Shown: positions 1 to 64,000 of the stretch, piece by piece
Layout: each line of letters starts with the position of its first letter
How positions within the stretch are numbered: position 1 is the first letter of the stretch
NCBI GenBank assembly: GCA_963768425.1
Contig: CAVYHV010000017.1
Span: forward strand, 32,001-96,000
Length of the DNA stretch: 64,000 nucleotides
From: Candidatus Bathyarchaeota archaeon
GTDB lineage: Archaea > Thermoproteota > Bathyarchaeia > Bathyarchaeales > Bathycorpusculaceae
Direction of reading: 5' to 3'
Notes under the pieces: generated by a model
Database searches by the model: none
The model's input: the letters and a program-made list of their open reading frames with translations, nothing else
Told to the model about the DNA's origin: nothing
Made by a program: the position numbers and the translations under genes

Positions 1-111
1 TATGAGGATCAAGAGCCAAATTGGGTAGTATCCTTTGACGCTGAAAATTACAAATATACCAAACACAAGAACAAAGTCTGTTGTGGCATCATAGTAGCCG
101 CCAAGTCTTGA
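1..111 (+). CDS. 3' end of an unidentified ORF truncated by the window edge
   Basis: Open frame from base 1 (YEDQEPNWVVSFDAENYKYTKHKNKVCCGIIVAAKS) to TGA at 109-111. Confidence 0.35.
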   Translation, partial: YEDQEPNWVVSFDAENYKYTKHKNKVCCGIIVAAKS

Positions 112-418
112 GGTTACCTTTAATCTCCTTGCCAAATAACCGTCAAAAAAGTCAGTCGCAGCTGAAAAAGCAAGTAAAATTAAGCATAAGGTAACGTTTC
201 CTGCCATAAACGAATAAAAGAATAAAGGGAAAACTACGATTCGCAACGAACTTATGAGATTCGGAATTAGGATTAGTTTTCGTATAGTCCATCACTTTAT
301 CAAGATTATGCATTCGCCAGCTTCATCTTGGTTAATTCATCTCTAAAATGGATTTGCAAATTCAACAGCAAGCTTGCTACAAAAAAAGGAATTCGGGAGA
401 AATCTCCACTGGGACGTC

Positions 419-440
419 GGTTCAAATCCCCCCAGTCCAC
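419..440 (+). other. Degenerate tRNA 3'-end fragment (T-loop + acceptor 3' strand, tRNA-Ala-like); possible att remnant
   Basis: GGTTCAAATCCCCCCAGTCCAC with no D-arm or anticodon arm upstream; related copies at 4855-4876 and 3807-3818. Confidence 0.5.
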
Positions 441-635
441 TTCAACATCGCTGCCACAGCACCCGAGAATTCCGAGGAGTTGGAGAGTATTGCGTTTTCA
501 GAAAAATCTATTCTCCCAAAAGTCTCACATTCTATGTATATCCGAAGCTTGAGCTCAGATGCTACTGTAACCTGAGGATTTCTGACTTAGAAATGTCTCT
601 ATTGGGTCCAATTCGCTTTCTTCACTTTATTGATT

Positions 636-863
636 TTAGTGGGAGATTTTTCGTGCCTGCGGCATCCATCCTTCACGCCGCTTTACTTCTGAAATATATA
701 GCTCTTCCCAGTACTTGCCCATAACGTAGAACCTGTTTTCCATGTAGCTCGATTCTTCTTTCGAATCTTCACAAGCGTTTACGACAATATGTCCCAATTG
801 TTCTTGCTTATTCATTTTTTCCATGTTGTTTTTCATCATCATAACTACATACACCACACACAT
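636..863 (-). CDS. Small hypothetical protein
   Basis: 75-aa ORF lying downstream of the duplicated promoter-like segment at 829-893; real start probably one of the internal Met codons. Confidence 0.3.
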   Translation of the reverse strand: MCVVYVVMMMKNNMEKMNKQEQLGHIVVNACEDSKEESSYMENRFYVMGKYWEELYISEVKRREGWMPQARKISH

Positions 864-893
864 AGTTATATACCTTTAGGGAAGTAAAATATA
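829..893. repeat. ~65-bp promoter-like segment duplicated at 2745-2810
   Basis: TTTTTCATCATCATAA(C/T)TACAT...ATAGTTATATAC(C/A)TTTAGGGAAGTA(A/G)AATATA is present at both positions. Confidence 0.8.
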
Positions 894-894
894 G

Positions 895-1160
895 TAAACC
901 CAACCTCTCCCTTAACCTTCCTCAGACCCTTCAAAAGCAAGTAACCCTGATTGAACGCCTGCTTAATAGTTCCAAACGGATGCTCAACTATCTGCCGCCT
1001 CAAACGAAGCTTCTCTATGCCATTACGACTCTGCAACCTAACTCTGAGATGCTCAACTGCGCCATCATACTCAGACCTAACCATAGTCCTTCCACGTTTG
1101 TTCCTCGTACACTTGCTCCTAAAAGTGCACACAGCACGACCAACCGTTCTGTAAACCCTT
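895..1160 (-). mobile_element. IS1182-family transposase C-terminal remnant
   Basis: C-x-FRSKCT...R-RRQIVEHPFGTIK...LLKGLRKVKGEVG, typical of the DDE_Tnp_1_6 C-terminus; truncated at both ends. Confidence 0.75.
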
Positions 1161-1413
1161 AAACTCCAATTACAAGTGCACAAGCAGCAACAACCTTTTT
1201 TGAAAGCCAATTAAAATCGTCTTCTTGCTTGCAAACATTGTCTTTCACACATTTTTTGCATGCAAGGCAAGGGCGAATATTGAGGTCACTTAATTTAACG
1301 AAATCATAACTCAGCCCAGTTGCTTCCAGAACGGCTTTTAACTGCCCTGTCAGTATTGCTATTAGTAAGGGGACTTCCTGAAATGCCGATAACCTTTGAC
1401 TCCATATAATCAA
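1159..1413 (-). pseudogene. Iron-sulfur flavoprotein / multimeric flavodoxin fragment
   Basis: LSDLNIRPCLACKKCVKDNVCKQEDDF (Cx2Cx2Cx5C Isf motif), truncated where the IS remnant begins. Confidence 0.7.
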
Positions 1414-1461
1414 TTACCGAAACAAGAAAAAAGTGTTTGAGAGTTTTGTAAACGTTTGCAT

Positions 1462-1863
1462 CTATGCTAGTTTTTTGCTTCCTTGTCCTGGCGAAGCAGC
1501 GAAGACTTCAGTGACTTTTATTATTCCAACACTTTTTATTTTCATTTTCGAGGTTTCCATACTCTTCTTTGCGAAGTTATCGAAAATTGGTCCACTTGTT
1601 TGGAAACCACCGAATGTTCCCTTTAGTTGGTAGCCTGTCATTGGTCCTTTGAACACTGCAATAGCAACTTGCTTGTTTTTTTCAAGGTTTTCTTTTGTTT
1701 TTATGATGAAAACTTCTGCGAACGCAATAGTTTCGGGGTCTACTGCTACAAAGCTCCATAATGGAACTACGTTTGGAATGCCTTTAACGTCTATAGTTGC
1801 TATCATTTTCGCTGAATCACTTGCACTTAAAACATCCATTACTTCTTTAGGTATACTAACCAA
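1462..1863 (-). CDS. Pyridoxamine 5'-phosphate oxidase-family FMN-binding protein
   Basis: IATIDVKGIPNVVP...KTKENLEKNKQVAIAV...GYQLKG motifs; 133 aa. Confidence 0.85.
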   Translation of the reverse strand: MVSIPKEVMDVLSASDSAKMIATIDVKGIPNVVPLWSFVAVDPETIAFAEVFIIKTKENLEKNKQVAIAVFKGPMTGYQLKGTFGGFQTSGPIFDNFAKKSMETSKMKIKSVGIIKVTEVFAASPGQGSKKLA

Positions 1864-2091
1864 AAATCACACATCCTATTAATGGAAACAAAACTGCAAA
1901 ACTCTAATAAACTTTTAGGGAATTAGAATATACTCAGCAAATGCAAGGGAAGTACAATATATTGGCTAACACAGGCAAGGATTCATCATCCGATTACCTA
2001 ATCGGTGCAATCGCTGAGTTAAATCAGTGAGGGCGAAGTGAAGTGAAACGAAATATAGAAGGAGTTACGACCAACTTTTGGGGGATTTGTA

Positions 2092-2592
2092 TTATAATTT
2101 AAGCAAAGTGCCTAAGACATGAATGATTAAAATGAGGTAGAATGCAGTAGTCATGGTGATATGTAAGTATTTTAGGTACTTTTTTGAGCTCTGCATTATA
2201 TTAAATCTGTAAAGAACGCCTGTCACAACAAGTGCAAGCAAAGCGATGTATAATGCCATTCCGATTCCTATGCGAGTTACAGTTGCTAGCTCATACCAGA
2301 AATGAACAGAAATAAGCATGAAAGCCAATAAATTACCGAAAATATGAAATCTTAATAATGCTTTAACTCGCAGTGGACGACGCTGTTTTATGACATAATA
2401 TATTGGCGTAACCAATGCAATCCATAAGCCCCCTATCCAACTCGCCCAATGGTTAAAGGATAAAAAACCTATTGAAAAATCAAACAAATGCGTATAAAAC
2501 AATGCAATAGTTGACAGAAAAATGGTCAGCACAATTATGACTAATGCCACCCAAAAATCGGGTTTTCTTAAATAGTTAAAAACACTCGCCAA
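2092..2592 (-). CDS. Membrane protein with paired His residues (ferric-reductase / cytochrome b-like TM domain)
   Basis: About 5 hydrophobic helices; H-x13-H pairs in FHIFGNLLAFMLISVHF and LHITMTTAFYLILIIHV. Confidence 0.6.
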   Translation of the reverse strand: MASVFNYLRKPDFWVALVIIVLTIFLSTIALFYTHLFDFSIGFLSFNHWASWIGGLWIALVTPIYYVIKQRRPLRVKALLRFHIFGNLLAFMLISVHFWYELATVTRIGIGMALYIALLALVVTGVLYRFNIMQSSKKYLKYLHITMTTAFYLILIIHVLGTLLKL

Positions 2593-2601
2593 CTTTGCTC
2601 T

Positions 2602-2745
2602 TTACTCCAAGAAAACTGAGTCTACTGCTACTATGCTCCATATTGGAACTACGTTTGGAGTGCCTTTAGCGTCTACTGTTGCCAACATTTTTGCTGAATC
2701 ACTTGCACTTATAACATCAATTACTTCTTTAGGTATGCTGACCAT
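2602..2745 (-). pseudogene. Truncated paralog (first ~47 aa) of the PNPOx-family gene at 1462-1863
   Basis: Translates as MVSIPKEVIDVISASDSAKMLATVDAKGTPNVVPIWSIVAVDSVFLE*, near-identical to the N-terminus of 1462-1863. Confidence 0.8.
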
Positions 2746-2830
2746 TTTTCATCATCATAATTACATCAAACCACCCATATAGTTATATACATTTAGGGAA
2801 GTAGAATATACACAGCAGAGATGCGAGAAA

Positions 2831-3595
2831 ATGGTAACTGTAACCCAAAACGAGGAGTCTATGATCAACTTATTGAATAACCTCAGGCAAGAGGTAAAGA
2901 GCTTAAGAAATGACGTGAATCTAATCGAGGAATCAGTCTTAAAGCAACGCCTAAAGGCAATCGAAGAAACCCTATCCCAAAATCACCTAATGGTCTACGC
3001 TCAGCAAAGATCTGAAAACATTAACGAAGACCTTTCACGCAGCCTCAAACCAGATTGCGATGATAAAACGAAATGCTTGGAATATTTTCAAGCAAAAATT
3101 GATGACAGCACCCGAGCAATTAAAGAATCAGGGTCAAAAAAAGCAATATCCGATATTGATGACAAAATTGCCGAGAACGAGTTAATGCTTGAAAAAACCA
3201 GAGGTCAAAAATGTGAAGCTTGCTTTGCGAACTTCCACAAGAAGCTAAAACGTGAAAAGAGAGCCTACCAAGAAATCGTTCTAGTAGAGGACATGAATAA
3301 ACCCGAGAGCGCTGAGGCGTTAGATATTCAGTTTCTCGTGAACGCGTTGTTTGAACCGCTCGCAAATTGTTCGCGCCTTAAAATTCTCTCGTCAGTTAGT
3401 GAAGGGAAAAAAAGTTTCTCTGAATTGTCTAAAATTGTAAATCTTAAGGGAGGTCACTTGGCGTTTCATCTTAAGAAACTTGTGGATGCAAGACTGATAG
3501 CACAGGAAGCATCCAAAGGAGATTATGTTGCTACTCAAAGGGGGCTTAGTTTCATTAAGAAAATGAGTTCTTTTACAAGCCTTGTCACAGTATAA
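2831..3595 (+). CDS. ArsR-type winged-HTH regulator with Cys-containing coiled-coil N-terminus
   Basis: C-terminal EPLANCSRLKIL...SFSELSKIVNLKGGHLAFHLKKL...GDYVATQRG; N-terminal Cx5C and CxxC. Confidence 0.8.
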   Translation: MVTVTQNEESMINLLNNLRQEVKSLRNDVNLIEESVLKQRLKAIEETLSQNHLMVYAQQRSENINEDLSRSLKPDCDDKTKCLEYFQAKIDDSTRAIKESGSKKAISDIDDKIAENELMLEKTRGQKCEACFANFHKKLKREKRAYQEIVLVEDMNKPESAEALDIQFLVNALFEPLANCSRLKILSSVSEGKKSFSELSKIVNLKGGHLAFHLKKLVDARLIAQEASKGDYVATQRGLSFIKKMSSFTSLVTV

Positions 3596-3938
3596 TTGGT
3601 CTCGCGCGCGCAAAAATTAGTGGATTAGAACCTGCTCATGTATGCAACCCGATGGACTTGCCACGTCTTAAAATTGGAGAAGAATAAAATCTTCAAGTGT
3701 GGGCGTGCGCGATTGGGCAAACGGGATAAGGTTAGGATCAACGTCTCTACTGACAAAATGAGCAGAAATTAACATGAAAACTTCAATTAAGCAACGCACT
3801 GGCGCGCCCAGTCCACTTTATTCACCATTATCAGCAAAATGCCGAGGCATGGTGAAGCACGTTTTAGCAAATTTACTGATTTGGGATTCACAAGTCATAA
3901 TAGTATAACGGGCTCGATGCTGATAAGGTGGCTGTTTA

Positions 3939-4727
3939 ATGGGTCAAGTTGCGTTATCCTTTGTAGTCCCAGCTTATAATGAAGAAGACTTTATCGAGGA
4001 TACTCTCGGTACAATTGAAACCGTCATAAAAGGCAAGAATTTGCCTTACGAAATTGTTGTCGTTGACGATGGTAGCCTTGATGGAACTTTGGCTAAAGTG
4101 ACTAAATACGCAAAAAATAACGGTCATGTCAAAGTGGTTAGTTACACCAAAAACATCGGAAAGGGGCACGCCGTAAAAACAGGGTTCATGCAAACTAGCG
4201 GGGACATAGTTATTTTTGCAGACAGTGACATGGAGATTGATTTAGGTACCGTCTCAAAATACATTCAGGCTTTGGAAGACGGGGATATTGTCATAGCTTC
4301 TAAACGGCATTCGGGTTCACAAGTGGAAGCACCCTTATCTCGTAAGATTCTTAGCCTTTGCTTTAACGGCTTAGTTCGGCTTCTAACAGGCGTTCCTCTT
4401 AATGATACTCAGTCAGGGCTTAAAGCAATGAAGAAGAATGCGTTCGTCGATATTTTCCCTCGATTAACTGTTAAACGTTACGCTTTTGACGCTGAATTAT
4501 TGGCTGTGTCACATCTTAGTGGCTTGAAAGTTGTGGAGATGCCCGTCAACATGAAGTTGAATGCGTCATTTAAGCCAAAAGAAATATGGAACATGTTTAT
4601 TGATTTGCTTGGAATAGCGTACAGGCTTAGAATTATTCACTGGTATCAGCGCCTGTTCCCCAAGAAAAACGGCTTCCTAAACCCGGTTTCACTTCTCCTT
4701 CGTGAAAGAGAATTAATGGTTATTTAA
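3939..4727 (+). CDS. GT2 glycosyltransferase (dolichyl-phosphate sugar synthase-like)
   Basis: VVPAYNEE, VVDDGSLD, NIGKGHAV, DSD, DTQSGLKA and FDAELL motifs. Confidence 0.9.
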   Translation: MGQVALSFVVPAYNEEDFIEDTLGTIETVIKGKNLPYEIVVVDDGSLDGTLAKVTKYAKNNGHVKVVSYTKNIGKGHAVKTGFMQTSGDIVIFADSDMEIDLGTVSKYIQALEDGDIVIASKRHSGSQVEAPLSRKILSLCFNGLVRLLTGVPLNDTQSGLKAMKKNAFVDIFPRLTVKRYAFDAELLAVSHLSGLKVVEMPVNMKLNASFKPKEIWNMFIDLLGIAYRLRIIHWYQRLFPKKNGFLNPVSLLLRERELMVI

Positions 4728-4854
4728 GTATTGAAATCTAAAAGATCAAATGTCCGCGCGAAGACTAAAAAAGCAGAACAGTCAAAACGAGATTGCTTCA
4801 AAACTTGAGCAAGCGGCAAAAAAGAGGAAGTGTGGGATACCTCCACTTTTCAAA

Positions 4855-4876
4855 GGGGTTCAAATCCAGTCCACCA
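4855..4876 (+). other. Second degenerate tRNA 3'-end fragment ending in CCA
   Basis: GGGGTTCAAATCCAGTCCACCA; flanks (CTCCACT upstream, TATTCTCCCAAAA downstream) are shared with the 419-440 copy. Confidence 0.5.
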
Positions 4877-4921
4877 AAAAACCTTATTCTCCCAAAACCA
4901 TTCTAATTCTGGTGATTTAAC

Positions 4922-5155
4922 TTGGAAGTGGAGGTTAAAGCTGTCGATAAACAGGGACGCATCATATTACCGAAGGTCTGGCGTGAAAAATATCTTAAAA
5001 ACAAGAAAGCCATCGTCTCAGCCAAAGGCGACACCATCGAAATCAAACCTTTTGCGGCAATTGACCTCACCGAATACTTCGACAAAATGGATGTAGACCT
5101 AAAGGCAGATCTCTCAGACTGGCATAAAGTCCGCAAAGAACTGAGAGGCAAATAA
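4922..5155 (+). CDS. vapB: AbrB/MazE-fold antitoxin (VapB-type)
   Basis: VDKQGRIILPKVWRE motif, directly upstream of a PIN gene. Confidence 0.85.
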   Translation: MEVEVKAVDKQGRIILPKVWREKYLKNKKAIVSAKGDTIEIKPFAAIDLTEYFDKMDVDLKADLSDWHKVRKELRGK

Positions 5156-5156
5156 A

Positions 5157-5582
5157 GTGTCACAAGCCTATGTCGATGCGTGCGTTTTTGTTTATGCCTT
5201 TCTTAAAACTAAAAGGCAACTGCAACCAAACGAGTTAGAAATAAAGCAAGCAGCCAAGAATATTGTCGCTAGAATCAGCAAAGGAGAAAAAGTAGCTACA
5301 TCCGTTGTGCACTTCAGTCAAGTCTGCAATGTCTTAGAAGATCACTTCCCGTCTGAAGAGGCGATTCTATTAGAAAAGGGGTTGCTGTACCGAGAAAATA
5401 TTTCAATTTGTGAAGTAGCCCAAGAGGATTACATTAAAGCTGTATCCATAGCGGAAGAACATGCTGTGGGCGTTAACGATGCTTTGGCTTATGTAATCAT
5501 GAAAGAACGAGCCTTACGAACAATCTACTCTTTCGACAAAGACCTTGACGCTTTCACTGATATTCTGCGAGTTATCAAATAA
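5157..5582 (+). CDS. vapC: PIN-domain toxin VapC
   Basis: YVDACVF, VNDAL and IYSFDKDLD PIN motifs; one expected Glu reads as Q (HFSQV). Confidence 0.85.
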   Translation: MSQAYVDACVFVYAFLKTKRQLQPNELEIKQAAKNIVARISKGEKVATSVVHFSQVCNVLEDHFPSEEAILLEKGLLYRENISICEVAQEDYIKAVSIAEEHAVGVNDALAYVIMKERALRTIYSFDKDLDAFTDILRVIK

Positions 5583-5814
5583 AAATGGCTTTTAGAAAAT
5601 GATCCATATTCCCATGAGAATTAGTAGAGATCCAATTACTGCCTAGTATAATACCTGCGGTTTCAGTGTTCCACATACTGTTCACACTGTTTGCGCTTGT
5701 CATGAATGGGCTATCTATCGTTTGATTCATTGAAGATATGGCAATTCCGGCACCAGCAATTAAGAGAAATAGACCAATAATTAACATAAGCGTCGCAAAT
5801 GTCTTATTATTCAT
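5575..5814 (-). CDS. Small membrane protein (C-terminus possibly frameshifted)
   Basis: N-terminal TM helix TLMLIIGLFLLIAGAGIAI. Confidence 0.45.
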   Translation of the reverse strand: MNNKTFATLMLIIGLFLLIAGAGIAISSMNQTIDSPFMTSANSVNSMWNTETAGIILGSNWISTNSHGNMDHFLKAIFI

Positions 5815-6002
5815 GTCAATGTTTCACCATTAATTGACTATTCTGATATATGCAGATTTAAGATTTATTAAGTCTGAATACTACGTTGAAATATAGCCTT
5901 AAGAACTACAGCTTCTCGCTGGATTTGGGCCTCTATGACTTAATAGTTTTTGAGTCCTTTTGCTAGGGTAAATTCCAACAGTTTTTAGGCCCATAAAGGG
6001 TT

Positions 6003-6164
6003 GCTGAGGCTCTGGAAACTAAGGAAGAAAATTTTTTTCTTTAGGAGAATAAAGAAAAATTTCGAATTCTTCAATTGCAGCTATTTTAAGTTTAACCAGA
6101 GCCTTCTCAGCCATTTCTCTTTTATCTCTCCTCACTGTTTTTTGGGGGACTAAAAAAAGGGGAA
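6003..6164. repeat. Conserved bulged-hairpin element plus terminator-like tract downstream of PQQ gene (copy 1)
   Basis: GCTGAGGCTCTGG (6003-6015) ... CCAGAGCCTTCTCAGC (6096-6111), then GGGACTAAAAAAAGGGGAA; homologous to 49534-49707. Confidence 0.8.
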
Positions 6165-6189
6165 GGATTTTTTGTTTTGCGCTTTTGGT

Positions 6190-8823
6190 TTATGGGTGTT
6201 TTCTGTTGAGCATAAGCATAGTTAAAGCGCCGATGATGACTATCACGATGATTATTGCAACGATTCCGTACATGAGTGTGTTATTCGATGCTAAGCCAGC
6301 AAGTGGTGTCGCTGTCGGTGCTAATGTTGTCGGAGGAGAGGTAGCGAGGAAAGCGGTTTGAGCGGAAGAGCCATAGTATGATTGTGTCCCTGCGAACGTT
6401 GCGGTGACAGTGAAGTTGCCTACGATGTCAGGCTTCCAATTGAAGCTGAAAAAGCCATTTGCGCCAGTTGTAGTTGTGCCAATCGTCCGGTAGTTATTGT
6501 TGGAATCGAGAACGTTGATTGTCACTTGAACTCCTGTTGTATTAGTTGGCATTGGCTGCTGCTCGTAGACTGCTTCCATGAAAGATGTCATGCTTGCGTC
6601 GGATACGCATGGTAAGCCGTTGGGGAAGTTTGCTGCAACTGCTTCTTGGCTTGCGCCTGGAGAGATGTCGGTGACTGAACCTGTGAGAACGATTGGGGCT
6701 CCTGCAGTTGTGACTGGGTTGAGTGCTGTGATAGTGGTTTTGCTTGGTCCCATACCGAAGCCGTATATTTGTCCGTCGTAGCCGTTCCATCCCATCAGTT
6801 CGCTGTCGGCGATAGGTGATACATCTCTTTGGAAAGCGCCGTTGATTTCCCAGACTACTTTGCCGGTTGCACAGTTCAACGCAATTTTCTCTCCACCTGG
6901 AAACAGCGGAGGATCATAGCAACGTCCCTCAGAAATGAATAACATACCGTCAGCGATGCTTTGCGTGCCGAAGACCCAGTTTGGATAAACACCATAAGGC
7001 GTGTTGTAACCAGCACTTCCTCTAGTCCATGTCCAGTCAAGTTTTCCTGTTGTAAGGTTGAGAGCGTTTACGTAGCCGCCGATGTCCCAGATGTAGACCT
7101 GACCATAAGCGATAGCTCCGCCTGAGTAGATGGTGCTCAGTCCATTGCCTACTAGTTGGGTTGGTCCCCAGAGTTTGGCACCAGTCATCATCGAATAGCC
7201 GTATGCTTGATCTGTATCTTTGTCCTGATACACGTATACGCCGCTGCCTGCTGCTAATATGGCGAAATCATGGTTCTCTATTAGTGTCTGGTTGGTTGGT
7301 TCGAAAAGAACTTGGCCAGTGATGGGATTGTATGACATGTCTGTTTCGTAGGATGAACTCCACTGTGAGAATAGCTCTCCGAAACTGCTGGCGAAAACAC
7401 TTTTCGGCTGTGAGGTCAAAAGAATAGCCTGGTTGGTTTCTGAAGAGATACCAAAGTTTGGATTCGCAATTGGAACAGGCACTGACCACTCGATACCTGT
7501 TGCCCACGTGTAGGTTCCGGACGGCTTAAAGTCACCCGTGAAAAATTCAGCACTAGGACCAATCGCTAATGGACCAGCAAGGCAAAGTGATGAATTCCAC
7601 ATAGTCAGCGATTCAGAAACAACGTTTCCGAATTGGTCATAAGAGTCGTTGGTGTAGTAGATTAGTATTGATCCCGAGCAGCTAGGTTCGCCGGAATCTA
7701 TCAATGCGTTTGTTGATGTCGAAAAGATGTTAGCTATGTTTCCTGGAACACCAGATACAGTTGCCATGTAGTTTCCTGTCACCGGGTCTAATATGTCATA
7801 GTTTCCAGTTGAGGGATTGTATGTCCAAAGGAATGCTTGAGAACCAAATTCCTCTACTGTGTGGAATGTTAACACTTGACCGTATACCAGTGTGTCGGTG
7901 GTGTTCTTTACCCAGAGTGTTTGTCCGTTGAAGAGGTTAACTGCAACAATGCCTGCATAGTCTGTTTGAGCGGGATACCAGCTGTAGTAAAGAATTCCGT
8001 CTAGAATTATCGGTTCAAAAGTGTGATAAAGCGGAGAGTTCGCTGCAAATGAGCTTACTTCGTTGGGCGCGGTTTCGCCTCCAGGTTGACCTCCAGTTGT
8101 GATTGGTTTAGTCCACAGTATGTGAGCTGTCGTTGGTGCCGTGCTGTAAGGTTGGAAGTTGTTCCCTGAGCCGTCGTACCCGCCTGTGTTGTCAAATCCA
8201 GGTCTTCCTAAGCCATACCAGTTTCCACCGACTGATTGCGCCCATCCATAGTTTGAAGCGTATATTGGTGTTGTCCAGTAACTCGTTGGAAGAGGCGAAC
8301 TTGTAAAGTATGATATCGGAGCTTGCTGCACAGTAATTGTGACTGCTGGGCTGATTGCAGAATCCAAGTTATAGACTAATCCGTTGTTAGGGTCTGTTCC
8401 CAATAATTGTCCGGGGTATATTGCTTGAAAAGTGTAGTTTCCTAAGGCAGTGGGCACGAATGTAACTGCTGGGACTCCTCCCGTGGTATCCGATTCGTAT
8501 GGTCCAAGGGTCATGTTGGTTCCGTCTGGTTTAATGATGTTGATTGACAATTTTAGGAAGTCTTGTCCAAGCGAATAACCACCGGTCAACGTTGGTACGG
8601 GTTTGGTGAAGAAGAGGGTTATGTACACTGTCTGGCCTACGCCGACGGGGCTAGGTGAAGCATTGACGTATAGAAAGGTTGGAAGGTTTACAGGCGCCGT
8701 TGCGGCAGATGCTTGTCCTATCATCATTATCATTGGGGCTGCTAAAACTAACATAAGTAACAAAGCGAAAAAACGATTTTTGGTTTGCATTTTTGTTTTT
8801 CTCCTTTTTTTGAAAGCGCTCAA
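6190..8823 (-). CDS. Secreted PQQ-like beta-propeller surface protein with C-terminal membrane anchor
   Basis: Signal peptide (likely start MQTKNR, 8790), repeated A-x-N/D-xxTG-xx-W blades, Thr/Pro linker, TM helix ending RKHP. Confidence 0.85.
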   Translation of the reverse strand: MSAFKKRRKTKMQTKNRFFALLLMLVLAAPMIMMIGQASAATAPVNLPTFLYVNASPSPVGVGQTVYITLFFTKPVPTLTGGYSLGQDFLKLSINIIKPDGTNMTLGPYESDTTGGVPAVTFVPTALGNYTFQAIYPGQLLGTDPNNGLVYNLDSAISPAVTITVQQAPISYFTSSPLPTSYWTTPIYASNYGWAQSVGGNWYGLGRPGFDNTGGYDGSGNNFQPYSTAPTTAHILWTKPITTGGQPGGETAPNEVSSFAANSPLYHTFEPIILDGILYYSWYPAQTDYAGIVAVNLFNGQTLWVKNTTDTLVYGQVLTFHTVEEFGSQAFLWTYNPSTGNYDILDPVTGNYMATVSGVPGNIANIFSTSTNALIDSGEPSCSGSILIYYTNDSYDQFGNVVSESLTMWNSSLCLAGPLAIGPSAEFFTGDFKPSGTYTWATGIEWSVPVPIANPNFGISSETNQAILLTSQPKSVFASSFGELFSQWSSSYETDMSYNPITGQVLFEPTNQTLIENHDFAILAAGSGVYVYQDKDTDQAYGYSMMTGAKLWGPTQLVGNGLSTIYSGGAIAYGQVYIWDIGGYVNALNLTTGKLDWTWTRGSAGYNTPYGVYPNWVFGTQSIADGMLFISEGRCYDPPLFPGGEKIALNCATGKVVWEINGAFQRDVSPIADSELMGWNGYDGQIYGFGMGPSKTTITALNPVTTAGAPIVLTGSVTDISPGASQEAVAANFPNGLPCVSDASMTSFMEAVYEQQPMPTNTTGVQVTINVLDSNNNYRTIGTTTTGANGFFSFNWKPDIVGNFTVTATFAGTQSYYGSSAQTAFLATSPPTTLAPTATPLAGLASNNTLMYGIVAIIIVIVIIGALTMLMLNRKHP

Positions 8824-8852
8824 GGGTCTATCGTGAAAAGGTTTTAAGCATT

Positions 8853-8875
8853 TGTAACAAGTAGCATTTGTTACA
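8853..8875. promoter_or_regulatory. Perfect inverted repeat, candidate operator for the PQQ gene
   Basis: TGTAACAA-N7-TTGTTACA, immediately upstream of a minus-strand TATA-like CTTAAAAC (8841-8848). Confidence 0.5.
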
Positions 8876-9057
8876 GCCAGCTCATCAAGTCGCCGTATTC
8901 AATGATAGGACCTGAAAACCTGATGAACTGATCAAGCCATAACAGTACAAATCAATAAACCACGGAAAAACTGGAATTCCACGAGCAAAGTATTCAAAAG
9001 GTCTTAGGCTTTCGCTCGGTTCTTTCTATATTTTCATGTTTTCGTAAGTTATCAAGG

Positions 9058-9909
9058 TTACAATTTTCTAATTTTATCTTCTTTTCCCAAAAAACCTAGA
9101 TTTTGAAGGGGAGTTTCGGTTTTCAACGAGGAATCATTGGACGCTTCATTCCATAAATCTTCAAAAAAGTTTGTTGCCATTCTTAAAAGAGAGGGACTGT
9201 TTGACCATAGGCTAGGTACGCAGTCGTTACTAGATATGCATACAGTCATTTCTTTTTTATCGAATATATGCATTCCAAATGGGCGTGTGTCAACGGGAGC
9301 AGGGCAAAATGCGTATCTCAGTTCTAAGAAAGAAATCCCAGTAAAACCGTTGGGTTTTTTCAATATTGAGTCGTCTGGGGTTCTTTGGGAGATTAGTCTA
9401 ATTTTTGCGCCTTTTTTCCAAGCTTTCTTCAAAAAACTTAGATTGTGCTCCTCGAACACTTCACACGGAACGATAATGTCTATTGTATTTTGTGCTTTCT
9501 CAATTAATTGGGTATGCATTTTGAATAGAAGCGATCTTTCTGAGGTTATCCTGAACTCTGATTCATTCTCTATAAGAGAATTTGAAAAAGAACTAAAGTT
9601 GCTAATCAACGAGTGGGCTTTTTTGAGTATTTCTTCGTTCTTCTTTTTCCTTTCGAGCAGAAGAATTGAAATACCTTCTTTCAGTGGGGTAGCTTTAAAA
9701 ACAGTCGGTTTTGACAAGATTCTTTCAGCAAGCCCTAACCTTTCCAAGGTGGGCATAACTCGATAGATATCTTGCCTAACGGTATTCGAAGCTTTTGAGA
9801 TTGTTCCTACATCCACTTCCCCGAGTTGAACAAGATTCAGGTATATTTTGGCCTGCAAAATGCTTAGACCCATATCATTTAGCGCTTGCATGCTCTCTTC
9901 CTGAATCAT
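9058..9909 (-). CDS. TrmB-family transcriptional regulator
   Basis: N-terminal GLSILQAKIYLNL...RQDIYRVMPTLERLGL...PTVFKA HTH; PLD-like C-domain (IFDKKE). Confidence 0.85.
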   Translation of the reverse strand: MIQEESMQALNDMGLSILQAKIYLNLVQLGEVDVGTISKASNTVRQDIYRVMPTLERLGLAERILSKPTVFKATPLKEGISILLLERKKKNEEILKKAHSLISNFSSFSNSLIENESEFRITSERSLLFKMHTQLIEKAQNTIDIIVPCEVFEEHNLSFLKKAWKKGAKIRLISQRTPDDSILKKPNGFTGISFLELRYAFCPAPVDTRPFGMHIFDKKEMTVCISSNDCVPSLWSNSPSLLRMATNFFEDLWNEASNDSSLKTETPLQNLGFLGKEDKIRKL

Positions 9910-10127
9910 GAGGAGTCTTCCTGAATAACTCGAACTTTAACTATCGGACGCAAAGGGTTATCCCAATGCTATTCTTTACTTTCCGTTTTACTTAAATAAC
10001 TTACGCATAATGCCCATGATATCGTACAAAATCAAAAATAATAACTGCCAATTTGTGACTAAATCGCAAAGCTTAAATTACAAAGCAAGCAATAACAAAG
10101 TTAGGGCTATTTCACGACCGCAAAATT

Positions 10128-11109
10128 ATGGGCGAAGGACAAAATCGACGCACAAATCATAGGACTTCTGTTTGAAGATGCTCGCAGAAATTTTGCGGAA
10201 ATTGGAAAAGAAGTGGGCATCTCGAAAAACGCAGTTTGGAGCCGCTACCTAAAAATGAATAGGGAAGGCGTGATTACTGGAGCCACGGTTCAAATAAACT
10301 ACAGAAAGTTAGGGTATGACGCTGTGGGGACTCTAATGATGGACATTGAACCTTCCCAGCTAGAAGAATTAAGTAGATATATTACAACTCGAGTGCCCGA
10401 GGCTTTCGGTCCGTTTTTTAGTGCGTCGAAATTTAATGCGGGTGCAGTGGTGCCACTAAGAAACGTAAGCGAATTAGGCAAGATAAAAGAGGAGTTAAGC
10501 AGGAAATTAATCGTTACCGAAATAAGTTCTTCACTTTGGACCGATGTTTGGTTCGTCCCTGAGAACTTATCGCAGATCCCAGTTCGCTCCGCAAACAGCA
10601 ATAATTTGAAAACAGAAGACAACACTGTGTTTCATGCTGATGAGATAGACTTACACTTGATAGAGGCGCTTGCAAAGGACAGTCGAACCTCTTTTAGAGC
10701 ATTAGCAATTCAGTTAGGCGTTTCTATCGATACGGTCGCGAGACGATATCGAAGACTGAGGGAAGAAAAAGTCATAGTTCCCAGAATTCAAATCGATCCA
10801 AGGAAGATAGGGTATAACGCTTTAGTTAATTTCTACCTCAAGATAATGCCGCATTATGATGTAGACGTGATCCTAAACGAGTTACTTCAATTTTCTGACG
10901 CTTTTTATGTAATGAAGTTTAGAGGAGATTTCAGCGTAGGCATGATGCTTATGGTTAAGAGCATTCAGGACATGCTCGAAACAGGGGATCACATTGCAAG
11001 AATAACGGGTGTCAAGAGGACAGAGACAGTTGTAAGCTCAGTTACAGACAAATGGCCCCTTCCCCGAACATACACCTCAACTCTTGGAGGAAACACGACC
11101 GCCACCTGA
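10128..11109 (+). CDS. Tandem (double) Lrp/AsnC-family regulator
   Basis: Two HTH-RAM units (DAQIIGLLFEDARRNF; DLHLIEALAKDSRTSF); ATG at 10128 joins the frame if one G of GGG is an indel error; C-terminus WPLPRTYTSTL. Confidence 0.85.
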
Positions 11110-11342
11110 ACTTGAACTGTCTTAGAGTGCCATCGAAGACTACTGAGAGGGGTTTATTTTCAAAACTTTTCTTCCGATGGCTTAATTTTTTGTTCAAGGA
11201 TTCCCTTCTAAATAAACAATTTTTTATCAGATTACTCAAGTTTTCATTAATGGTAAGTCTTAAATCTGAATGGCGTATATAAAGCAAAAACATGAAAAAA
11301 GGGCAAACCTAAAAAACTCAATTTGATATATTAAATCTGAGA

Positions 11343-11651
11343 GTGACAGATTTGGCGGAGCAAGCGAAATTGGCTTATCTACAAGAGGAAATTAAAAAAG
11401 CCAAAAGGAGCGAAAGGAGCGGAACTGCCATTTCAATTTCAGGATTAATGATAGTCATTTTATCTATTTTATTTCCTCAAATCATTAAAACAATGCCCAC
11501 TCCAGCATATGTTGTACCTTTCTTCTTTGGACTGTTCGGTGGACTATTAATCATCGTTTTGGGCATGGCTTTCGACATTTACTACGCAATTCAGGGTGGG
11601 ATCCTAATGGATCAACTGAAAAGAATGGCTTCAAAGTGTTTAATCAATTAA
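11343..11651 (+). CDS. Small 2-TM hypothetical protein
   Basis: Two hydrophobic helices, 102 aa. Confidence 0.6.
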   Translation: MTDLAEQAKLAYLQEEIKKAKRSERSGTAISISGLMIVILSILFPQIIKTMPTPAYVVPFFFGLFGGLLIIVLGMAFDIYYAIQGGILMDQLKRMASKCLIN

Positions 11652-11709
11652 GTAAGGCTGCCTTGCTTTTCAATAATTATTATGTGAGTGCCTTTTTCTC
11701 TTAGACTCA

Positions 11710-11946
11710 GTGAAAATGGCTTCAGATATGAACAAACACCATGAAGAGAAAAGAAGCATAGAACTTGGTATAACTTTTCTTTACGAACTTTTAACCACAA
11801 AGTCAGATGATTATCAAGAACATCTTTTTGTTCGATTAATTGATGCTTTAGGGTTTAAAATGCCTGCCGCCAAAAGTGAAAAGGTGTTCGCACCTTTGTC
11901 TTCAAGACAAAACTTATCTGCATTTCCAACTAATACTCTCACATAA
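11710..11946 (+). CDS. Hypothetical protein
   Basis: 78-aa ORF preceded by an AT-rich TATA-like sequence; no recognised motif. Confidence 0.35.
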   Translation: MKMASDMNKHHEEKRSIELGITFLYELLTTKSDDYQEHLFVRLIDALGFKMPAAKSEKVFAPLSSRQNLSAFPTNTLT

Positions 11947-11999
11947 TCAGGATCTTGTGATTTCGAAGTGGCAAATAAGTCCGAAAAAACAAGTAGCAA

Positions 12000-12596
12000 G
12001 TGGGAAATCAAAGGTCTGGCGGCAGATGGCCCGACTCGGGCTTGAAAGAGAAATTGATGCTTTTCGGCCAATTCGTCGGCGACTGGGACATTGTTGAAGC
12101 CAGGTATATGCAGGCGGATGGAACTTGGGTCAAGATGCATGGAGAGGTTCATTTTGGATGGATTCTTGGCGGCAGCGCGGTGCAGGATGTTTGGATGGGT
12201 TGCAAAGAAGGATCTCAGAAGATGACTCTTTTTGGAACAACCATCAGATTCTATGACCCACAGATTGATGCTTGGCGCAGCACCTGGCTGTCTCCATTGA
12301 AGGGTCTTGTGCAAGCGTTCATAGCTCGAAAAGTCAACGATGACATTGTTCTTGATCTTCAAAACACAAATGGCTATCCCGAGAGATGGATATTCTCACA
12401 AATCACACCGCAGTCTTTCAGATGGCATGCTGAGGAAACACATGACGAAGGCAAGACTTGGCTGACAACCGAGGAAATGCAAATCAGCGAAAATCCCCGA
12501 TGGGCACTAAAAATTATTCTTTGGCGACCTCAGTTTGACGGAACTTATTTTTCGTCTAATTGCGGGATTCGCCTAGCAAGCTCAACCCAGTTTTGA
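12000..12596 (+). CDS. Conserved hypothetical beta-barrel protein (DUF1579-like); termini uncertain
   Basis: LFGQFVGDWD, FGWILGGSAVQDVW, GTTIRFYDP and SFRW...DEGKTW motifs; 3' overlap with the next gene suggests an indel. Confidence 0.6.
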   Translation: MGNQRSGGRWPDSGLKEKLMLFGQFVGDWDIVEARYMQADGTWVKMHGEVHFGWILGGSAVQDVWMGCKEGSQKMTLFGTTIRFYDPQIDAWRSTWLSPLKGLVQAFIARKVNDDIVLDLQNTNGYPERWIFSQITPQSFRWHAEETHDEGKTWLTTEEMQISENPRWALKIILWRPQFDGTYFSSNCGIRLASSTQF

Positions 12597-13192
12597 GAAA
12601 CACTCTGTTTTATTAATGGTTTGATGTTGGCGAAAACCGGCGTTGGCATCAAAGTCATCCAACCCTTTGTAACTACGAATTGATCTTCCAGATCAAGCAA
12701 CGGGAAAAGCCATTGAATAAAAGCTGGAAACCTGCTGGGAGGCACTTGTTTTGACATTAAGCCTCCAATTTGAGCTTGCTCACTCTCAGATGTTCTTTCT
12801 CTGAGAATAGCATATAGATGGGCATCTTCCTTATCCAGATGAATCCGAAGATGCGTGGACAGGGCTATTGTAGCTCTTGCCGCGTTCAGCGGGTCAGGCG
12901 CTTTACGGATTTCTTCTATCCCAGCAACCATGCGGTCAAGTTCACGATGATCCATCAGGTAAGCTTTGGCTACAAGAGGCGCCACGTTGTCGACAGCGGG
13001 AAAAACCGCGACTTCCTCGCCCTTAGCATGATAATCCAGAGCCTCATCCATAAGATGCAGGCGATCCAAAACCAAAGTTAGGTCCCCTCCGCCGCGGGCT
13101 ATTTTAAAGACGGCATCATCAATCTGGAAAACGTCACGGCGAAACGCGTTATGTAGAGCACGCACAATATCAATTGGTCCTGACAAAACCAA
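12545..13192 (-). CDS. Hemerythrin / HHE cation-binding domain protein
   Basis: H-NAFRRD, HAKGEE..FP, DHRE and HLDKED motifs. Confidence 0.85.
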   Translation of the reverse strand: MVLSGPIDIVRALHNAFRRDVFQIDDAVFKIARGGGDLTLVLDRLHLMDEALDYHAKGEEVAVFPAVDNVAPLVAKAYLMDHRELDRMVAGIEEIRKAPDPLNAARATIALSTHLRIHLDKEDAHLYAILRERTSESEQAQIGGLMSKQVPPSRFPAFIQWLFPLLDLEDQFVVTKGWMTLMPTPVFANIKPLIKQSVSQNWVELARRIPQLDEK

Positions 13193-13388
13193 CAGCCTCT
13201 TATAAAAAATTCTCCGTCAAACTATTAACAGTTGTGCTGTTGTAGCTCTGAGGCCACAAGATTGGAAGGTCATATTTTTTTGCTTATAGCGTAAACCAAT
13301 AATTTTTGTCTTATCTAAAGAGATATGTGAAGACTAAAAGTCTTTAGCCCAAAGTTTAAAAATGCCAGCTATGTATCATCTGAAAACG

Positions 13389-13436
13389 TGGCGGGTGAGT
13401 GGACCTCCATCCGTTCCGCCATTATAAAACCCGGAG
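13389..13436 (+). ncRNA. Candidate preQ-type riboswitch-like pseudoknot, leader of queC-queT
   Basis: TGGCG/CGCCA stem, loop TCCG able to pair with CGGA, unpaired C before the P1 3' strand, tail TTATAAAACCCGG; 34 nt after TATA TTTAAAAA (13355). Confidence 0.5.
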
Positions 13437-13450
13437 TAGGAGGAAAAAGT

Positions 13451-13573
13451 TTGAAAATCGAGAAAACAAAAAAGGTAATATTGGGTGTTTTTGCCATTTT
13501 GATAATGGCCTCAACCGAACTTGTGATCCAACAATTTAGTCATTCTTTGCCTTTTTTTGAGGTGGAAACATGA
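13451..13573 (+). CDS. Possible 40-aa hydrophobic leader ORF coupled to queC
   Basis: SD-like AGGAGG, TTG start, MKIEKTKKVILGVFAILIMASTELV..., TGA overlapping the queC ATG (ATGA). Confidence 0.4.
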   Translation: MKIEKTKKVILGVFAILIMASTELVIQQFSHSLPFFEVET

Positions 13574-14331
13574 GGAAAGCAGTTGTAATGTGTAGCGGAG
13601 GCGTTGATTCCGTTACAACTCTTTATTTCGTTGCGAAAGTGATTCGAGCCAACCCGATCTTGGTCATAAACGCAGATTACGGTCAACGGATGGTCAAGGA
13701 AGAGCGCTGGTGTGTGAAGAAGGCTGTTGAAGATTTGGAGAGGCAAGGCTTCAAAGCTACTTACAAAGAAATCGACATTTCGTGGATGAAAGAGCTTTCC
13801 ACAAGTTTGTTGGTCAAAGATGATGTTCCTGTGCCGGAGACACCTAAAGAAGATATCTGGGATGCAGGGAAAGCGAGAGAGAGAATTCTTAGATGGTGGG
13901 ATGTTGTTCGCAACACGATGTTGCTGACTATCGGCCTGGCTCATGCAGAACACTTTGATTTAGACAGTTACATCAAAACAAAAGAACGCGACATCTACGA
14001 TGTTTACATAGGAATCAGAAGAGAAGGACCCGTTATGATGAAGGACAACACCCCGGAATTCGTTGCGGAGATGAATCGTCTTGTTGAGCATGCAACTCAC
14101 TTCGGCGGATACAAAATCTCAGCGCCCCTGCTTGAAGTCGACAAAGACGGCACGGTTGCATTGGGAAAAGCATTAGGTGTCAACTTCTTGTACACCTACA
14201 GCTGCTACCAAGGATGGGACTGGACCGAAAAAGGTGAACCTGTCCATTGCGGCTTCTGCAGTAACTGCCGACGAAGAAAAGAAGCTTTTACCCTCGCTGG
14301 AATACAGGACCCAAGCAAATACGCACGTTGA
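13570..14331 (+). CDS. queC: 7-cyano-7-deazaguanine (preQ0) synthase QueC-family protein
   Basis: SGGVDS PP-loop, DYGQR, RN, APLL..DK, TYSCY and HCGFCSNCRRR Zn motif, AGIQDP. Confidence 0.85.
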   Translation: MRKAVVMCSGGVDSVTTLYFVAKVIRANPILVINADYGQRMVKEERWCVKKAVEDLERQGFKATYKEIDISWMKELSTSLLVKDDVPVPETPKEDIWDAGKARERILRWWDVVRNTMLLTIGLAHAEHFDLDSYIKTKERDIYDVYIGIRREGPVMMKDNTPEFVAEMNRLVEHATHFGGYKISAPLLEVDKDGTVALGKALGVNFLYTYSCYQGWDWTEKGEPVHCGFCSNCRRRKEAFTLAGIQDPSKYAR

Positions 14332-14816
14332 AAAACATGAAAACTAAAACCATAGCAGTTGCCGTTATCTACGCCTCGCTTTACGCTGCGTTGGTCATCG
14401 TGTTGGGACCGTTCAGTTATGGACCTGTACAAGTACGAATAGCCGACGCGATGGTGGCTTTAGTCCCGATCTTCGGCTGGGCTGGAATACTTGGACAGGC
14501 ATTAGGGGTCTTCATATCTAACATTTTCAGTCCACTCGGCTGGATTGACCTGCTAAACACGATTCCAAGCTTCATAATGGCATATGCAATTTGGAAACTA
14601 AGAAACACAAGCGTTATCGCGGGAACAGTAATGTACTCGATAGTGCTGGCAGTCACCGTAGGCGCAATGCTTAGTTACGTGTACGGACTGCCGCTAATCG
14701 CCGAATTCGCCTACGTGCTGATAGGAAACCTAATTGCATCAACAGTCATCGGATACCCAGTGTACAAAGCGATCAAGAAAACAAACCTCCAAAGACGGCT
14801 TGAAACCGAAAAGTGA
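14328..14816 (+). CDS. queT: QueT-family queuosine-precursor transporter (ECF S component)
   Basis: IYASLYAALVIVLGPFSYGPVQVRIADAM...G.FISNIFSPLGWID signature. Confidence 0.85.
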   Translation: MKNMKTKTIAVAVIYASLYAALVIVLGPFSYGPVQVRIADAMVALVPIFGWAGILGQALGVFISNIFSPLGWIDLLNTIPSFIMAYAIWKLRNTSVIAGTVMYSIVLAVTVGAMLSYVYGLPLIAEFAYVLIGNLIASTVIGYPVYKAIKKTNLQRRLETEK

Positions 14817-14818
14817 GT

Positions 14819-14840
14819 TTATTCTTTTTTTCTTTCTTAA
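14819..14840 (+). terminator. Oligo-T archaeal terminator after queT
   Basis: TTATTCTTTTTTTCTTTCTT directly after the stop codon. Confidence 0.55.
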
Positions 14841-14966
14841 AGAACCTTCTGCACCCCCCTCCGTCTGTTTCTGCGTCCATCGGTGATATCTCATGCCCCT
14901 TGTGTACAGGGAACAGAAGCCGAGCAAACCCAGATTCATGAGGATTTGTGGCACGGCTTTAGCTTG

Positions 14967-15812
14967 TCACCCGAACTTTCCGAATATGAATGAAAGCAAA
15001 CCAAAAACGAACAGGAAAAGAACCAGCTTCTTTATTTGGCGAGCATTCTCACGTGAAGGATTTCTAATCAAACTCGCAGAACACCAAACTAACCCAACGT
15101 CAGTAACAAGCACGAACGGAACGAACCAAATTGAGACTAAATTAAAGATCAACGGAAGAGGTGACAGGCAGACTGCTAAAATGAAGAAGCCAGCCGCTGC
15201 ATAAGCCGCTTTTCTTTCCCCGAAGGATACTGCTAGAGTTTTGATTTTATTTATGCCGTCGCCTTGCACGTCAACTATGCCTTTGGCGATTTCCCGTCCT
15301 GTATTGGAAAGGAATGCCATGGATGCGAAAAGCAAAATGTTGACCTTGATCAAATTGACGGCCACAAGGCTGCCATATAGAAAAGGCGCGGCTACGCATG
15401 CGCTAACCAACAAATTGCCCGCAAATCCCCGTCTCTTCCCAACAGTTGAGTAAGCCATCATTATAACCCAAGCTGCAAAAGCAAACAAAAGGCAATAGAC
15501 ACTTATCGCGAGGGCAGCGGCCAAACCTACAACCGTCAGAAAACCCGTTAGCAACAAGGCGGCTCTCTTGGATACGGCGCCGCTTGGGATTGGGCGTAAA
15601 GGCTCATTTATTTTGTCGATGTCAAAGTCGTAATAGTCGTTGACCGCCATCGAAGCCCCAGTCAAAGTGAACGCGGTTACTACTCCGTAAACCAGGTTCA
15701 TCCAGTGAATGGCGCTGACTCCCGCTAAGCTAACGCCCACGAGAACGGCGAAACTCATGACTATGCAGTTCACTGGTCGAAGCAACCTAAACAAGCCGCT
15801 GATCTTAACCAA
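14967..15812 (-). CDS. Digeranylgeranylglyceryl-phosphate synthase (UbiA family)
   Basis: RLLRPVNC, NDYYDFDIDKINEPLRPIPSG and REIAKGIVDVQGD motifs; multiple TM helices. Confidence 0.9.
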   Translation of the reverse strand: MVKISGLFRLLRPVNCIVMSFAVLVGVSLAGVSAIHWMNLVYGVVTAFTLTGASMAVNDYYDFDIDKINEPLRPIPSGAVSKRAALLLTGFLTVVGLAAALAISVYCLLFAFAAWVIMMAYSTVGKRRGFAGNLLVSACVAAPFLYGSLVAVNLIKVNILLFASMAFLSNTGREIAKGIVDVQGDGINKIKTLAVSFGERKAAYAAAGFFILAVCLSPLPLIFNLVSIWFVPFVLVTDVGLVWCSASLIRNPSRENARQIKKLVLFLFVFGLLSFIFGKFG

Positions 15813-16083
15813 GAGATTACCTTGGCGTGAATATGCATGGTCTAGTAATTAAAAACTAACTCAAGTTATCTCAAATTTGAATCAACAATTCATAACTCAT
15901 TTATTCCGATTCACGTGAGTAACAGACACTCAACTTAGCTAAAACCGCTAAGAAACAAAAAATAGAATGTACAGGAAAACTAATTTGGGATGACGATTAT
16001 GGAAAAAAACGTTGTGCATGAAAATCTTACGAACTTTGGATCCGCCAATTCTTGTTTCAAAGGAAAAGGGAAGGTTAACTGAA

Positions 16084-16824
16084 ATGGTGGGTGTTGGCAA
16101 AGTAATCGGCATCGCAATTGCTTTTCTTTTCGTCGGAATGATACTCGGAGGATACCTCAGCTTCACAGTGGTTGCCCCAGAACTACAAAAGCTACACATT
16201 GACTTTGGAGTCCTTGGCAGCAACAATAACAACCAAAGCAACCAAAATAACAACAACAATAACAACAATAACAATAATAACAATAATCCGACTACCAACA
16301 ATCCGAACAATAACAGCAACAATAACAACGACCCAAACGGCAACAACCAAAATACGAGCAGCCCGAACAATAACAACGACCAAAACCAACCTGCAATAAA
16401 CAACAACAATCAGCCGCCCAGCAATGAGACAGCTAGCTACGGCGGAAGCGGCCAATTCAAAGTCTCAATGCAAAGCAATGGAAACTCTTACTCAGGAACT
16501 CTAACGGCAAACATAAATATCCCAGTTCAACAGGTCGGAAACTCCATACAATTCAGCCTGGATCTATCGCCGACAAGTGTTTCCGGAAGCCTACAGCAAG
16601 CAATACAGACTGGCGGCAGCGACACAATCTTCAACTTCGTAGGCACAGTTTCCAACTCGCAGGTCACTGCAAACGCCCAAGGCACAACCGGCAATGGACA
16701 GACCTTCGACTTAAACATCAGCGGCTCAATCGATTCGAACACATTCTCTTTCACAATGACTTCAGCAGGAGACTCTCAACTTACCGTCTCGACACCTCAG
16801 CAGATAGTAACCCACAACAACTAA
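16084..16824 (+). CDS. Membrane-anchored protein with poly-Asn linker and beta-rich extracellular domain
   Basis: ATG 16084, TM helix, ~65-residue Asn/Gln-rich tract, Ser/Thr/Gly-rich C-domain. Confidence 0.75.
   Translation: MVGVGKVIGIAIAFLFVGMILGGYLSFTVVAPELQKLHIDFGVLGSNNNNQSNQNNNNNNNNNNNNNNPTTNNPNNNSNNNNDPNGNNQNTSSPNNNNDQNQPAINNNNQPPSNETASYGGSGQFKVSMQSNGNSYSGTLTANINIPVQQVGNSIQFSLDLSPTSVSGSLQQAIQTGGSDTIFNFVGTVSNSQVTANAQGTTGNGQTFDLNISGSIDSNTFSFTMTSAGDSQLTVSTPQQIVTHNN
16221..16410 (+). repeat. Imperfect (AAC/AAT)n trinucleotide tract encoding poly-Asn
   Basis: caacaataacaac... low-complexity run. Confidence 0.85.
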
Positions 16825-17013
16825 TGCACCAATGAGATGGATAATCTCCTTTTTTGTAACCAATATAGAGAGTCTTTTTCAACTGATTTGATTTCGCCTT
16901 CCTATTGACTACTTGCCCCAGTTTATTGTTGGAGGTTTTGGTTCGCAATCTCAAATCACGGAAGAATGGTTTTTTTGCGTCTTGCATATTAATGAGAATA
17001 GCTAAGTGAAGGC

Positions 17014-17842
17014 GTGATGAAAAAGTGGTTAGTGCTAGCGGTAGTGTTGATTGCCGTCATCGTTCTGGGCGGGTCATTACTGATTTTGCTCAACAACAAA
17101 ACCACCCCAGCAGCCACTACAACATCAAATTACACTTACTCGATTGTCAAGACGTACCCCCATGACACAAGCTCCTTCACCGAAGGATTATGGTATTCGG
17201 ATGGAATAATGTACGAAAGCAGTGGCAGCGGAAACGGCCCCGATTACGTTTCAACTCTACGTCAGGTTAACTTGACCACAGGCAAAGTCATGCAAGAGTA
17301 CACGCTGCCAACCCAGTACTTCGGCGAAGGCATAGCAGTCGTCAACGACAAAATTATCCAGTTAACGTGGCAAAGCAACGTGGGCTTCATCTACGACAAA
17401 GACACCTTCGCGCTGCTCGGCAACTTCACCTATCCCACCCAAGGCTGGGGCTTAACTTATGACGGAAAAGAGTTAATCATGAGCGACGGCTCAGACAACC
17501 TCTACTTCTTAAACGCAACAACATTCCAACGCATAGGAGAAGTTCAAGTTCACGACGGAAACTCAACTGTGACGAATGATTAACTCGCTGGATTACATCA
17601 ACGGGGACGTTTACGCCAACATCTGGATGACAAACAAAATCGCCATAATCAACCCTGCAACAGGACAGGTTAAGGCTTGGGTAGACCTTACGGGGCTGCC
17701 GGCTTCAGTTGCAAGCAAAACAAACGGAAATGCAGTTTTAAATGGCATAGCATACGACCAGCAAAACAACAGGCTTTTCGTAACAGGAAAAGACTGGTCA
17801 AGCCTTTACCAGATAAAACTCGTACCCGAAAACAAATCGTGA
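17014..17842 (+). CDS. Glutaminyl-peptide cyclotransferase (plant/bacterial type I), membrane-anchored; frameshift ~17575
   Basis: YPHD..FTEGL, YFGEGI, QLTWQ, GWGLT.DG..LIMSDGS, ANIW, VLNGIAYD and VTGK.W motifs across two ORFs. Confidence 0.9.
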
Positions 17843-18097
17843 GCATGAAAAGCCCGTTTCTGAGAGTTGACCAAGGGAAACAATAAGTGCAGTATTTTGC
17901 GAAATAATCAAAATTCACTTGAGCATAAAGTGAGATTTAAAAGAAAAATCATGGAAAAGACCTTAAAAACGTCTATTTAGACGTTTGCGATTGCAAAGTG
18001 TTGCGCTTTTGCTCTAAATTCAAACATTTCTTTGTGCGTAAAATTGTTGAAAAAAGTTAAATACTGATAGCTCCGAGTTAGAGGAGCGGGGATTCGT

Positions 18098-18800
18098 TTG
18101 AGTGAGGGAGAAAACACAGTACCTAAAACTGAAACAAAGTATCCTTGGAGCAACTACACACTGAAATTAGGCAGAGGAGAACCAGTTTCCACAACACAAT
18201 ACGTGCTATACGCAGTGCAGATCGCAGCAGTCATCATTCTGTCGTACTTAAGCGTCGCATGTTATTCCACTAAGCTATTCAGGCATCTCACTATTCTATT
18301 TCGTGTACCCATTCTTCTTAGTGTTCACCATGTGGTGGGGAACTTGGGGCATGCTTGGAGCATACGTTGGATGCGTACTCGGCGCAGGCTTAATTGTTGG
18401 CATAGGCCAGTTCCATCGATAGCCTATTCGATAAGCGACTTCGTTCCGCCGTTATTCGCATTCGTAATTTACCGTGGAGTCCTATCAAAGAGAGGCTATG
18501 ATCCGCTGTGGAGAGACTTAACTGACAAAGAAGTTGCAGGCGTAAAAACAAAGAGAGTAGGCGCATGGTTCTGGTTCATCCTCATAAACGGAGTAATACT
18601 GAACGTAATCAGTGCAGAACTCGGCATTGGAATACTATACAAATTGGGATCTGGTTCCCAGCGATGTATTCTGGCTATTTTGGGCCGGATGGTTCGTAGG
18701 CGACTTGCTAGCAATGGTCATCATCACTCCAGTGCTCGTCAAAGGACTCACAAATCTCGTCGAAAGACAAGGACTAATCAACCACGGCTGGGTAACTTGA
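18098..18800 (+). CDS. ECF transporter substrate-binding (S-like) membrane component; frameshifted
   Basis: Hydrophobic pieces across frames (…FWAGWFVGDLLAMVIITPVL…); first gene of an ECF operon. Confidence 0.6.
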
Positions 18801-18838
18801 GAGCAACTCTTCTTTAAAATTATATTTAAAGGGGAAAG

Positions 18839-19910
18839 TTGTTGGCAAGTCCAGACGTGAAAGCACGTACTTCCAAAAAGTACGTGCGTACCTTTATTTT
18901 TTCTATGCGCACTGGAACACCAATTGAGAAACTGCATGTAATAACCAAATTTTTCATGATTGCAGTCATGTCGGTTTTAACGCTTTACATGTTTGATATC
19001 CCTGTTTCACAGCGGCGGCCCAGACATCATTGGGCTTGATTCTTTTGCTTGTTCTTGTATTTTCTCTCTTGTTAATCTCGAGAACCGCCAAGTACCTGGT
19101 AAGCTCTTACTTGATACTTGGCGGTACCAGTTATTTTGGCCGAATTCTTCTGGTGGCTTTTCTTCAACGAGTCGCTGCCAGGACGCAAAAATGACGTTTT
19201 ATTTGTGGCCAGGGTTTTTGCCGATAGGCGTATCAACTTTGGTTCTTGTAGGCGTTTTCGCTTGGTTTACTATAGGACACGAAGCATATGGTTGTCACTT
19301 GTTCCTGCGTTGCTGCTATGGTGGTTCACTATAATGCCCAGCTGCACTTAGCTTCTCGTCAATGGCAACATGGGTAAGAATTCCCAATTGGCGCGAGCTT
19401 ACTCTTTTTCGCTGCCGCAGTGGTCACTAACGGTTGCGTTCGCAAAAGCCTTGGTTACGCAGTGTTAATTTACACGTCATTTCTTTTCCTTTTAACAACA
19501 AGAGACGTCGAAATCGCAGGAGCACTTAGGCAACTGAGGCTTTCGTTTAGAAAAGCATTCTTTGTATGCTTGATGTTCAGAAACCTAAACACGATACTGC
19601 TTGACTACCAAAACATCAAAATGGCTCAGACTGCACGCGCCTCAAGCGTGATTAGAAAAAGCATATTCTCCAAGATCATGGATCTTCGCTTACGTTTCTA
19701 TTCCGTTGGTGGCAACCATGATTAGACGGTCCACAGAGATGGGTGTGGCGCTTTACGCCAGAGGTTTTGAAGCGTCAAACAGAATGACAGATTACAAAGA
19801 GACAAAACAATTAAGCGTCGTCGACTTATACGATAATGGCGATTTTAGTCGCATTCTTAATATACGAGGTCATCCTTGGACACTCCATCACTGCCTTATT
19901 CATGAGGTAA
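18839..19910 (+). CDS. ECF transporter transmembrane T component; several frameshifts
   Basis: IEKLHVITKF, AQTARA and ALYARGF (two Ala-Arg motifs). Confidence 0.75.
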
Positions 19911-19916
19911 AAGTGC

Positions 19917-21764
19917 ATGTCGGTGTTGGAAGTCAACGATTTCTGGTGGAAATACCGATCCTACGTAGGCGTAGAAAACCCCTTCACACTCAAAGGATTT
20001 AACATTCAAAGTGGACAAGGGCGAATTCTTCGGAATAATCGGACCAAGCGGCGCAGGAAAAACCACCCTTTGCTATGCCTTGACAGGAATAATTCCTCAT
20101 GTTTTCACTGTTCCCCTATGGGAAAGAACGCGAGCACATTAAAGGCGAAATAAAACTTTTCGGGCAAACACTAACCAAAGTCGAAGCGGTAACAGACGAA
20201 AAAACAGGCAAAACAGCGGACAAAATCGTCGGCATGAAACAGACAGCGCCCCGAGTTGGATTGCTGCTGCAAGACCCAGAAAACCAGTTTCTCAGGATGG
20301 ATCTCCTGCATGAAATCAGCTTCGGAATGGAACTTCTGGGGCTTTCCTGAAAGCGAAATTGAGAGAAGAGCCAAAGAAGCTCTTGAAATAGTAGGGTTAG
20401 GTGACCTGTGGCCGATAGCTGACCTCGTTCACCCAAGCGAATTGTCAGGTGGGCAGAAACAGAGGGCAGCAATTGCTTCATTCATCGCCCTGCGACCAGA
20501 ACTGCTTGGTTTTGGATGAACCCATGTCTAACCTTGACCCCGAGGGAAAACTCAGCATAATTCAAGCTATCGACAACATCAGAAACGAATATGACATAAC
20601 AATAATTGTTGTTGAGCATAACCCCGAAGTAATGCAGAAATACGCTGACAAAGTGCTTGCCATAAACAACGGGCAAGACGATTGCCTACGGAACCACCGA
20701 AGAAGGTTTACTCCCAGAGCAAACTGTTTGAGGAAAACGGGCTTTACGCCTCAGACATAGCGAGAATCGGCTGGCAATCAGGCTTAACCTACAATGGAAG
20801 AGTTCCCTTCACCGTTGACGAAATGATGCAGGCAATGTGACAGCGAAAACAAGAACCATTCTTGGCAGACATTGAGATGACCAGACAGAAGAGAACGCGG
20901 AAGAAATAATAAGCGTCAAAGACCTTGACTTCTCGTACGAAGACGGAACCCAAGCGCTGAAAGGCGTAACATTCTCCATAAAAAAAGGCGAATACGTAGG
21001 GCTCATAGGGCAAAACGGCGCAGGCAAATCAACAATATCCAAAGTAATAAGCGGCTTATACCAGAAGTTCCAAGGTGAAGCAAAAGTCATGGGGTTGAAC
21101 TTGCGCGACAGAAAAGTCATCCAGAAAATCCCCTGTTATGTCGGCTACGTTTTTCAGAACCCCGATAACCAGATTTTCATGCGCAAAGTCTACGATGAAG
21201 TCGCTTACGGCTTAAAGAACCTCAAGGTTCCGCAGCAGGAAATCGACCAAAGAGTCAAAGAAGCCCTCAAAAGCGTTGGGCTTGCTGGCGAAGATCGATG
21301 AGGACCCGATGTTTTTGGGCAAAGGCGAAAAACGACGGTTAACCGTGGCATCCATTCTTGCGATGAACCCTAAAATCATGATTGTGGACGAACCCACGAC
21401 AGGTCAGGACTTCCGCATGTCCGAGGACATAATGGACTTGCTTGAAGAACTCAACAGGGCAGGCACAACGATTCTGGCGATAACCCATGACATGACGCTT
21501 GTTTCGGAACACACAAAACGAGTCATAGTCATGCATAACGGAGCAGTGCTCTACGACGGCTCCACAAGAGGATTCTTCGCAAACGAAGACTTGCTTGAAG
21601 AATCCGGGATAATACCGCCCATGGCAGTGAGACTCAGCCACGCCTACATGAAAAAACACCCATCTTCCCCATGCCTGATGAACACAAAAGAATGGATCAC
21701 AGCAGTTAGAAAAGTATGGATCTCAAATAATTCAGATTTCAATAGAACCACGTTTTTCAGATGA
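19917..21764 (+). CDS. ECF transporter fused double ATPase; several frameshifts
   Basis: Two Walker A ([16 protein letters not shown]), [28 protein letters not shown] and DEPTTGQD. Confidence 0.85.
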
Positions 21765-21898
21765 ACACACTAAACTGCGACGACCAATATGGTTTTTTTA
21801 CCTAAAATAGTAGTTTTTGTTTAGAGCTTTTAAAATTATATATAATGGTTGTTACAGTGTTGAGACAATAACATCGATTGTTTGGGGGAGAATAGGGT

Positions 21899-22329
21899 TT
21901 GGATGAAGTATTAGAGATGTTGGATAAGACCGCTAAGCGGATTCAGAAAGTTGTTGACGAAACTAAAGAGGCAACGTGGAAGCAGTCAGCCATCTACGAG
22001 CAGATTATGCAGGCGCCCGACGCTTCCGACGAGCAGAAAATAAAGGCGTTCATAAAGAAAACCCGTTACTTGGACCAGCTTGAAACCTTAAATTCACAGC
22101 TGAGCCTGCTGTACACGCTGCAGATTTTCGCGTTCAAAGTTAAGGTGCTTCAGGTTACGGTTGAAAAATGAATGAGCAACTAGTGAAGTCAGGTATTTTG
22201 CTTAAGACAGGCGAGTTGGATGAAGTGAAAAAGAACATTGACGCACTCAAAATTCTCATCGAAGCGCAATATGAGTCGATGAAGGAAATTCGGGAAACCA
22301 AAACCAAAGCATTAGACTACATAAAATAA
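21899..22329 (+). CDS. Coiled-coil hypothetical protein; frameshifted
   Basis: MDEVLEMLDKTAKRIQK...; continues in another frame (NEQLVKSG...LKILIEAQYESMKE). Confidence 0.6.
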
Positions 22330-22470
22330 ACAATATTTTTTCCATCCTTTCAAGCAGAGAAGGATTGTTGACTGAGCTATAGAGCCTGTACAATGCTAAT
22401 GTTAAAAATAATAAAAAGTGCAGCCTGGTGGTTTTTTCACCACTCATGCCTGCGATTGGTTTTGTTTGGC

Positions 22471-23394
22471 TTATTCTACGATCTTTTCCCAGCTTGTAAC
22501 TAAGTCAAGAACTTCTTGGCCTGCTTTGCCGCCGTAGCTCTTGAGGCGTTCGCGAGTGTCTTTTTGAGCTATTGCAGCTTTCTGGAACTCAACCATCTGT
22601 GCAGCTTTGTCTGTTAAGTACAGGATTCCGTCTACGCCTGCTCTTGCCATGCGCACTGAGACTGTTAAGAGTTCATTTGCAGTTGGTGTTTCTCTTGGGT
22701 CGTCGCCGGGGCCGATAACGTACAATGCAATGTTCAGTTTGACGTCTTTGAAGAGTTTCTTGAAGTTGCGTGTGAGCATTTCCCAATACCAAGGTGTAGC
22801 GTAGTTTTTGCTGAACATGACGACGAGAAATTCGTCGGTCAGCGGGGCTAAGTCATCAAAGTTAACGCCGAAGCGTTCATAGTTGGTAACTGGGTCTGGA
22901 AGGACACCGATGACAAATTTGCTTTTTGCTCTGTCACGTACACGTTCGCTTACCAGCGCCATGTAATCGGTGATTTCTTTTCTTCGCCATTCATACCAGC
23001 TTAAGCCGCTTTTCTTGTGGAGTTCTTGGCAGCGTGGGCATATGCAGTGTCCGTGCTCTGCGAAGTGGATGCTGTTTAGCCATATTCCTGGGCTTTTGCG
23101 TGCAACGTCTTCGATGTAGTCAAGTTGTTCTGCGCGGTGCTCAGGCTGTGTTGCGCATAAAACGTCCCATCTGACGTTGAAGTTGTCGTTGGTTCTCCAT
23201 GCTGGACCTAGCGCTGACTGAGAAATCCAGTCTGGGTGGTTGCGAGCTGTAACGTTGTCTCCGAAAATCGCGATGTTGCTGTGCATGTCGGGTTTTGGCG
23301 GTAATCGTCTGCCTACTTCTGGTTTAACTCGGAAAAGGTCATAGTCGAAGCCTTCAACTTTCTTTGCTTCAAACATGTATGTGCCGAATTTCAT
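22471..23394 (-). CDS. TIM-barrel protein resembling the GHL10/DUF187 glycoside-hydrolase-like family
   Basis: HPDWI, LCATQPE, CICPRC and WYEWRRKEITDYM pattern; no signal peptide. Confidence 0.55.
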   Translation of the reverse strand: MKFGTYMFEAKKVEGFDYDLFRVKPEVGRRLPPKPDMHSNIAIFGDNVTARNHPDWISQSALGPAWRTNDNFNVRWDVLCATQPEHRAEQLDYIEDVARKSPGIWLNSIHFAEHGHCICPRCQELHKKSGLSWYEWRRKEITDYMALVSERVRDRAKSKFVIGVLPDPVTNYERFGVNFDDLAPLTDEFLVVMFSKNYATPWYWEMLTRNFKKLFKDVKLNIALYVIGPGDDPRETPTANELLTVSVRMARAGVDGILYLTDKAAQMVEFQKAAIAQKDTRERLKSYGGKAGQEVLDLVTSWEKIVE

Positions 23395-23561
23395 CTTGAT
23401 TCTACCTTTTTAGAATCCAAAACGTTTGGCAATGTTATAAAGTTTTGCTAAATTAGCGCAGAATAGATTGCGAAAGAACAAAATCCTGCATAAAGATTGT
23501 TTAATATCACAAAGAACCTCATCTAAACCTTCCGTCGGCTCAGCCAGCCGAATAGTCTGCG

Positions 23562-23992
23562 TTAAGTGATGGGCCCAGAAGGGTACCGTCCGATGGCTTC
23601 AAGTATTTCTTCCGCCGTTGTTTTTTTGCCGACGTTCCGCACCAAATCCGTGGCGACAAGTATCCCCACCAGCTTGTTTTGCTTCAGAACTGGGAGCCGT
23701 CTGATTTTGTGGCTTGACATCAACCGCGCTGCATCCTTGATTGAGGCGTCAGGGTCAACCGTGACGAGGTTGTAGACATTATTTCAGATACTTTGACGTC
23801 TAAAGAAGCACGTTTCGCCACGATTCGCCTCACGAAATCCCGTTCCGTGACAATCCCAATGGGAGCAGCCTTTTCTGTGACCACAAGGCAGCCTACGCCT
23901 GTTTCAGACATGAGTTCAGCTGCTTCAAAAACGGTTTGATTAGCATCGATGGTGACCACTTTTTTGGTCATGATGTCCTTAACCGCTGGCAT
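23562..23992 (-). CDS. CBS-pair protein; frameshift ~23770
   Basis: VKDIMTKKVVTID, GIVTERDF and IRRLPV..LVGILVATD. Confidence 0.85.
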
Positions 23993-24071
23993 AAAGCATC
24001 AAATATGAAATTGGGTTCTTTCCCGATAAAAGCGTTGTCATGGAACAATTTGGCGATAAAGCAGTTCTTGC

Positions 24072-25753
24072 TTATTCTTTGCCTTTTGCTTCTGCCTTCT
24101 GCCCGTGAACGTATGTTGAGCCTCTCAGAACAGAGCAAACTGCTGCTATAATGCACATTACCGCGCCGATGATGAACGCTTCTCTTAGCGCAGTCATGAA
24201 CGGTGACGAAATAGCAGTTGGGAAAAAGCTTGATCCCGTAAGATACTTAGTCGTAGCCTGAGGTATCGAATTTGCCAGTGACGCAGGAAGAGTATGAAGC
24301 AGAGTAGCAACGGGGTTGTAGCCTAGAAATGAAGCGAAGAGGGCTCCAGAAGCGGGGGTAGCACTCAAAGCAGACGCAAGCTGAGGCGCCCCGGCATTTG
24401 TAACAGCAGACGAGAGGGCACCTGGCAAAGTCGCGCTCAACGACACTATGATTATGGTGAAGAAGACAGCTTGGCTTATCGTGCTTGCACTGTTCTGAAT
24501 CGTCGCACGCATCCCTGACGCGGCGCCTCTATGCTCTGCAGGAACGGAGTTCATTATTGAAGCCATGTTTGGGGAAGCGAAGATGCCGCCACCAATGCCC
24601 ATTATGAAAAGTACAGCTCCAAAGGTGATGTAGATGAAATTGACTGGTAGCAACACAAAGCCTACGAAGGCGGCGGCGGAAATCACCATGCCCAAAGTGG
24701 CAAGTAACCTTGCCCCATGTTTGTCTGATAACCAGCCGCTGATTGGCCCAGTCAAAACAAACCCGATAGACATAGGAATCATAAATATTCCAGCCCAAAA
24801 CGGCGTTGAATCAAAACTGTACCCATGCAGAGGAAGCCAAATTCCCTGAAGCAAAATGATAAGCATAATCAGCACTCCGCCTCTTGACATGGAGCTGAAA
24901 AGCGAAGCAAGATTGCCAGCGCTAAAAGCCCTAATCTTAAACAAGTCAAGCCTAAACATCGGCTCAGCAACTCGGCTTTCAATAAATGGAAACGCAACAA
25001 GAAGACCTGTCCCGGCTGACAAGGGAAGCAATAACCCATGGGTTACCCCAGCCCATAACCGAGTTCCCGTACGGAATCAAACCGTAGATGACACCTGCCA
25101 AAATTAATGTTAAGCCTCCACCAAAAGCCAAGTTTCCCCAGATGTCCAATTTCTGATTCTTTCTAATTGTGCCTTGCTCCTTTAGCTTCAAATACGACCA
25201 GACTGTACCTACCACACCAACTGGCACGCTTACCAAGAACACGAGCCTCCAATCGTAAACCGCCAAAATTCCTCCCAAAACCAAACCAATTAGGGAGCCA
25301 GCAAGGAAAGATATCTGGTTTATTCCAAGGGCTTTTCCGCGTTCGTTACTTGGAAACGCATCAGTTATTATTGCAGCGCTGTTTGCGAAATAGGAATGCG
25401 CCGCCGATGCCTTGGACTATTCTGAAGACTATTAGCTCGATTGCGCCTGCGTCGCCTTGATTTGGGGTGATTGAAAGCAGTATCGAGCCCACCGTGAAAA
25501 TAGCAAACCCGAGGTTGTAGAGCTTTACCCGCCCGAACATGTCTGAGAGTCTGCCGAAGGTGACAAGCAACGTGGCGGTTACGATGCTGTAGCCGAAAAG
25601 TATCCACAGCATGTACTGGAAGGATGAAAAAGGGTTGATGTTGATTCCGCGGAAGATAGCTGGAAGAGCAATCAGAACGATGGTGGCGTCTATTGAAGCC
25701 ATCAGAGTGCCGAGCGTCGTGTTTGAAAGTGCAACCCATTTATAGTCAACCAT
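24072..25753 (-). CDS. MFS drug:H+ antiporter (DHA2, 14-TMS type); frameshifted
   Basis: [40 protein letters not shown] and GWLSDKHG motifs over three ORFs. Confidence 0.85.
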
Positions 25754-26131
25754 AATTAGCGACCTCGACAGTTAATCAGTTTTATTCAGCAAATTCTGGA
25801 TATGTTTTAATCGCATAGGTTTCAATAGAATATAAATATTGTTTTGATGATGTGCCCATTTATCTTTTCAACGCCATGATTCTCGAATTGATCGGAACTT
25901 ACCTGGGTTGGCGACTAGAAATCTTCGCTTTGCCATCTGTGCTGGAAATCCCAGTTTTGACTGTGCTGACGCATGTGGCGACGTGTTTGATTCTTTATCT
26001 GCGGTTGAAAATAAGGTATGTGAAAAGAATAATCGGGTAGCCCCCTGTCCATGTCGACTAACTGTGGAAAAGCATTTAACTTCTTAACTCAACATCATGT
26101 AGAAGCAGTCGAGGAAGAGAGGGAGAACAAA

Positions 26132-26544
26132 GTGCCGATAAAGTATTTTGAGGCGCCAGAAATCAAAAAGCAAGTTGACCAGCTAGCTGAAGAATGCGAG
26201 TTTTTCCACGTTGTGCCCCAATACGTTTTCTGCTTTCGAAGCAGAGGCTCCAAAGCCAGACGCACAATCGCACGCATCCATGGCATAGGCAAAATTTGGC
26301 AAGAAGTCCTAAACCTGCCGCCGTCCTACACGATCGAGGTAATTTCGGAAATCTACGATAAGAATGTCGCCGAAGAAAAAGAAAAAACGCTCATCCATGA
26401 GTTGATGCATATTCCAGGCGGGTTTTCAGCGGCGGTTTTCGACCCCACAAAGGGTATGTTGAACGAAGAAACGTGGAAGCCGTTTACCAGAAATTGCAGA
26501 ATAATCGGGCTGCTAAAAAGCAGAAAACCCTGTTTTTCGGGTAA
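26132..26544 (+). CDS. Putative metallopeptidase (HExxH); frameshift near C-terminus
   Basis: RSRGSKARRTIARIHG, IEVISE and LIHELMHIP; shifted frame gives GGFRPHKGYV. Confidence 0.75.
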
Positions 26545-26704
26545 GATCCCAGAAAACTTCACGGTTTTAGCATTATCTTTTTAAGCTTCGGAGGCTGGGT
26601 TATGGAAAGTTGCAGCTTCAGCAGCCTAAAGCTGTAAAGTTAATTAGTTTGGGAAACGGTTTAAAGTAAAAAGTCATTTACCGAAGAGAAATTGAGGTTT
26701 AGAA

Positions 26705-28372
26705 ATGCGACACGTTATGAAAAGTCTGAAACATAACGGCATATTCGTTCCAGCTTACGATTACAAAGGCTTCAGCGTCAAAATCAAGGGTCAAACCATA
26801 AAGCTGACGCCTAAAACTGAGCAGATGGCGGTTGCATGGGCTAAGAAAAAGCCTATCAACCGTGTCCCCGCCAGACAAAGTTTTCAAACACAACTTCATG
26901 AGGGAATTCCTCAACCAACTGAAACAGGAAAACCCCTCCGCAATGCTTCCTAGACTCATTCATCCCAAGCTACCTTGCACAACATCGAGCATCTTTCTGA
27001 AACCCAAAGCAGCGTCGATTGCAAAGCCGACGAAATCGATTTCAGCCAAGTCTGCACCTTCATCGAAACAGAAAAAGCAAAAAAAGAAGCCTTAACCAAA
27101 GAAATCAAAAAGCAGCAAGCTGAAGAACGCAAAAGTCAAAAGGTTGGAATTCAAAGAAAAATTCGGATACGCAGAAGTTGATGGGCAGCGGCTTGAGATT
27201 GCCAACTGGACTGCTGAGCCATCTTGTCTTTTTGCAGGGCGCGGTGACCATCCGCAACGTGGAAAATGGAAGGACGGCCCAAGCCGAAGGAGACATCGTT
27301 TTGAATTTGCCGCCTGATGTGCCTGTTCCGGCGGGCAACTGGAAAGGCGTGGTTTGGGAACCCGAAAAGATGTACGTTGCAAAATGGGAAGACAAGCTTA
27401 CAGGCAAAATCAAGTACGTCTGGTTCAGCGACACCGCGTTTCTTAAGCAGAACCGCGAGAAAGAAAAATTCCAGAAAGCCGAGAACTTTGGGCAAACAAA
27501 TCAAAACTATCGAGCAGCATATTCAGAGGAATTTGGATTCCAAAGATGAAGACAGACGCAAAGTCGCAACTGTCGCTTGGCTCATTTTTGCCGTTAACAT
27601 GAGGGTTGGCGACGAAAAAGACCCTGATGAAGCAGACACCGTCGGCGCAATTACTCTTCGGGCGGAACACGTGAAAATTGATGGAAACCAACTGAACTTC
27701 CATTTTCTGGGCAAAGACAGCGTTGAATGGGACAAAACCCTTGCAGCTCCGCCAGAAGTAATTCGGAACATTCAAAATTACATGAAAACAAGCAAGGAAT
27801 ACCTTTTCGAAGGCGTCGACTCCAAAAAAGTCGCCCGATTCCTCTCTGAGAAAATGCCCAAACTCTCAGCAAAAGTGTTCCGTACCTGGAAATGCACCAC
27901 AACACTTGAAGCCTCACTCAAAGACGCATTGGACAAGAAGGAAGTAACCAAGGAATCGCCAGACTACAAAAAAACCTACTACGCAAAAATGGCAAACTAC
28001 GAAGTAGCAGTGGTGGCAAACCACAAGAAAAAGGTGCCGCCGACCTTTGACCAGCGACTGGAGAAGAAAGAAGACAACCTCAAATCGCTCCAAACACAAC
28101 TCGTAGCGAAGAAGGCAGCAGGCAAAAAAACCGAGTCGCTGGAAGCAAGAATCGACAAAGCCAAACTTGACTTGGAATTAACAAAGTTGACCCGAGAATA
28201 CAATTTGGGCACCTCACTGAAATCGTACATTGACCCGACGGCTTACGTGAAATGGGCAAAAAAAGTCAAGTTCGACATCGAAAAATTCTACCCCAAAACC
28301 CTACGCAACAAGTTCAACTGGGCACTACAGAGCAAAACGCAAGAGCAGCCATGCGAGTGCATAACTGCATGA
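26705..28372 (+). CDS. DNA topoisomerase IB (eukaryote-like); several frameshifts
   Basis: LKHNG, FAGRGDHP.RGKWK, KYVW, MRVGDEKD..EADTVG, FLGKDS, KVFRT, ANHKK and GTSLKSYIDP (catalytic Tyr). Confidence 0.92.
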
Positions 28373-28833
28373 GCATCAAAGAAACCAAAAACGGCACAAT
28401 CATCACCATTTTTGTGAAACCCAACTCCCCAAAATTCACCGTTGAAGTTGACGGGAACGAAATCATTGTCCACAGCACAGAAGAACCCGTCAAAGGCAAG
28501 GTAAACAAGGAAATTTTGAAAGAATTTTCAAAACTTTTACATGCCAAAGTGGAACTTTCCTCAGGCGCAACATCAAGGCAGAAGCAACTCTTCGTTCAGG
28601 GTTTGACAACAGATCAAGTCGCGCAGACTCCTGAACTGTTGATGTGTACAACTGGATATATTACGAGATTCGAAATATGCCTTTTAAAGCAAAAGCGCTT
28701 AACCTGTTACAATAAAGTTGAGCTTCGAAGAGGGAGGGGCAAACACCCTCACCTTACCCCAAAACCCAATTATTTTGTCAACAGCAATTTTTTGTGGCTT
28801 TGCCAAATAAAATTTCTAGCAAGAGCCGTCTAA
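28369..28833 (+). CDS. DUF167/YggU (UPF0235) protein; true end probably ~28645
   Basis: IFVKPNS, EPVKGKVNKEI and SGATSRQK motifs; ATG overlaps the topo IB stop. Confidence 0.8.
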   Translation: MSIKETKNGTIITIFVKPNSPKFTVEVDGNEIIVHSTEEPVKGKVNKEILKEFSKLLHAKVELSSGATSRQKQLFVQGLTTDQVAQTPELLMCTTGYITRFEICLLKQKRLTCYNKVELRRGRGKHPHLTPKPNYFVNSNFLWLCQIKFLARAV

Positions 28834-29007
28834 GTTGTTCTGTGCCGAAACAAGATTTATGCTTTTTCGTTCTGCAACGGAACAAGTTAAGCGGGACGCA
28901 AAGCTAAGAAATCTTAGCAGAACCGCAACGTGCTTAGTATTTTTGGAATATGAATTATCATTTCATAAAGCGTTTATTTGTTTTTGTTGAATCTAATGTC
29001 GAAGTGT

Positions 29008-29604
29008 ATGGTTAATAAGAGAAAACTATTCAAAATGCTCTGTTCCTTAGGCGTTAAAGGAATCCTTTGCCTAATCTGCCTGGCAGCAGTAGGCTTTGCT
29101 CTGGTTACATACACTAATTCAGTGACGATTTCTCCAACAATACAGCTCAGCGTCGGACAGACAACCGCCTCATGGACAATCTATGTGAATGAAGTGGACC
29201 AGGTAAGGTACATGCCCGGCGACTTTTCACAGCCCACGTTAAACACAGCGGACTCAACCACCTATTCTTTCAAAGTCACAACCGATGCATACAAGGTATG
29301 CGCCGTAAAAGTTGAGCTTACAACGACTATGGATCCCGACCTTTTCTCCAATTTTCAAATAACCGTGTTGTCCTCAACAGGTGGAGCATGGGGAGCCGAG
29401 ACTCTTTACTCAGCCCCAACAGGAGGAACAACAAAGGATTATGTTAACGGGTTAACTCCAGGGGACGCAGCCTACATTCATCAAGGCCTATCAACCGTAA
29501 ATTACTACCTAATCCAAGTAACCTACTCTTACGACCTCGCTAGCCAAAACACTCAGATACCTATAACTTTCCAGTACACGCCGCTACCGCAGAGTGGTTT
29601 CTAA
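29008..29604 (+). CDS. Secreted / membrane-anchored beta-rich hypothetical protein
   Basis: N-terminal hydrophobic segment, Thr/Ser/Tyr-rich body. Confidence 0.65.
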   Translation: MVNKRKLFKMLCSLGVKGILCLICLAAVGFALVTYTNSVTISPTIQLSVGQTTASWTIYVNEVDQVRYMPGDFSQPTLNTADSTTYSFKVTTDAYKVCAVKVELTTTMDPDLFSNFQITVLSSTGGAWGAETLYSAPTGGTTKDYVNGLTPGDAAYIHQGLSTVNYYLIQVTYSYDLASQNTQIPITFQYTPLPQSGF

Positions 29605-29905
29605 AATCAATCAGGATGCGATTTTGAACGGAAAAAATAAATGAGTATACCGCGGCGAAACTGATTCTGGGAGTTACAGCAATAGTCATCGGTTTTCCAG
29701 CTTTTGCTTTCGCCTTGTTCGGTTGGTCTCAATCGGCACAATCGGTTTTAGGACTTTATTCCCGGTACATTTGTGTGTTTGGAAGTTTAGGCGCCATCAC
29801 AATCGGTTCTTCTTTGGCACGAGAAGGCTTTAGAACACGAAAAACTCAATCGCCGCTCAAACTTCAAACCCAGCCTACTTGAAAGATAACCCGCAGATTT
29901 TCCGC

Positions 29906-31174
29906 CTAAGATTGCTGCTTAAATCTCAGCATTGCAGCGATACCGCCGAACGCGTTCTTGAGCATCTGCCCCTCTTCGGTTTCAGTTGAAACAACCTCCA
30001 CGTCCGTGTTAGAAAGTTCAGCCAGCTCGCCTAAGTCGTCAATGACATCTTTCTTTTCCAAAATAGTCATAGATGGCGCACTGCATTTTGCGCAAGGTTT
30101 GCCAACGAGACCCTGCTCGAAAGCCTGCAGTTCCTGAGCCTTCACGGTGTGTTGTTCCTCGTAGCCGCATGCGCTGCATTTCACAGTGACGCGAATCAGA
30201 TCCAAGCTTTCAGACATGATTAGCAAACGGACTGCTCCTCCCTGAAGAAGTCGCCGGACTTCTGCTTCGCCGTAAGTTATCATTCCCGTGTCGTGGCCGA
30301 CTTCGTAGAGGAATTTCTGCATGATTTGTTTCTCTTCGATGTAGCGGACTTTCTTCATGATTTCAGGCGCTTTATCCATAACTTCCTTAACGCCCTGCTC
30401 TTCCACATAAGCCGTGTCAACAACGTCGAGAATCTTGTCTTTTAACTGGTAGTTCAGGTAGCCGCCTTTCTCAAAATCGTACTTCGTCGGACCTGGACCG
30501 CCAAGAATAATTCCTTTCAAAGTATCAATCGGCAGGAAAGTTTCGTTCGCATGCGCGCCGACACGGGTAAAATACTCATTCAACTGCATATCCCGCAGAC
30601 GTTCATATCGCCTAGCTGACTGCCCGCCTGCCTTAGTTTTGCCTGTGACACCTGAATGCATTTGACGCACAATATCGAGCCGTTTCCCCTGCAATGTTGC
30701 GATCGTGGCGTTGTTGGCGTCTACTAGCAGGATGCCATAAGTTTCTTTTTCCCGCAGCATTTCCTGCAGGTGTTCAGTGTGAAATCGTGAGTCGCAGCGG
30801 TAAAGGAAAATCCTGATAGGTTCAGGAGGAACGATAACGTATGCTTCCATGCGTTCGGTGCCCGGTCCTCCCCCTTCTGGCAGAAGTGCCCCTGTGAAAA
30901 TCACTATGCCTCTTTCACCTGGGTCTTTGAAGAGTTTAAGTTTTTGCTGGGCTTTAGTAATGGCGTCCAGCACGTTTTTGCGTGTAACGTTTGATTTTAT
31001 GTTACTGGCTGTCCCGTATTCGTTGCGTAGCAGGTTTAATGCGTCGCTGATTTGTTTGCCTGGAGGAACGTAAACGGTGATGAGTTCAGTGTGGCTGCCT
31101 TCTTTGCTCGCTAAGGAATTGATCATCTTTCGCAAACGGAACAGTTCAAGGGACGATTTTTTAGCTGTACTCAA
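29906..31174 (-). CDS. prf1: Peptide chain release factor aRF1
   Basis: TASNIKS, YRCDSRF and GGQSARR motifs; C-terminal Zn ribbon. Confidence 0.97.
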   Translation of the reverse strand: MSTAKKSSLELFRLRKMINSLASKEGSHTELITVYVPPGKQISDALNLLRNEYGTASNIKSNVTRKNVLDAITKAQQKLKLFKDPGERGIVIFTGALLPEGGGPGTERMEAYVIVPPEPIRIFLYRCDSRFHTEHLQEMLREKETYGILLVDANNATIATLQGKRLDIVRQMHSGVTGKTKAGGQSARRYERLRDMQLNEYFTRVGAHANETFLPIDTLKGIILGGPGPTKYDFEKGGYLNYQLKDKILDVVDTAYVEEQGVKEVMDKAPEIMKKVRYIEEKQIMQKFLYEVGHDTGMITYGEAEVRRLLQGGAVRLLIMSESLDLIRVTVKCSACGYEEQHTVKAQELQAFEQGLVGKPCAKCSAPSMTILEKKDVIDDLGELAELSNTDVEVVSTETEEGQMLKNAFGGIAAMLRFKQQS

Positions 31175-31259
31175 ACAACTTCACTAAATTATGCTTGTAA
31201 TCAGGAACAATTAACGTTAAAAGGAATCAAATAAAAGTTCCGACTCAAAAAACGGAACG

Positions 31260-32273
31260 TTAGGCTTTTGGTTTTGCTGCCGGCGCCGGAGCTGGCTCGG
31301 GCATGGGAACGCCGATAGCTTCCCTTAGATAAGCCTTGAATGGACCCAGCTTCCCGCCGTAGTTACCGGATGAAATCTTGACTACGCCGGGCACGCCGAT
31401 GGCTGCGGTTACTCCTTCTTTCATGCCTTTCTTGACAGCATCCAACGTTAAGCCGTTCATGACAATTTCGTAAACGCAGCTGACGCCTTCGGGAACAACT
31501 GTGTCAGGCACAAGAGTTCGCAGGGTTGGGCAGTATGGGTGGTTAGTTGAAGCTTTAAGTTTGTATTTGAGCGAGCCTGCTTTGCTTCCTGCCCTACAGA
31601 CGCCGCCTGGAAACTGCATGATTACGTCGGGAGCATTTGCGCGGATTGCGTCTGCCGCTGCCTCAGCTGCTTTTAGCCCTGAAGGCTGGTCCGCTGCGAA
31701 AATCATGAAGTTGCCGCCTGCAACCGCTTCCATCGCGCCAAAGCCGTTTTCAACGATAAAGTCGCCTTCCATAACGGGTATTCTCCAGCATTTTCTTCCT
31801 CCAACCATGGCTTTTTTCTGGAAGCCATCGCCGAAGTAGCGGAGGCTGTTGCCGACATCTAATGTTCTTTTACCAACTAATCCGTTGAAGGCTGCGGTTG
31901 TTGGGCAAGTAAGGGTACATTGGCCGATTCGTTGCATAAGCTGGTGCTTAAGCTCAAAGCGGTCACGATTATAGATTTGAATATATATGCCAGGTCGTTT
32001 GTCAGGAGTCTGATCTGCGGGAACATGTCGTTCAATTGCTGCTTCTGCCGTCGCCTCAATAACGCTTGTGGCAAAACCTGTGGTTAGGCTTGCGGCGATT
32101 TGCGCCCATTTCTCGTTTTGAGCGGTGATCAAAACTCTTCCAACCCAAAGGGCAAACATCTCTGCAAAGGTGTCCTGAACCTTCACGACATTTCCGTAGG
32201 GCGACTTAACAAGGAACATTTTTTCTTTATCATCATAGCTTTGGACTTCAAGCACGTTAGTATTCGATGACAT
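31260..32273 (-). CDS. ftr: Formylmethanofuran:tetrahydromethanopterin formyltransferase
   Basis: DTFAEMF, TGFATSVI, TPDKRPG, RIGQC.LTCPTTAAF, YFGDG, GGNF, ASTN..CP and GNYGGKLG. Confidence 0.95.
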   Translation of the reverse strand: MSSNTNVLEVQSYDDKEKMFLVKSPYGNVVKVQDTFAEMFALWVGRVLITAQNEKWAQIAASLTTGFATSVIEATAEAAIERHVPADQTPDKRPGIYIQIYNRDRFELKHQLMQRIGQCTLTCPTTAAFNGLVGKRTLDVGNSLRYFGDGFQKKAMVGGRKCWRIPVMEGDFIVENGFGAMEAVAGGNFMIFAADQPSGLKAAEAAADAIRANAPDVIMQFPGGVCRAGSKAGSLKYKLKASTNHPYCPTLRTLVPDTVVPEGVSCVYEIVMNGLTLDAVKKGMKEGVTAAIGVPGVVKISSGNYGGKLGPFKAYLREAIGVPMPEPAPAPAAKPKA

Positions 32274-32549
32274 GGAAGAGACCTTGCATTCAGTTGGGAA
32301 TTGTATGATTTAAGAGTTTTCATAAACCAAACAGGGTTTCACCGTTTTTTAAAGCCCAAAAACAAGACCCATTCCGTTTAAAACGGAGGGACTATGAGCC
32401 TTTTTCATGTAGCAAGCGGCTTCTCTACTTGTTTTGTTGTCAGCGGAGGTAGCGGATCCAGCTAATCGATTAAACTCTCCAAAAACTTGGAGCAGTCAGC
32501 CCTCTGAAAAGCAATTAGCACAGGGGCGTGAAAAGAGTTCAAAGTCAAT

Positions 32550-33254
32550 TTATGCTTCAACTTTGATTATTTCGGGGATTTTCCCAGCCATCCCAACCTT
32601 GCCCTTGAAAATTATCAACACGCCATCAACACCTTCAATCGACATGCCACGGTTGATTCCCGCCTTAATTCCCGAAACTGAATCCAACCCTTTAACCACG
32701 TTGCCGACGGCGGTAGCAGCTGCATCCGCCAGGCCTGCGTTCTTGCAAAAAATCGTAGCTGCTTCCGCGTCTCCGTAGCTAAGTGCATGGCTGAAACGTC
32801 CTGAACTTGTGGCAACGCCTATAGGAAATTCCGTGAGCCTAAAGCCGAAACGCTTGGAGAGCGGTTCGTTTCCTACGGCAACTGCAACGTCAACAGGCAC
32901 GTTGGATGCTGCAGAAATTTCGCCGCCATTTTCTACCACCGTCACCTCGCAGCCCACGCGCTTCATTTCTTCTACGGCTAGGTCCGCGATGACTCCTGCG
33001 ACGGCTGCCATAGGTCCTACCCCTGCCACCTGTGAGGCTTGAGCCATCAACTTTGCCACCAATGGCTTTTCAGGTGCTGGGTACGGCTTAAGAGTGTAGA
33101 GGAACTTGGGGTTTTCTTTTATGTAGACTTCGAGTTCTCGCCTGCTTTGCCCAATCGATTCTTTAGCGGTTTGGATGCCCTGCTGTTTGTCAGAAATAAT
33201 TGTGCACGCCGTTTCTTTAAGAGTGAAGCTTTCCTTGAAAAGGTTTTTTGGCAA
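32550..33254 (-). CDS. UPF0280 ApbE-like protein (MA1715-type, sulfur assimilation)
   Basis: VGPMAAVAG, VENGGEI, GVATSSG and LADAAATAVGN motifs. Confidence 0.9.
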   Translation of the reverse strand: MPKNLFKESFTLKETACTIISDKQQGIQTAKESIGQSRRELEVYIKENPKFLYTLKPYPAPEKPLVAKLMAQASQVAGVGPMAAVAGVIADLAVEEMKRVGCEVTVVENGGEISAASNVPVDVAVAVGNEPLSKRFGFRLTEFPIGVATSSGRFSHALSYGDAEAATIFCKNAGLADAAATAVGNVVKGLDSVSGIKAGINRGMSIEGVDGVLIIFKGKVGMAGKIPEIIKVEA

Positions 33255-33255
33255 C

Positions 33256-33687
33256 TTATTTTTTCCTGTTGGGGGCTGTTTGTTCCCCGTTGCTTTGCTT
33301 GACGGATTTTATAGCTCTTGCTGGGCACGCGTCTACGCAGACGCTGCAGGTGCTGCCGACACATTTCTCCTTGTTGAATTGGACCTGTGAGTCTTTGTCT
33401 GTGCTTATTGCTTCCACTGGGCAGAGAGCAACGCATGAGCCGCAACTGAAGCATTTTTCAGCGTCGACCTCGATGAGTTTGGGCACGGTGACCGAGACGC
33501 CTCTTTTTCGGAACGCGTTCACGATCTTTTCCTGCGCTTCATCAGGTACTTCAGCTAGGATTTCGCCGCCTTTGGAGTTTATGTGCGCTGACAAAATCGC
33601 CATAGGAACATTGTATTCAATTATTATTTGGGATGCAATCGGTTGTGGCACTTGCTCTTCCGTAAACCGTAATAAGAGTCTTACCAT
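33256..33687 (-). CDS. NIL-domain 4Fe-4S protein (MA1822-type)
   Basis: N-terminal NIL domain; CFSCGSCVALCP and CVGSTCSVCVDACP. Confidence 0.9.
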   Translation of the reverse strand: MVRLLLRFTEEQVPQPIASQIIIEYNVPMAILSAHINSKGGEILAEVPDEAQEKIVNAFRKRGVSVTVPKLIEVDAEKCFSCGSCVALCPVEAISTDKDSQVQFNKEKCVGSTCSVCVDACPARAIKSVKQSNGEQTAPNRKK

Positions 33688-35195
33688 GGTTTTTGCCTGC
33701 CTAACAGTTTAGATACGTCTTCTGACGTGACGATGCCTAGCACCTTCTTCTCAACGTCTATAACGGGTAATGCGGAGATGTTGTGTTGTGCCATTCGTTT
33801 AGAGGCAACTTCCAGGGGTTCATCAGGTTTGGCGGTATGGACGTTTTGGGTTTCGATGTCGGCCAACGCTTTTTTGTCTTCAGCCATAGCTTTGGTAATG
33901 TCCCATGAAGTGACTATGCCGCGGAGTTTGCCGGCGCCGTCGATTACGACGATATGGTTAACGGATTTAGTTACTATGCGTTCCGCAATCGCCTGAATCT
34001 TCTCGTCCTCCGTGCATGTAACAGCAGGGTGCATGACTGAAACAACGAAGGGAATTTCTTCTGTTTGCCGCATCGGCTTAAACACGCTGTCGGTGGGTAG
34101 GCGCTCAACAGGTGCGGTGAGCAAGAAGGAGCCACCCTCAATCCATGTCTTAAGCGTTTGGCTAACTTTCTTCGCCATTTTTATGCTGGATAGGCTGCTG
34201 ACCCTTATTTTTTTGTCATTCACGGTTATTGAGCCGGATTTGAGCTCTTTGTAGCTTACTTGCTTAAGTTTGGGCCGTTCCCGCCGTGGCACGCTGTAAT
34301 CCACAACATCCGTAAAGATTTCGCTGTCCCGGATCCCCGTTTTCTTTGCTAAGCCTTCGTTCAAGATTGGGATAGGGATTCCTAAGCCAACGTACAATGA
34401 GGTACCATATTTTGTGAAAGCCGCACCCTGCAAAAACTCAGGCGACATTTTCTTGGCGTCTCCTTTGACCATAAGGGTGCCGTTTAGGTTTTTGGGGCTA
34501 TGCTGGGTTCCTTCGCCGATAACGTAGCCTTGAGCGCCACCGAGAAAGATGCGGGTGCCCATACCGATGGTCTCGTAGTCGGGGTCGTTCATGAGGGGGT
34601 TCAGTTCGCCTGCGCCTGAAAACGTGGCGTTGCGCATCCTCGGCAACAGTTTACTCATGTAAGTGTAAATGGTCTCGTCGCTTGTGTTGACTGCGCAGTT
34701 GTAGCGTTGGTAGCAGTTGCGGAAGTTTAAGAGCTGAAACTGATTGAGGTCGTCTTTGGTTACGTTAGTCTTAAGCTGGGTTCTCGGGTAACAGTCCGTT
34801 CCGTAAGCTGTAGCACGGAGCTCAACTTCTTTTCCTCCAACGAGGTCTTGGATAACGTGTCCTCCGCCGTACTCGAACGGCTGCTTGAGCGACATGTTCG
34901 TTGCCCCGATGTACAGGTCCACTGCTGCGCCGGGATGGCAAACCTCCACGTCGTTCATCCATGCATGGTCGATCTTTATGGGCGGGTCCGAGTGCCCAAG
35001 GTTGATGACTGCGCCTGAACTGCACATGGCGCCGAAAGTTCCCGTTGTAACTACATCTACTTCTTTGAACGCAACTTCAACACCGCTGCTTTCCACTAGT
35101 TTTTTCATTTCTTCAGCGGTTAAAACCTGAGCGTCGCCTTTGCGGATTTTCTCGTTAATCTCTTCTACCGTTCGAGTTTTGCCTGGGTTGGACAA
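33681..35195 (-). CDS. L-aspartate-semialdehyde sulfurtransferase (homocysteine synthase, MA1821/MJ0100 type; DUF39 + CBS pair)
   Basis: EINEKI, DVVTTGTFGAMCSSG, TDCYPR, RNCYQ and NPLMNDP; C-terminal CBS domains. Confidence 0.93.
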   Translation of the reverse strand: MSNPGKTRTVEEINEKIRKGDAQVLTAEEMKKLVESSGVEVAFKEVDVVTTGTFGAMCSSGAVINLGHSDPPIKIDHAWMNDVEVCHPGAAVDLYIGATNMSLKQPFEYGGGHVIQDLVGGKEVELRATAYGTDCYPRTQLKTNVTKDDLNQFQLLNFRNCYQRYNCAVNTSDETIYTYMSKLLPRMRNATFSGAGELNPLMNDPDYETIGMGTRIFLGGAQGYVIGEGTQHSPKNLNGTLMVKGDAKKMSPEFLQGAAFTKYGTSLYVGLGIPIPILNEGLAKKTGIRDSEIFTDVVDYSVPRRERPKLKQVSYKELKSGSITVNDKKIRVSSLSSIKMAKKVSQTLKTWIEGGSFLLTAPVERLPTDSVFKPMRQTEEIPFVVSVMHPAVTCTEDEKIQAIAERIVTKSVNHIVVIDGAGKLRGIVTSWDITKAMAEDKKALADIETQNVHTAKPDEPLEVASKRMAQHNISALPVIDVEKKVLGIVTSEDVSKLLGRQKPW

Positions 35196-35351
35196 TTAGC
35201 CTTACCTTTAATGCCAATCGAAGAGGCTACGCAAGAATATATTTTTTGCGCAAAAACCAAGGAAACCACCGATTTGTGGTTGCAAACTGAACCAACATAC
35301 CCTAAAATCCGTTGAAAACATCTTTCAAGCTTAGAGTAAGAGGAATTTTGC

Positions 35352-36212
35352 ATGGCAAGAATAATCACGAATGGAGCAGAAATCTTCTACAAGGACTGGG
35401 GAAATGGAAAGCCAATAGTCTTCAGTCACGGTTGGCCGCTTAACTCAGATGCTTTCGAAGACCAAATGTTCTTCCTTGCTTCCCGCGGTTACAGATGTAT
35501 TGCACATGACAGACGGGGACACGGGCGTTCAAGTCAGCCTTGGGAAGGAAACGACATGGATACCTACGCGGACGACCTTTCCGAAGTCATAGAGAAGCTC
35601 AAGCTTGAAGAGGCAGTTCTAGTGGGTCACTCCACAGGCGGCGGAGAAGTCGCTCGCTACATCGCCCGATACGGAACTAAACGGATATCGAAAGCTGTGC
35701 TCATTGGGGCAGTGCCACCGTTGATGGTGAAAACGATGTCTAACCCTGGCGGCTTGCCGATTGAAGTTTTCGACCAGCTTCGAGCAAACGTGGTTGCTGA
35801 CCGCTCGCAGTTCTTCAAAGACTTAAGCATGCCATTCTACGGATACAACCGACAGGGCGCAAAGATTTCTGAAGGTGTACGGAACGCTTTTTGGAGGATG
35901 GGAATGATAGCTGGGTTTCCTGCTGCATACTTCTGCATTAAAGCGTTCTCGGAAACAGACCAGATGGAAGATTTGAAAAAAATTGATGTCCCAACCTTGC
36001 TGCTGCACGGCGACGACGACCAAATTGTCCCAATTGCTGACTCATCGATGCTTTCAGCTAAAATCATCAGAAACTCAACCCTCAAAGTCTGCCCAGGTGC
36101 TCCACATGGCATGTGCACAACACATAAACAACAAGTCAACCAAGACATTCTTGCATTCATAGAGAACAAGTTGCCGTCTCCTGAAAAAACTCCAACGTTG
36201 CACGCCGTTTAA
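35352..36212 (+). CDS. Non-heme haloperoxidase / arylesterase (alpha/beta hydrolase)
   Basis: [36 protein letters not shown] and GAPHG. Confidence 0.92.
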
Positions 36213-36395
36213 AGCCCCGCGTGAAAAGTACGAATGTTGGTGCATATGCAAACTTTTACTGGAGAGTTTACTTATGATTTTTCTTAAAGCTTCTTTTAAC
36301 TGATATGCAATCTCAAAAGCGTTTCTGGGAGACTCTGAAAAGTTAGGTTATCTTGGCAGGGGTTGCTTCATATTCGTGCTAAACTCTGCGCGACT

Positions 36396-36665
36396 TTATG
36401 TGGGTTCAAGCGTTATTTCTACGAGGGTGCCTGTTAGATTGTCTAGTTTTCCAAATGCGGCGAATAGAATTGTTTTTGGAATGTATATGCGTCCGTCTTT
36501 GGCCATTTTTGCGTAGAAAGGCTCATGTCCGCCTCGACTGCTTATGTTTACTTTAAGGATTTGGTCTGGCTCCAGTTTGAATTGCCAGCGGATGATTTTT
36601 GGAACCTGCACTTTGCTGCATTTTTCAATTGGGTTTTTGAAAGTGACTTCTTGATGCAGTGGCAT
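36396..36665 (-). CDS. Duplicated AbrB/MraZ-like DNA-binding protein
   Basis: Two AbrB-like halves (KVQVPKIIRWQFKL; KDGRIYIPK); start MPLHQEV. Confidence 0.7.
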   Translation of the reverse strand: MPLHQEVTFKNPIEKCSKVQVPKIIRWQFKLEPDQILKVNISSRGGHEPFYAKMAKDGRIYIPKTILFAAFGKLDNLTGTLVEITLEPT

Positions 36666-36680
36666 AGTGATTGTGTGCTC

Positions 36681-36842
36681 CTTTTCACTTTTATTCACTT
36701 ATTTTGACTTATTTTAACTTTTATTGACTTCTTTCGACTTTATTTGACTTATTTTGACTTTCCTTGACTTTTTTTGACGCAACCTGCAAACAATCCAAGA
36801 CCCAAACCAAAAAAGCAACCCAAAACACAAAATAAAAAACGC
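36681..36842 (-). repeat. Dispersed element copy A: ten phased 10-bp repeats plus ~60-bp unique arm
   Basis: In-register decamers of consensus ~ATTTTGACTT from 36681 to 36780; reverse complement nearly identical to 58991-59155. Confidence 0.92.
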
Positions 36843-36874
36843 AGGCAAAAAAATCTCGGGAAAACCACGTTACG

Positions 36875-39800
36875 CTACCACATTTTCCAGGGAAGCTCAT
36901 CCATGTACTCGTTTAGGCTGCGTATGGTGTTGCCGTTCTTGCTTTTTTGCTTGAGTACGTCAACGAGGGCGGCGGCTAGTTGCAGGTTAGTGATGACGGG
37001 GACGTTGAATTCTACGGCTTGGCGGCGGATGATGTAGCCGTCGGTTAAGATGTCGCTGTAGTTAGTCTGCTTGTTAGCTATGGGCACGTTGATGACTAAG
37101 TCTATTTTGCGTTCCTGCAAGTAATCCAGCACGTTAGGCGATACATCAGCCTCTTTGACTTTGTAGAGCTTCACCGCGTTCACACCTGAAGCGCACAGCA
37201 CGTCAGCCGTGTGGTCAGTCGCGTAGATCTTGAAACCCATTTCGATGAAAGCTTGAGCGATCGGGATAACCCGTTTTTTACGTTCGATGCTGCCGCCAAC
37301 GCTGATGAAAACTGTGCCGTCTCTGTCGGGAATGTTGAATTCCGCGGACCGCAACGCTTTGGAGAACGCGTCTGCGAAGTTCTCGCCTAGGCATGCGACC
37401 TCTCCTGTGCTGAGCATTTCAACACCTAACACTGGGTCAGCGCCGCTCAGGCGCATGAAGCTAAACTGAGGAACTTTCACGCCGACATGCTTAGTTTTAG
37501 TCATAGGTGAGAGCTTGAGCACATCAATCTTCTTGCCCAGCATCGCTAAAGTCGCAAGCTCAATCAGGTTTATCCCGCGGGTTTTGCTGACAAACGGCAT
37601 CGAACGAGACGCCCGAAGGTTGCATTCAATCACGTTAACTACGTCGTCTTTGACAAGGTACTGGATGTTGAAGGGACCATGGATGTTAAGAGCCTTGACT
37701 ATTCGTTCGGTGCAGTTCGCGATGTTCTCCTGAACCTCAAGCTTAAGCGCCTGCGGAGGAATAGTCATGGTCGCGTCGCCGCTGTGCACACCCGCGTACT
37801 CCACATGCTCCATTATGGCGCCGATAAGCACGTTTTCTCCATCTGAAACCCCGTCAACCTCAACCTCTTTGGCGTGGTCTATGAATTTGCTGATTACAAC
37901 GGGGTGGTCACGCGAAACCTTCGCAGCCAACTTTAAAAAGTTCTCAAGCGATGTCTCATTGTAGGCAACACGCATCGCTGAACCTGACAGCACGTAGCTT
38001 GGACGGACAAGAACAGGGTAACCGATTTTCTCCGCAAACCGCTTCGCCTCACCAATCGAGAGAAGCTTGCTCCAGCTAGGCTGGCAAATCTTGAGCTGGT
38101 CAAGCAACGCACTGAATTTGGAACGGTCTTCAGCTAAATCGACGTTTTCAGCCGAAGTGCCGAGCAGTTTGACGCCTTTTCCGGAGAGCCCCATTGCTAG
38201 GTTGTTTGGGATTTGTCCTCCGACACTGGTGATAACGCCCATCGGGTTCTCTTTCTCGTAAATGTCCAGTATACGTTCTTCGGTGAGTTCTTCGAAGTAG
38301 AGTTTGTCGGAGACGTCGTAGTCAGTGGATACGGTTTCAGGGTTGTAGTTAACCATTATTGCTTCTTGGATACCGTTCTTTTTCAACGCCCAAATCGTGT
38401 TGACGCCGCACCAGTCAAACTCCACGCTTGACCCTATCCGAAAGACACCTGCGCCTAAAACGATGACTTTGCTTATGCCACTTTTGAGTTCGATGTCGTC
38501 TTCGTCTCCGCCATAGGTAAGGTAAAGGTAATTGGTTTTCGCTGGCCACTCAGCCGCCAAGGTATCGATCTGCTTGATAACGGGAATAATGTTTGCGCCC
38601 TTCCGGTACGCTCGGATTGTTGGTTCATCGGTTTTCTGGCATTGGGCTATTTGCTCATCGGAGAACCCTAAGCCGTTTAGCTTCACGAACCACCTCAGCG
38701 GCGGATGCATCAGCCAAATTTATCTTCCGCAACTCATCCTCCATGCTGATGATGTTTTGGATTTTGTGGAGGAAGAAGGGGTCAACTCCGCTTATTCGGT
38801 AAATCTCAGGGATCGAAATGCCCATTTTCAAAGCTTTGACGAGCTTGTAGAGTCTCTCGTCTGTAGGGTTCGCAACGGCGTCACGGATCCTTGCTTCGCT
38901 TTCAGGCTCATCATCTTCAGGGTTGCACACTAAGCCTATCTTGCCCGTGTCAAGCATGCGTACGGCTTTCTGAAGTGCCTCTTCAAAGCAGCGGCCGATT
39001 GCCATCACTTCGCCTACGGAACGCATCTGCGGACCCACGTGGCGGTCAGCGTTCTTGAATTTCTGCAGATCCCAACGCGGAATCTTCACGGTGATGTAAT
39101 CTAAGGCGGGTTCGAAGCAGGCTGTGGTGACTTCTGTCACTTTGTTGATTAATTCAGGGAGAAGGTAGCCTAAAGTAAGTTTCGTAGCTATGTACGCAAG
39201 CGGGTAACCCGTTACTTTGCTTGCTAGCGCGCTGCTTCGGGACATGCGGGAGTTAACTTCGATTACGCGGAACTCTTCAGATTTTGGGTGAAGAGCCCAC
39301 TGAATGTTACATTCGCCAACGATGCCTAAGGCTCGTATCGCGTTTATGGATGTTGAGCGGATAAGATGGTACTCTCGGTTGCTCATGGTCTGCGAAGGCG
39401 CGACAACGATGGAGTCGCCTGTGTGAACGCCCATCGGGTCAAAGTTCTCCATGTTGCACACCGTTAAGCAGTTATCTGCATAGTCGCGCATAACCTCGTA
39501 TTCAACTTCCTTCCAGTGCCCAACGTACTCTTCAATAAGTATCTGGCCGATTCGACTCTGAGCCAAACCGCGAGTGGCTGTTTCTTTAAGTTCCTCAGCG
39601 TTGCGGCACACACCAGCTCCTTTGCCCCCAAGAGTGTAAGCAACACGGACGATGACTGGGTAACCGATCTCAGCCGCTACATCCAACGCATGCTGAACGC
39701 TTGTGGCTGATTTGCTGTTCAATGGCGGAACATTGGCTTTAAGCATCGCCTGACGGAACCGTTCCCTGTCACCCGTATCTTCAATCGAGTGGATAGGTGT

Positions 39801-40154
39801 ACCCAAAACTTTGACGTTGTATTTTTGCAGGATACCTTTTTTGTCCAGTTCTAAGCCGCAGTTCAAGGCGGTTTGCCCTCCGAAACCTAGCAGTATGCCG
39901 TTGGGACGTTCTTTCTCAATGACGCGCTCTACGTATTCGGGTGTGACAGGTAAAAGATACACTTTTCCCGAAAGGCGCGGGTCAGTCTGAATCGTCGCTA
40001 TGTTGGGGTTAACCAAGACGGTTTCAATGCCTTCTTCCCGCAGAGCTTTGAGGCATTGGCTTCCTGAGTAGTCGAATTCGGCTGCTTCACCGATTTTTAT
40101 AGCTCCACTGCCCAAAACCAGCACTTTCTTTATCCAGTCAAACTTCGGCATCAA
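36875..40154 (-). CDS. carB: Carbamoyl-phosphate synthase large subunit; frameshift ~38680
   Basis: GSGAIKIGEAAEFDYSG, ENFDPMGVHTGDS, IGSSVEFDWC and MGS domain. Confidence 0.95.
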
Positions 40155-41308
40155 GGAGCCTCCAGCGTTTTCGCGAATTTGTCAAACAACATCTCCGTGT
40201 CGTAGGGTCCCGGCGAAGCTTCAGGATGCCACTGAACAGCGAAGACCGGCTTATTCTTGTGTTTGACTCCCTCAGCTGTTTTGTCGTTCGGATTGAGGAA
40301 CCATGCTTCAAGCGGAGTCTTCTTTAGGGATTCAATGTCAACTGCGTAACCATGATTTTGTGTTGTAATGTAGCACCGCTGACTGCTTAAGTCGAGCGCA
40401 GGCTGGTTCTGAGCACGGTGACCAAACTTCAACTTGTACGTATCCCCGCCCATAGCCAACGCCAAGATCTGAGCGCCAAGACAGATACCCATGAACGGAA
40501 CCTGATCGACCACTTCACGGACGCAGTCAATGGTCTTCACACATTTCTTAGGGTCGCCTGGACCGTTGCTGAGGAAAACGCCGTCAGGGTTGTAAGCTAA
40601 GACTTCGCTGGCTGAAGAGTCATAAGGCATGCGAACAACGTTTATGCCCCGTTTAAGCAGGTTACGGATAATGCTGAATTTTACTCCGCAGTCGATTAAC
40701 ACCACGGTTTTTCTGCCATCTACACCGTATTTGACAGGTTCCTTCACCGAGACTTCTTTAACCAAATCTGTTAGGTTAGGGTCAGCAATGTTCTTTCCGT
40801 CGTTTAGAAGCGCCTCCAAATCAGGCTTCACACCCTCATCGAAAACTTGCATGAGTCCCAACATGACACCGTACGTTCGAAGTTTCTTTGTTAGGCGCCG
40901 TGTGTCTACCCCGTATATTCCCGGGATGCCTTCGTCAAGTAGCCATTTGTCCAAGGTTCTTGTGGACGCCCAATGAAAAGGATCTAGGCATAACTCGTGG
41001 ATGACTAATCCTTGAACTTGAATATGGTCCGATTCAAAGTAGAGAGGTAAACCAAGGTTCTGCTCGTTTGATGGGACGCCGTAGTTACCTATGAGCGGGT
41101 AAGTCAAGGTTAAAACTTGACCTTTATATGATGGATCAGTTAACGCTTCGGGGTAGCCGACCATCTGAGTTGAAAAGACTACTTCACCCGAGATTTTTCC
41201 TGTTGCCCCGAAACCTTTACCGAGAAATGACGTTCCGTCTTCGAGAAGCAGAATCGCTTTTTTGCCTTTTTCGAACGTGCTATGTTGTGGGACCAAAGCC
41301 CTATTCAA
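40151..41308 (-). CDS. carA: Carbamoyl-phosphate synthase small subunit
   Basis: LTDPSY, SNGPGDP, GICLG and QWHPEASPGP. Confidence 0.96.
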   Translation of the reverse strand: MNRALVPQHSTFEKGKKAILLLEDGTSFLGKGFGATGKISGEVVFSTQMVGYPEALTDPSYKGQVLTLTYPLIGNYGVPSNEQNLGLPLYFESDHIQVQGLVIHELCLDPFHWASTRTLDKWLLDEGIPGIYGVDTRRLTKKLRTYGVMLGLMQVFDEGVKPDLEALLNDGKNIADPNLTDLVKEVSVKEPVKYGVDGRKTVVLIDCGVKFSIIRNLLKRGINVVRMPYDSSASEVLAYNPDGVFLSNGPGDPKKCVKTIDCVREVVDQVPFMGICLGAQILALAMGGDTYKLKFGHRAQNQPALDLSSQRCYITTQNHGYAVDIESLKKTPLEAWFLNPNDKTAEGVKHKNKPVFAVQWHPEASPGPYDTEMLFDKFAKTLEAP

Positions 41309-41309
41309 C

Positions 41310-42827
41310 CTATAAGTTTGAATTTTTAAATCTTACGTTTTCAGTCGTAGACATCGTTTTTGAAACGTAAGATTCGGCGACACTGTTAAGGTTCCTTTGT
41401 GCATCTTCAAGGTTGTTTTTAAGTTTAGCTATGTTGATTTTAGCTTCTGCCATGTTTTTCTTGTTTGTTTTTATAGCCTTTTCAACCTCGATGGCTGATG
41501 GCCCCCCTATCACTTTATAGGTTTCTACTAGTTTTCGGGGATTTGTGCAATCGACGATGTCTTCCATTTTAACAGACAAATTCACGCCTGCGGTTTCCAT
41601 TGCGACCGCCTGAAGCAGTTTGGGGGTGGCATCTGACAGAGTTTTGTTTGAGTTTATGAGCGATTTGACGAGGGCTCCCACAATCTTGTGTGATGTTCTG
41701 AAGGCAATATTGTATTTCTGTACAATCATGTTTGCAAGCTCGGTTGCACCCGTAAAGCCTGTAGCCGCTTTGCCTTCAACGTTTGCTGACACCTTCAAGT
41801 TCGGGATAAGCGCAGAAAATATTGTGAGAGATGAAGAAAGGTTGCCAACTGAAGCCCAAAGCTTGGTGGTTACTTCTTGAAAATCAAGGTTGTACACAGT
41901 CGGTAGGCTCTTGATGGCTGCGGCTGAAGCTACAAAGTCCCCGAGCGCGTAGCTGGCTCTTGCACGAATAACCTCAAGCACCTCGGGATTCTTCTTCTGC
42001 GGCATAATGCTACTCGTAGACGTGAATTCGTCAGGCAATTCAACCATGCCGAACTCTTGCGAACTCCAAATTATCAAATCCTCAGCCAGACGACTCAAGT
42101 TCACCGCGAGCAAAGTTAGAGCGGATTGGGTTTCAAGGATGAAATCTCGGCTGCCAACCGCGTCAATAGAGTTCTCCAAAACCAAGTTAAAACCTAAAAG
42201 GGACGCAGTTCTTACCCGGTTTATTGGAAAACTAGTTGTTGCCAATGCACCTGCACCAAGAGGACACATATTGACCCGTTCATAGGCTCCTTGGAACCGA
42301 TGCAAATCCCGTTCCAAAGCCTGCACCCATGATATCAGATAATGGGCGAATGTGACAGGTTGTGCTGCCTGCAAATGAGTGTACTCCAAAATGACAGTGT
42401 CGACATGTTTGCCGGCTTTTTCCAGAAGGCTTTCTTGCATCTGAAGCACTTGAAGCATGATTTCAACAAGTTCGTTTCGGAGCTGCATTCGAATGGCCGT
42501 TGCAACTTGGTCGTTTCTGCTTTTCGCAATGTGAAGGTTCCCGCCGACTTCCGGTCCTGTCTCTTTAAGGACGGCTTCTTCAACAGCCATATGAACGTCC
42601 TCGGCACCGGGATCAAGCGCAACGTTTGATAGCTTCTGAAGGGCTTCGAGAATTTTGCTGCCATCTAGCGACTGGATTATTTTCTGCTCAATCAGCATTA
42701 CAATGTGGGCTTTGTTGATATCGATGATAGCTGGGGCTAAGCGTTCGTCGTCTTTTCGAGAAGAAGTAAACTTCGCTACATCTTCACGCACCGACGACAG
42801 TCGTCCACCATGCAGTATCTTCGACAC
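41310..42827 (-). CDS. argH: Argininosuccinate lyase
   Basis: SRNDQVAT, YTHLQ.AQP and SSIMPQKKNP. Confidence 0.96.
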   Translation of the reverse strand: MSKILHGGRLSSVREDVAKFTSSRKDDERLAPAIIDINKAHIVMLIEQKIIQSLDGSKILEALQKLSNVALDPGAEDVHMAVEEAVLKETGPEVGGNLHIAKSRNDQVATAIRMQLRNELVEIMLQVLQMQESLLEKAGKHVDTVILEYTHLQAAQPVTFAHYLISWVQALERDLHRFQGAYERVNMCPLGAGALATTSFPINRVRTASLLGFNLVLENSIDAVGSRDFILETQSALTLLAVNLSRLAEDLIIWSSQEFGMVELPDEFTSTSSIMPQKKNPEVLEVIRARASYALGDFVASAAAIKSLPTVYNLDFQEVTTKLWASVGNLSSSLTIFSALIPNLKVSANVEGKAATGFTGATELANMIVQKYNIAFRTSHKIVGALVKSLINSNKTLSDATPKLLQAVAMETAGVNLSVKMEDIVDCTNPRKLVETYKVIGGPSAIEVEKAIKTNKKNMAEAKINIAKLKNNLEDAQRNLNSVAESYVSKTMSTTENVRFKNSNL

Positions 42828-42851
42828 TTCTTCGTTCCCCGCTTTCAGTAT

Positions 42852-44096
42852 TTACTTTTCGGTTTTCCTGGTTTTCCTACCTGTTTTCTGGCTTGTTTTT
42901 TTAAGGGCATTGTACATTCTTGTTTGGAGCCCCCACAGTTCAATAAAGCCTTTGGAGTACGACTGATTAAATGTGGCTTTTATGTTGTAATTAGCCAAAT
43001 TCTTGTCGTAGAGCGACATCGCTGATGAGCGACCGATGACTTGCAAGCTGCCCTTGTAGAGTTTAAGTTTGACTTCACCAGTCACATTTTCCTGCGATTT
43101 GTTGATGAAGGCGTCCAAATCATCCTTTAGAGGATCAACCCACAACCCAGCGTAGGCTAAGAAAACCCATTCTGCATCGACCTGTTGCTTAAAGAGAACT
43201 TGGTGGCGGGTCATAACCATTTTTTCAAGGTCTTTGTGAGCTTCCAGAATAACCGTTGCGGCTGGGCACTCGTAGACTTCTCTTGATTTAATGCCGACCA
43301 ATCGGTCCTCAATGTGGTCTATGCGGCCAACGCCGTTTCTGCCTGCAATCTTATTCATTTCTTCAATAAGTTCGAGGGGCAGCATAGCTTTGCCGTTTAC
43401 TGCCACGGGTACACCAGCCTCAAATTGTATGGTGACAATCTCTGGAGTGTTCGGTGCTTTTTCAGGCGAAGTTGTCCATTCGTAAGCATCTTCCGGGGGT
43501 TCTTGGCTTGCATCTTCCAACAAACCGCATTCGATTGCCCTTCCCCAAACGCTTGCGTCAATACTGTATTTTTTAGCTGCGTCGGAGACTGGGATACCTT
43601 TTGTTTTCGCGTAAGCAATCTCCTCTTCGCGCGTCATTCCCCATTCCCGCACTGGCGCAATGATTTTTCTATCAGGGGCCAATGATCCAAGCGTTACATC
43701 AAATCGAACTTGGTCGTTTCCTCTTCCCGTGCATCCGTGAGCCAAGGCTGTTGCACCTTCTGTTTCCGCTACTTCAACCATCTTTGCTGCTATGAGTGGT
43801 CGCGAGAGAGAGGTGCTTATCGGATACTTCCCCTCATAAAGTGCGTTGGCTTTTATCGCCGGGAAAATGTAGTCTTTTGCAAACTCGTCTTTGGCATCGA
43901 TTGAAAAATGTTTCAAAACCCCAAGTTTTTTGGCTTTTTGCTCAGCGGCTTTCAAGTTTTCTTGTTGACCAACGTCAACGGTTACAGTAATCACTTGGGC
44001 GTCGTACTTCTCTTGCAGGTACTTGATTAGAACAGACGTGTCTAACCCGCCTGAGTACGCTAACACTATTTTTTCGGTTATGTCTTGCTCCCCCAT
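42852..44096 (-). CDS. argG: Argininosuccinate synthase
   Basis: LAYSGGLDTS, HGCTGRGNDQVRF and GIKSREVYECP. Confidence 0.97.
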   Translation of the reverse strand: MGEQDITEKIVLAYSGGLDTSVLIKYLQEKYDAQVITVTVDVGQQENLKAAEQKAKKLGVLKHFSIDAKDEFAKDYIFPAIKANALYEGKYPISTSLSRPLIAAKMVEVAETEGATALAHGCTGRGNDQVRFDVTLGSLAPDRKIIAPVREWGMTREEEIAYAKTKGIPVSDAAKKYSIDASVWGRAIECGLLEDASQEPPEDAYEWTTSPEKAPNTPEIVTIQFEAGVPVAVNGKAMLPLELIEEMNKIAGRNGVGRIDHIEDRLVGIKSREVYECPAATVILEAHKDLEKMVMTRHQVLFKQQVDAEWVFLAYAGLWVDPLKDDLDAFINKSQENVTGEVKLKLYKGSLQVIGRSSAMSLYDKNLANYNIKATFNQSYSKGFIELWGLQTRMYNALKKTSQKTGRKTRKTEK

Positions 44097-44208
44097 TTTT
44101 TTAGCTTGAACTATTTCCCCTAACCTTGAACCTTATCTTCTTAAACCTTGCGACTTTTTTGTTACTTAAGAAAACTTAAATGTTCCATTTGATACATGTT
44201 GCATTAAC

Positions 44209-44787
44209 ATGAGTATAGCTCAAAACGTCAGGAATTATCTCAGAAACAAACCGTACATACTTGAAGCTCTGGAAAAAGGAATTGTGAACCTCAGCGAGTT
44301 GGCAAGACAAATACAGAAAGAACTAAAAACCAAAGACCCAAGTGCAATAAAAGCCGCTCTGCGCCGTTACTCAGAGGAACTACAAAAACACAAACAGAAA
44401 AGAGAAGAAAAAGTCCTCCATCTTCTCAAATGCAGTAGCATAGCGGTTTATGACCGAAAATCTGTTATAATAACGGGCAATGAAATCAGTTCGAAAACGG
44501 GCATGAAGGTAGATTTGCTCGACAAATTCGTTTACTTGCTTGACAGAAACGATTTGCCTGAACGCATAAACACATTAATGAAGCATGACAACTGCACCAT
44601 GATCGTTGTGCACTCCCCTGAAGAACTCGAAGCAACACCGGGAGTTGTCGCTTTTATAGCTACCCTTTTGGCCGAGCAGAGCGTAAACATAGTTGAGTTC
44701 ATTTCTTGCTGGACAGAAACCATCATCGTTATCGAGAAAAAAGACAGCTTGAAAGTCTATGAAACCCTATCCAACCTAGTGGGCTAG
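44209..44787 (+). CDS. HTH + ACT-domain amino-acid-responsive regulator
   Basis: GIVNLSELARQI...AIKAALRRY N-terminus; ACT-like TPGVVAFIATLLAEQSVNIVEFISCWTE; divergent from argG. Confidence 0.75.
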   Translation: MSIAQNVRNYLRNKPYILEALEKGIVNLSELARQIQKELKTKDPSAIKAALRRYSEELQKHKQKREEKVLHLLKCSSIAVYDRKSVIITGNEISSKTGMKVDLLDKFVYLLDRNDLPERINTLMKHDNCTMIVVHSPEELEATPGVVAFIATLLAEQSVNIVEFISCWTETIIVIEKKDSLKVYETLSNLVG

Positions 44788-45111
44788 CAGCAATGGGCAA
44801 ATAAGCTAAGTCATGCCAGAAATAAACAGAGGTTTTGTAATCAGGGAGGTAGACTTCTTGTGTGGACAAGCCGACCGGTCGGTCAAATGTATATACATTT
44901 TGTTGATACAGTTTGTTGATACAGGAGCAAAGGGTTTGGACTTTTTCGTGTGCCTCCAGAGGTCTTCTCGGGTTTTCAACTTAACACTATTACAAAAGAC
45001 GTTACAGGAAAATGGAAGCAACAAAAATTAATAATGCCAAAGCAGTTAATTCAGCATTGACCTTCAGTGTTTCCTTAGCTAAGAGGGTTCATTGGCTGGA
45101 GAGGCTAAAAC

Positions 45112-46361
45112 ATGGTACATCAAGAATGTATTAACTGCAAAACAAGATATGACATAGACGAAATCATCTACTTCTGCAAGAAATGCGGAGACATCCTTGA
45201 AATAAAATTTGATTTCAAAGAGTTAGCGCAAACCCTCAAAACCAGCGACTGGAAAACAAAGCCTCTATCCGTTTGGCGCTACCGAGACTTCATGCCCATT
45301 CATGAAACCGCACACGTCGTCACGCTTAACGAAGGGGAACAGGCCTACATCGTTCCCAACACTTGGGCCACGAAGTAGGAATAAAGGAAGTATACGTTAA
45401 GAATGAAGGCGAGAATCCAACCGGCAGTTTCAAAGACCGAGGCATGACCGTTGGCGTTACCAAAGCCGTCGAGCTTGGAGCTAGGCATGTTATCTGCGCT
45501 TCAACCGGGAACACCAGCGCCAGTTTAGCAGCTTACGCTGCAAGAGCAGGGATAAAGTGCACCGTTTTGATTCCCTCGGGCAAGATTGCATATGGTAAGC
45601 TGGCCCAAGCCATGATTCACGGCGCAAAAGTCCTGCAGGTAAATGGAAACTTCGACCAATCATTAGAATTCGTCCTAAAGTTAGCTGAGAAGCATAAGAG
45701 CATTTACCTGCTTAATTCAATTAACCCTTTCCGCATCGAAGGACAGAAATCCTTGGGATTCGAAATCTGTGAGCAACTAAACTACGAAGCTCCAGACAGA
45801 ATCATCATACCCGTCGGCAATGCAGGAAACATAAGCGCCGTTTGGAAAGGATTAACTGAATTTCACAGACTGGGATTCATAAAAAAATTGCCTAAAATGA
45901 CAGGTATACAAGCGGCTGGCTCGGCGCCCATAGCACAAGCTATCAAAACCAACAGCGATAAAATCGTCCCTGTTGAACATCCAGAAACAGTTGCCACTGC
46001 CATCAGAATTGGTGCTCCAGTGAGCTGGAAAAAAGCCATCAACGCCATCCGCGAATCCCACGGCACCGCCGAAACTGTCACTGATGAGGAAATCTTGGAT
46101 GCTCAAAAAATGCTGGCGAGAATTGAAGGGATCTTTGTGGAGCCTGCCAGCGCTTCATCGATAGCGGGTTTAAAGAAGCTGGTTAAGAACGGTGTCATCG
46201 CCAAAGATGAGCGGATTGTATGTATAACTACTGGACATGGATTAAAAGACCCAGATACTGCCATAAAACAATGTGAGAAGCCAGTCGAGGTCGAGGCGGA
46301 TATGTTATCTATTGAACAAGCGCTGGGATTGAAACAGCAAAGAGTAATTATTGCAAGGTGA
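45112..46361 (+). CDS. thrC: Threonine synthase; frameshift ~45340
   Basis: N-terminal Zn motif, NPTGSFKDRG, ASTGNTSAS, PVGNAGN and TGHGLKD. Confidence 0.93.
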
Positions 46362-47413
46362 AAAGGAAAATGAGGATAATTTTAGTTGGGTTCGGGGTAG
46401 TTGGGAAGAGTGTAACAACCATTCTGGCGAAGAGATACGTGGAAAAAGTCAAAGACTACGGGTTCAACCCAAAAATCGTCGCGATAGCTGACATAGACGG
46501 AGCGGTCATAAACCCAAGAGGTTTAAGCCCTGAAAAATTAGGTGAGATTAGGCAGAAGGGCTTTCCTATATCAAAAGACTCTGAGTTTGGTCACCCGGGA
46601 ATGTCGGTGCAAGATGTTATCGAGTCAGTTGAGGCAGAAGTGGTTGTTGAGGTAACACCGGTTAACATCAAGAATGCTGAACCCGCTTTATCACATATTA
46701 CCAAAGCCTTCCAAACAGGAAAACACGTGGTCACAACAAATAAAGGACCATTAGCCTTAGCAATGCCCGCCCTTACGGAACTGGCAGAATACAATAACGT
46801 TTATTTGCGATTTAGCGGAACCGTTGGCGGCGGAACACCAGTACTTGAGTTCGCAAAGCGATGTCTGGCTGGAGACAAAATATTAGCTATCAAAGGCATA
46901 CTAAACGGAACAACAAATTATATACTGACTGAAATGGCTCAAAACCGCTTAACCTTCCAAGAAGCACTCTCAAACGCCCAGAAGCTTGGCTACGCGGAGC
47001 GAGAGCCATCCATGGACGTCGACGGCTTCGACGCTGCATGCAAAGTGGTTATTTTGGCCAACTGGATATTGAACAAGAAAATAACTTTAAAAGACGTCGA
47101 TATCACTGGAATAAGAGGGGTTTCTTTGGAAGCGCTTGATGAAGCCGCAAAAAGGGGAAACACAATCAAGCTCATAGGATCCATAGACGTCGGCAAACCC
47201 TCTGTCAAACCCATGGAGATAGCGAAGAGCAGCCCTCTTTGCGTCAGCGGAGTTCTTAATGCGGTGACGTTCCTTACAGAATATGCAGGTGAAGAAACCA
47301 TTGTTGGCAAAGGTGCAGGCGGCGTGGAGACGGCCAGTGCAGTTTTAAGAGACCTCTTAGATATAAGGCACAAGTTAGCAGACAGAATGCTATATGAAAA
47401 CTCGGAGTCCTAA
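46358..47413 (+). CDS. hom: Homoserine dehydrogenase
   Basis: GFGVVG, VVTTNKGP, GILNGTTNYIL and GAGG.ETASAV. Confidence 0.95.
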   Translation: MKRKMRIILVGFGVVGKSVTTILAKRYVEKVKDYGFNPKIVAIADIDGAVINPRGLSPEKLGEIRQKGFPISKDSEFGHPGMSVQDVIESVEAEVVVEVTPVNIKNAEPALSHITKAFQTGKHVVTTNKGPLALAMPALTELAEYNNVYLRFSGTVGGGTPVLEFAKRCLAGDKILAIKGILNGTTNYILTEMAQNRLTFQEALSNAQKLGYAEREPSMDVDGFDAACKVVILANWILNKKITLKDVDITGIRGVSLEALDEAAKRGNTIKLIGSIDVGKPSVKPMEIAKSSPLCVSGVLNAVTFLTEYAGEETIVGKGAGGVETASAVLRDLLDIRHKLADRMLYENSES

Positions 47414-47415
47414 AA

Positions 47416-48825
47416 ATGAAGATAGTCATGAAGTTTGGCGGAAGCAGTGTAGCCACAGGCGAAAACATACGCCATGTAAGTGACATAGTGACCCAACAGA
47501 CAAAGAGCGACTGCAGAATAGCCGTTGTTGTGTCAGCTTTGGCAGGTGTAACTAACAGCCTAATTGAGGTGGCTGAGCAGGCAAGGAAAAGCGATGAAAA
47601 ACACATTCAAGCCTTTACCACAGGTCTTTCAAAGAAACATTTGGCAGCGATCGAATCAGCAATTGCCAGCAAGCCGATACAGAAAGAAGTGACTCAAATC
47701 ACGGAGAAAACCATCGCTGAACTCGAGAAAGTGTTAACGGGCATATGTTATGTTGGCGAGTTGACGCCTAAATCGAAAGACTATGTTTTATCGTTCGGCG
47801 AGCGGTTGTCAGCACCTATCGTTTGGGGAGCCATAAAAGACCGCAAGCTGGAAACCCAATGCTTCACAGGCAAAGAAGCTGGCATCGTAACAGACTCAAA
47901 CTTCGGCGAAGCAGATCCCCTCATGAATTTCACAACCCACCTAATCCGCGAACGGCTAAGCCCCCTGCTTGAAAAAGGTATCATCCCAGTAGTTACAGGT
48001 TACATTGCCGCGGACCAAAACGGAGTAGTCACAACGGTTGGACGGGGCGGATCAGATTACACCGCAACAATCTTGGGAGTCGCCTTAGGAGCTGACGAAA
48101 TATGGATTTGGACTGACGTCGAAGGCATAATGACCACCGACCCAAAAATAGTCCCAACCGCAAAAATGCTCCCGCAATTAAGCTATCAAGAAGCAGCGGA
48201 AATGGCGATTTTCGGCGCAAAAGCCATGCATCCACGAGCCTTAGAGCCAGTCATAAAACAAAACGTTCCAGTCAGGATACGCAGCGTTTTTCACCCAGAA
48301 AACATTGGCACATTGATTACTGCAGAACCTTTTGCGAACTCTAAAGAAGCCGTCAAAGCTGTAGCAATGATAAAAGACGTTGCCATGTTAAACGTTAGCG
48401 GCGCAGGAATGGTCGGCGCGCCTGGAAGCTACGCAAAAGTCTTCGATGTACTTGGGAAAAACAACATTAATGTTATGATGATATCAACCGCTGCATCAGA
48501 AGCTAACATATCAATGGTTATTCGACGTGGGGTTTTAGGCAGGGCTATTAGCAACCTTGAAATAGCGTTGCTTGATAGGGGCGGGTTGATAAGTGATATA
48601 TCTTCGGAAGACGACGTGGCAGTCATCGCTGTTGTCGGCGCTAACATGAAAGGAACTTTAGGCGTGGCCTCAAAAATATTCACCACAGTCGCCAAAAACG
48701 GCATAAACATTCGGATGATAGCACAGGGCTCCTCAGAGCTCAACATTTCTTTCGTAGTTAAAGAGAAAGACGGGGAAGCCGTAGTTCAAGCCATTCACAA
48801 AGCGTTCAACCTCGACAAGATGTAG
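47416..48825 (+). CDS. lysC: Aspartate kinase
   Basis: MKFGGSS, GRGGSDYTA, WTDVEG and two ACT domains. Confidence 0.95.
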   Translation: MKIVMKFGGSSVATGENIRHVSDIVTQQTKSDCRIAVVVSALAGVTNSLIEVAEQARKSDEKHIQAFTTGLSKKHLAAIESAIASKPIQKEVTQITEKTIAELEKVLTGICYVGELTPKSKDYVLSFGERLSAPIVWGAIKDRKLETQCFTGKEAGIVTDSNFGEADPLMNFTTHLIRERLSPLLEKGIIPVVTGYIAADQNGVVTTVGRGGSDYTATILGVALGADEIWIWTDVEGIMTTDPKIVPTAKMLPQLSYQEAAEMAIFGAKAMHPRALEPVIKQNVPVRIRSVFHPENIGTLITAEPFANSKEAVKAVAMIKDVAMLNVSGAGMVGAPGSYAKVFDVLGKNNINVMMISTAASEANISMVIRRGVLGRAISNLEIALLDRGGLISDISSEDDVAVIAVVGANMKGTLGVASKIFTTVAKNGINIRMIAQGSSELNISFVVKEKDGEAVVQAIHKAFNLDKM

Positions 48826-48877
48826 ATTTAAACGTGAAAATGCAAGTTCGGAGCAATCCCCCAAAGTTTTCTTTATT

Positions 48878-49363
48878 TCAATGGGCGGTTTTGTTTTGCA
48901 TCCAACGTTGCCGCATATACTGTCTTCTTGCCCTCCAGAAAAGCATACGGGCTAGGAACAAAATCACTAAGACAACCAGTAGTATTAGGATAATTTCGCC
49001 TGGGAAGTATCCATTTCCACCATCCACGTTAAAGTAGAGCACAAGCAAACCGACAACTACGATTCCGAGCGGTAACATTAGAAGAATTCCCCCGTAACGC
49101 AGCCAACCCGGGGTGCCCTGCCGATTAAAGCCGTTTCCGCCAGCCCCTCCTTCGCGTTGCTGCCGGATTTGCTTAAGCCGCTCTTCGTTAAGGTAGTATT
49201 TTCCGTTTACTTCCACGAAAATTCCTGATTGACCAAGTCTTCGATGCATGGCTTGCTCGAACCGAGGCGGCAAACCCAGTTCTTGGATGGTCAAGGCTGT
49301 TTCCGGGTTGAGGGCACCTTTCTCCCTGAATTTCTGAATTATTGCTTCAATGCGTTGCTGCAT
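48878..49363 (-). CDS. Hypothetical protein, wHTH-like N-terminus and two TM helices
   Basis: 161-aa ORF with two C-terminal hydrophobic helices. Confidence 0.65.
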   Translation of the reverse strand: MQQRIEAIIQKFREKGALNPETALTIQELGLPPRFEQAMHRRLGQSGIFVEVNGKYYLNEERLKQIRQQREGGAGGNGFNRQGTPGWLRYGGILLMLPLGIVVVGLLVLYFNVDGGNGYFPGEIILILLVVLVILFLARMLFWRARRQYMRQRWMQNKTAH

Positions 49364-49533
49364 CCTTTACCTGTATCTAAACATACGTTCCCGTATGATT
49401 TATTTTTTTCAGACGGTTGCCTCAAGTTAACTGGGAATCCTAAAGTTTAGCGCCGTAGCAGATTTCTAACTGGCTTACAGGAAAAGAAATTGCCAATTCA
49501 GGTTTCTTTAATGGAATTTTTTAGGAGAGGTTT

Positions 49534-49707
49534 GCTGAGGCTCTGGCGGATTTTGATTCTTCTTTAAGGAGAAAAAAGAAATGAAAATCTACATCACTCT
49601 ACAATCGCAGCTTCGTGATATTAGCCAGAGCCTTCTCAGCCGCATTTCTTTTTCCATCTCTTACTATTGTTTCTTCAGGTTTTTTTAACGGGACTAAAAA
49701 AGGGGAA
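49534..49707. repeat. Conserved bulged-hairpin element downstream of PQQ gene (copy 2)
   Basis: GCTGAGGCTCTGG (49534-49546) ... CCAGAGCCTTCTCAGC (49625-49640), then GGGACTAAAAAAGGGGAA. Confidence 0.8.
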
Positions 49708-49731
49708 ATGTTGATGTTAGGATTGTTTAGT

Positions 49732-52441
49732 TTACGGGTGTTTTCTTGTGAGGAGAAGTGCCAGTACTGCGCCGATTATGATTATCACGATGATGATTGC
49801 GACGATACCGTATTCAAGTGCGGTTTGTGTGGCTACACCGCTCAGTGGTGTTGCCGTTGGTGCTGCTGTTGCGGACGCTTGCATCACGGTGAAGCTTGTT
49901 GCGTCGGATGATGGCCAGTAACCGTTAGTACCAGCGAAGTTTGCGTAGACCGTGTAGTTGCCTGCAATGTCAGGTGTCCAAGTTAGCGTGTACATTCCGT
50001 TTGAGTTGGTTGTGGCAGTGCCTATTTGTCTGTAATTGTTGTTTGAGTCTAATACGTAGATGTTTACTGGGACTCCGGTGAAGTTAGTTGGTTTAGGTTG
50101 TTGCTGGTAAACGTAGCCCATCCATGCTTGCATCCTAGCATCAGAACTGACTGGAACTCCGTTTGGAAAGTCAGATGCCTGCTCGTTTTGCTTTGTGCCT
50201 GCAGAAACGTCGGTGACTGTGCCGCGTATTACTACTGGCTGTCCAGATGCTAAACCTGCATTTGGAGCGGTAACTGTAGTTTGGCTTGGTCCTCTGCCAA
50301 CAACGTAGATTTGAGCGTCATAACCGTTAAACCATGTATTGTATCCGTCTGCTGCTGCATAACTGAAGACTTGGAATTCGCCTGTGTACTCTGAGATGGT
50401 CCAGATTTCTTTTCCAGTTGTAGCATTGATGGCTCGTGCTAATCCACCTTTGAAAAGTGGTGTTTCAGGTGTGTGTTCAGTCGTGACAAGGTAAACTACA
50501 TCGTTGCCTACAGCGTTGACGAAGGTTGGATAGTGAGAGAATGGTGTTTCAAGACCTGAATTGGTGCTGTTGCCTTCGCCGCCGTTACCGTATGTCCATA
50601 GAAGATCGCCGGTCTTTGTGTCGTAGCAGTAGACAATTCCTGCGTATGCGCTGCTGTACATTTTTCCGTAAGCAAATGCGTTTGCTAAACTTCCGGATGC
50701 TGGGCTACCATAGTAGTCGAGGTCTGCTTGAGGTGCGGTTGGACCCCAGATCTTCTGTCCTGTATCTAAGCTGTAGCCTACGTATTGCGAAGTTTCTCTC
50801 CAGTTTTCAACGAATACGCGATTTATTGGGTCAATTCCTGCTTCTAGAACTGTGATGTTATTTGCCGGTGGGTTGTAGGTCTGGTGCCAAAGTATCGAAC
50901 CTAACGAGCTTGGATGACTTTCGCTAATGCTGACAGCAAAGTAAGTGTATGGAGTATCGCTTTGTGAACCCATGAATATTGCGCCTGTTGAAGGTAGGTT
51001 GCCTGTGTAGCACAGTAGTCGGTCGTCTAGGATTGCTCCGACTTGAGTGACTGCTCCACTTGGAACTCCTGTCACGGAGACGTTAAAGTCTAACAGCGAT
51101 GGGTCTGCTCCGTTAGTAATAGGTGGAATTACTGGTGGTGATGTTGATTCGCCTGAGTAGTCACCATCCCAAAGCCTTGATGAGTTCCATTCCTGCAAAT
51201 AGTAGTTTGGCTTCGCAATGCTACCGTAGTTCGTCAAGCTAAGTACAAGTTCTTCACCGTTCGGACCGAGCAAAGATGTGCCTACTGGAACGTTGGTTAC
51301 ATTGAACATCGGATCGCCTGTAAATGCGTCAAAAGCCATCCAGGTGAGCGGGAAAACTCCGAAGAGTGAAGCTCCTCCAGATGCTGCGAATAGTATTGGT
51401 TGGTAGACTCCGTGTTGATTGGGGTCTTGGACGTCATAAAGATAAGCGAATGACAACGCTGGTACATCGGAGCGGCTCCAAATAAGTTGTCCAGTTTGCA
51501 AGTTGACGCAGTCAGTTGGTCCGTAAGCACTGCCGCTTAATCCGCCTGGTACTCCTGCGAAAGATATTGGTTCAGTGTAATAGAGCATTCCATCAACAAT
51601 TATGGGGTTGGTATATCTTTGATTATATGCCGAGCCTTCAAAGTATGTGTCACCGGCGATAGCTGTTTGGTTTCCGCCGACAACTCCGCCGCTGTCAAGG
51701 GGCTTAGTCCACATCACGTGGCCAGTCATTGAACCGACGACATCGCCTGCTCCGGCTAATTGCTCGCCGTTACCTCCAGCATTATATGTGCTTAAGAAGC
51801 CGCCGTATCCTGGTGCACCTGTGCCTAGCCAGTTTGACGAAATTGAGAACCAGTTTGTGTTATATCCGTAGATTGGGCGCGTCCAGTAGACTAGTTGGAA
51901 GTGGGGTTGTTGGGTAATAGGAAATTGGTGCTTGCTGAACAGTAAGGGTTGTTGACGCGGAGCTGGGTGCATAATAATCGCCTTCGTATGGAGCGTTGGA
52001 ACCGAACATGGTAAAGGTAATTGGGAAGTTGTATGTTTGTCCTGGGAATGTGAAATTAAGGCTGTATGTGCCTACTTGATCTGGTGTGAATGCATAGTCT
52101 TGGGCTGATGTTGAGTCCGCAACTACGGGGAAGGTCTCTGTTTGCTTGTCGCCGTTTGGTGCAGTTATTACGAGCTGGTAGTTGTGGAATCGGATGTCAT
52201 TTGGAATGGCAGCGTTAAATATTACTTGATTAAGCCAAATTATGACTTCAACTGATTGACCTGTTCCAACTGGGTTGGGTGAGACACTGATGTATGCGTA
52301 TGTTGGAATTGTTTCTCCTGGCGTTTGTGCTTTAGCAATTGGCACTAGCATCATTGATGCTGACATCGAAAGTATAAAGAATATAGAGATCGCAATGGCT
52401 CCTGTTTTGTTTTTTGAAAATGCTTTTAGTATGTTTGACAT
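49732..52441 (-). CDS. Secreted PQQ-like beta-propeller surface protein (paralog of 6190-8823); frameshift ~51900
   Basis: Signal peptide, SPNPVG.GQ, WTKP..GG and FPNG.P..SD; C-terminal TM ending RKHP. Confidence 0.87.
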
Positions 52442-52765
52442 TTTTCTTCTTCCTTTTCTGTACTCTGGGTTTCAAAACATTTGTATTTAAGATTTTGCAA
52501 AATTATTAAAATTATCAAATAAAATTGCTGTTTAAATAAAAAATATGCAACTTTATAAGAAAACAGCCATTAACTCGGAACCAGACTTTTGAGCGGCAAC
52601 ATGCAAGAACCCTCTGTTTTGGTTGCCAAAATCAAAAAAAGAAAGTGTAGTTTGGATACTCTAATTTTGGTTGCAGGTTATGGTTGTTTTCGCATGACGG
52701 CCAATATCAAAAATCTGCGATTAATTTAAATAGAATGAAAAAAGTAGCATGAACATCAACGAGGG

Positions 52766-53761
52766 ATAATAGCTTTAAGTGAGCAAATTAGTGCAGTCCA
52801 AGCAAAAATCCTCAAAGAGTTATTAGCAGACGGACGCCAAACTGACAATGAAATTGCCAAAAAAATAGGTGAGACAAAAGAAAACATTAAGATGTATCTT
52901 AGCAAAATGGAAGAAATGGGAATAATTACCGGTGCGACTATACACATCAATTATAATATTTTCGGTTTCAAGGCAGTAACCCACATTTTAATCAATGTTG
53001 ATTCGCAGCAAGAAGATCAGCTTGTCAGTTACTTGCAGAAAATGCCTGAAGTTTACTCATTCTACAGCAGGGGAATTAAAGGAAACTGGGATGTTGTTGT
53101 TATTCTCAAAACGCTTGAACAATTGAACGCTATCAAAGACCAATTTAAGAGACGCTTTTCAATCGTTGAGATGAGAACTGCAATCTGGACAGACGTAAAA
53201 GAAATGAATTACAACCTGGGAATAACAAGCGGTAATGCGGAAAATCAAGAGGCAGGAACTAATTATCACGTAAAGATTCAGAGAAGTTGTCCTCAATCAA
53301 TGATTCTCGACCAAATTGACCAAAAAATAGCTGATAAACTTTCTGAGAATGGACGGATGTCCATGGAAACGCTTGGGAGAGAAATTGGAATATCATCAGA
53401 CACTGTTAAAAGAAGATATGAAAAACTCAAGAAAAACGGAGCGCTAAAAGTCACAATTCAAGTTAATCCGAATAAAATCGGGTACCAAGCAATGTGTGTT
53501 TTTTTCACTGTAACCTCTCACGAAAATTCGTTGGCAATTATTGAAAAAATCGTTGACATACCCAACATCATAAGCATCATGAAAACAACAGGGGATTACG
53601 ACCTGCAAATATGGGCAATGGTGAAAGATTTAAGCCAATTTTTTTCGGTTCAAGAGCAGTTGGGAAAAATTCAAGGCATAACAAAAATGGATATAGAACT
53701 ATCATCTTTAGAAAAATGGGAAAAATGGCCTAGTCCTCGCCAATATATATCTACCTTCTAA
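52766..53761 (+). CDS. Tandem Lrp/AsnC regulator (start uncertain)
   Basis: Frame is open upstream of ATG 52892 through the first HTH (AKILKELLADGRQ); second HTH DQKIADKLSENGR; ends WPSPRQYISTF. Confidence 0.85.
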   Translation: MIALSEQISAVQAKILKELLADGRQTDNEIAKKIGETKENIKMYLSKMEEMGIITGATIHINYNIFGFKAVTHILINVDSQQEDQLVSYLQKMPEVYSFYSRGIKGNWDVVVILKTLEQLNAIKDQFKRRFSIVEMRTAIWTDVKEMNYNLGITSGNAENQEAGTNYHVKIQRSCPQSMILDQIDQKIADKLSENGRMSMETLGREIGISSDTVKRRYEKLKKNGALKVTIQVNPNKIGYQAMCVFFTVTSHENSLAIIEKIVDIPNIISIMKTTGDYDLQIWAMVKDLSQFFSVQEQLGKIQGITKMDIELSSLEKWEKWPSPRQYISTF

Positions 53762-53888
53762 AGCCATCTTTCATTTTCTACAAATTAGCCAAGAATTTAA
53801 TAAATTTGCAAGTTTAGACGATAAACCCAAGAAAATGAGAAATTTTATATCTTGATAGTAGTCATAACTTTAGCCAAAAGGAAGAACT

Positions 53889-54872
53889 GTGCCTAAAATC
53901 AAAGAACTTGATTCTGAAATTCTAAAAAGTCTACTGAAGGATGGTAGAACTGGTTATTATGAAATAGCTAAGCAGTGTGGTGTGTCGGAGAACAAAGTTT
54001 GGAAACGCTGCAGAGCAATGGAGGAAAAAGGGGTAATAAATGGGGCGACAGTGCAGATTAATTTTGGTTCCTTCGGATTTGACGCACTTGCAACGTTTCT
54101 CATCGGAATTGAAGCTCAGCAACTCGAACAAGCAATGGAACTCATTAAGAACATAACTGAGATACGGTCTTACCGGCAATATAATAGCGTTTTCAATATT
54201 CGGGCAGTCGCAACTTTAAGGAACCTTAACGAACTAGATTATTTGAAGCAGGTGATTAGGCGAAAATTACCTACAGTGGGTTTAAAAACTTACATTTGGA
54301 CAGGTGTCAGAAACATTCCTGAAAACTTGAATTTCACTGGGGCTCTGAAGAACGTCTATGGAATAGAACAACCTGATCAGGCTCCGGGAGACCGTAAGTT
54401 GAGCGAAAAAATCACGGTTGATGACCTGGATAAACAAATAGCTTCAAAGCTAGCCTTGGATGGGAGGGAATCATTTACGAAAATTGCGCAGGAAATGGGA
54501 GTGTCAACCGACACAATTGTGAAGAGATATCATAGACTTAAAGAAAAGGGCGCGATAAAGGTTTCAATCCAAATAAACCCGAACAAAATCGGGTACACGT
54601 CAATATTGGATTTCAACATCGCTTTCACGAGACCTGGTGGCTTGTCCAACCCGGTAGTTGAGTCGCTTGCAAAAATTCCTGATGTTATCATAATTACAGA
54701 AACTAGCGGTGACTATGACCTGCAATTGTCGGCAATGATAAGAGACACTGCGCAATCATTTGATATGCAAGATCAAATTGCAAGAATCAGCGGCATAACA
54801 AAAATTGAAGTGGGTGCTAGGAAAATTCCAGAGAGTTGGCCAACGCCTCACCAATACATATCAACATTCTGA
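53889..54872 (+). CDS. Tandem Lrp/AsnC regulator
   Basis: DSEILKSLLKDGR and DKQIASKLALDGR; ends WPTPHQYISTF. Confidence 0.88.
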   Translation: MPKIKELDSEILKSLLKDGRTGYYEIAKQCGVSENKVWKRCRAMEEKGVINGATVQINFGSFGFDALATFLIGIEAQQLEQAMELIKNITEIRSYRQYNSVFNIRAVATLRNLNELDYLKQVIRRKLPTVGLKTYIWTGVRNIPENLNFTGALKNVYGIEQPDQAPGDRKLSEKITVDDLDKQIASKLALDGRESFTKIAQEMGVSTDTIVKRYHRLKEKGAIKVSIQINPNKIGYTSILDFNIAFTRPGGLSNPVVESLAKIPDVIIITETSGDYDLQLSAMIRDTAQSFDMQDQIARISGITKIEVGARKIPESWPTPHQYISTF

Positions 54873-54974
54873 GAACCACACTTTTCAATCGCTTTTTATT
54901 TTTATATTGAGGGGATCATTGAGGGACAACCTATAGTCGCACCCTTTATCCAAGCTCTGCTGGCTTTTCGAGAT

Positions 54975-55100
54975 TTTTATGGATTTTTTGACTTCTATTG
55001 ACTTTTCTACATTTTGACCGTTTTTACTGACTACTATTGACTTAGCCTGCCAACGCCCCAAGTCCAAAACCGAGAAAAGCAACTCAAAACACAAGCAACC
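54975..55100 (-). repeat. Dispersed element copy B (degenerate)
   Basis: TTGACTT-type decamers followed by CCTGC..CCAAG.CC.AAACC..AAAAGCAAC.CAAAACACAA, matching the arm of copy A. Confidence 0.7.
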
Positions 55101-55136
55101 CGCGGCATCAAAGAGCGGAACAGTTCAAGCCGAGAT

Positions 55137-57218
55137 TCAATGTTTCGCCTCTTTTTCACTTAGTTGCTCAAGCATAGTCACCAAGCTGTTGGTAGCTGGT
55201 AGGCAGGTCTGGTCGCGGCACACATAGGCAGTTGTTTTGCCTTCGATTTGCTGGTAACCTAAGCCTCCCTTATCTGGATGCTTAAGTTGGACTACGGTTG
55301 TTGGCAGGTAATGTTGCCTCAATATCTTGAGCATTTCTAGCGTGTCTTTTGAGTTGATGTCGCCGACGACTGTGACCATGTAGGATGGACCAAGCTGAAA
55401 GTCAAGTCCTGAGAGAAAGAACGTGTAGGCGTCGGGTGCCCCTTCAACTTCTGCAGCAAAAGTCTTAATCATTTGGGTTGCCATCTGGTCGTAAGTAGGC
55501 TCGTTGGTCAAGCGGCTAAGCCACAGCAAGTCAATAAGTGCCACTGAGTTGCCTGATGGAATTGCGCCGTCGTAGAGTTGCTTGATTTTAGGCATGCCCG
55601 CGGGTGCGCTTTGTGTTTGGTAGAATCCTCCGTTCTGCTTATCCCAAAACTTGCTGACCATGCTTTTAGCAAGGTCTGCGGCGGCTTGAAGGTACACATC
55701 ATTGAACGTTACCTCGTAAAGCTGCATTAACCCATACGTTAAGTAGGCATAGTCGTCTAGAAACGCCTCAATTGCAACTTCGCCTTTCGCGTAACGATGA
55801 TACAAAACATCGCCTTTGCGCATGTAATTCAATATGAAGTCTGCAGTCTTAGATGCCGCATTCAAGATACGCTGGGGTCCCAAACACACTCCCAGCTTTG
55901 GCCAAAGCTGCAATCATCAGGCCATTCCAATCGGCCAAGATCTTGTCATCAACCGGCTGGAGCAACCCGTTTCTGTCTCTGCTTTAAAAAGGGCATTTTG
56001 GATTTTTCCCATCTCCATAATCAGCTGATCGATTGTCAAACCCTTGTATGAAGCAAGGTCTTCAAGGGGTTCTGCGATGTGGAGAATGTTTTTGCCGTTG
56101 GCATGCCCTCTTTCGTCAGGGTAGTTTCCTTCTGGTTTTAAGCCGTAGAGGTGCACTGCCAGCTCTGCATCTGCAGGAGATAGAACATCGAGAACTTCAT
56201 CGACCGTCCACAGGTAAAATTTGCCTTCTTCACCCTCGGAGTCAGCATCCTGAGCTGAGAAAAACCCGCCTTCCCCACCCGCAGGCAAATCACGAAGAAC
56301 ATATTCTATTGTTTCTTTCGCTGTTATTTTGAACTTGGGCGCACCTGTCGCCTGATAGGCCTCAGCATACGCCATTATCAGCAACGCTTGGTCGTAGAGT
56401 GTTTTTTCGTAATGCGGAACTAGCCAGCTGGGGTCGGTGCTGTACCTGTGAAATCCAAAACCGAGTTGGTCAAAGATTCCGCCCAAACGCATTTGGCGTA
56501 AAGTGTTTTCAGCCATAGACAGCGCATTTTTCTCTCCTGTGTGAGAATAGTGACGCAGAAGATAGAGGATTTTGTGTGGAGTAGGGAACTTTGGTGCTGA
56601 CCCGAACCCGCCGTTTTCTTTGTCGTATTCCAGCTTTAGACGGTCGAACCCATCCTGCAAGACTTCTGTGGTTAGTTGGTTTTGGGGTGTTCGTTTTTCG
56701 ACGGCTTCTATGCGTGATTTGATGTCAGCGCCCACCATTTCCATTTGGGAACGCTGGGTTTTCCATATTTGCGTCACCTGCGGCACAAGATCCAGCATGC
56801 CGATTATTCCTGGCCGACTGTGTTTGGGTATGTAGCTCTGAGCATAAAATGGGTTCAATTTAGGCGTCATTATTATGTTAAGGGGCCAGCCGCAGTTTCT
56901 GCCCATAGCCTGGCAAACTGCCATGTACGAAGCATCTAAGTCTGGTCTTTCTTCGCGGTCAACCTTTATGCATACAAACGCTTGGTTAAGCAAATCTGCA
57001 ACTTGATTGTCGCTGAAGCACTCCATTTCCATGACGTGGCACCAGTGACAGGTCGAATAGCCTATGCTGAGGAAAATTGGCTTTTCTTCTGCTTTGGCTT
57101 TAGCTAAAGCTTCTTGTCCCCATGGGTACCAGTCTACTGGGTTGTAGGCGTGTTGGAGAAGGTAGGGGCTTTTTTCATTGATAAGCCTATTGGACTTTGT
57201 TTCCTGTTTTGGCTGCAT
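55137..57218 (-). CDS. YyaL/SSP411-family thioredoxin-domain protein; frameshift ~55950
   Basis: [51 protein letters not shown] and FLDDYA. Confidence 0.92.
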
Positions 57219-57447
57219 AAAAGGTGCCTTCTTGTTTTCAATATGTTCAGTGTCTTTTATTAACTGTTAGGGTTTGGAGACTTCTTTTTTTCAACACGTT
57301 TACTTCTGATGAAACCCGCCATCCTATTGGGGTCTCTTCTTGAACGCGAAGGAAGCCTTGTCCAAGCTGCTGCCGAGCGCCTTTGAATTGAATAAACAGG
57401 GAATGAAGAAATTTAAATAGTTCTGGATTGATAGTTGCGTTTCTCGC

Positions 57448-57485
57448 GGTAGTTTCCGTATATAACCTACCTTAAAAAACCCGGG
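57448..57485 (+). ncRNA. Candidate preQ1-I-like riboswitch aptamer, leader of queT
   Basis: GGTAG-TTTCCGTATATAAC-CTACC-TTAAAAAAC-CCGGG; 36 nt after TATA TTTAAATA (57412); abuts the start region. Confidence 0.6.
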
Positions 57486-57494
57486 TTGAATAAA

Positions 57495-57986
57495 ATGAAA
57501 TTGAATGCCAAACAATTAGCTGTGATGGCTATCTTCGCCGCCTTGTACGCGGTTGGAGTTATTTTTTTGGCGCCCATAAGCTTCGGTCCAGGCCAAATAA
57601 GAGTTGCTGACGCAATGTTGCCTTTGACGATGATTTTTGGGCTTCCGAGCGCGTTTGGTCTCAGCTTAGGTTGCTTGGTCTCTAATATTTATAGTCCATT
57701 TGGAGCAATCGACATATTTGGTGGGGCAGTTGCAAATCTAGCCGCCTGCGTTCTAGGATGGTACATTGGAAGGAACGGAGGAAGGATTCTACGTTTTGCA
57801 GCAACCATTTTGCAGTCAGCTATAGTTGCTTTAATCGTTGGAACGTACCTTTCACCGTTGACTAGTGTGCCTCTGATGCTAAGCATATTCGGAGTGCTTA
57901 TTGGAGAAATCGTTGCAATCAACATCATTGGGTATCCACTTCAAGAAGCCATCAGGCGGAGCAAAATCTTCAGCAAATTCAGTTAA
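57495..57986 (+). CDS. queT: Second QueT-family transporter
   Basis: IFAALYAV..FLAPISFGPGQIRVADAM...GCLVSNIYSPFGAIDIFGG. Confidence 0.88.
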   Translation: MKLNAKQLAVMAIFAALYAVGVIFLAPISFGPGQIRVADAMLPLTMIFGLPSAFGLSLGCLVSNIYSPFGAIDIFGGAVANLAACVLGWYIGRNGGRILRFAATILQSAIVALIVGTYLSPLTSVPLMLSIFGVLIGEIVAINIIGYPLQEAIRRSKIFSKFS

Positions 57987-58022
57987 GAACTGGGTTTTCC
58001 CAAAAAAGCTTCTGCTTTTTTC

Positions 58023-58598
58023 CTATTTTTGCAGTTGACAGGACCTTATGCATTCAACTAGTGACTTAAGATTTTCCATGCCTTCATCTAACGTGACGAA
58101 GTTTTCGACGGCGCCTATTGCTTTGCTTGGAACGATCACGACTACTTTGCTTGCGAAAGGTCGGCTGAAGCCTAGTTCAGACGCAGCTTCATCCGTTAAG
58201 GCAACCTGTAAGCCGTTAACTTGCCAATCGTTGAAATCTACATCTAAACCCTCAACTTCTCCCACTAGAAAGCCATTTGGGCTAACTACTCTTTTGCCTT
58301 CAACTTTGACACTTTTTACCTGAATTTCTTTTTCCGCGACATCTTTGATGTTTCGGATTGGTTCCTTAAGAGTTATTACGTCGCCAACTGCGGCTATCAG
58401 TTGAGTCGGCAGGCAAATCATTATTCTGCGCAGGAAGGGCTTTTTCAAGTTAAGTTCTGCCGCTGCTTCGTTGCTGAGGACGATGCAGAAGGCGGTTAGT
58501 TGCCACAGGTTGAAGTCGACCTGCAGATCGTTGATTTCGCCTAATATGTAACCTTCTGTTCCGACTACTTTCTTGGATTTTAACAATAGAGGATTCAT
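58023..58598 (-). CDS. Tandem PRC-barrel protein
   Basis: Two repeats of K.VV...G..lGE...L.VD...WQ. Confidence 0.8.
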   Translation of the reverse strand: MNPLLLKSKKVVGTEGYILGEINDLQVDFNLWQLTAFCIVLSNEAAAELNLKKPFLRRIMICLPTQLIAAVGDVITLKEPIRNIKDVAEKEIQVKSVKVEGKRVVSPNGFLVGEVEGLDVDFNDWQVNGLQVALTDEAASELGFSRPFASKVVVIVPSKAIGAVENFVTLDEGMENLKSLVECIRSCQLQK

Positions 58599-58706
58599 CG
58601 GATTCACTCGCTTGCTAACTTCAGATGCTTCCAGAATAAATAATTTGCTTAAGTGTCGGTCCGCCGAGCGAGGCATGTTGAAGTATTTTTTGGCGATTAG
58701 CGTGTT

Positions 58707-58913
58707 TTATCCGTTAGATTGCCTGTCGATTCTTCTGAAAATGTAGTTAGCAGCTAACCCGACAACTAAATCAGCAATTACAAAGACAATTATATCAAAA
58801 ATCCCATAAAAAAAGAGAACGAGAAAAAGCACTACAAACGCGATTGCCACAACGCCGACGGTTTGTTTTTTTCTCCGGACATCGGCTGAAACAGAACCAC
58901 TCGACGCAGACAT
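58707..58913 (-). CDS. Small 2-TM protein
   Basis: 68 aa, hydrophobic. Confidence 0.6.
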   Translation of the reverse strand: MSASSGSVSADVRRKKQTVGVVAIAFVVLFLVLFFYGIFDIIVFVIADLVVGLAANYIFRRIDRQSNG

Positions 58914-58990
58914 TTAGTATACCACACCTCACCAAGGCATCAATAACCTATAATTGTTGCTATCGCAAAAATCGAGAATCAGGATCGTCC

Positions 58991-59155
58991 GCATTTTTTA
59001 TTTTGTCTTTTGGGTTGCTTTTTTGGTTTAGGGCTTGGATTGTTTGCAGGTTGCGTCAAAAAAAGTCAAGGAAAGTCAAAATAAGTCAAATAAAGTCGAA
59101 AAAAGTCAAGAAAAGTTAAAATAAGTCAAAATAAGTGAATAAAAGTCAAGAAAAG
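58991..59155 (+). repeat. Dispersed element copy C (inverted relative to copy A)
   Basis: Arm TTTTGGGTTGCTTTTTTGGTTT...TTTGCAGGTTGCGTC followed by ten AAAAGTCAAA-type decamers. Confidence 0.92.
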
Positions 59156-59235
59156 ACGGGCAGACAGATGGAAATTTTGGCGCTCGCTCAACGACGCAGA
59201 AACTGCATTAATGCCTCGGTGTTTCTCAGCTTTTT

Positions 59236-59671
59236 CTAAATTTTCGGGAAGAACGGAGCCGGATACGCAATCCCGAACAAGGCGCCAACAATGATGCTCA
59301 ATATGATGAAGATTACCCATGCCAAAATCGCAATCGCGATAGCTTGAAGCCAACCTGTCTTGAAACTAGCCTTGAAGACCCAGATCCAAGCGAGCAGCGC
59401 CAAAATGTAGCCGAAGACAAAGGCCGCTGAACCAATCAATGAGCTAAGTAAGAACCCTACCAAAAAAGAGACAATAAAGTACACGATTCGGCCCGACAAG
59501 CGTTGCAAGCAAGGAGTCGCCGAAAGTTGCTTTGCCGCCGGTTACCGCTTTTCCAGCAAGCCAAACAGGAATCGAAACAATAATCCAGAGAATAATCAGC
59601 GCAATCAAAGTAACAAGCAAGCCCGTAAGACTCACCGTATTACCCGCAACAGTCAAATATGGCAAAAACAA
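59236..59671 (-). CDS. Multi-TM hypothetical protein; frameshift ~59495
   Basis: Two hydrophobic ORFs joining at ATLVGP/IVYF. Confidence 0.7.
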
Positions 59672-60356
59672 CCCAAAAACCTCAATCTATAATAAAAAAA
59701 GCGTATTATTTAAGAGTTTTCGAAACAAAAAAACACGGGAAAACTGCATGGTTTTTGTCGCCCAAACGGCTTCCGCTTTGTTGGCTCAGCGAAGATAGAT
59801 TGAAATCGAGTCCAGTAACGAGCAGAAAAAGTTGGTTTATGAATGCTGAGCGAATAGGTTTTCGCGGACCAAATTTTCGCCGAATTTGTTCGGCTGGCAT
59901 TGGATTCAAACGCCAAGTTGAGCACTTTCTGCTGCAAGATGTTTGGTCGTTTTGGTCGGAGCAAGGATGAATTATCCGAACTGACATCAGAACAATTAGG
60001 AGTCGTAGGTTTCAGCGAAACAGTTGTTACAGGATAAGTTCGCGGAGCTTGGAAGAATGGCTGAGGATGCATGCAGTATTTAACCTGAAGTGTATTTGTG
60101 TTGTGCACATCTACTAATCTTATTCAAAATTCGCAACCTTTATTATTTTTTACACGCCTGAAAGGGTATGCAACCACAACAAAGTAACAAAAAGCCGAAG
60201 CAGCCGTCACAACGCTCGTTCAAAACGAGCCTAGCTAAATCTGGTTACTCTGAGGACGCTGCGGATAAGATTTGGAAATGGTACAGCACAAGAATAGTGA
60301 AGCGATCAGAAACTTCTGTAAAAGCCACTTAAAGTGTGGTTTGCGAGACAAAAGTT

Positions 60357-60950
60357 CTATTCGTTTTTTTGCAACATCACGATTCTGGCGTCAATGGTTC
60401 CAGCGCTAGATGAAAGCAAAATAGGAACAACTGCGCCTCGACGCCACCTTGATTTTGGAAACGCTTTGTCGACCGCCACCTCGGTAATTGGGTTAAAACG
60501 ATCTTGACCTATTTCTTCGCTTGCCCCACGAATCACAACGCAACCAGAAGGTCTTAGGACACGAAACATTTCAGAACTGTACCCTAATCGGTCGACGTCC
60601 TCAATTACATGGAACAATCCGCGGTCAGTGACTAAATCGAAAGATTCAGCCCGAAGAGGCAAACCAAGAACGCTACCGACTAACCAATCAACCTCAACTC
60701 TGGTCTTCTCTGCTCTTTCTCTCGCGATTTCAAGCGCTCTTTTGCTTAAATCGACCCCCAACACTCTAAGCCCGCATTGTGCCAAAAAAATTGAGTCCAA
60801 TCCACCTCCACAGCCAACATCCAAAACCTTAGCGTTCTCGTCAATCAACCCAGCGGCGACTAACGCAGCGAGCTCAGGAGACGAAGCATTCGGCTCCCAA
60901 TGCCTAAAATCCCCTGACTCATAATCTGAATCCCAATCATAACTACTCAT
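60357..60950 (-). CDS. Class I SAM-dependent methyltransferase
   Basis: VLDVGCGGG, GVDLS and FDLVTDRGLFH. Confidence 0.9.
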   Translation of the reverse strand: MSSYDWDSDYESGDFRHWEPNASSPELAALVAAGLIDENAKVLDVGCGGGLDSIFLAQCGLRVLGVDLSKRALEIARERAEKTRVEVDWLVGSVLGLPLRAESFDLVTDRGLFHVIEDVDRLGYSSEMFRVLRPSGCVVIRGASEEIGQDRFNPITEVAVDKAFPKSRWRRGAVVPILLSSSAGTIDARIVMLQKNE

Positions 60951-61122
60951 CGGGGTCGACTCTCAATTAAAGAAGTCTACGGTGTTAGATAGGCTTTTTC
61001 TCGGGTTATCTGTTTAGAAGCAGTTATTAATGGTACTTACAATCTAGAATTGACCCTGAACTGACAAACTTAGGCACCGAGCAGATGCATCTAATTCTCG
61101 AGGGGTCCAAAAAAAGCATGAA

Positions 61123-62595
61123 GTGGTTGAAATGGTTTCGAAATATCAATTATTCATCAATGGCGAATGGGTAAGTTCGGAATCAGGGGAAACCTTCACA
61201 AGGGTTAACCCTGCAGACCCAGACGAAGTCATCGGGAATTTTCAGAAAGGGAATGCTATTGACATGGAAAAGGCAATTGATTCGGCTGAGAGGGCTTTTG
61301 ATTCTTGGTCGGATACGCCGGCTCCGAAACGGGCCGAATACATTTTCAAAGCAGCCCAATTGTTGAGCGAGAACAAGGATGAGCTGTCTCAAATCATGAC
61401 CCGCGAAATGGGGAAGACGCTTCTTGACGCAAGCGCCGATGTTCAAGAAGCAATCAACGTTGGGTTCTACGTTGCAGGAGAAGGCAAAAGGCTCTTCGGA
61501 TCCACAGCGCCCTCGGAAAAACCGAACAAGTTCGCAATGACCGTGCGGCTTCCAATTGGAGTGGCAGGATTGATTTCGCCTTGGAACTTTCCCATAGCTA
61601 TTCCAGCCAAAAAAGTCTTTTACTCCCTTATTTGTGGAAACACGGCAGTGCTCAAGCCTGCATCCGACACGCCTCTTTGCGCAACTAAGCTTGCGGAGAT
61701 GGCGGAAAAAGCAGGTATCCCGAAGGGGGTTTTGAACTTGGTTACTGGTCCTGGTGAAACCGTCGGGATGGCTTTGATCAGGGATAAGCGAGTTAAGGTT
61801 ATCAGCTTTACAGGGCACAAAGACACTGGTGCCGCCATTTTAAGGGAGGCTGGACTCAAACGCTTAAATCTTGAGATGGGTGGAAAGAACCCTATTGTCG
61901 TTATGGATGATGCCGATCTTAAGCTGGCGGTTAACGGCGTTCTTTGGGGCGGCTTCGAAACTACTGGGCAAAGATGCACAGCCAGTTCAAGAGTTATAGT
62001 TCACGAGAAAATCAAAGAAGACTTTGAAGCAATGCTGATTGACCAGGTTCGAAGGCTCAGGCTTGGAAACGGTTTGGACCCGAAAACAGACATTGGACCC
62101 TTAGTAAACAAAGCAGCTCAGGATAAAGTAGGCCGATATGTAGAAATCGGTAAAAGTGAAGGCGCCAAACTCCTCAAAGGGGGTGAAGTGCCTAAAGATT
62201 TGAAGGGGTACTTTTTTGAGCCGACAGTTTTCACTGATTGCACTGTGAACATGCGGATTGCTCAGGAAGAAATCTTCGGACCAGTAATCTCGATTTTTTC
62301 AGCACACGACTTGGACGAAGCCATTGAAATCGCAAATTCCGTGGAATACGGTTTAAGCTCATCAATCTACACTAAAAACATAAGCAACGCTTTCGTCGCA
62401 ATCAACAAACTGCAGGCGGGATTAACATACGTTAATAGCCCGACAATCGGCGCTGAATGCCACCTTCCCTTCGGGGGCATGAAACATTCAGGAAACACAC
62501 GGGAAGACGGGCCCGAAGGCATCAAGGAATTTACTGAGTTGAAAACGGTATACATTGATTATTCAGGGAAACTTCAGAAAACCTATATAGAGTGA
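61123..62595 (+). CDS. NAD(P)-dependent aldehyde dehydrogenase
   Basis: PWNFP, FTG, LEMGGKNP, GQRCTA and EEIFGP. Confidence 0.95.
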   Translation: MVEMVSKYQLFINGEWVSSESGETFTRVNPADPDEVIGNFQKGNAIDMEKAIDSAERAFDSWSDTPAPKRAEYIFKAAQLLSENKDELSQIMTREMGKTLLDASADVQEAINVGFYVAGEGKRLFGSTAPSEKPNKFAMTVRLPIGVAGLISPWNFPIAIPAKKVFYSLICGNTAVLKPASDTPLCATKLAEMAEKAGIPKGVLNLVTGPGETVGMALIRDKRVKVISFTGHKDTGAAILREAGLKRLNLEMGGKNPIVVMDDADLKLAVNGVLWGGFETTGQRCTASSRVIVHEKIKEDFEAMLIDQVRRLRLGNGLDPKTDIGPLVNKAAQDKVGRYVEIGKSEGAKLLKGGEVPKDLKGYFFEPTVFTDCTVNMRIAQEEIFGPVISIFSAHDLDEAIEIANSVEYGLSSSIYTKNISNAFVAINKLQAGLTYVNSPTIGAECHLPFGGMKHSGNTREDGPEGIKEFTELKTVYIDYSGKLQKTYIE

Positions 62596-62656
62596 TAAAG
62601 ACAATCGGCTCGCTGACTGCCAACAGCTAAAGTCGATTTTCTCACCATTTCTCTAG

Positions 62657-63966
62657 CTAAAGTCTTTTTTTGTTTATCATGTTCTTTTTTGAGGCAATTA
62701 CAGCGAATGCAGAGCATGACACAAGGGCAACTAATGAAAAGGCAACTGCTTGGTTTGGGAACTCGGGGATCGGTGGTTGATAGGGGGCGGCTGGGAAACC
62801 GTAATTGCGCCAAAAGCGTAGACGCTGTCGTCTTCTGACCCAACGTAAACTACACCATTGGCAATTGCGGGAGAAGAATCTACGAGACCAGTGGTTCCGT
62901 AAGTCCATATGGTAGTGCCTGCAGAAGCGTTCAAGGCATACAAGTTGTTATCATCTGAGCCAACGTATACTATGCCGTTAGCGACAGCGGGAGAAGACTC
63001 CACTTGGCTGCCCGTGCTATAGCTCCAGATTTTGCTGCCGGTTACAGCGTTTATAGCGTAGACGTTAAAGTCTTCTGAACCAACATAAACAACGCCGTTA
63101 GCGACGGCGGGGCATGAAACCACATAATCGCCTGTGCCGAAACTCCAAACTCTCGTGCCAGTTTGAATGCTTATCGCGTACACATTGTCATCGTCTGAGC
63201 CAATGTAAACTGTGCCATTAAACACTGCTGGCGAGCTATCCACAGAGCCGGCTGTTGCGAAACTCCAGATTTTGGCGCCTGTTGCAGCGTTCAGAGCATA
63301 AACGTTGTTGTCTTCTGATCCGACATAGACGACGCCGTTTGAAACTGCAGGGGAAGAGACAACCGCGTTACCTGTGCTGTAACTCCATTCTTTGGTGCCT
63401 GTCTGCGCGTTTAAAGCGTAAACTTTGTTATCGTCTGAACCAACATAAACTACGCCGTTCACAACCGCAGGTGAAGACTCAACCTGGTCGCCCGTTTGAT
63501 AACTCCACAGTTTAACGCCTGAGGTAGCGTTTATGGCGTAAACTTTGTGATCCTCTGAGCCAATGTAAACTACGCCGTTCGCGATTGCAGGCGAAGAATC
63601 GATGGAGCCGCCAGTTTTGTAGCTCCAGATATAATCTCCGTTTGCAGCGTTCAGGGCATAAACATAGTGATCATCCGAGCCGACAAAAACAACTCCGTTC
63701 ACAACAGCGGGAGAACTGTAGGCTACATAGTTGCCTGTTGCGTAACTCCACAGAAGCGTGTTTTCAATCGGACCAGTTGAGGTAGAGTAAGCCGTGTGCG
63801 CTGTGTCATGGCGGAAACTGGACCACCAGTCCAATGATTGTTGCGCCTCACCTTTTGGCGCGAATGCTACAAAAATCGATAAACATAAAATTCCCAGAAG
63901 CAAAGAAGCAAATATTCTCTTCATTTTTTCCATCTTCAATAAGTTTCTTGGATTAAAATAGACCAC
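62657..63966 (-). CDS. BamB-like PQQ-repeat propeller with PEF-CTERM-like tail; frameshift ~62790
   Basis: Eight ~40-aa repeats W.y.TG..V.SSPAV.NG.VYVGS.D..vYA; shifted frame ends IPEFP + TM + KKNMINKKRL. Confidence 0.85.
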
Positions 63967-64000
63967 ATTGAATGTAAGCTTTTAAAATTTTCCGTTCTGA

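What the first reader, a model, noticed from the sequence alone, without database searches (positions are those of the whole stretch)
13355..13450. Second copy of the same motif upstream of queC-queT, with compensatory stem changes
Seen: 34 nt after TATA (TTTAAAAA, 13355) lies TGGCG...TCCG-TT-C-CGCCA-TTATAAAA-CCCGGAG. Compared with the 57.45-kb copy, P1 differs in sequence but still pairs (TGGCG/CGCCA vs GGTAG/CTACC), while loop TCCG, the unpaired C, the 8-nt tail and CCCGG are kept. This copy has a 16-nt L1 insertion with a small hairpin (GTGG-ACCT-CCAT) and lacks the U6 equivalent in place. P2 (UCCG/CGGA) overlaps the SD-like GGAGTAGGAGG, and CGGGT/ACCCG offers an alternative pairing. Inference: two unlinked loci of one pathway sharing a covarying leader point to an RNA-level regulon.
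Basis: partly seen in the sequence, partly recalled or inferred. Interest (0 to 1): 0.88.

Follow-up and report, generated by a model that had tools for sequence, protein, structure and literature searches.

The report
Archaeal 7-deazaguanine riboswitch candidate leader
A folded RNA leader of about 65 bases in front of the uptake and synthesis genes for the archaeosine precursor is conserved, with compensating base changes, across a whole class of archaea and most likely works as a metabolite-sensing switch that hides the ribosome-binding site, a kind of control that is barely known in archaea.

Summary
The motif is real, at the stated place, and not due to chance. Copy A (13389-13443) and copy B (57448-57485) are the only two such elements in this 2.96-Mb Bathyarchaeia genome. 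Both lie about 35 nt after a TATA-like box. Copy A precedes a 40-codon ORF, queC and queT; copy B precedes a second queT.

They belong to two subtypes. Type A (copy A) was found in 115 of 151 genomes of the order, 85 of 151 of the class, and in three families of the phylum outside the class. Of 129 downstream ORFs, 121 are QueT. Covariation supports an H-type pseudoknot. P1 is GGCGG/CCGCC, and a long second helix pairs an anti-Shine-Dalgarno arm with the Shine-Dalgarno region.

Type B (copy B) is rare. It has preQ1-I-like anatomy: UU after P1, AC before the P1 3' strand, and an A-rich tail.

No Rfam 15 family matches either subtype, and the preQ1 model RF00522 fails on both. I found no paper describing them.

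Best reading: translational OFF riboswitches for a salvaged 7-deazaguanine, probably preQ0. The order has ArcTGT (97 of 101 genomes) but no QueE (0 of 101). Ligand binding is untested.

The parts
13355..13362 (+). TATA-like box of copy A (TTTAAAAA)
   Evidence: In 142 homologous upstream regions, A+T peaks at 85-89% at -34..-28 from the first G of GGCGG. That transcription starts a few bases before P1 is inferred from this, not shown.
13389..13394 (+). Copy A, P1 5' strand (TGGCGG)
   Evidence: Pairs with 13416-13421. Covariation on 92 homologues: 5-44 is GC 81, AU 6, UA 1, GU 3; 9-40 is GC 79, CG 13; 4-45 is UA 42, AU 5, CG 4, GC 1, UG 1.
13395..13403 (+). Copy A, L1 (GTGAGTGGA): near-invariant purine-rich segment that can pair with the anti-SD arm (proposed anti-sequestor)
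   Evidence: Hairpin with 13404-13410 in the RNAfold minimum-energy structure. Pairs change mostly on one side, G-C to G-U. Cognate versus shuffled partner energy is only marginally better (109 of 2000 permutations).
13404..13413 (+). Copy A, anti-SD arm plus P2 5' strand (CCTCCATCCG)
   Evidence: Pairs with 13432-13443. All 6 pairs of the arm:SD helix covary. RNAalifold picks this helix on its own. Cognate duplex is -16.7 versus -14.6 kcal/mol non-cognate, reached by 0 of 2000 permutations.
13414..13415 (+). Copy A, L2 (TT), invariant
   Evidence: CCGTT is invariant in 92 of 92 sequences.
13416..13421 (+). Copy A, P1 3' strand (CCGCCA)
13422..13431 (+). Copy A, L3 A-rich tail ending in two invariant C (TTATAAAACC)
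   Evidence: Alignments A2 and A4. Tail length varies from 8 to about 20 nt. The CC before CGG is invariant.
13432..13443 (+). Copy A, P2 3' strand running into the Shine-Dalgarno sequence (CGGAGTAGGAGG)
   Evidence: The 16S rRNA 3' end of this genome reads ...GGATCACCTCCT.
13451..13573 (+). 40-codon ORF (TTG start) whose stop overlaps the queC ATG (ATGA)
   Evidence: The same arrangement occurs in one relative (G016, L009). Likeness to QueT N-termini is not significant.
13570..14331 (+). queC-like gene
   Evidence: PF06508, E 3.2e-36. TIGR00364 scores 96.6 bits, below its cut-off of 150.3.
14328..14816 (+). queT (paralogue 1)
   Evidence: PF06177, E 2.8e-26.
57412..57419 (+). TATA-like box of copy B (TTTAAATA)
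   Evidence: It starts 36 nt before P1.
57448..57452 (+). Copy B, P1 5' strand (GGTAG)
   Evidence: Pairs with 57467-57471. The core is invariant in 20 type B sequences. Three relatives extend it to 6-7 bp.
57453..57458 (+). Copy B, L1 (TT) and P2 5' strand (TCCG)
   Evidence: Invariant TTTCCG.
57459..57466 (+). Copy B, L2 (TATATAAC) ending in an unpaired C next to P1
   Evidence: AAC is invariant in the type B sequences seen. The neighbouring letters cannot extend P1.
57467..57471 (+). Copy B, P1 3' strand (CTACC)
57472..57481 (+). Copy B, L3 A-rich tail (TTAAAAAACC)
57482..57485 (+). Copy B, P2 3' strand (CGGG), abutting TTG 57486 / ATG 57495
   Evidence: In relatives this CGG is the 5' part of an SD-like GGTGA, GGGAG or GGGGTGAT.
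57486..57986 (+). queT (paralogue 2)
   Evidence: PF06177, E 3.9e-30.

Best explanation
Both elements are cis-acting 5' leaders of mRNAs for 7-deazaguanine salvage and synthesis (QueT, QueC). They most likely work as translational OFF riboswitches.

Transcription probably starts a few bases before P1 (inferred). The RNA can fold as an H-type pseudoknot. P1 (5-7 bp) closes a loop. The 3' part of that loop (YCCG, and in type A the whole anti-SD arm CCUCCNNCCG) pairs with CGGR downstream. An A-rich tail (L3) crosses P1.

In type A the second helix continues for about 10 bp into the Shine-Dalgarno sequence, so the pseudoknot hides the ribosome-binding site. The near-invariant L1 (GUGAGUGG) can instead pair with the same arm, which frees the Shine-Dalgarno sequence.

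A ligand bound at the P1/P2 junction would tip the balance to the pseudoknot and shut off translation. The junction is formed by the invariant UU, the tail's CC, and the flanking G-C pairs.

The likely ligand is a guanine-like 7-deazapurine, preQ0 being the first candidate. These archaea have the archaeosine transglycosylase but no QueE, so they must import the deazapurine core.

Shown: the elements, their conservation, the two helices, and the gene association. Inferred: the transcription start, the switching, its direction, and the ligand.
For: Specificity
- There are two elements in the genome, each at a que gene.
- In the genus, 30 of 30 fetched QueT loci carry one.
- Type A occurs in 115 of 151 genomes of the order (53 of 63 genera, all 12 families), in 85 of 151 of the class, and in 26 of 151 of the phylum.
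- Of 129 downstream ORFs of at least 60 aa, 121 are PF06177 QueT and 2 are QueE-like.
- In 122 loci with enough DNA downstream, QueT is followed by QueC in 52.
- Second and third copies within one genome precede QueT paralogues.

Structure
- 93.5% of cells are paired, against 42-60% when partners are slid.
- 12 of 18 pairs show double changes, and 0 of 500 shuffles reach the observed values.
- G-U pairs (for example 21-78 UG 18, 32-72 UG 13) fit only the sense RNA.
- RNAalifold finds the arm:SD helix by itself, on an alignment that was fitted to a different structure.
- The arm and the SD region co-evolve (0 of 2000 permutations).

Bistability
- The SD-free fold averages -17.0 kcal/mol, the arm:SD hairpin alone -15.2, and the P1 duplex -9.7 (n = 92).

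Promoter and ribosome
- An A+T peak lies at -34..-28 from P1, and the 16S 3' end reads CCUCC.

Pathway
- TGT is found in 97 of 101 genomes of the order.
- QueE at E <= 1e-15 is found in 0 of 101, while the controls ring in 7 of 14.
Against: - No ligand binding, no transcript ends and no expression data exist for the leader. The RNA contigs laid on it covered only parts of queC.
- Type A lacks the unpaired cytosine before the P1 3' strand that reads the ligand in preQ1-I. The pocket, if there is one, is built differently and is unknown.
- Support for the L1:arm competitor is weak: changes are mostly one-sided and 109 of 2000 permutations reach the observed energy.
- Type B has no compensatory change in its P1 core in the 20 sequences seen.
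- Related genomes are not independent, so the shuffle counts overstate significance.
- Pseudoknot energies were not computed.
Confidence: 0.6

Rival explanations
1. The leader is a structured RNA whose switch is set by a protein rather than by a free metabolite. Candidates are an RNA-binding regulator or an enzyme of the pathway such as ArcTGT or ArcS binding a tRNA-like feature. The protein would stabilise or open the SD-masking helix.
For: The structure and the gene association fit a protein-bound leader equally well. L1 is conserved in sequence more strongly than pairing alone requires. ArcTGT is nearly universal in the order.
Against: There is no conserved neighbouring regulator gene; what follows is QueT, QueC or QueE. 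The anatomy is that of small-molecule pseudoknot aptamers: a short P1, an A-rich tail, and invariant junction letters. The conservation of L1 can be explained by a chain of constraints running from the 16S anti-SD to the SD, to the arm, and to L1 (inference).
Confidence: 0.12
2. Both leaders are simply divergent members of the known preQ1-I class (RF00522). On this reading nothing is new except the host.
For: Type B has the class's layout. It has a 5-bp P1, UU after the P1 5' strand, AC before the P1 3' strand, an A-rich tail, a short P2 overlapping the SD, and queT downstream. The class features are taken from passages of the review PMC11625349.
Against: RF00522 gives no match at E <= 10 on either leader. 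It gives no match over its 39-bit cut-off in 151 genomes of the order. Its best score is 24.2 bits, and none of the listed places is a known type A or B site. Type A fails the defining unpaired C and has a 10-bp P2 and a roughly 10-nt L1. The reviews read list no archaeal preQ1 riboswitches.
Confidence: 0.12
3. The leader is a ligand-independent element. The SD-masking helix would set a constitutively low or temperature-dependent translation rate, or stabilise the mRNA 5' end, with no sensing.
For: The arm:SD helix alone is stable, averaging -15.2 kcal/mol. Masked ribosome-binding sites without ligands are common (general knowledge).
Against: This does not explain the covarying P1, which pseudoknots with the loop of that helix. 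It does not explain the invariant UU and CC or the A-rich tail. It does not explain why the element is confined to one pathway's genes at 1 to 3 sites per genome.
Confidence: 0.1
4. The conserved sequence is a double-stranded DNA operator for a transcription factor that sits just downstream of the TATA box.
For: Its position, between the TATA box and the start codon, is where archaeal repressors bind (general knowledge). P1 together with the hairpin has dyad symmetry, and symmetric changes would preserve that symmetry.
Against: Many kept pairs are G-U, which is meaningless in DNA and works on one strand only. The helices interleave and carry bulges. One strand of the long helix is the Shine-Dalgarno sequence. 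The arm and SD co-evolve in pairing energy rather than in sequence.
Confidence: 0.03

Closest known systems
preQ1-I riboswitch (Rfam RF00522), types 2 and 3
   Same: It is a small H-type pseudoknot in the 5' leader of queT or queC(DEF) genes, with a 5-bp P1. An A-rich L3 tail follows. A short P2 has a 3' strand that overlaps the Shine-Dalgarno sequence. It exerts translational OFF control. Copy B also has UU after the P1 5' strand and AC before the P1 3' strand (class features from passages of PMC11625349).
   Different: The Rfam model does not detect either leader. The P2 letters are YCCG/CGGR. Type A has no unpaired C before the P1 3' strand and has an invariant UU there instead. Its L1 is about 10 nt and acts as a possible competitor strand. 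Its P2 extends for about 10 bp over the whole SD. The hosts are archaea, which make archaeosine from preQ0 and not queuosine from preQ1 (general knowledge; PMC5372724, passages).
sRk28 of Pyrococcus abyssi / Thermococcus kodakarensis
   Same: It is a 70-nt archaeal RNA with a hairpin and a putative pseudoknot. It lies next to a QueC-like gene (PAB1992), and its authors said it shares features with the preQ1 riboswitch (PMC3124441, passages; PMC4247193, passages). It has never been validated.
   Different: It comes from a different phylum (Thermococcales). Its sequence is only in a figure and a supplement that I could not see, so relatedness was not tested. In T. kodakarensis it appears as an orphan transcript.
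preQ1-II and preQ1-III riboswitches (RF01054, RF02680)
   Same: Both are leaders of queT, use pseudoknots, and occlude the SD (PMC11625349, passages).
   Different: They are larger HLout pseudoknots restricted to Bacillota and Ruminococcaceae. Neither matched in the scans of all Rfam families.
Known archaeal riboswitches (TPP, fluoride)
   Same: They are metabolite- or ion-sensing leaders in archaea (PMC5473149, passages).
   Different: Those are classes shared with bacteria and have other ligands. The present type A was found only under archaeal labels: 65 of 65 model-confirmed loci of the species-wide scan. The 15 loci with bacterial labels failed the model.

Membership tests
preQ1-I riboswitch (RF00522) | Scores at or above the family's gathering score (39 bits) with the Rfam covariance model | tested here: not met
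   There were 0 matches in the window at gathering score. No preQ1 family appeared at E <= 10 on 13250-13600 or 57350-57600. In the order, 0 of 151 genomes scored over the cut-off; the best was 24.2 bits, and none of the listed places is a type A or B site. The B. subtilis control was over the cut-off.
preQ1-I riboswitch (RF00522) | H-type pseudoknot: P1 of about 5 bp, a P2 formed between the loop and the 3' tail, and an A-rich L3 | tested here: met
   For type A, P1 and P2 are supported by covariation. For type B, support is by inspection only: the core is invariant and 3 relatives extend P1 to 6-7 bp.
preQ1-I riboswitch (RF00522) | Unpaired cytosine directly 5' of the P1 3' strand (specificity base; UC or AC motif) | tested here: not met
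   In copy A and type A, that C (13416) pairs with the last G of the P1 5' strand: G-C in 79 and C-G in 13 of 92. L2 is an invariant UU. In copy B and type B the feature is met: AAC is invariant and the C cannot pair.
preQ1-I riboswitch (RF00522) | Located in leaders of queuosine/7-deazaguanine synthesis or transport genes | tested here: met
   121 of 129 downstream ORFs are QueT and 2 are QueE-like, and QueC follows in 52 of 122 loci. All solid type B hits precede QueT.
preQ1-I riboswitch (RF00522) | Binds preQ1 (and preQ0) selectively | not testable with these tools
   This needs in-line probing or ITC.
preQ1-II (RF01054) and preQ1-III (RF02680) | Match to the family covariance model | tested here: not met
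   All 4227 Rfam 15 families were scanned and neither appeared.
Riboswitch (generic) | A conserved aptamer-like structure with covariation, plus an expression platform with mutually exclusive pairings that involve the SD | tested here: met
   The arm:SD helix covaries. The alternative L1:arm hairpin is the RNAfold optimum and lies within about 2 kcal/mol, but its own covariation is weak.
Riboswitch (generic) | Direct ligand binding changes the fold and gene expression | not testable with these tools
The RNA-seq contigs did not cover the leader.
sRk28 (Thermococcales) | Sequence or structure likeness to the published sRk28 alignment | not tested
   The sequence is not in the held text, only in a figure and supplement. 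No Thermococcales genome was within reach of the search tools.

The most novel reading that the evidence does not exclude
Type A is a previously undescribed, archaea-specific riboswitch class for a salvaged 7-deazaguanine. Its ligand pocket is built differently from preQ1-I: it has no L2 cytosine, and it has an invariant UU and a CC in the tail. On this reading the two leaders in this one genome (type A before queC-queT1, preQ1-I-like type B before queT2) would sense two different compounds, for example CDG or another precursor versus preQ0. They would then partition two QueT importers between those compounds.
Probability: 0.2. Interest if true: 0.9.

Novelty: new variant of a known kind. Interest (0 to 1): 0.8.

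Why it matters
Riboswitches are rare in archaea. The reviews I read in part list essentially only TPP and fluoride classes, both shared with bacteria. The 2024 preQ1 review never uses a word beginning 'archaea'.

Here is a small, strongly covarying leader that is near-universal in Bathyarchaeia. It is also present in genomes labelled Methanomethylicota, and it is tied to one pathway.

If it binds a 7-deazaguanine, several things follow:
- It would be the first such switch in archaea, and it would appear restricted to archaea.
- It would be a natural variant of the smallest known aptamer fold with a rebuilt pocket.
- It would be a ready-made ligand-controlled translation switch for archaeal genetics.

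It also points to a physiological fact. This order has ArcTGT but no recognisable QueE, so it seems to depend on imported deazapurine for archaeosine. The leader then marks the salvage genes. These include an unassigned membrane protein of about 232 aa that could be a new transporter.

Tried and rejected
1. It shows no covariation and is broken in 13 and in 50 of 92 sequences at two of its pairs. Rejected as a conserved helix.

2. Extended 5' hairpin using the CGG of P1. It is incompatible with the 13 sequences in which the last P1 pair is C-G (reasoned).

3. The idea that the 40-codon ORF is a remnant of a QueT N-terminus. The best local score was 36, against a shuffle maximum of 30.8 +/- 3.8. 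Not significant, so it remains only a suggestion.

4. Expression evidence. Three peat metatranscriptome runs hold 100%-identical contigs for parts of queC (13575-13812 and 14066-14307), but none covers the leader. Contigs cannot show starts. This says nothing about the leader.

5. 'One family' test. R1 and R2 each rank the other subtype's element first, in register, but at only 7.5-9.9 bits (E 0.2-1 in 20 kb). This is suggestive of shared architecture but is no proof of homology.

6. Type B covariation. The 7 metagenome relatives of QueT2 that have upstream DNA all carry type B, but it is nearly invariant. There is no compensatory change in the P1 core.

7. Weak model hits.
- The 11 R2 hits with E > 1e-5 in the order have no QueT or QueC downstream.
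- L265 lacks the motif.
- L301-L303 score 24-25 bits; L301 precedes an unrelated-looking ORF.
All were treated as chance or as degenerate copies.

8. K-turn, T-box-like and D-loop-mimic readings of L1. I considered these by eye only. There is no GA/AG tandem for a K-turn, and the element is too small for a T-box. Not pursued.

9. Prior print.
- The searches were: 'preQ1 riboswitch'+archaea; riboswitch/archaeosine/QueT; sRk28; Bathyarchae+riboswitch; archaeal riboswitch/preQ0/7-deazaguanine/candidate riboswitch; and preQ1-IV/preQ0 riboswitch/preQ0-sensing/archaeosine riboswitch/queT motif (0 papers).
- None describes this element.
- The library lacks most subscription papers. McCown et al. 2014 (PMC4145258) is not held. 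Its lists of representatives, and the supplement of PMC3124441 with the sRk28 alignment, might bear on novelty, and I did not see them.
- Papers seen as passages only: PMC3124441, PMC5473149, PMC11625349, PMC4247193, PMC5372724, PMC13082051, PMC11130926. Others were seen as search listings only.

Full report
WHAT IS THERE

At 13389-13443 the + strand reads as follows:
- TGGCGG (P1 5' strand)
- GTGAGTGGA (L1)
- CCTCCATCCG (arm)
- TT (L2)
- CCGCCA (P1 3' strand)
- TTATAAAACC (L3)
- CGGAGTAGGAGG (P2 3' strand running into AGGAGG)

A TTTAAAAA box lies at 13355. A TTG at 13451 opens a 40-codon ORF whose stop overlaps the ATG of the next gene.

The following genes are QueC (PF06508, E 3.2e-36) and QueT (PF06177, E 2.8e-26). 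A second QueT (E 3.9e-30) follows the 57.45-kb copy. That copy reads GGTAG-TT-TCCG-TATATAAC-CTACC-TTAAAAAACC-CGGG.

A UbiA-family gene most like archaeal prenyltransferases, together with the labels of related contigs, places the genome in Bathyarchaeia.

IS IT MORE THAN CHANCE?

The composite pattern occurs twice in the window and in 0 of 100 shuffles. The 13-mer tail occurs exactly twice in the 2.96-Mb genome. The four one-mismatch sites have no stem. Covariance models built from relatives each find only their own copy in this genome. R1 scores 66.8 bits with a next best of 15.1. R2 scores 77.6 bits with a next best of 16.

TWO SUBTYPES

In the genus, QueT was found in 35 of 41 genomes. All 30 fetched loci carry a leader directly upstream: 23 like copy A and 7 like copy B.

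Type A is widespread.
- It was found in 115 of 151 genomes of the order (53 of 63 genera, all 12 families).
- It was found in 85 of 151 of the class.
- It was found in 26 of 151 of the phylum. Outside the class it occurs only in three families: 9 of 15, 3 of 3, and 2 of 2.
Of the 80 loci listed, 65 passed the model and all 65 carry archaeal labels. These are Bathyarchaeota/-ia, 'Nitrososphaerota archaeon', Methanomethylicota, one unclassified archaeon, and two Asgard-labelled MAG contigs. The 15 that failed all carry bacterial labels and are GC-rich chance matches.

Type B is rare.
- It gave 6 solid hits beyond this genome among 151 genomes of the order, all before QueT2-like genes.
- At class level only 2 of 151 genomes gave solid hits: this genome and G108, one of those six.
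- All 7 metagenome relatives of QueT2 that have upstream DNA carry it.

GENE ASSOCIATION

There are 143 distinct type A hits. Of these, 129 have a downstream ORF of at least 60 aa.
- 121 of the 129 are QueT by Pfam.
- 2 are QueE-like radical-SAM proteins.
- 4 are a ~232-aa membrane protein with no family.
- This genome and one relative have the short ORF followed by QueC.

Among 122 loci with at least 1300 nt downstream, the orders found were:
- QueT then QueC in 52;
- QueT only in 57;
- QueC then QueT only in this window.

Genomes with two or three strong hits have them before QueT paralogues.

STRUCTURE

On 92 aligned type A sequences, P1 covaries.
- Pair 5-44: GC 81, AU 6, UA 1, GU 3.
- Pair 9-40: GC 79, CG 13.
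- Pair 4-45: UA 42, AU 5, CG 4.

The arm pairs with the downstream CGG...GGGAGG region. All 6 pairs of the SD-proximal helix show double changes, for example:
- 29-76: UA 74, CG 14;
- 30-75: CG 72, UA 12, UG 6.

The CCG/CGG core is invariant.

Overall, 93.5% of cells are paired, against 42-60% for slid partners, and 0 of 500 shuffles reach the observed values. RNAalifold, run on an alignment that had been fitted to P1 plus hairpin, nevertheless chose the arm:SD helix. Cognate arm:SD duplexes are more stable than non-cognate ones (-16.7 versus -14.6 kcal/mol; 0 of 2000 permutations).

P1 closes on the loop of the arm:SD helix, so the two together make an H-type pseudoknot. The many G-U pairs and the interleaving argue for RNA on the sense strand and against a DNA operator. 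Related genomes are not independent, so these counts overstate significance. The double changes do, however, recur in different families.

THE SWITCH (INFERRED)

Without pseudoknots, RNAfold predicts P1 plus a hairpin between L1 and the arm, with the SD free. This fold averages -17.0 kcal/mol. The arm:SD hairpin alone averages -15.2, and the P1 duplex -9.7 (n = 92).

The RNA therefore looks bistable. The arm can be held either by L1 (SD open) or by the SD region (SD masked, pseudoknot). Evidence for the L1:arm pairing is weaker: changes are mostly G-C to G-U, and 109 of 2000 permutations reach the observed energy.

A chain of constraints could explain why L1 is nearly invariant. The 16S 3' end CCUCC fixes the SD, the SD fixes the arm, and the arm fixes L1.

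In 142 upstream regions, A+T peaks at -34..-28 from P1. With the usual archaeal TATA-to-start distance (recalled as about 26 nt), this puts the 5' end of the mRNA just before P1.

In type B the CGG of P2 is the 5' part of an SD-like GGTGA, GGGAG or GGGGTGAT in most relatives. That amounts to partial SD occlusion.

LIGAND (INFERRED)

The order has a TGT-family gene (ArcTGT-sized) in 97 of 101 genomes. It is missing in this 91%-complete MAG, but the 7 other genus members searched all have it.

The order has no QueE-like gene at E <= 1e-15 in 0 of 101 genomes. The same model scores archaeal QueE-like proteins from other lineages at 1e-25 to 1e-31 and rings in 7 of 14 controls.

These archaea therefore appear to import the deazapurine core. 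preQ0, the substrate of ArcTGT (general knowledge; PMC5372724, passages), is the first candidate. The frequent QueT-QueC operon leaves CDG open as a candidate too.

COMPARISON WITH WHAT IS KNOWN

Type B has the layout of preQ1-I, types 2 and 3 (features from PMC11625349, passages). Even so, neither leader is detected by any Rfam 15 family. RF00522 fails in all 151 genomes of the order.

Type A fails a defining feature of the class, because the cytosine before the P1 3' strand is base-paired. It also adds a long P2 and a competitor L1.

The only precedent in print that I found is sRk28 of Thermococcales. It is a 70-nt RNA with a hairpin and a putative pseudoknot next to a QueC-like gene, and it has never been validated.

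The reviews read in part list TPP and fluoride as the archaeal classes. Six literature searches found no description of this element (and 24 for sRk28).

VERDICT

The interpretation as an RNA-level regulon is supported and much extended.

I rate it a new variant of a known kind: a pseudoknot leader for 7-deazaguanine genes that is restricted to archaea. I put roughly 0.9 on its being a structured cis-regulatory RNA. I put about 0.6 on its being a metabolite-binding OFF riboswitch for a 7-deazaguanine.

Noticed in passing
G000 whole genome; order-level sample: No QueE-like gene was found in 0 of 101 genomes of the order at E <= 1e-15, while a TGT-family gene is present in 97 of 101. This suggests the order depends on imported 7-deazaguanine precursors. 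This MAG itself lacks a TGT hit, probably because of an assembly gap (91% complete). A PTPS/QueD-like gene is present at C9:72590-72934.
   Followed up: partly
window 13451-13573: A 40-codon ORF (TTG start, hydrophobic middle) lies between the leader and queC, and its stop overlaps the queC ATG. The order queC then queT occurs in 1 of 122 loci, namely this window. One relative (G016, L009) has the same short ORF and no QueT hit in its genome. The arrangement may pass SD-level control on to queC by translational coupling. Likeness to QueT N-termini is not significant.
   Followed up: partly
L105:1567-2262, L106:1570-2271, L107:1570-2271, L120:820-1506(-): In four genomes the type A leader precedes a membrane protein of 229-234 aa instead of QueT. 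This protein has no Pfam or NCBIfam family at E <= 0.01. It is a candidate new deazapurine transporter.
   Followed up: partly
L167:1504-2223(-), L219:4556-5236: In two MAGs labelled Nitrososphaerota, the type A leader directly precedes a QueE-like radical-SAM gene (TIGR03365 or TIGR04349 at 1e-30 to 1e-31, below the cut-offs).
   Followed up: partly
L150 and L220 (genome contigs): Two contigs of MAGs labelled Promethearchaeota/Promethearchaeati (Asgard) carry a type A leader (31.9 and 54.8 bits). The QueT of L220 looks like those of Bathyarchaeia. I could not decide between mis-binning and gene transfer.
   Followed up: no
G100:C4:75967-76869 (L304): A second, short TGT-family open frame (98 bits, 349 aa) lies just upstream of a type A leader and its QueT in one genome of the order.
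   Followed up: no
several loci: The QueT proteins behind type A leaders fall into at least two sequence types. One has ...RVADCLIPL... and the other ...FRVAG.LRP.IAKKW.... Some genomes have both, each with its own leader.
   Followed up: no
window 13200-14900: The stretch, or close relatives of it, is held in part by many peat and soil metagenome runs (share of words about 0.3). Parts of queC appear, 100% identical, in contigs of two peat metatranscriptome runs.
   Followed up: partly
window 12545-13192(-), 14967-15812(-), 55917-57218(-), 58023-58676(-): The neighbours are unrelated to the pathway. They are a hemerythrin-domain protein that is divergent from copy A, a UbiA-family prenyltransferase, a DUF255 thioredoxin-like protein that is divergent from copy B, and a PRC-barrel protein.
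   Followed up: no

What the first reader, a model, noticed from the sequence alone, without database searches (positions are those of the whole stretch)
57412..57497. Candidate archaeal preQ0/preQ1 riboswitch in the queT leader
Seen: a TATA box (TTTAAATA, 57412), then 36 nt later a 5-bp stem GGTAG/CTACC closing a 14-nt loop that starts with U, has G at the sixth loop position and ends in ...UAAC, followed by an 8-nt A-rich tail and CCCGGG. Loop UCCG can pair with CGGG to form an H-type pseudoknot ending next to the queT start. Established: bacterial preQ1-I aptamers have this architecture (P1, U6, G11, the specificity C just 5' of the P1 3' strand, A-rich L3, P2 over the ribosome-binding region) and control queC/queT genes; archaea use preQ0 to make archaeosine. 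Inference: a deazaguanine-sensing riboswitch in an archaeon, a domain with very few known riboswitches. The extra CC before P2 departs from the bacterial consensus and may mark a variant class or a preQ0 preference.
Basis: partly seen in the sequence, partly recalled or inferred. Interest (0 to 1): 0.92.

Follow-up and report, generated by a model that had tools for sequence, protein, structure and literature searches.

The report
Conserved archaeal queT leader RNA
A 38-base RNA element in front of a 7-deazaguanine transporter gene of a Bathyarchaeia archaeon is strongly conserved and built like the smallest bacterial preQ1 riboswitches, so it is a good candidate for the first riboswitch of this kind in archaea.

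Summary
The downstream gene is QueT (Pfam E 3.6e-30).

**Conservation.** The element, called V1 here, is real and conserved.
- A model built from it scores 45.8 bits or more in 20 of 120 genomes of the genus and in 1 genome of a sister genus.
- It also occurs on about 50 metagenome contigs.
- Pairwise identity is 0.97 in the motif, against 0.63 upstream and 0.50 at third codon positions.

**Likeness to preQ1-I.** V1 shows the sequence-level hallmarks that a 2024 review gives for preQ1-I:
- a 5-bp P1 closed by G-C;
- UU after the 5' strand of P1;
- AC before the 3' strand of P1;
- an A-rich L3;
- a loop-to-tail P2 next to the start codon.

**Evidence against membership.** No Rfam model matches V1, even at E<=10. 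Covariation within V1 is minimal.

**A larger sister motif.** A different motif, V2, precedes queT and queC across Bathyarchaeia and other Thermoproteota (94 of 151 genomes in a class-wide sample). One copy lies in this window at 13389-13445. V2 has clear covariation and an anti-SD/SD switch.

**Verdict.** V1 is most likely a translational riboswitch for preQ0 or a related 7-deazaguanine. Ligand binding is untested. I found no published archaeal example.

The parts
57412..57419 (+). TATA-like box (TTTAAATA) of the queT promoter, preceded by a purine-rich stretch
   Evidence: Sequence. A comparable A/T box lies 21-33 nt upstream of P1 in the other V1 loci. The promoter role and a transcription start about 57442 are inferred from the usual archaeal spacing (my own knowledge) and are not measured.
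57448..57452 (+). P1 5' strand, GGUAG
   Evidence: Pairs with 57467-57471. In A7 the five pairs are GC:56/AU:1, GC:57, UA:56/CA:1, AU:57 and GC:57. The first pair is A-U in L250 and in G355.
57453..57454 (+). L1, UU (position of U6/U7 in class I preQ1 riboswitches)
   Evidence: Invariant in 57 of 57 rows of A7, although the metagenome rows were selected by a pattern that fixed these bases. Also invariant in the 8 loci found by model R2.
57455..57458 (+). P2 5' strand, UCCG
   Evidence: Complementary to 57482-57485. Invariant, so there is no covariation. The partner of the U is G, A, U or C in different copies.
57459..57466 (+). L2, UAUAUAAC, ending in AC. C57466 is the candidate specificity base.
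   Evidence: The third L2 base takes all four letters, the fourth is A or U, and the rest is fixed. The review PMC11625349 states that AC precedes the P1 3' strand in types II and III.
57467..57471 (+). P1 3' strand, CUACC
   Evidence: See the P1 5' strand. These five bases were left free (N) in the metagenome pattern.
57472..57481 (+). L3: UU, six A, then a CC spacer
   Evidence: An A-run of 6-7 is found in all copies. The spacer is CC, C or GC.
57482..57485 (+). P2 3' strand, CGGG, overlapping the weak ribosome-binding G-run 10 nt before the ATG
   Evidence: CGG is present in all but one copy (G395 has CAG). In other copies the strand runs into GGUGA(U) or GGGAG, which are Shine-Dalgarno-like.
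57495..57986 (+). queT (QueT-A), the controlled gene
   Evidence: PF06177, E 3.6e-30. Orthologues of 59-77% identity all carry V1.
13389..13445 (+). Sister motif V2 in the same window. Its parts are: P1 13390-13394/13416-13420; GUGA 13395-13398; inner hairpin 13399-13402/13407-13410; anti-SD CCUCC 13404-13408; bulge CCG 13411-13413 paired with C13432 and GG 13433-13434; UU 13414-13415; A-rich 13421-13429; SD GGAGG 13439-13443.
   Evidence: Model R1 scores 63.2 bits, E 2.3e-13, and this is the only hit in the genome.
13451..14816 (+). Genes behind V2: a small ORF (13451-13573, 40 aa), queC (13570-14331) and a second queT (14337-14816)
   Evidence: QueC is PF06508, E 3.2e-36. QueT is PF06177, E 2.7e-26.

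Best explanation
The stretch 57448-57485 is the aptamer and expression platform of a small translational riboswitch at the 5' end of the queT mRNA.

It folds as an H-type pseudoknot.
- P1 is a 5-bp stem (GGUAG/CUACC).
- A six-A linker lies along P1.
- P2 is a 3-4 bp helix between loop bases UCCG and CGGG, just before the start codon.

A 7-deazaguanine would stack between P1 and P2. The most likely ligand is preQ0, the precursor of archaeosine. It would pair with C57466, flanked by U57453 and an A of the linker, as preQ1 does in bacterial class I riboswitches.

Binding would lock P2, which hides the G-run that serves as the ribosome-binding site. The cell would then stop making the importer when the base is plentiful.

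Shown: the sequence features, the conservation, the gene link and the P1 pairing. Inferred: P2, the transcription start, the ligand and the direction of control.
For: 1. The downstream gene is QueT.

2. The motif is found wherever orthologues of this QueT occur.
- All 6 closest homologues from other genomes (59-77% identity) carry it.
- Model R2 scores 45.8 bits or more in 20 of 120 genomes of the genus, and the next best hit is 21.5 bits.
- In the class-wide sample of 151 genomes it hits 2: the window's own genome and G184, of a sister genus.
- 50 of 59 metagenome pattern matches have the 5' strand of P1 and a queT start.

3. Selection on the motif is strong. Pairwise identity is 0.97, against 0.63 for the 60 nt upstream, 0.76 in the coding sequence and 0.50 at third codon positions.

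4. The first P1 pair changes G-C to A-U in L250 and in G355.

5. All class I hallmarks quoted from PMC11625349 are present. These are the G-C floor pair, U after the P1 5' strand, AC before the P1 3' strand, the A-rich L3, and P2 onto the 3' tail near the ribosome-binding site.

6. There is functional analogy within the lineage. Other queT genes, and a queC-queT operon in this window, carry a second motif, V2.
- V2 hits 94 of 151 genomes in the class-wide sample.
- P1 of V2 covaries (GC:69, CG:16).
- The anti-SD/SD helix of V2 is 93.7% paired, with changes on both sides at 5 of 7 pairs, against 48-63% paired in the slid controls.
- V1 and V2 share the 5-bp P1, the loop CCG, the A-rich linker, the C spacer and the tail CGG.
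- Of 10 other V1-bearing genomes, 9 lack V2. V1 therefore takes V2's place in front of this queT clade.

7. Pathway context fits preQ0.
- QueC and QueD are present and QueF was not found in this genome.
- Archaeal-length TGT is present in 38 of 41 genomes searched: the window's own genome, which lacks it, and 40 relatives.
Against: - No Rfam family, including preQ1-I, -II and -III, matches at E<=10 on 301 or 50 bases. The best RF00522 scores in the whole genome are 15.3 bits or less, and they lie elsewhere.
- The loop strand of P2 is invariant, so P2 has no covariation support. The fourth P2 pair fails in the copies with CGGU or CGGC tails.
- P1 has only one compensatory pair type. It also has one C-A mismatch (L214) and a U-U at the first pair in G184.
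- One copy (G395) has two disruptive changes.
- The single-sequence MFE is a different fold and is not unusually stable.
- One or two C residues separate the last A of L3 from P2, unlike the bacterial consensus as I recall it.
- The transcription start is unmeasured. The one RNA run found covers only 57820-58000.
- TGT was not found in this assembly, which is 91% complete.
- Many positions of the metagenome set were fixed by the search pattern, so their invariance there is by construction.
Confidence: 0.6

Rival explanations
1. It is a conserved structured leader that is not a small-molecule sensor. It would be a binding site for a protein or another RNA, or an element that sets mRNA stability or basal translation of queT.
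For: - Conservation and a stem would also be expected for a protein-binding hairpin.
- There is almost no covariation.
- No Rfam riboswitch model matches.
- Riboswitches are rare in archaea. McCown 2017 (PMC5473149, passages seen) lists only TPP, fluoride, FMN, Mg2+-I and guanidine-II.
Against: - The near-invariance of unpaired loop and linker bases over 38 nt is typical of a ligand pocket with tertiary contacts (0.97 identity).
- The element matches every class I pocket feature at the right place.
- It is restricted to queT.
- A second, different motif with an SD-masking switch serves the other queT and queC genes of the lineage. That fits metabolite feedback better than a general stability element.
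Confidence: 0.2
2. It is a riboswitch, but for a different ligand than preQ0 or preQ1. Candidates are guanine, the archaeosine base, queuine or another 7-deazapurine taken up by this QueT paralogue. That would explain why V1 and V2 coexist in this genome.
For: - Two different leaders control two queT paralogues of about 40% identity in the same genome, and also in G030.
- The C spacer and the long L2 differ from the bacterial class I.
- The substrate of archaeal QueT is untested.
Against: - A C before the P1 3' strand, together with U6 and the G-C floor, is the guanine-face recognition set of class I.
- In 9 of 10 other V1-bearing genomes V1 is the only que-type leader found. That suggests it covers the ordinary need.
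Confidence: 0.1
3. The conserved sequence acts at the DNA level, as an operator with inverted repeat GGTAG/CTACC for a transcription factor that controls queT.
For: - A 5-bp inverted repeat lies just downstream of a TATA-like box.
- The G-C to A-U change keeps the DNA palindrome too.
Against: - The conserved block is strongly asymmetric, with an A-run and CGG on one side only.
- It extends to the start codon and always has the same orientation to the gene.
- The sister motif V2 keeps helices through G-U pairs and pairs the SD with a distant anti-SD, which only makes sense in RNA.
Confidence: 0.07

Closest known systems
preQ1-I riboswitch (Rfam RF00522), types II and III
   Same: - A tiny H-type pseudoknot with a 5-bp P1 closed by G-C.
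- U(U) directly after the P1 5' strand.
- AC directly before the P1 3' strand.
- An A-rich L3.
- A P2 of about 4 bp from the loop to a 3' tail that touches the ribosome-binding site.
- It controls queT.

The features are as quoted from PMC11625349 and are seen.
   Different: - It is not detected by the RF00522 model at any threshold tried.
- L2 is 8 nt.
- One or two C (once GC) sit between the A-run and P2.
- The P2 sequence is CCG/CGG.
- The host is an archaeon without a detectable QueF, so preQ0 rather than preQ1 is the expected ligand.
- The review's lists of phyla are all bacterial, and the word 'archaea' does not occur in it.
The larger archaeal queT/queC leader motif found here (V2; unnamed, no Rfam match at E<=1 on 16 loci)
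   Same: - The same gene family downstream and the same lineage.
- A 5-bp G/C-rich P1.
- A CCG in the loop or bulge that pairs with CGG after an A-rich linker and a C-run.
- A start codon close behind.
   Different: - V2 has an invariant GUGA and an inner hairpin whose 3' strand is an anti-SD. That strand alternatively pairs with a full GGAGG-type SD.
- Only UU, with no AC, precedes the P1 3' strand.
- The closing pair of P1 flips between G-C and C-G.
- Model R1 does not hit V1.
preQ1-II riboswitch (Rfam RF01054)
   Same: It controls queT by burying the Shine-Dalgarno sequence in a pseudoknot (review passage). This is the logic that V2 shows and that V1 is inferred to share.
   Different: - It is about twice the size.
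- It is an HLout pseudoknot with four helices.
- It is limited to Bacillota.
- There is no Rfam match here.

Membership tests
preQ1-I riboswitch (RF00522) | Score at or above the Rfam gathering threshold (39 bits) | tested here: not met
   There is no hit at gathering on the window. There is none at E<=10 on 57300-57600 or on 57443-57492. The ten best RF00522 hits in the whole genome score 13.4-15.3 bits and lie elsewhere.
preQ1-I riboswitch (RF00522) | Helix P1 of about 5 bp with a G-C closing pair as pocket floor | tested here: met
   The stem is 57448-57452 paired with 57467-57471. The closing pair G57452-C57467 is GC in 57 of 57 rows of A7. G395 has A at this G.
preQ1-I riboswitch (RF00522) | Cytosine specificity base directly 5' of the P1 3' strand, preceded by A (types II/III) | tested here: met
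   A57465-C57466. AC is present in the 6 orthologous genome loci and in the 8 loci found by R2. In the metagenome set it was fixed by the search pattern.
preQ1-I riboswitch (RF00522) | U at the first loop position (U6; UU motif in types I/III) | tested here: met
   U57453 and U57454. They are invariant.
preQ1-I riboswitch (RF00522) | A-rich L3 whose last A reads the ligand next to P2 | tested here: inconclusive
   Six or seven A are always present. However, 1-2 further bases (CC, C or GC) separate them from the P2 strand.
preQ1-I riboswitch (RF00522) | P2 between the loop and the 3' tail (H-type pseudoknot) | tested here: inconclusive
   CCG/CGG complementarity is kept in all copies but G395. 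There is no covariation, because the loop strand never varies. The fourth pair is U-G or U-A in most copies and U-U or U-C in others.
preQ1-I riboswitch (RF00522) | Specific binding of preQ1 (and, more weakly, preQ0) | not testable with these tools
   This needs in-line probing, ITC or a structure.
preQ1-II (RF01054) and preQ1-III (RF02680) | Match to the covariance model | tested here: not met
   There are no hits. There are none on 16 related loci at E<=1.
Archaeal queT/queC leader motif V2 (model R1, built here) | Match to model R1 | tested here: not met
   R1 hits only 13389-13445 in this genome at E<=1. V1 is not among the hits up to E 10.
QueT transporter (PF06177), the controlled gene | Pfam score above the cut-off of 33.7 bits | tested here: met
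   105.6 bits, E 3.6e-30.

The most novel reading that the evidence does not exclude
Thermoproteota use two structurally distinct riboswitches for the archaeosine precursor preQ0.

The first is a miniature class-I-like pseudoknot (V1, this finding), confined to one Bathyarchaeia family.

The second is a larger aptamer class that has not been described (V2).
- It is a hairpin with a CCGUU bulge.
- It has an invariant GUGA.
- It has an A-rich linker.
- It has an anti-SD/SD toggle.
- It is spread through Bathyarchaeia, Methanomethylicota and Nitrososphaerota MAGs.

Together they would be the first riboswitches known for 7-deazaguanine metabolism in archaea. V2 would be a fourth fold for this ligand family.
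Probability: 0.45. Interest if true: 0.9.

Novelty: new variant of a known kind. Interest (0 to 1): 0.8.

Why it matters
**Rarity in archaea.** McCown 2017 (passages seen) lists only TPP, fluoride, FMN, Mg2+-I and guanidine-II classes for archaea. The 2024 review of the preQ1 family names only bacterial phyla.

**What a positive result would show.** A 7-deazaguanine riboswitch in archaea would show that archaeosine precursor supply is under direct RNA control. It would also give a natural test of how a class-I-like pocket deals with preQ0 where preQ1 is not made.

**Experimental reach.** The RNA is only 38 nt, which suits binding and structure work.

**The larger motif.** V2 was found while checking V1. 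It is abundant and has clear covariation. It may be a new aptamer class in uncultured lineages that dominate anoxic sediments.

Tried and rejected
**Rfam.** There were no matches for V1 or V2 at any threshold tried. The two weak hits (SNORD58 and a viral pseudoknot, E 1.2 and 7.7) are noise.

**Single-sequence folding.** Neither V1 nor V2 is more stable than its shuffles. This says nothing for or against a pseudoknot.

**RNA evidence.** One metatranscriptome run held a small share of the words. When laid on the window, its single contig covers only 57820-58000. It gives no information on the leader or on the transcription start.

**Genome contigs pattern scan for V2.**
- Many of the listed rows were chance matches in G+C-rich bacteria.
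- On rescoring with R1, 29 of the 80 were full matches, and all 29 were archaeal.
- One R1 hit in G054 looks like part of a tRNA (T-arm-like sequence), so I dropped it.

**Metagenome pattern scan for V1.**
- 9 of the 59 matches lack the P1 5' strand and count as chance: L208, L219, L241, L243, L246, L248, L249 and L257 by eye, plus whatever the filter excluded.
- L223 is a true match but runs off its contig, so it was left out of A7.

**Origin of V1.** I considered horizontal transfer of a bacterial preQ1-I together with queT. I could not test it, because no named bacterial QueT set was within reach. The nearest non-V1 homologues of this QueT are archaeal, at 42-50% identity.

**Register of the inner hairpin of V2.** RNAalifold gives one register and my reading gives another. 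The data do not decide between them.

**Tools and papers.**
- Paper PMC4145258 is not held.
- One paper search returned nothing relevant.
- Supplements were not consulted.

**Literature searches.** Searches for an archaeal preQ riboswitch found none. Subscription journals are mostly outside the library.

Full report
**The observation.**
- TTTAAATA lies at 57412-57419.
- GGTAG lies at 57448-57452.
- A 14-nt loop lies at 57453-57466. It begins with T, has G at its sixth base and ends in TAAC.
- CTACC lies at 57467-57471, TTAAAAAA at 57472-57479 and CCCGGG at 57480-57485.
- The ATG lies at 57495.
- Loop UCCG (57455-57458) can pair with CGGG (57482-57485).
- The ORF 57495-57986 is a QueT transporter (PF06177, 105.6 bits, E 3.6e-30).

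**Is the shape more than chance?**
- By shape alone, no. A descriptor of the class-I-like features finds 3 sites in the 2.96-Mb genome. Ten block-shuffled genomes give a mean of 1.4.
- The descriptor asks for the following:
  - a 5-bp stem closed by G-C;
  - a loop of 10-16 nt that starts with U and ends in AC;
  - six A in the nine bases after the stem;
  - a 4-bp loop-to-tail pairing.
- The single-sequence MFE is a different fold with z = 0.39.
- No Rfam family matches:
  - at gathering on the whole window;
  - at E<=10 on 301 bases or on 50 bases.
- RF00522 searched over the whole genome gives nothing above 15.3 bits, and nothing at this locus.

**Conservation.** I call this small form V1. 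Conservation is what carries the case.
- A tblastn-type search of 60 relatives found QueT homologues in 50 of 61 genomes.
- All six closest homologues (59-77% identity, all in the same genus) have the same about-40-nt leader, while the flanks differ.
- A covariance model of the element (R2) scores 45.8-73.3 bits in 20 of 120 genomes of the genus. The next best hit scores 21.5 bits.
- In a class-wide sample of 151 genomes, R2 hits only the window's genome and one genome of a sister genus in the same family (G184, 49.1 bits).
- A pattern that left the P1 3' strand free found 59 metagenome stretches. Fifty of them have the matching 5' strand and a queT-like start.
- Over 13 loci, mean pairwise identity is as follows:
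  - 0.97 in the motif;
  - 0.63 in the 60 nt upstream;
  - 0.76 in the first 150 coding bases;
  - 0.50 at third codon positions.

**Variation within V1.** Variation is small but informative.
- The first P1 pair is A-U instead of G-C in L250 and in G355.
- L214 has a C-A mismatch in P1, and G184 has U-U at the first pair.
- G395 has A for the closing G and CAG for CGG. It looks like a decaying copy.
- The third base of L2 takes all four letters.
- The bases between the A-run and CGG are CC, C or GC.
- The base after CGG is G, A, U or C.
- P1 therefore has modest support. P2 is conserved but unproven.

**The wider family.** Most other queT genes of the lineage carry a larger motif, V2.
- **Anatomy.** In order, V2 has:
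  - a 5-bp G/C-rich P1;
  - an invariant GUGA;
  - an inner hairpin;
  - a CCG;
  - a UU;
  - the P1 3' strand;
  - an A-rich linker;
  - a C-run;
  - a CGG;
  - two or three more bases;
  - a GGAGG-type Shine-Dalgarno sequence.
- **Copy in this window.** One copy lies at 13389-13445. It sits in front of a 40-codon ORF whose stop overlaps the ATG of queC, and a second queT follows.
- **Spread.**
  - Model R1 hits 94 of 151 genomes in a class-wide sample, mostly once per genome.
  - It hits 30 of 151 genomes in a phylum-wide sample, including three families outside the class.
  - Of 80 listed genome contigs pattern matches, 29 are full R1 matches.
  - All 29 are archaeal by record title. They are Bathyarchaeota or Bathyarchaeia MAGs, one Methanomethylicota MAG, Nitrososphaerota or Nitrososphaeria MAGs and unclassified archaeon MAGs.
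- **Downstream genes.** The first ORF after 29 class-level hits is QueT by Pfam in 24 cases. Rescanning six of the 29 ORFs singly at E<=0.01 added a sub-threshold QueT match for one (27.1 bits, below the 33.7 cut-off). Three ORFs of about 230 aa still had none, and one of them resembles QueT only weakly (E 0.027).
- **Pair counts on 85 distinct sequences.**
  - P1 is 100% paired, with GC:69 and CG:16 at its closing pair.
  - The helix between the inner-hairpin 3' strand (the anti-SD) and the SD is 93.7% paired.
  - That helix shows changes on both sides at 5 of 7 pairs. There are 78 such cells, against 22.6 in the shuffles.
  - The slid controls are 48-63% paired.
- **The switch.** The inner hairpin and the anti-SD/SD helix use the same bases, so they exclude each other. 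This is an explicit switch. The bulge CCG and the tail CGG never vary.
- **Rfam and subtypes.** Rfam has no match to V2 on 16 loci at E<=1. More distant subtypes exist, and some lack the tail CGG.

**How V1 relates to V2 and to preQ1-I.**
- V1 and V2 share the 5-bp P1, the CCG, the A-rich linker, the C spacer and the CGG close to the start codon.
- Of 10 other V1-bearing genomes, 9 have no V2. The tenth (G030), like the window's genome, has V2 in front of a second queT.
- V1 is thus the leader of one QueT clade, and V2 is the leader of the others. They look like functional equivalents.
- The two motifs differ in detail.
  - V1 lacks GUGA and the inner hairpin.
  - In their place V1 has UU after P1 and AC before the P1 3' strand, above an invariant G-C closing pair.
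- The review PMC11625349 (passages seen) gives exactly these features for the class I pocket:
  - the specificity C pairs with the guanine face;
  - U6 sits in L1;
  - an A sits in L3;
  - the floor is a G-C pair;
  - types II and III are marked by AC;
  - type III is marked by UU.
- V2 cannot use that pocket, because the base before its P1 3' strand is U and its closing pair flips.

**Mechanism.**
- I take V1 to be a translational OFF switch. Ligand stacking between P1 and P2 would stabilise P2, whose 3' strand is the G-run that begins the ribosome-binding site.
- In other copies this strand runs into GGUGA(U) or GGGAG.
- The ligand is most likely preQ0.
  - The genome has QueC and QueD but no detectable QueF.
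  - 38 of 41 genomes searched (the window's own, which lacks it, and 40 relatives) have a long, archaeal-type TGT.
  - TGT was not found in this 91%-complete assembly itself.
- The TATA-like box would put the transcription start a few bases before P1. That rests on the usual archaeal spacing (my own knowledge) and not on data.

**Known or new.**
- Five literature searches found no archaeal preQ0 or preQ1 riboswitch.
- McCown 2017 lists only TPP, fluoride, FMN, Mg2+-I and guanidine-II for archaea.
- The 2024 review never mentions archaea.
- Subscription journals and supplements were outside reach.
- I file V1 as a new variant of the preQ1-I kind. It works like that class by every sequence feature, but membership is unproven because the family model fails and P2 and the ligand are untested.
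- V2 may be a new class.

**Verdict.**
- That V1 is a real conserved cis-regulatory RNA: about 0.9.
- That it is a riboswitch for preQ0 or preQ1 acting on translation: about 0.6.
- The rivals are a non-sensing or protein-bound leader (0.2), a riboswitch for another ligand (0.1) and a DNA operator (0.07).

Noticed in passing
window 13389-13445 (with 13451-14816): A second, larger conserved leader motif (V2) lies in front of a small ORF, queC and a second queT. It is widespread in Bathyarchaeia and other Thermoproteota, has strong covariation and an anti-SD/SD toggle, and has no Rfam match.
   Followed up: yes
window 13451-13573: A 40-codon ORF with a hydrophobic middle starts 7 nt after the V2 Shine-Dalgarno sequence. 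Its TGA overlaps the queC ATG (ATGA), which suggests translational coupling. It could be a leader peptide or a small membrane protein. I did not check whether it is conserved.
   Followed up: partly
window 55137-57218 (- strand): A DUF255/thioredoxin-domain gene (PF03190, E 3.9e-72) is split into two ORFs. Two TGA codons in a row lie at 55919-55914. Another frame reads a more plausible protein across the break, so the gene seems to carry frameshifts, from either assembly error or decay.
   Followed up: partly
whole genome G000: No tRNA-guanine transglycosylase (PF01702) was found in this 91%-complete assembly, although 22 of 24 other genomes of the genus have one. This is probably an assembly gap.
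   Followed up: partly
L312 (G395:C5:863893-863935): One V1 copy has A in place of the P1 closing G and CAG in place of the tail CGG. It may be a riboswitch in decay.
   Followed up: no
L051, L054, L060, L064 (ORFs of 229-234 aa directly after V2): In some Bathyarchaeia, V2 precedes a multi-pass membrane protein that has no Pfam match and only a weak N-terminal likeness to QueT. It may be a divergent or new 7-deazaguanine transporter.
   Followed up: partly
L273-L276, L290 and L278-L288: Further subtypes of the V2 family exist. One lacks the tail CGG and has AAAA between the C-run and the SD. Another has GUGG in place of GUGAGUGG.
   Followed up: no
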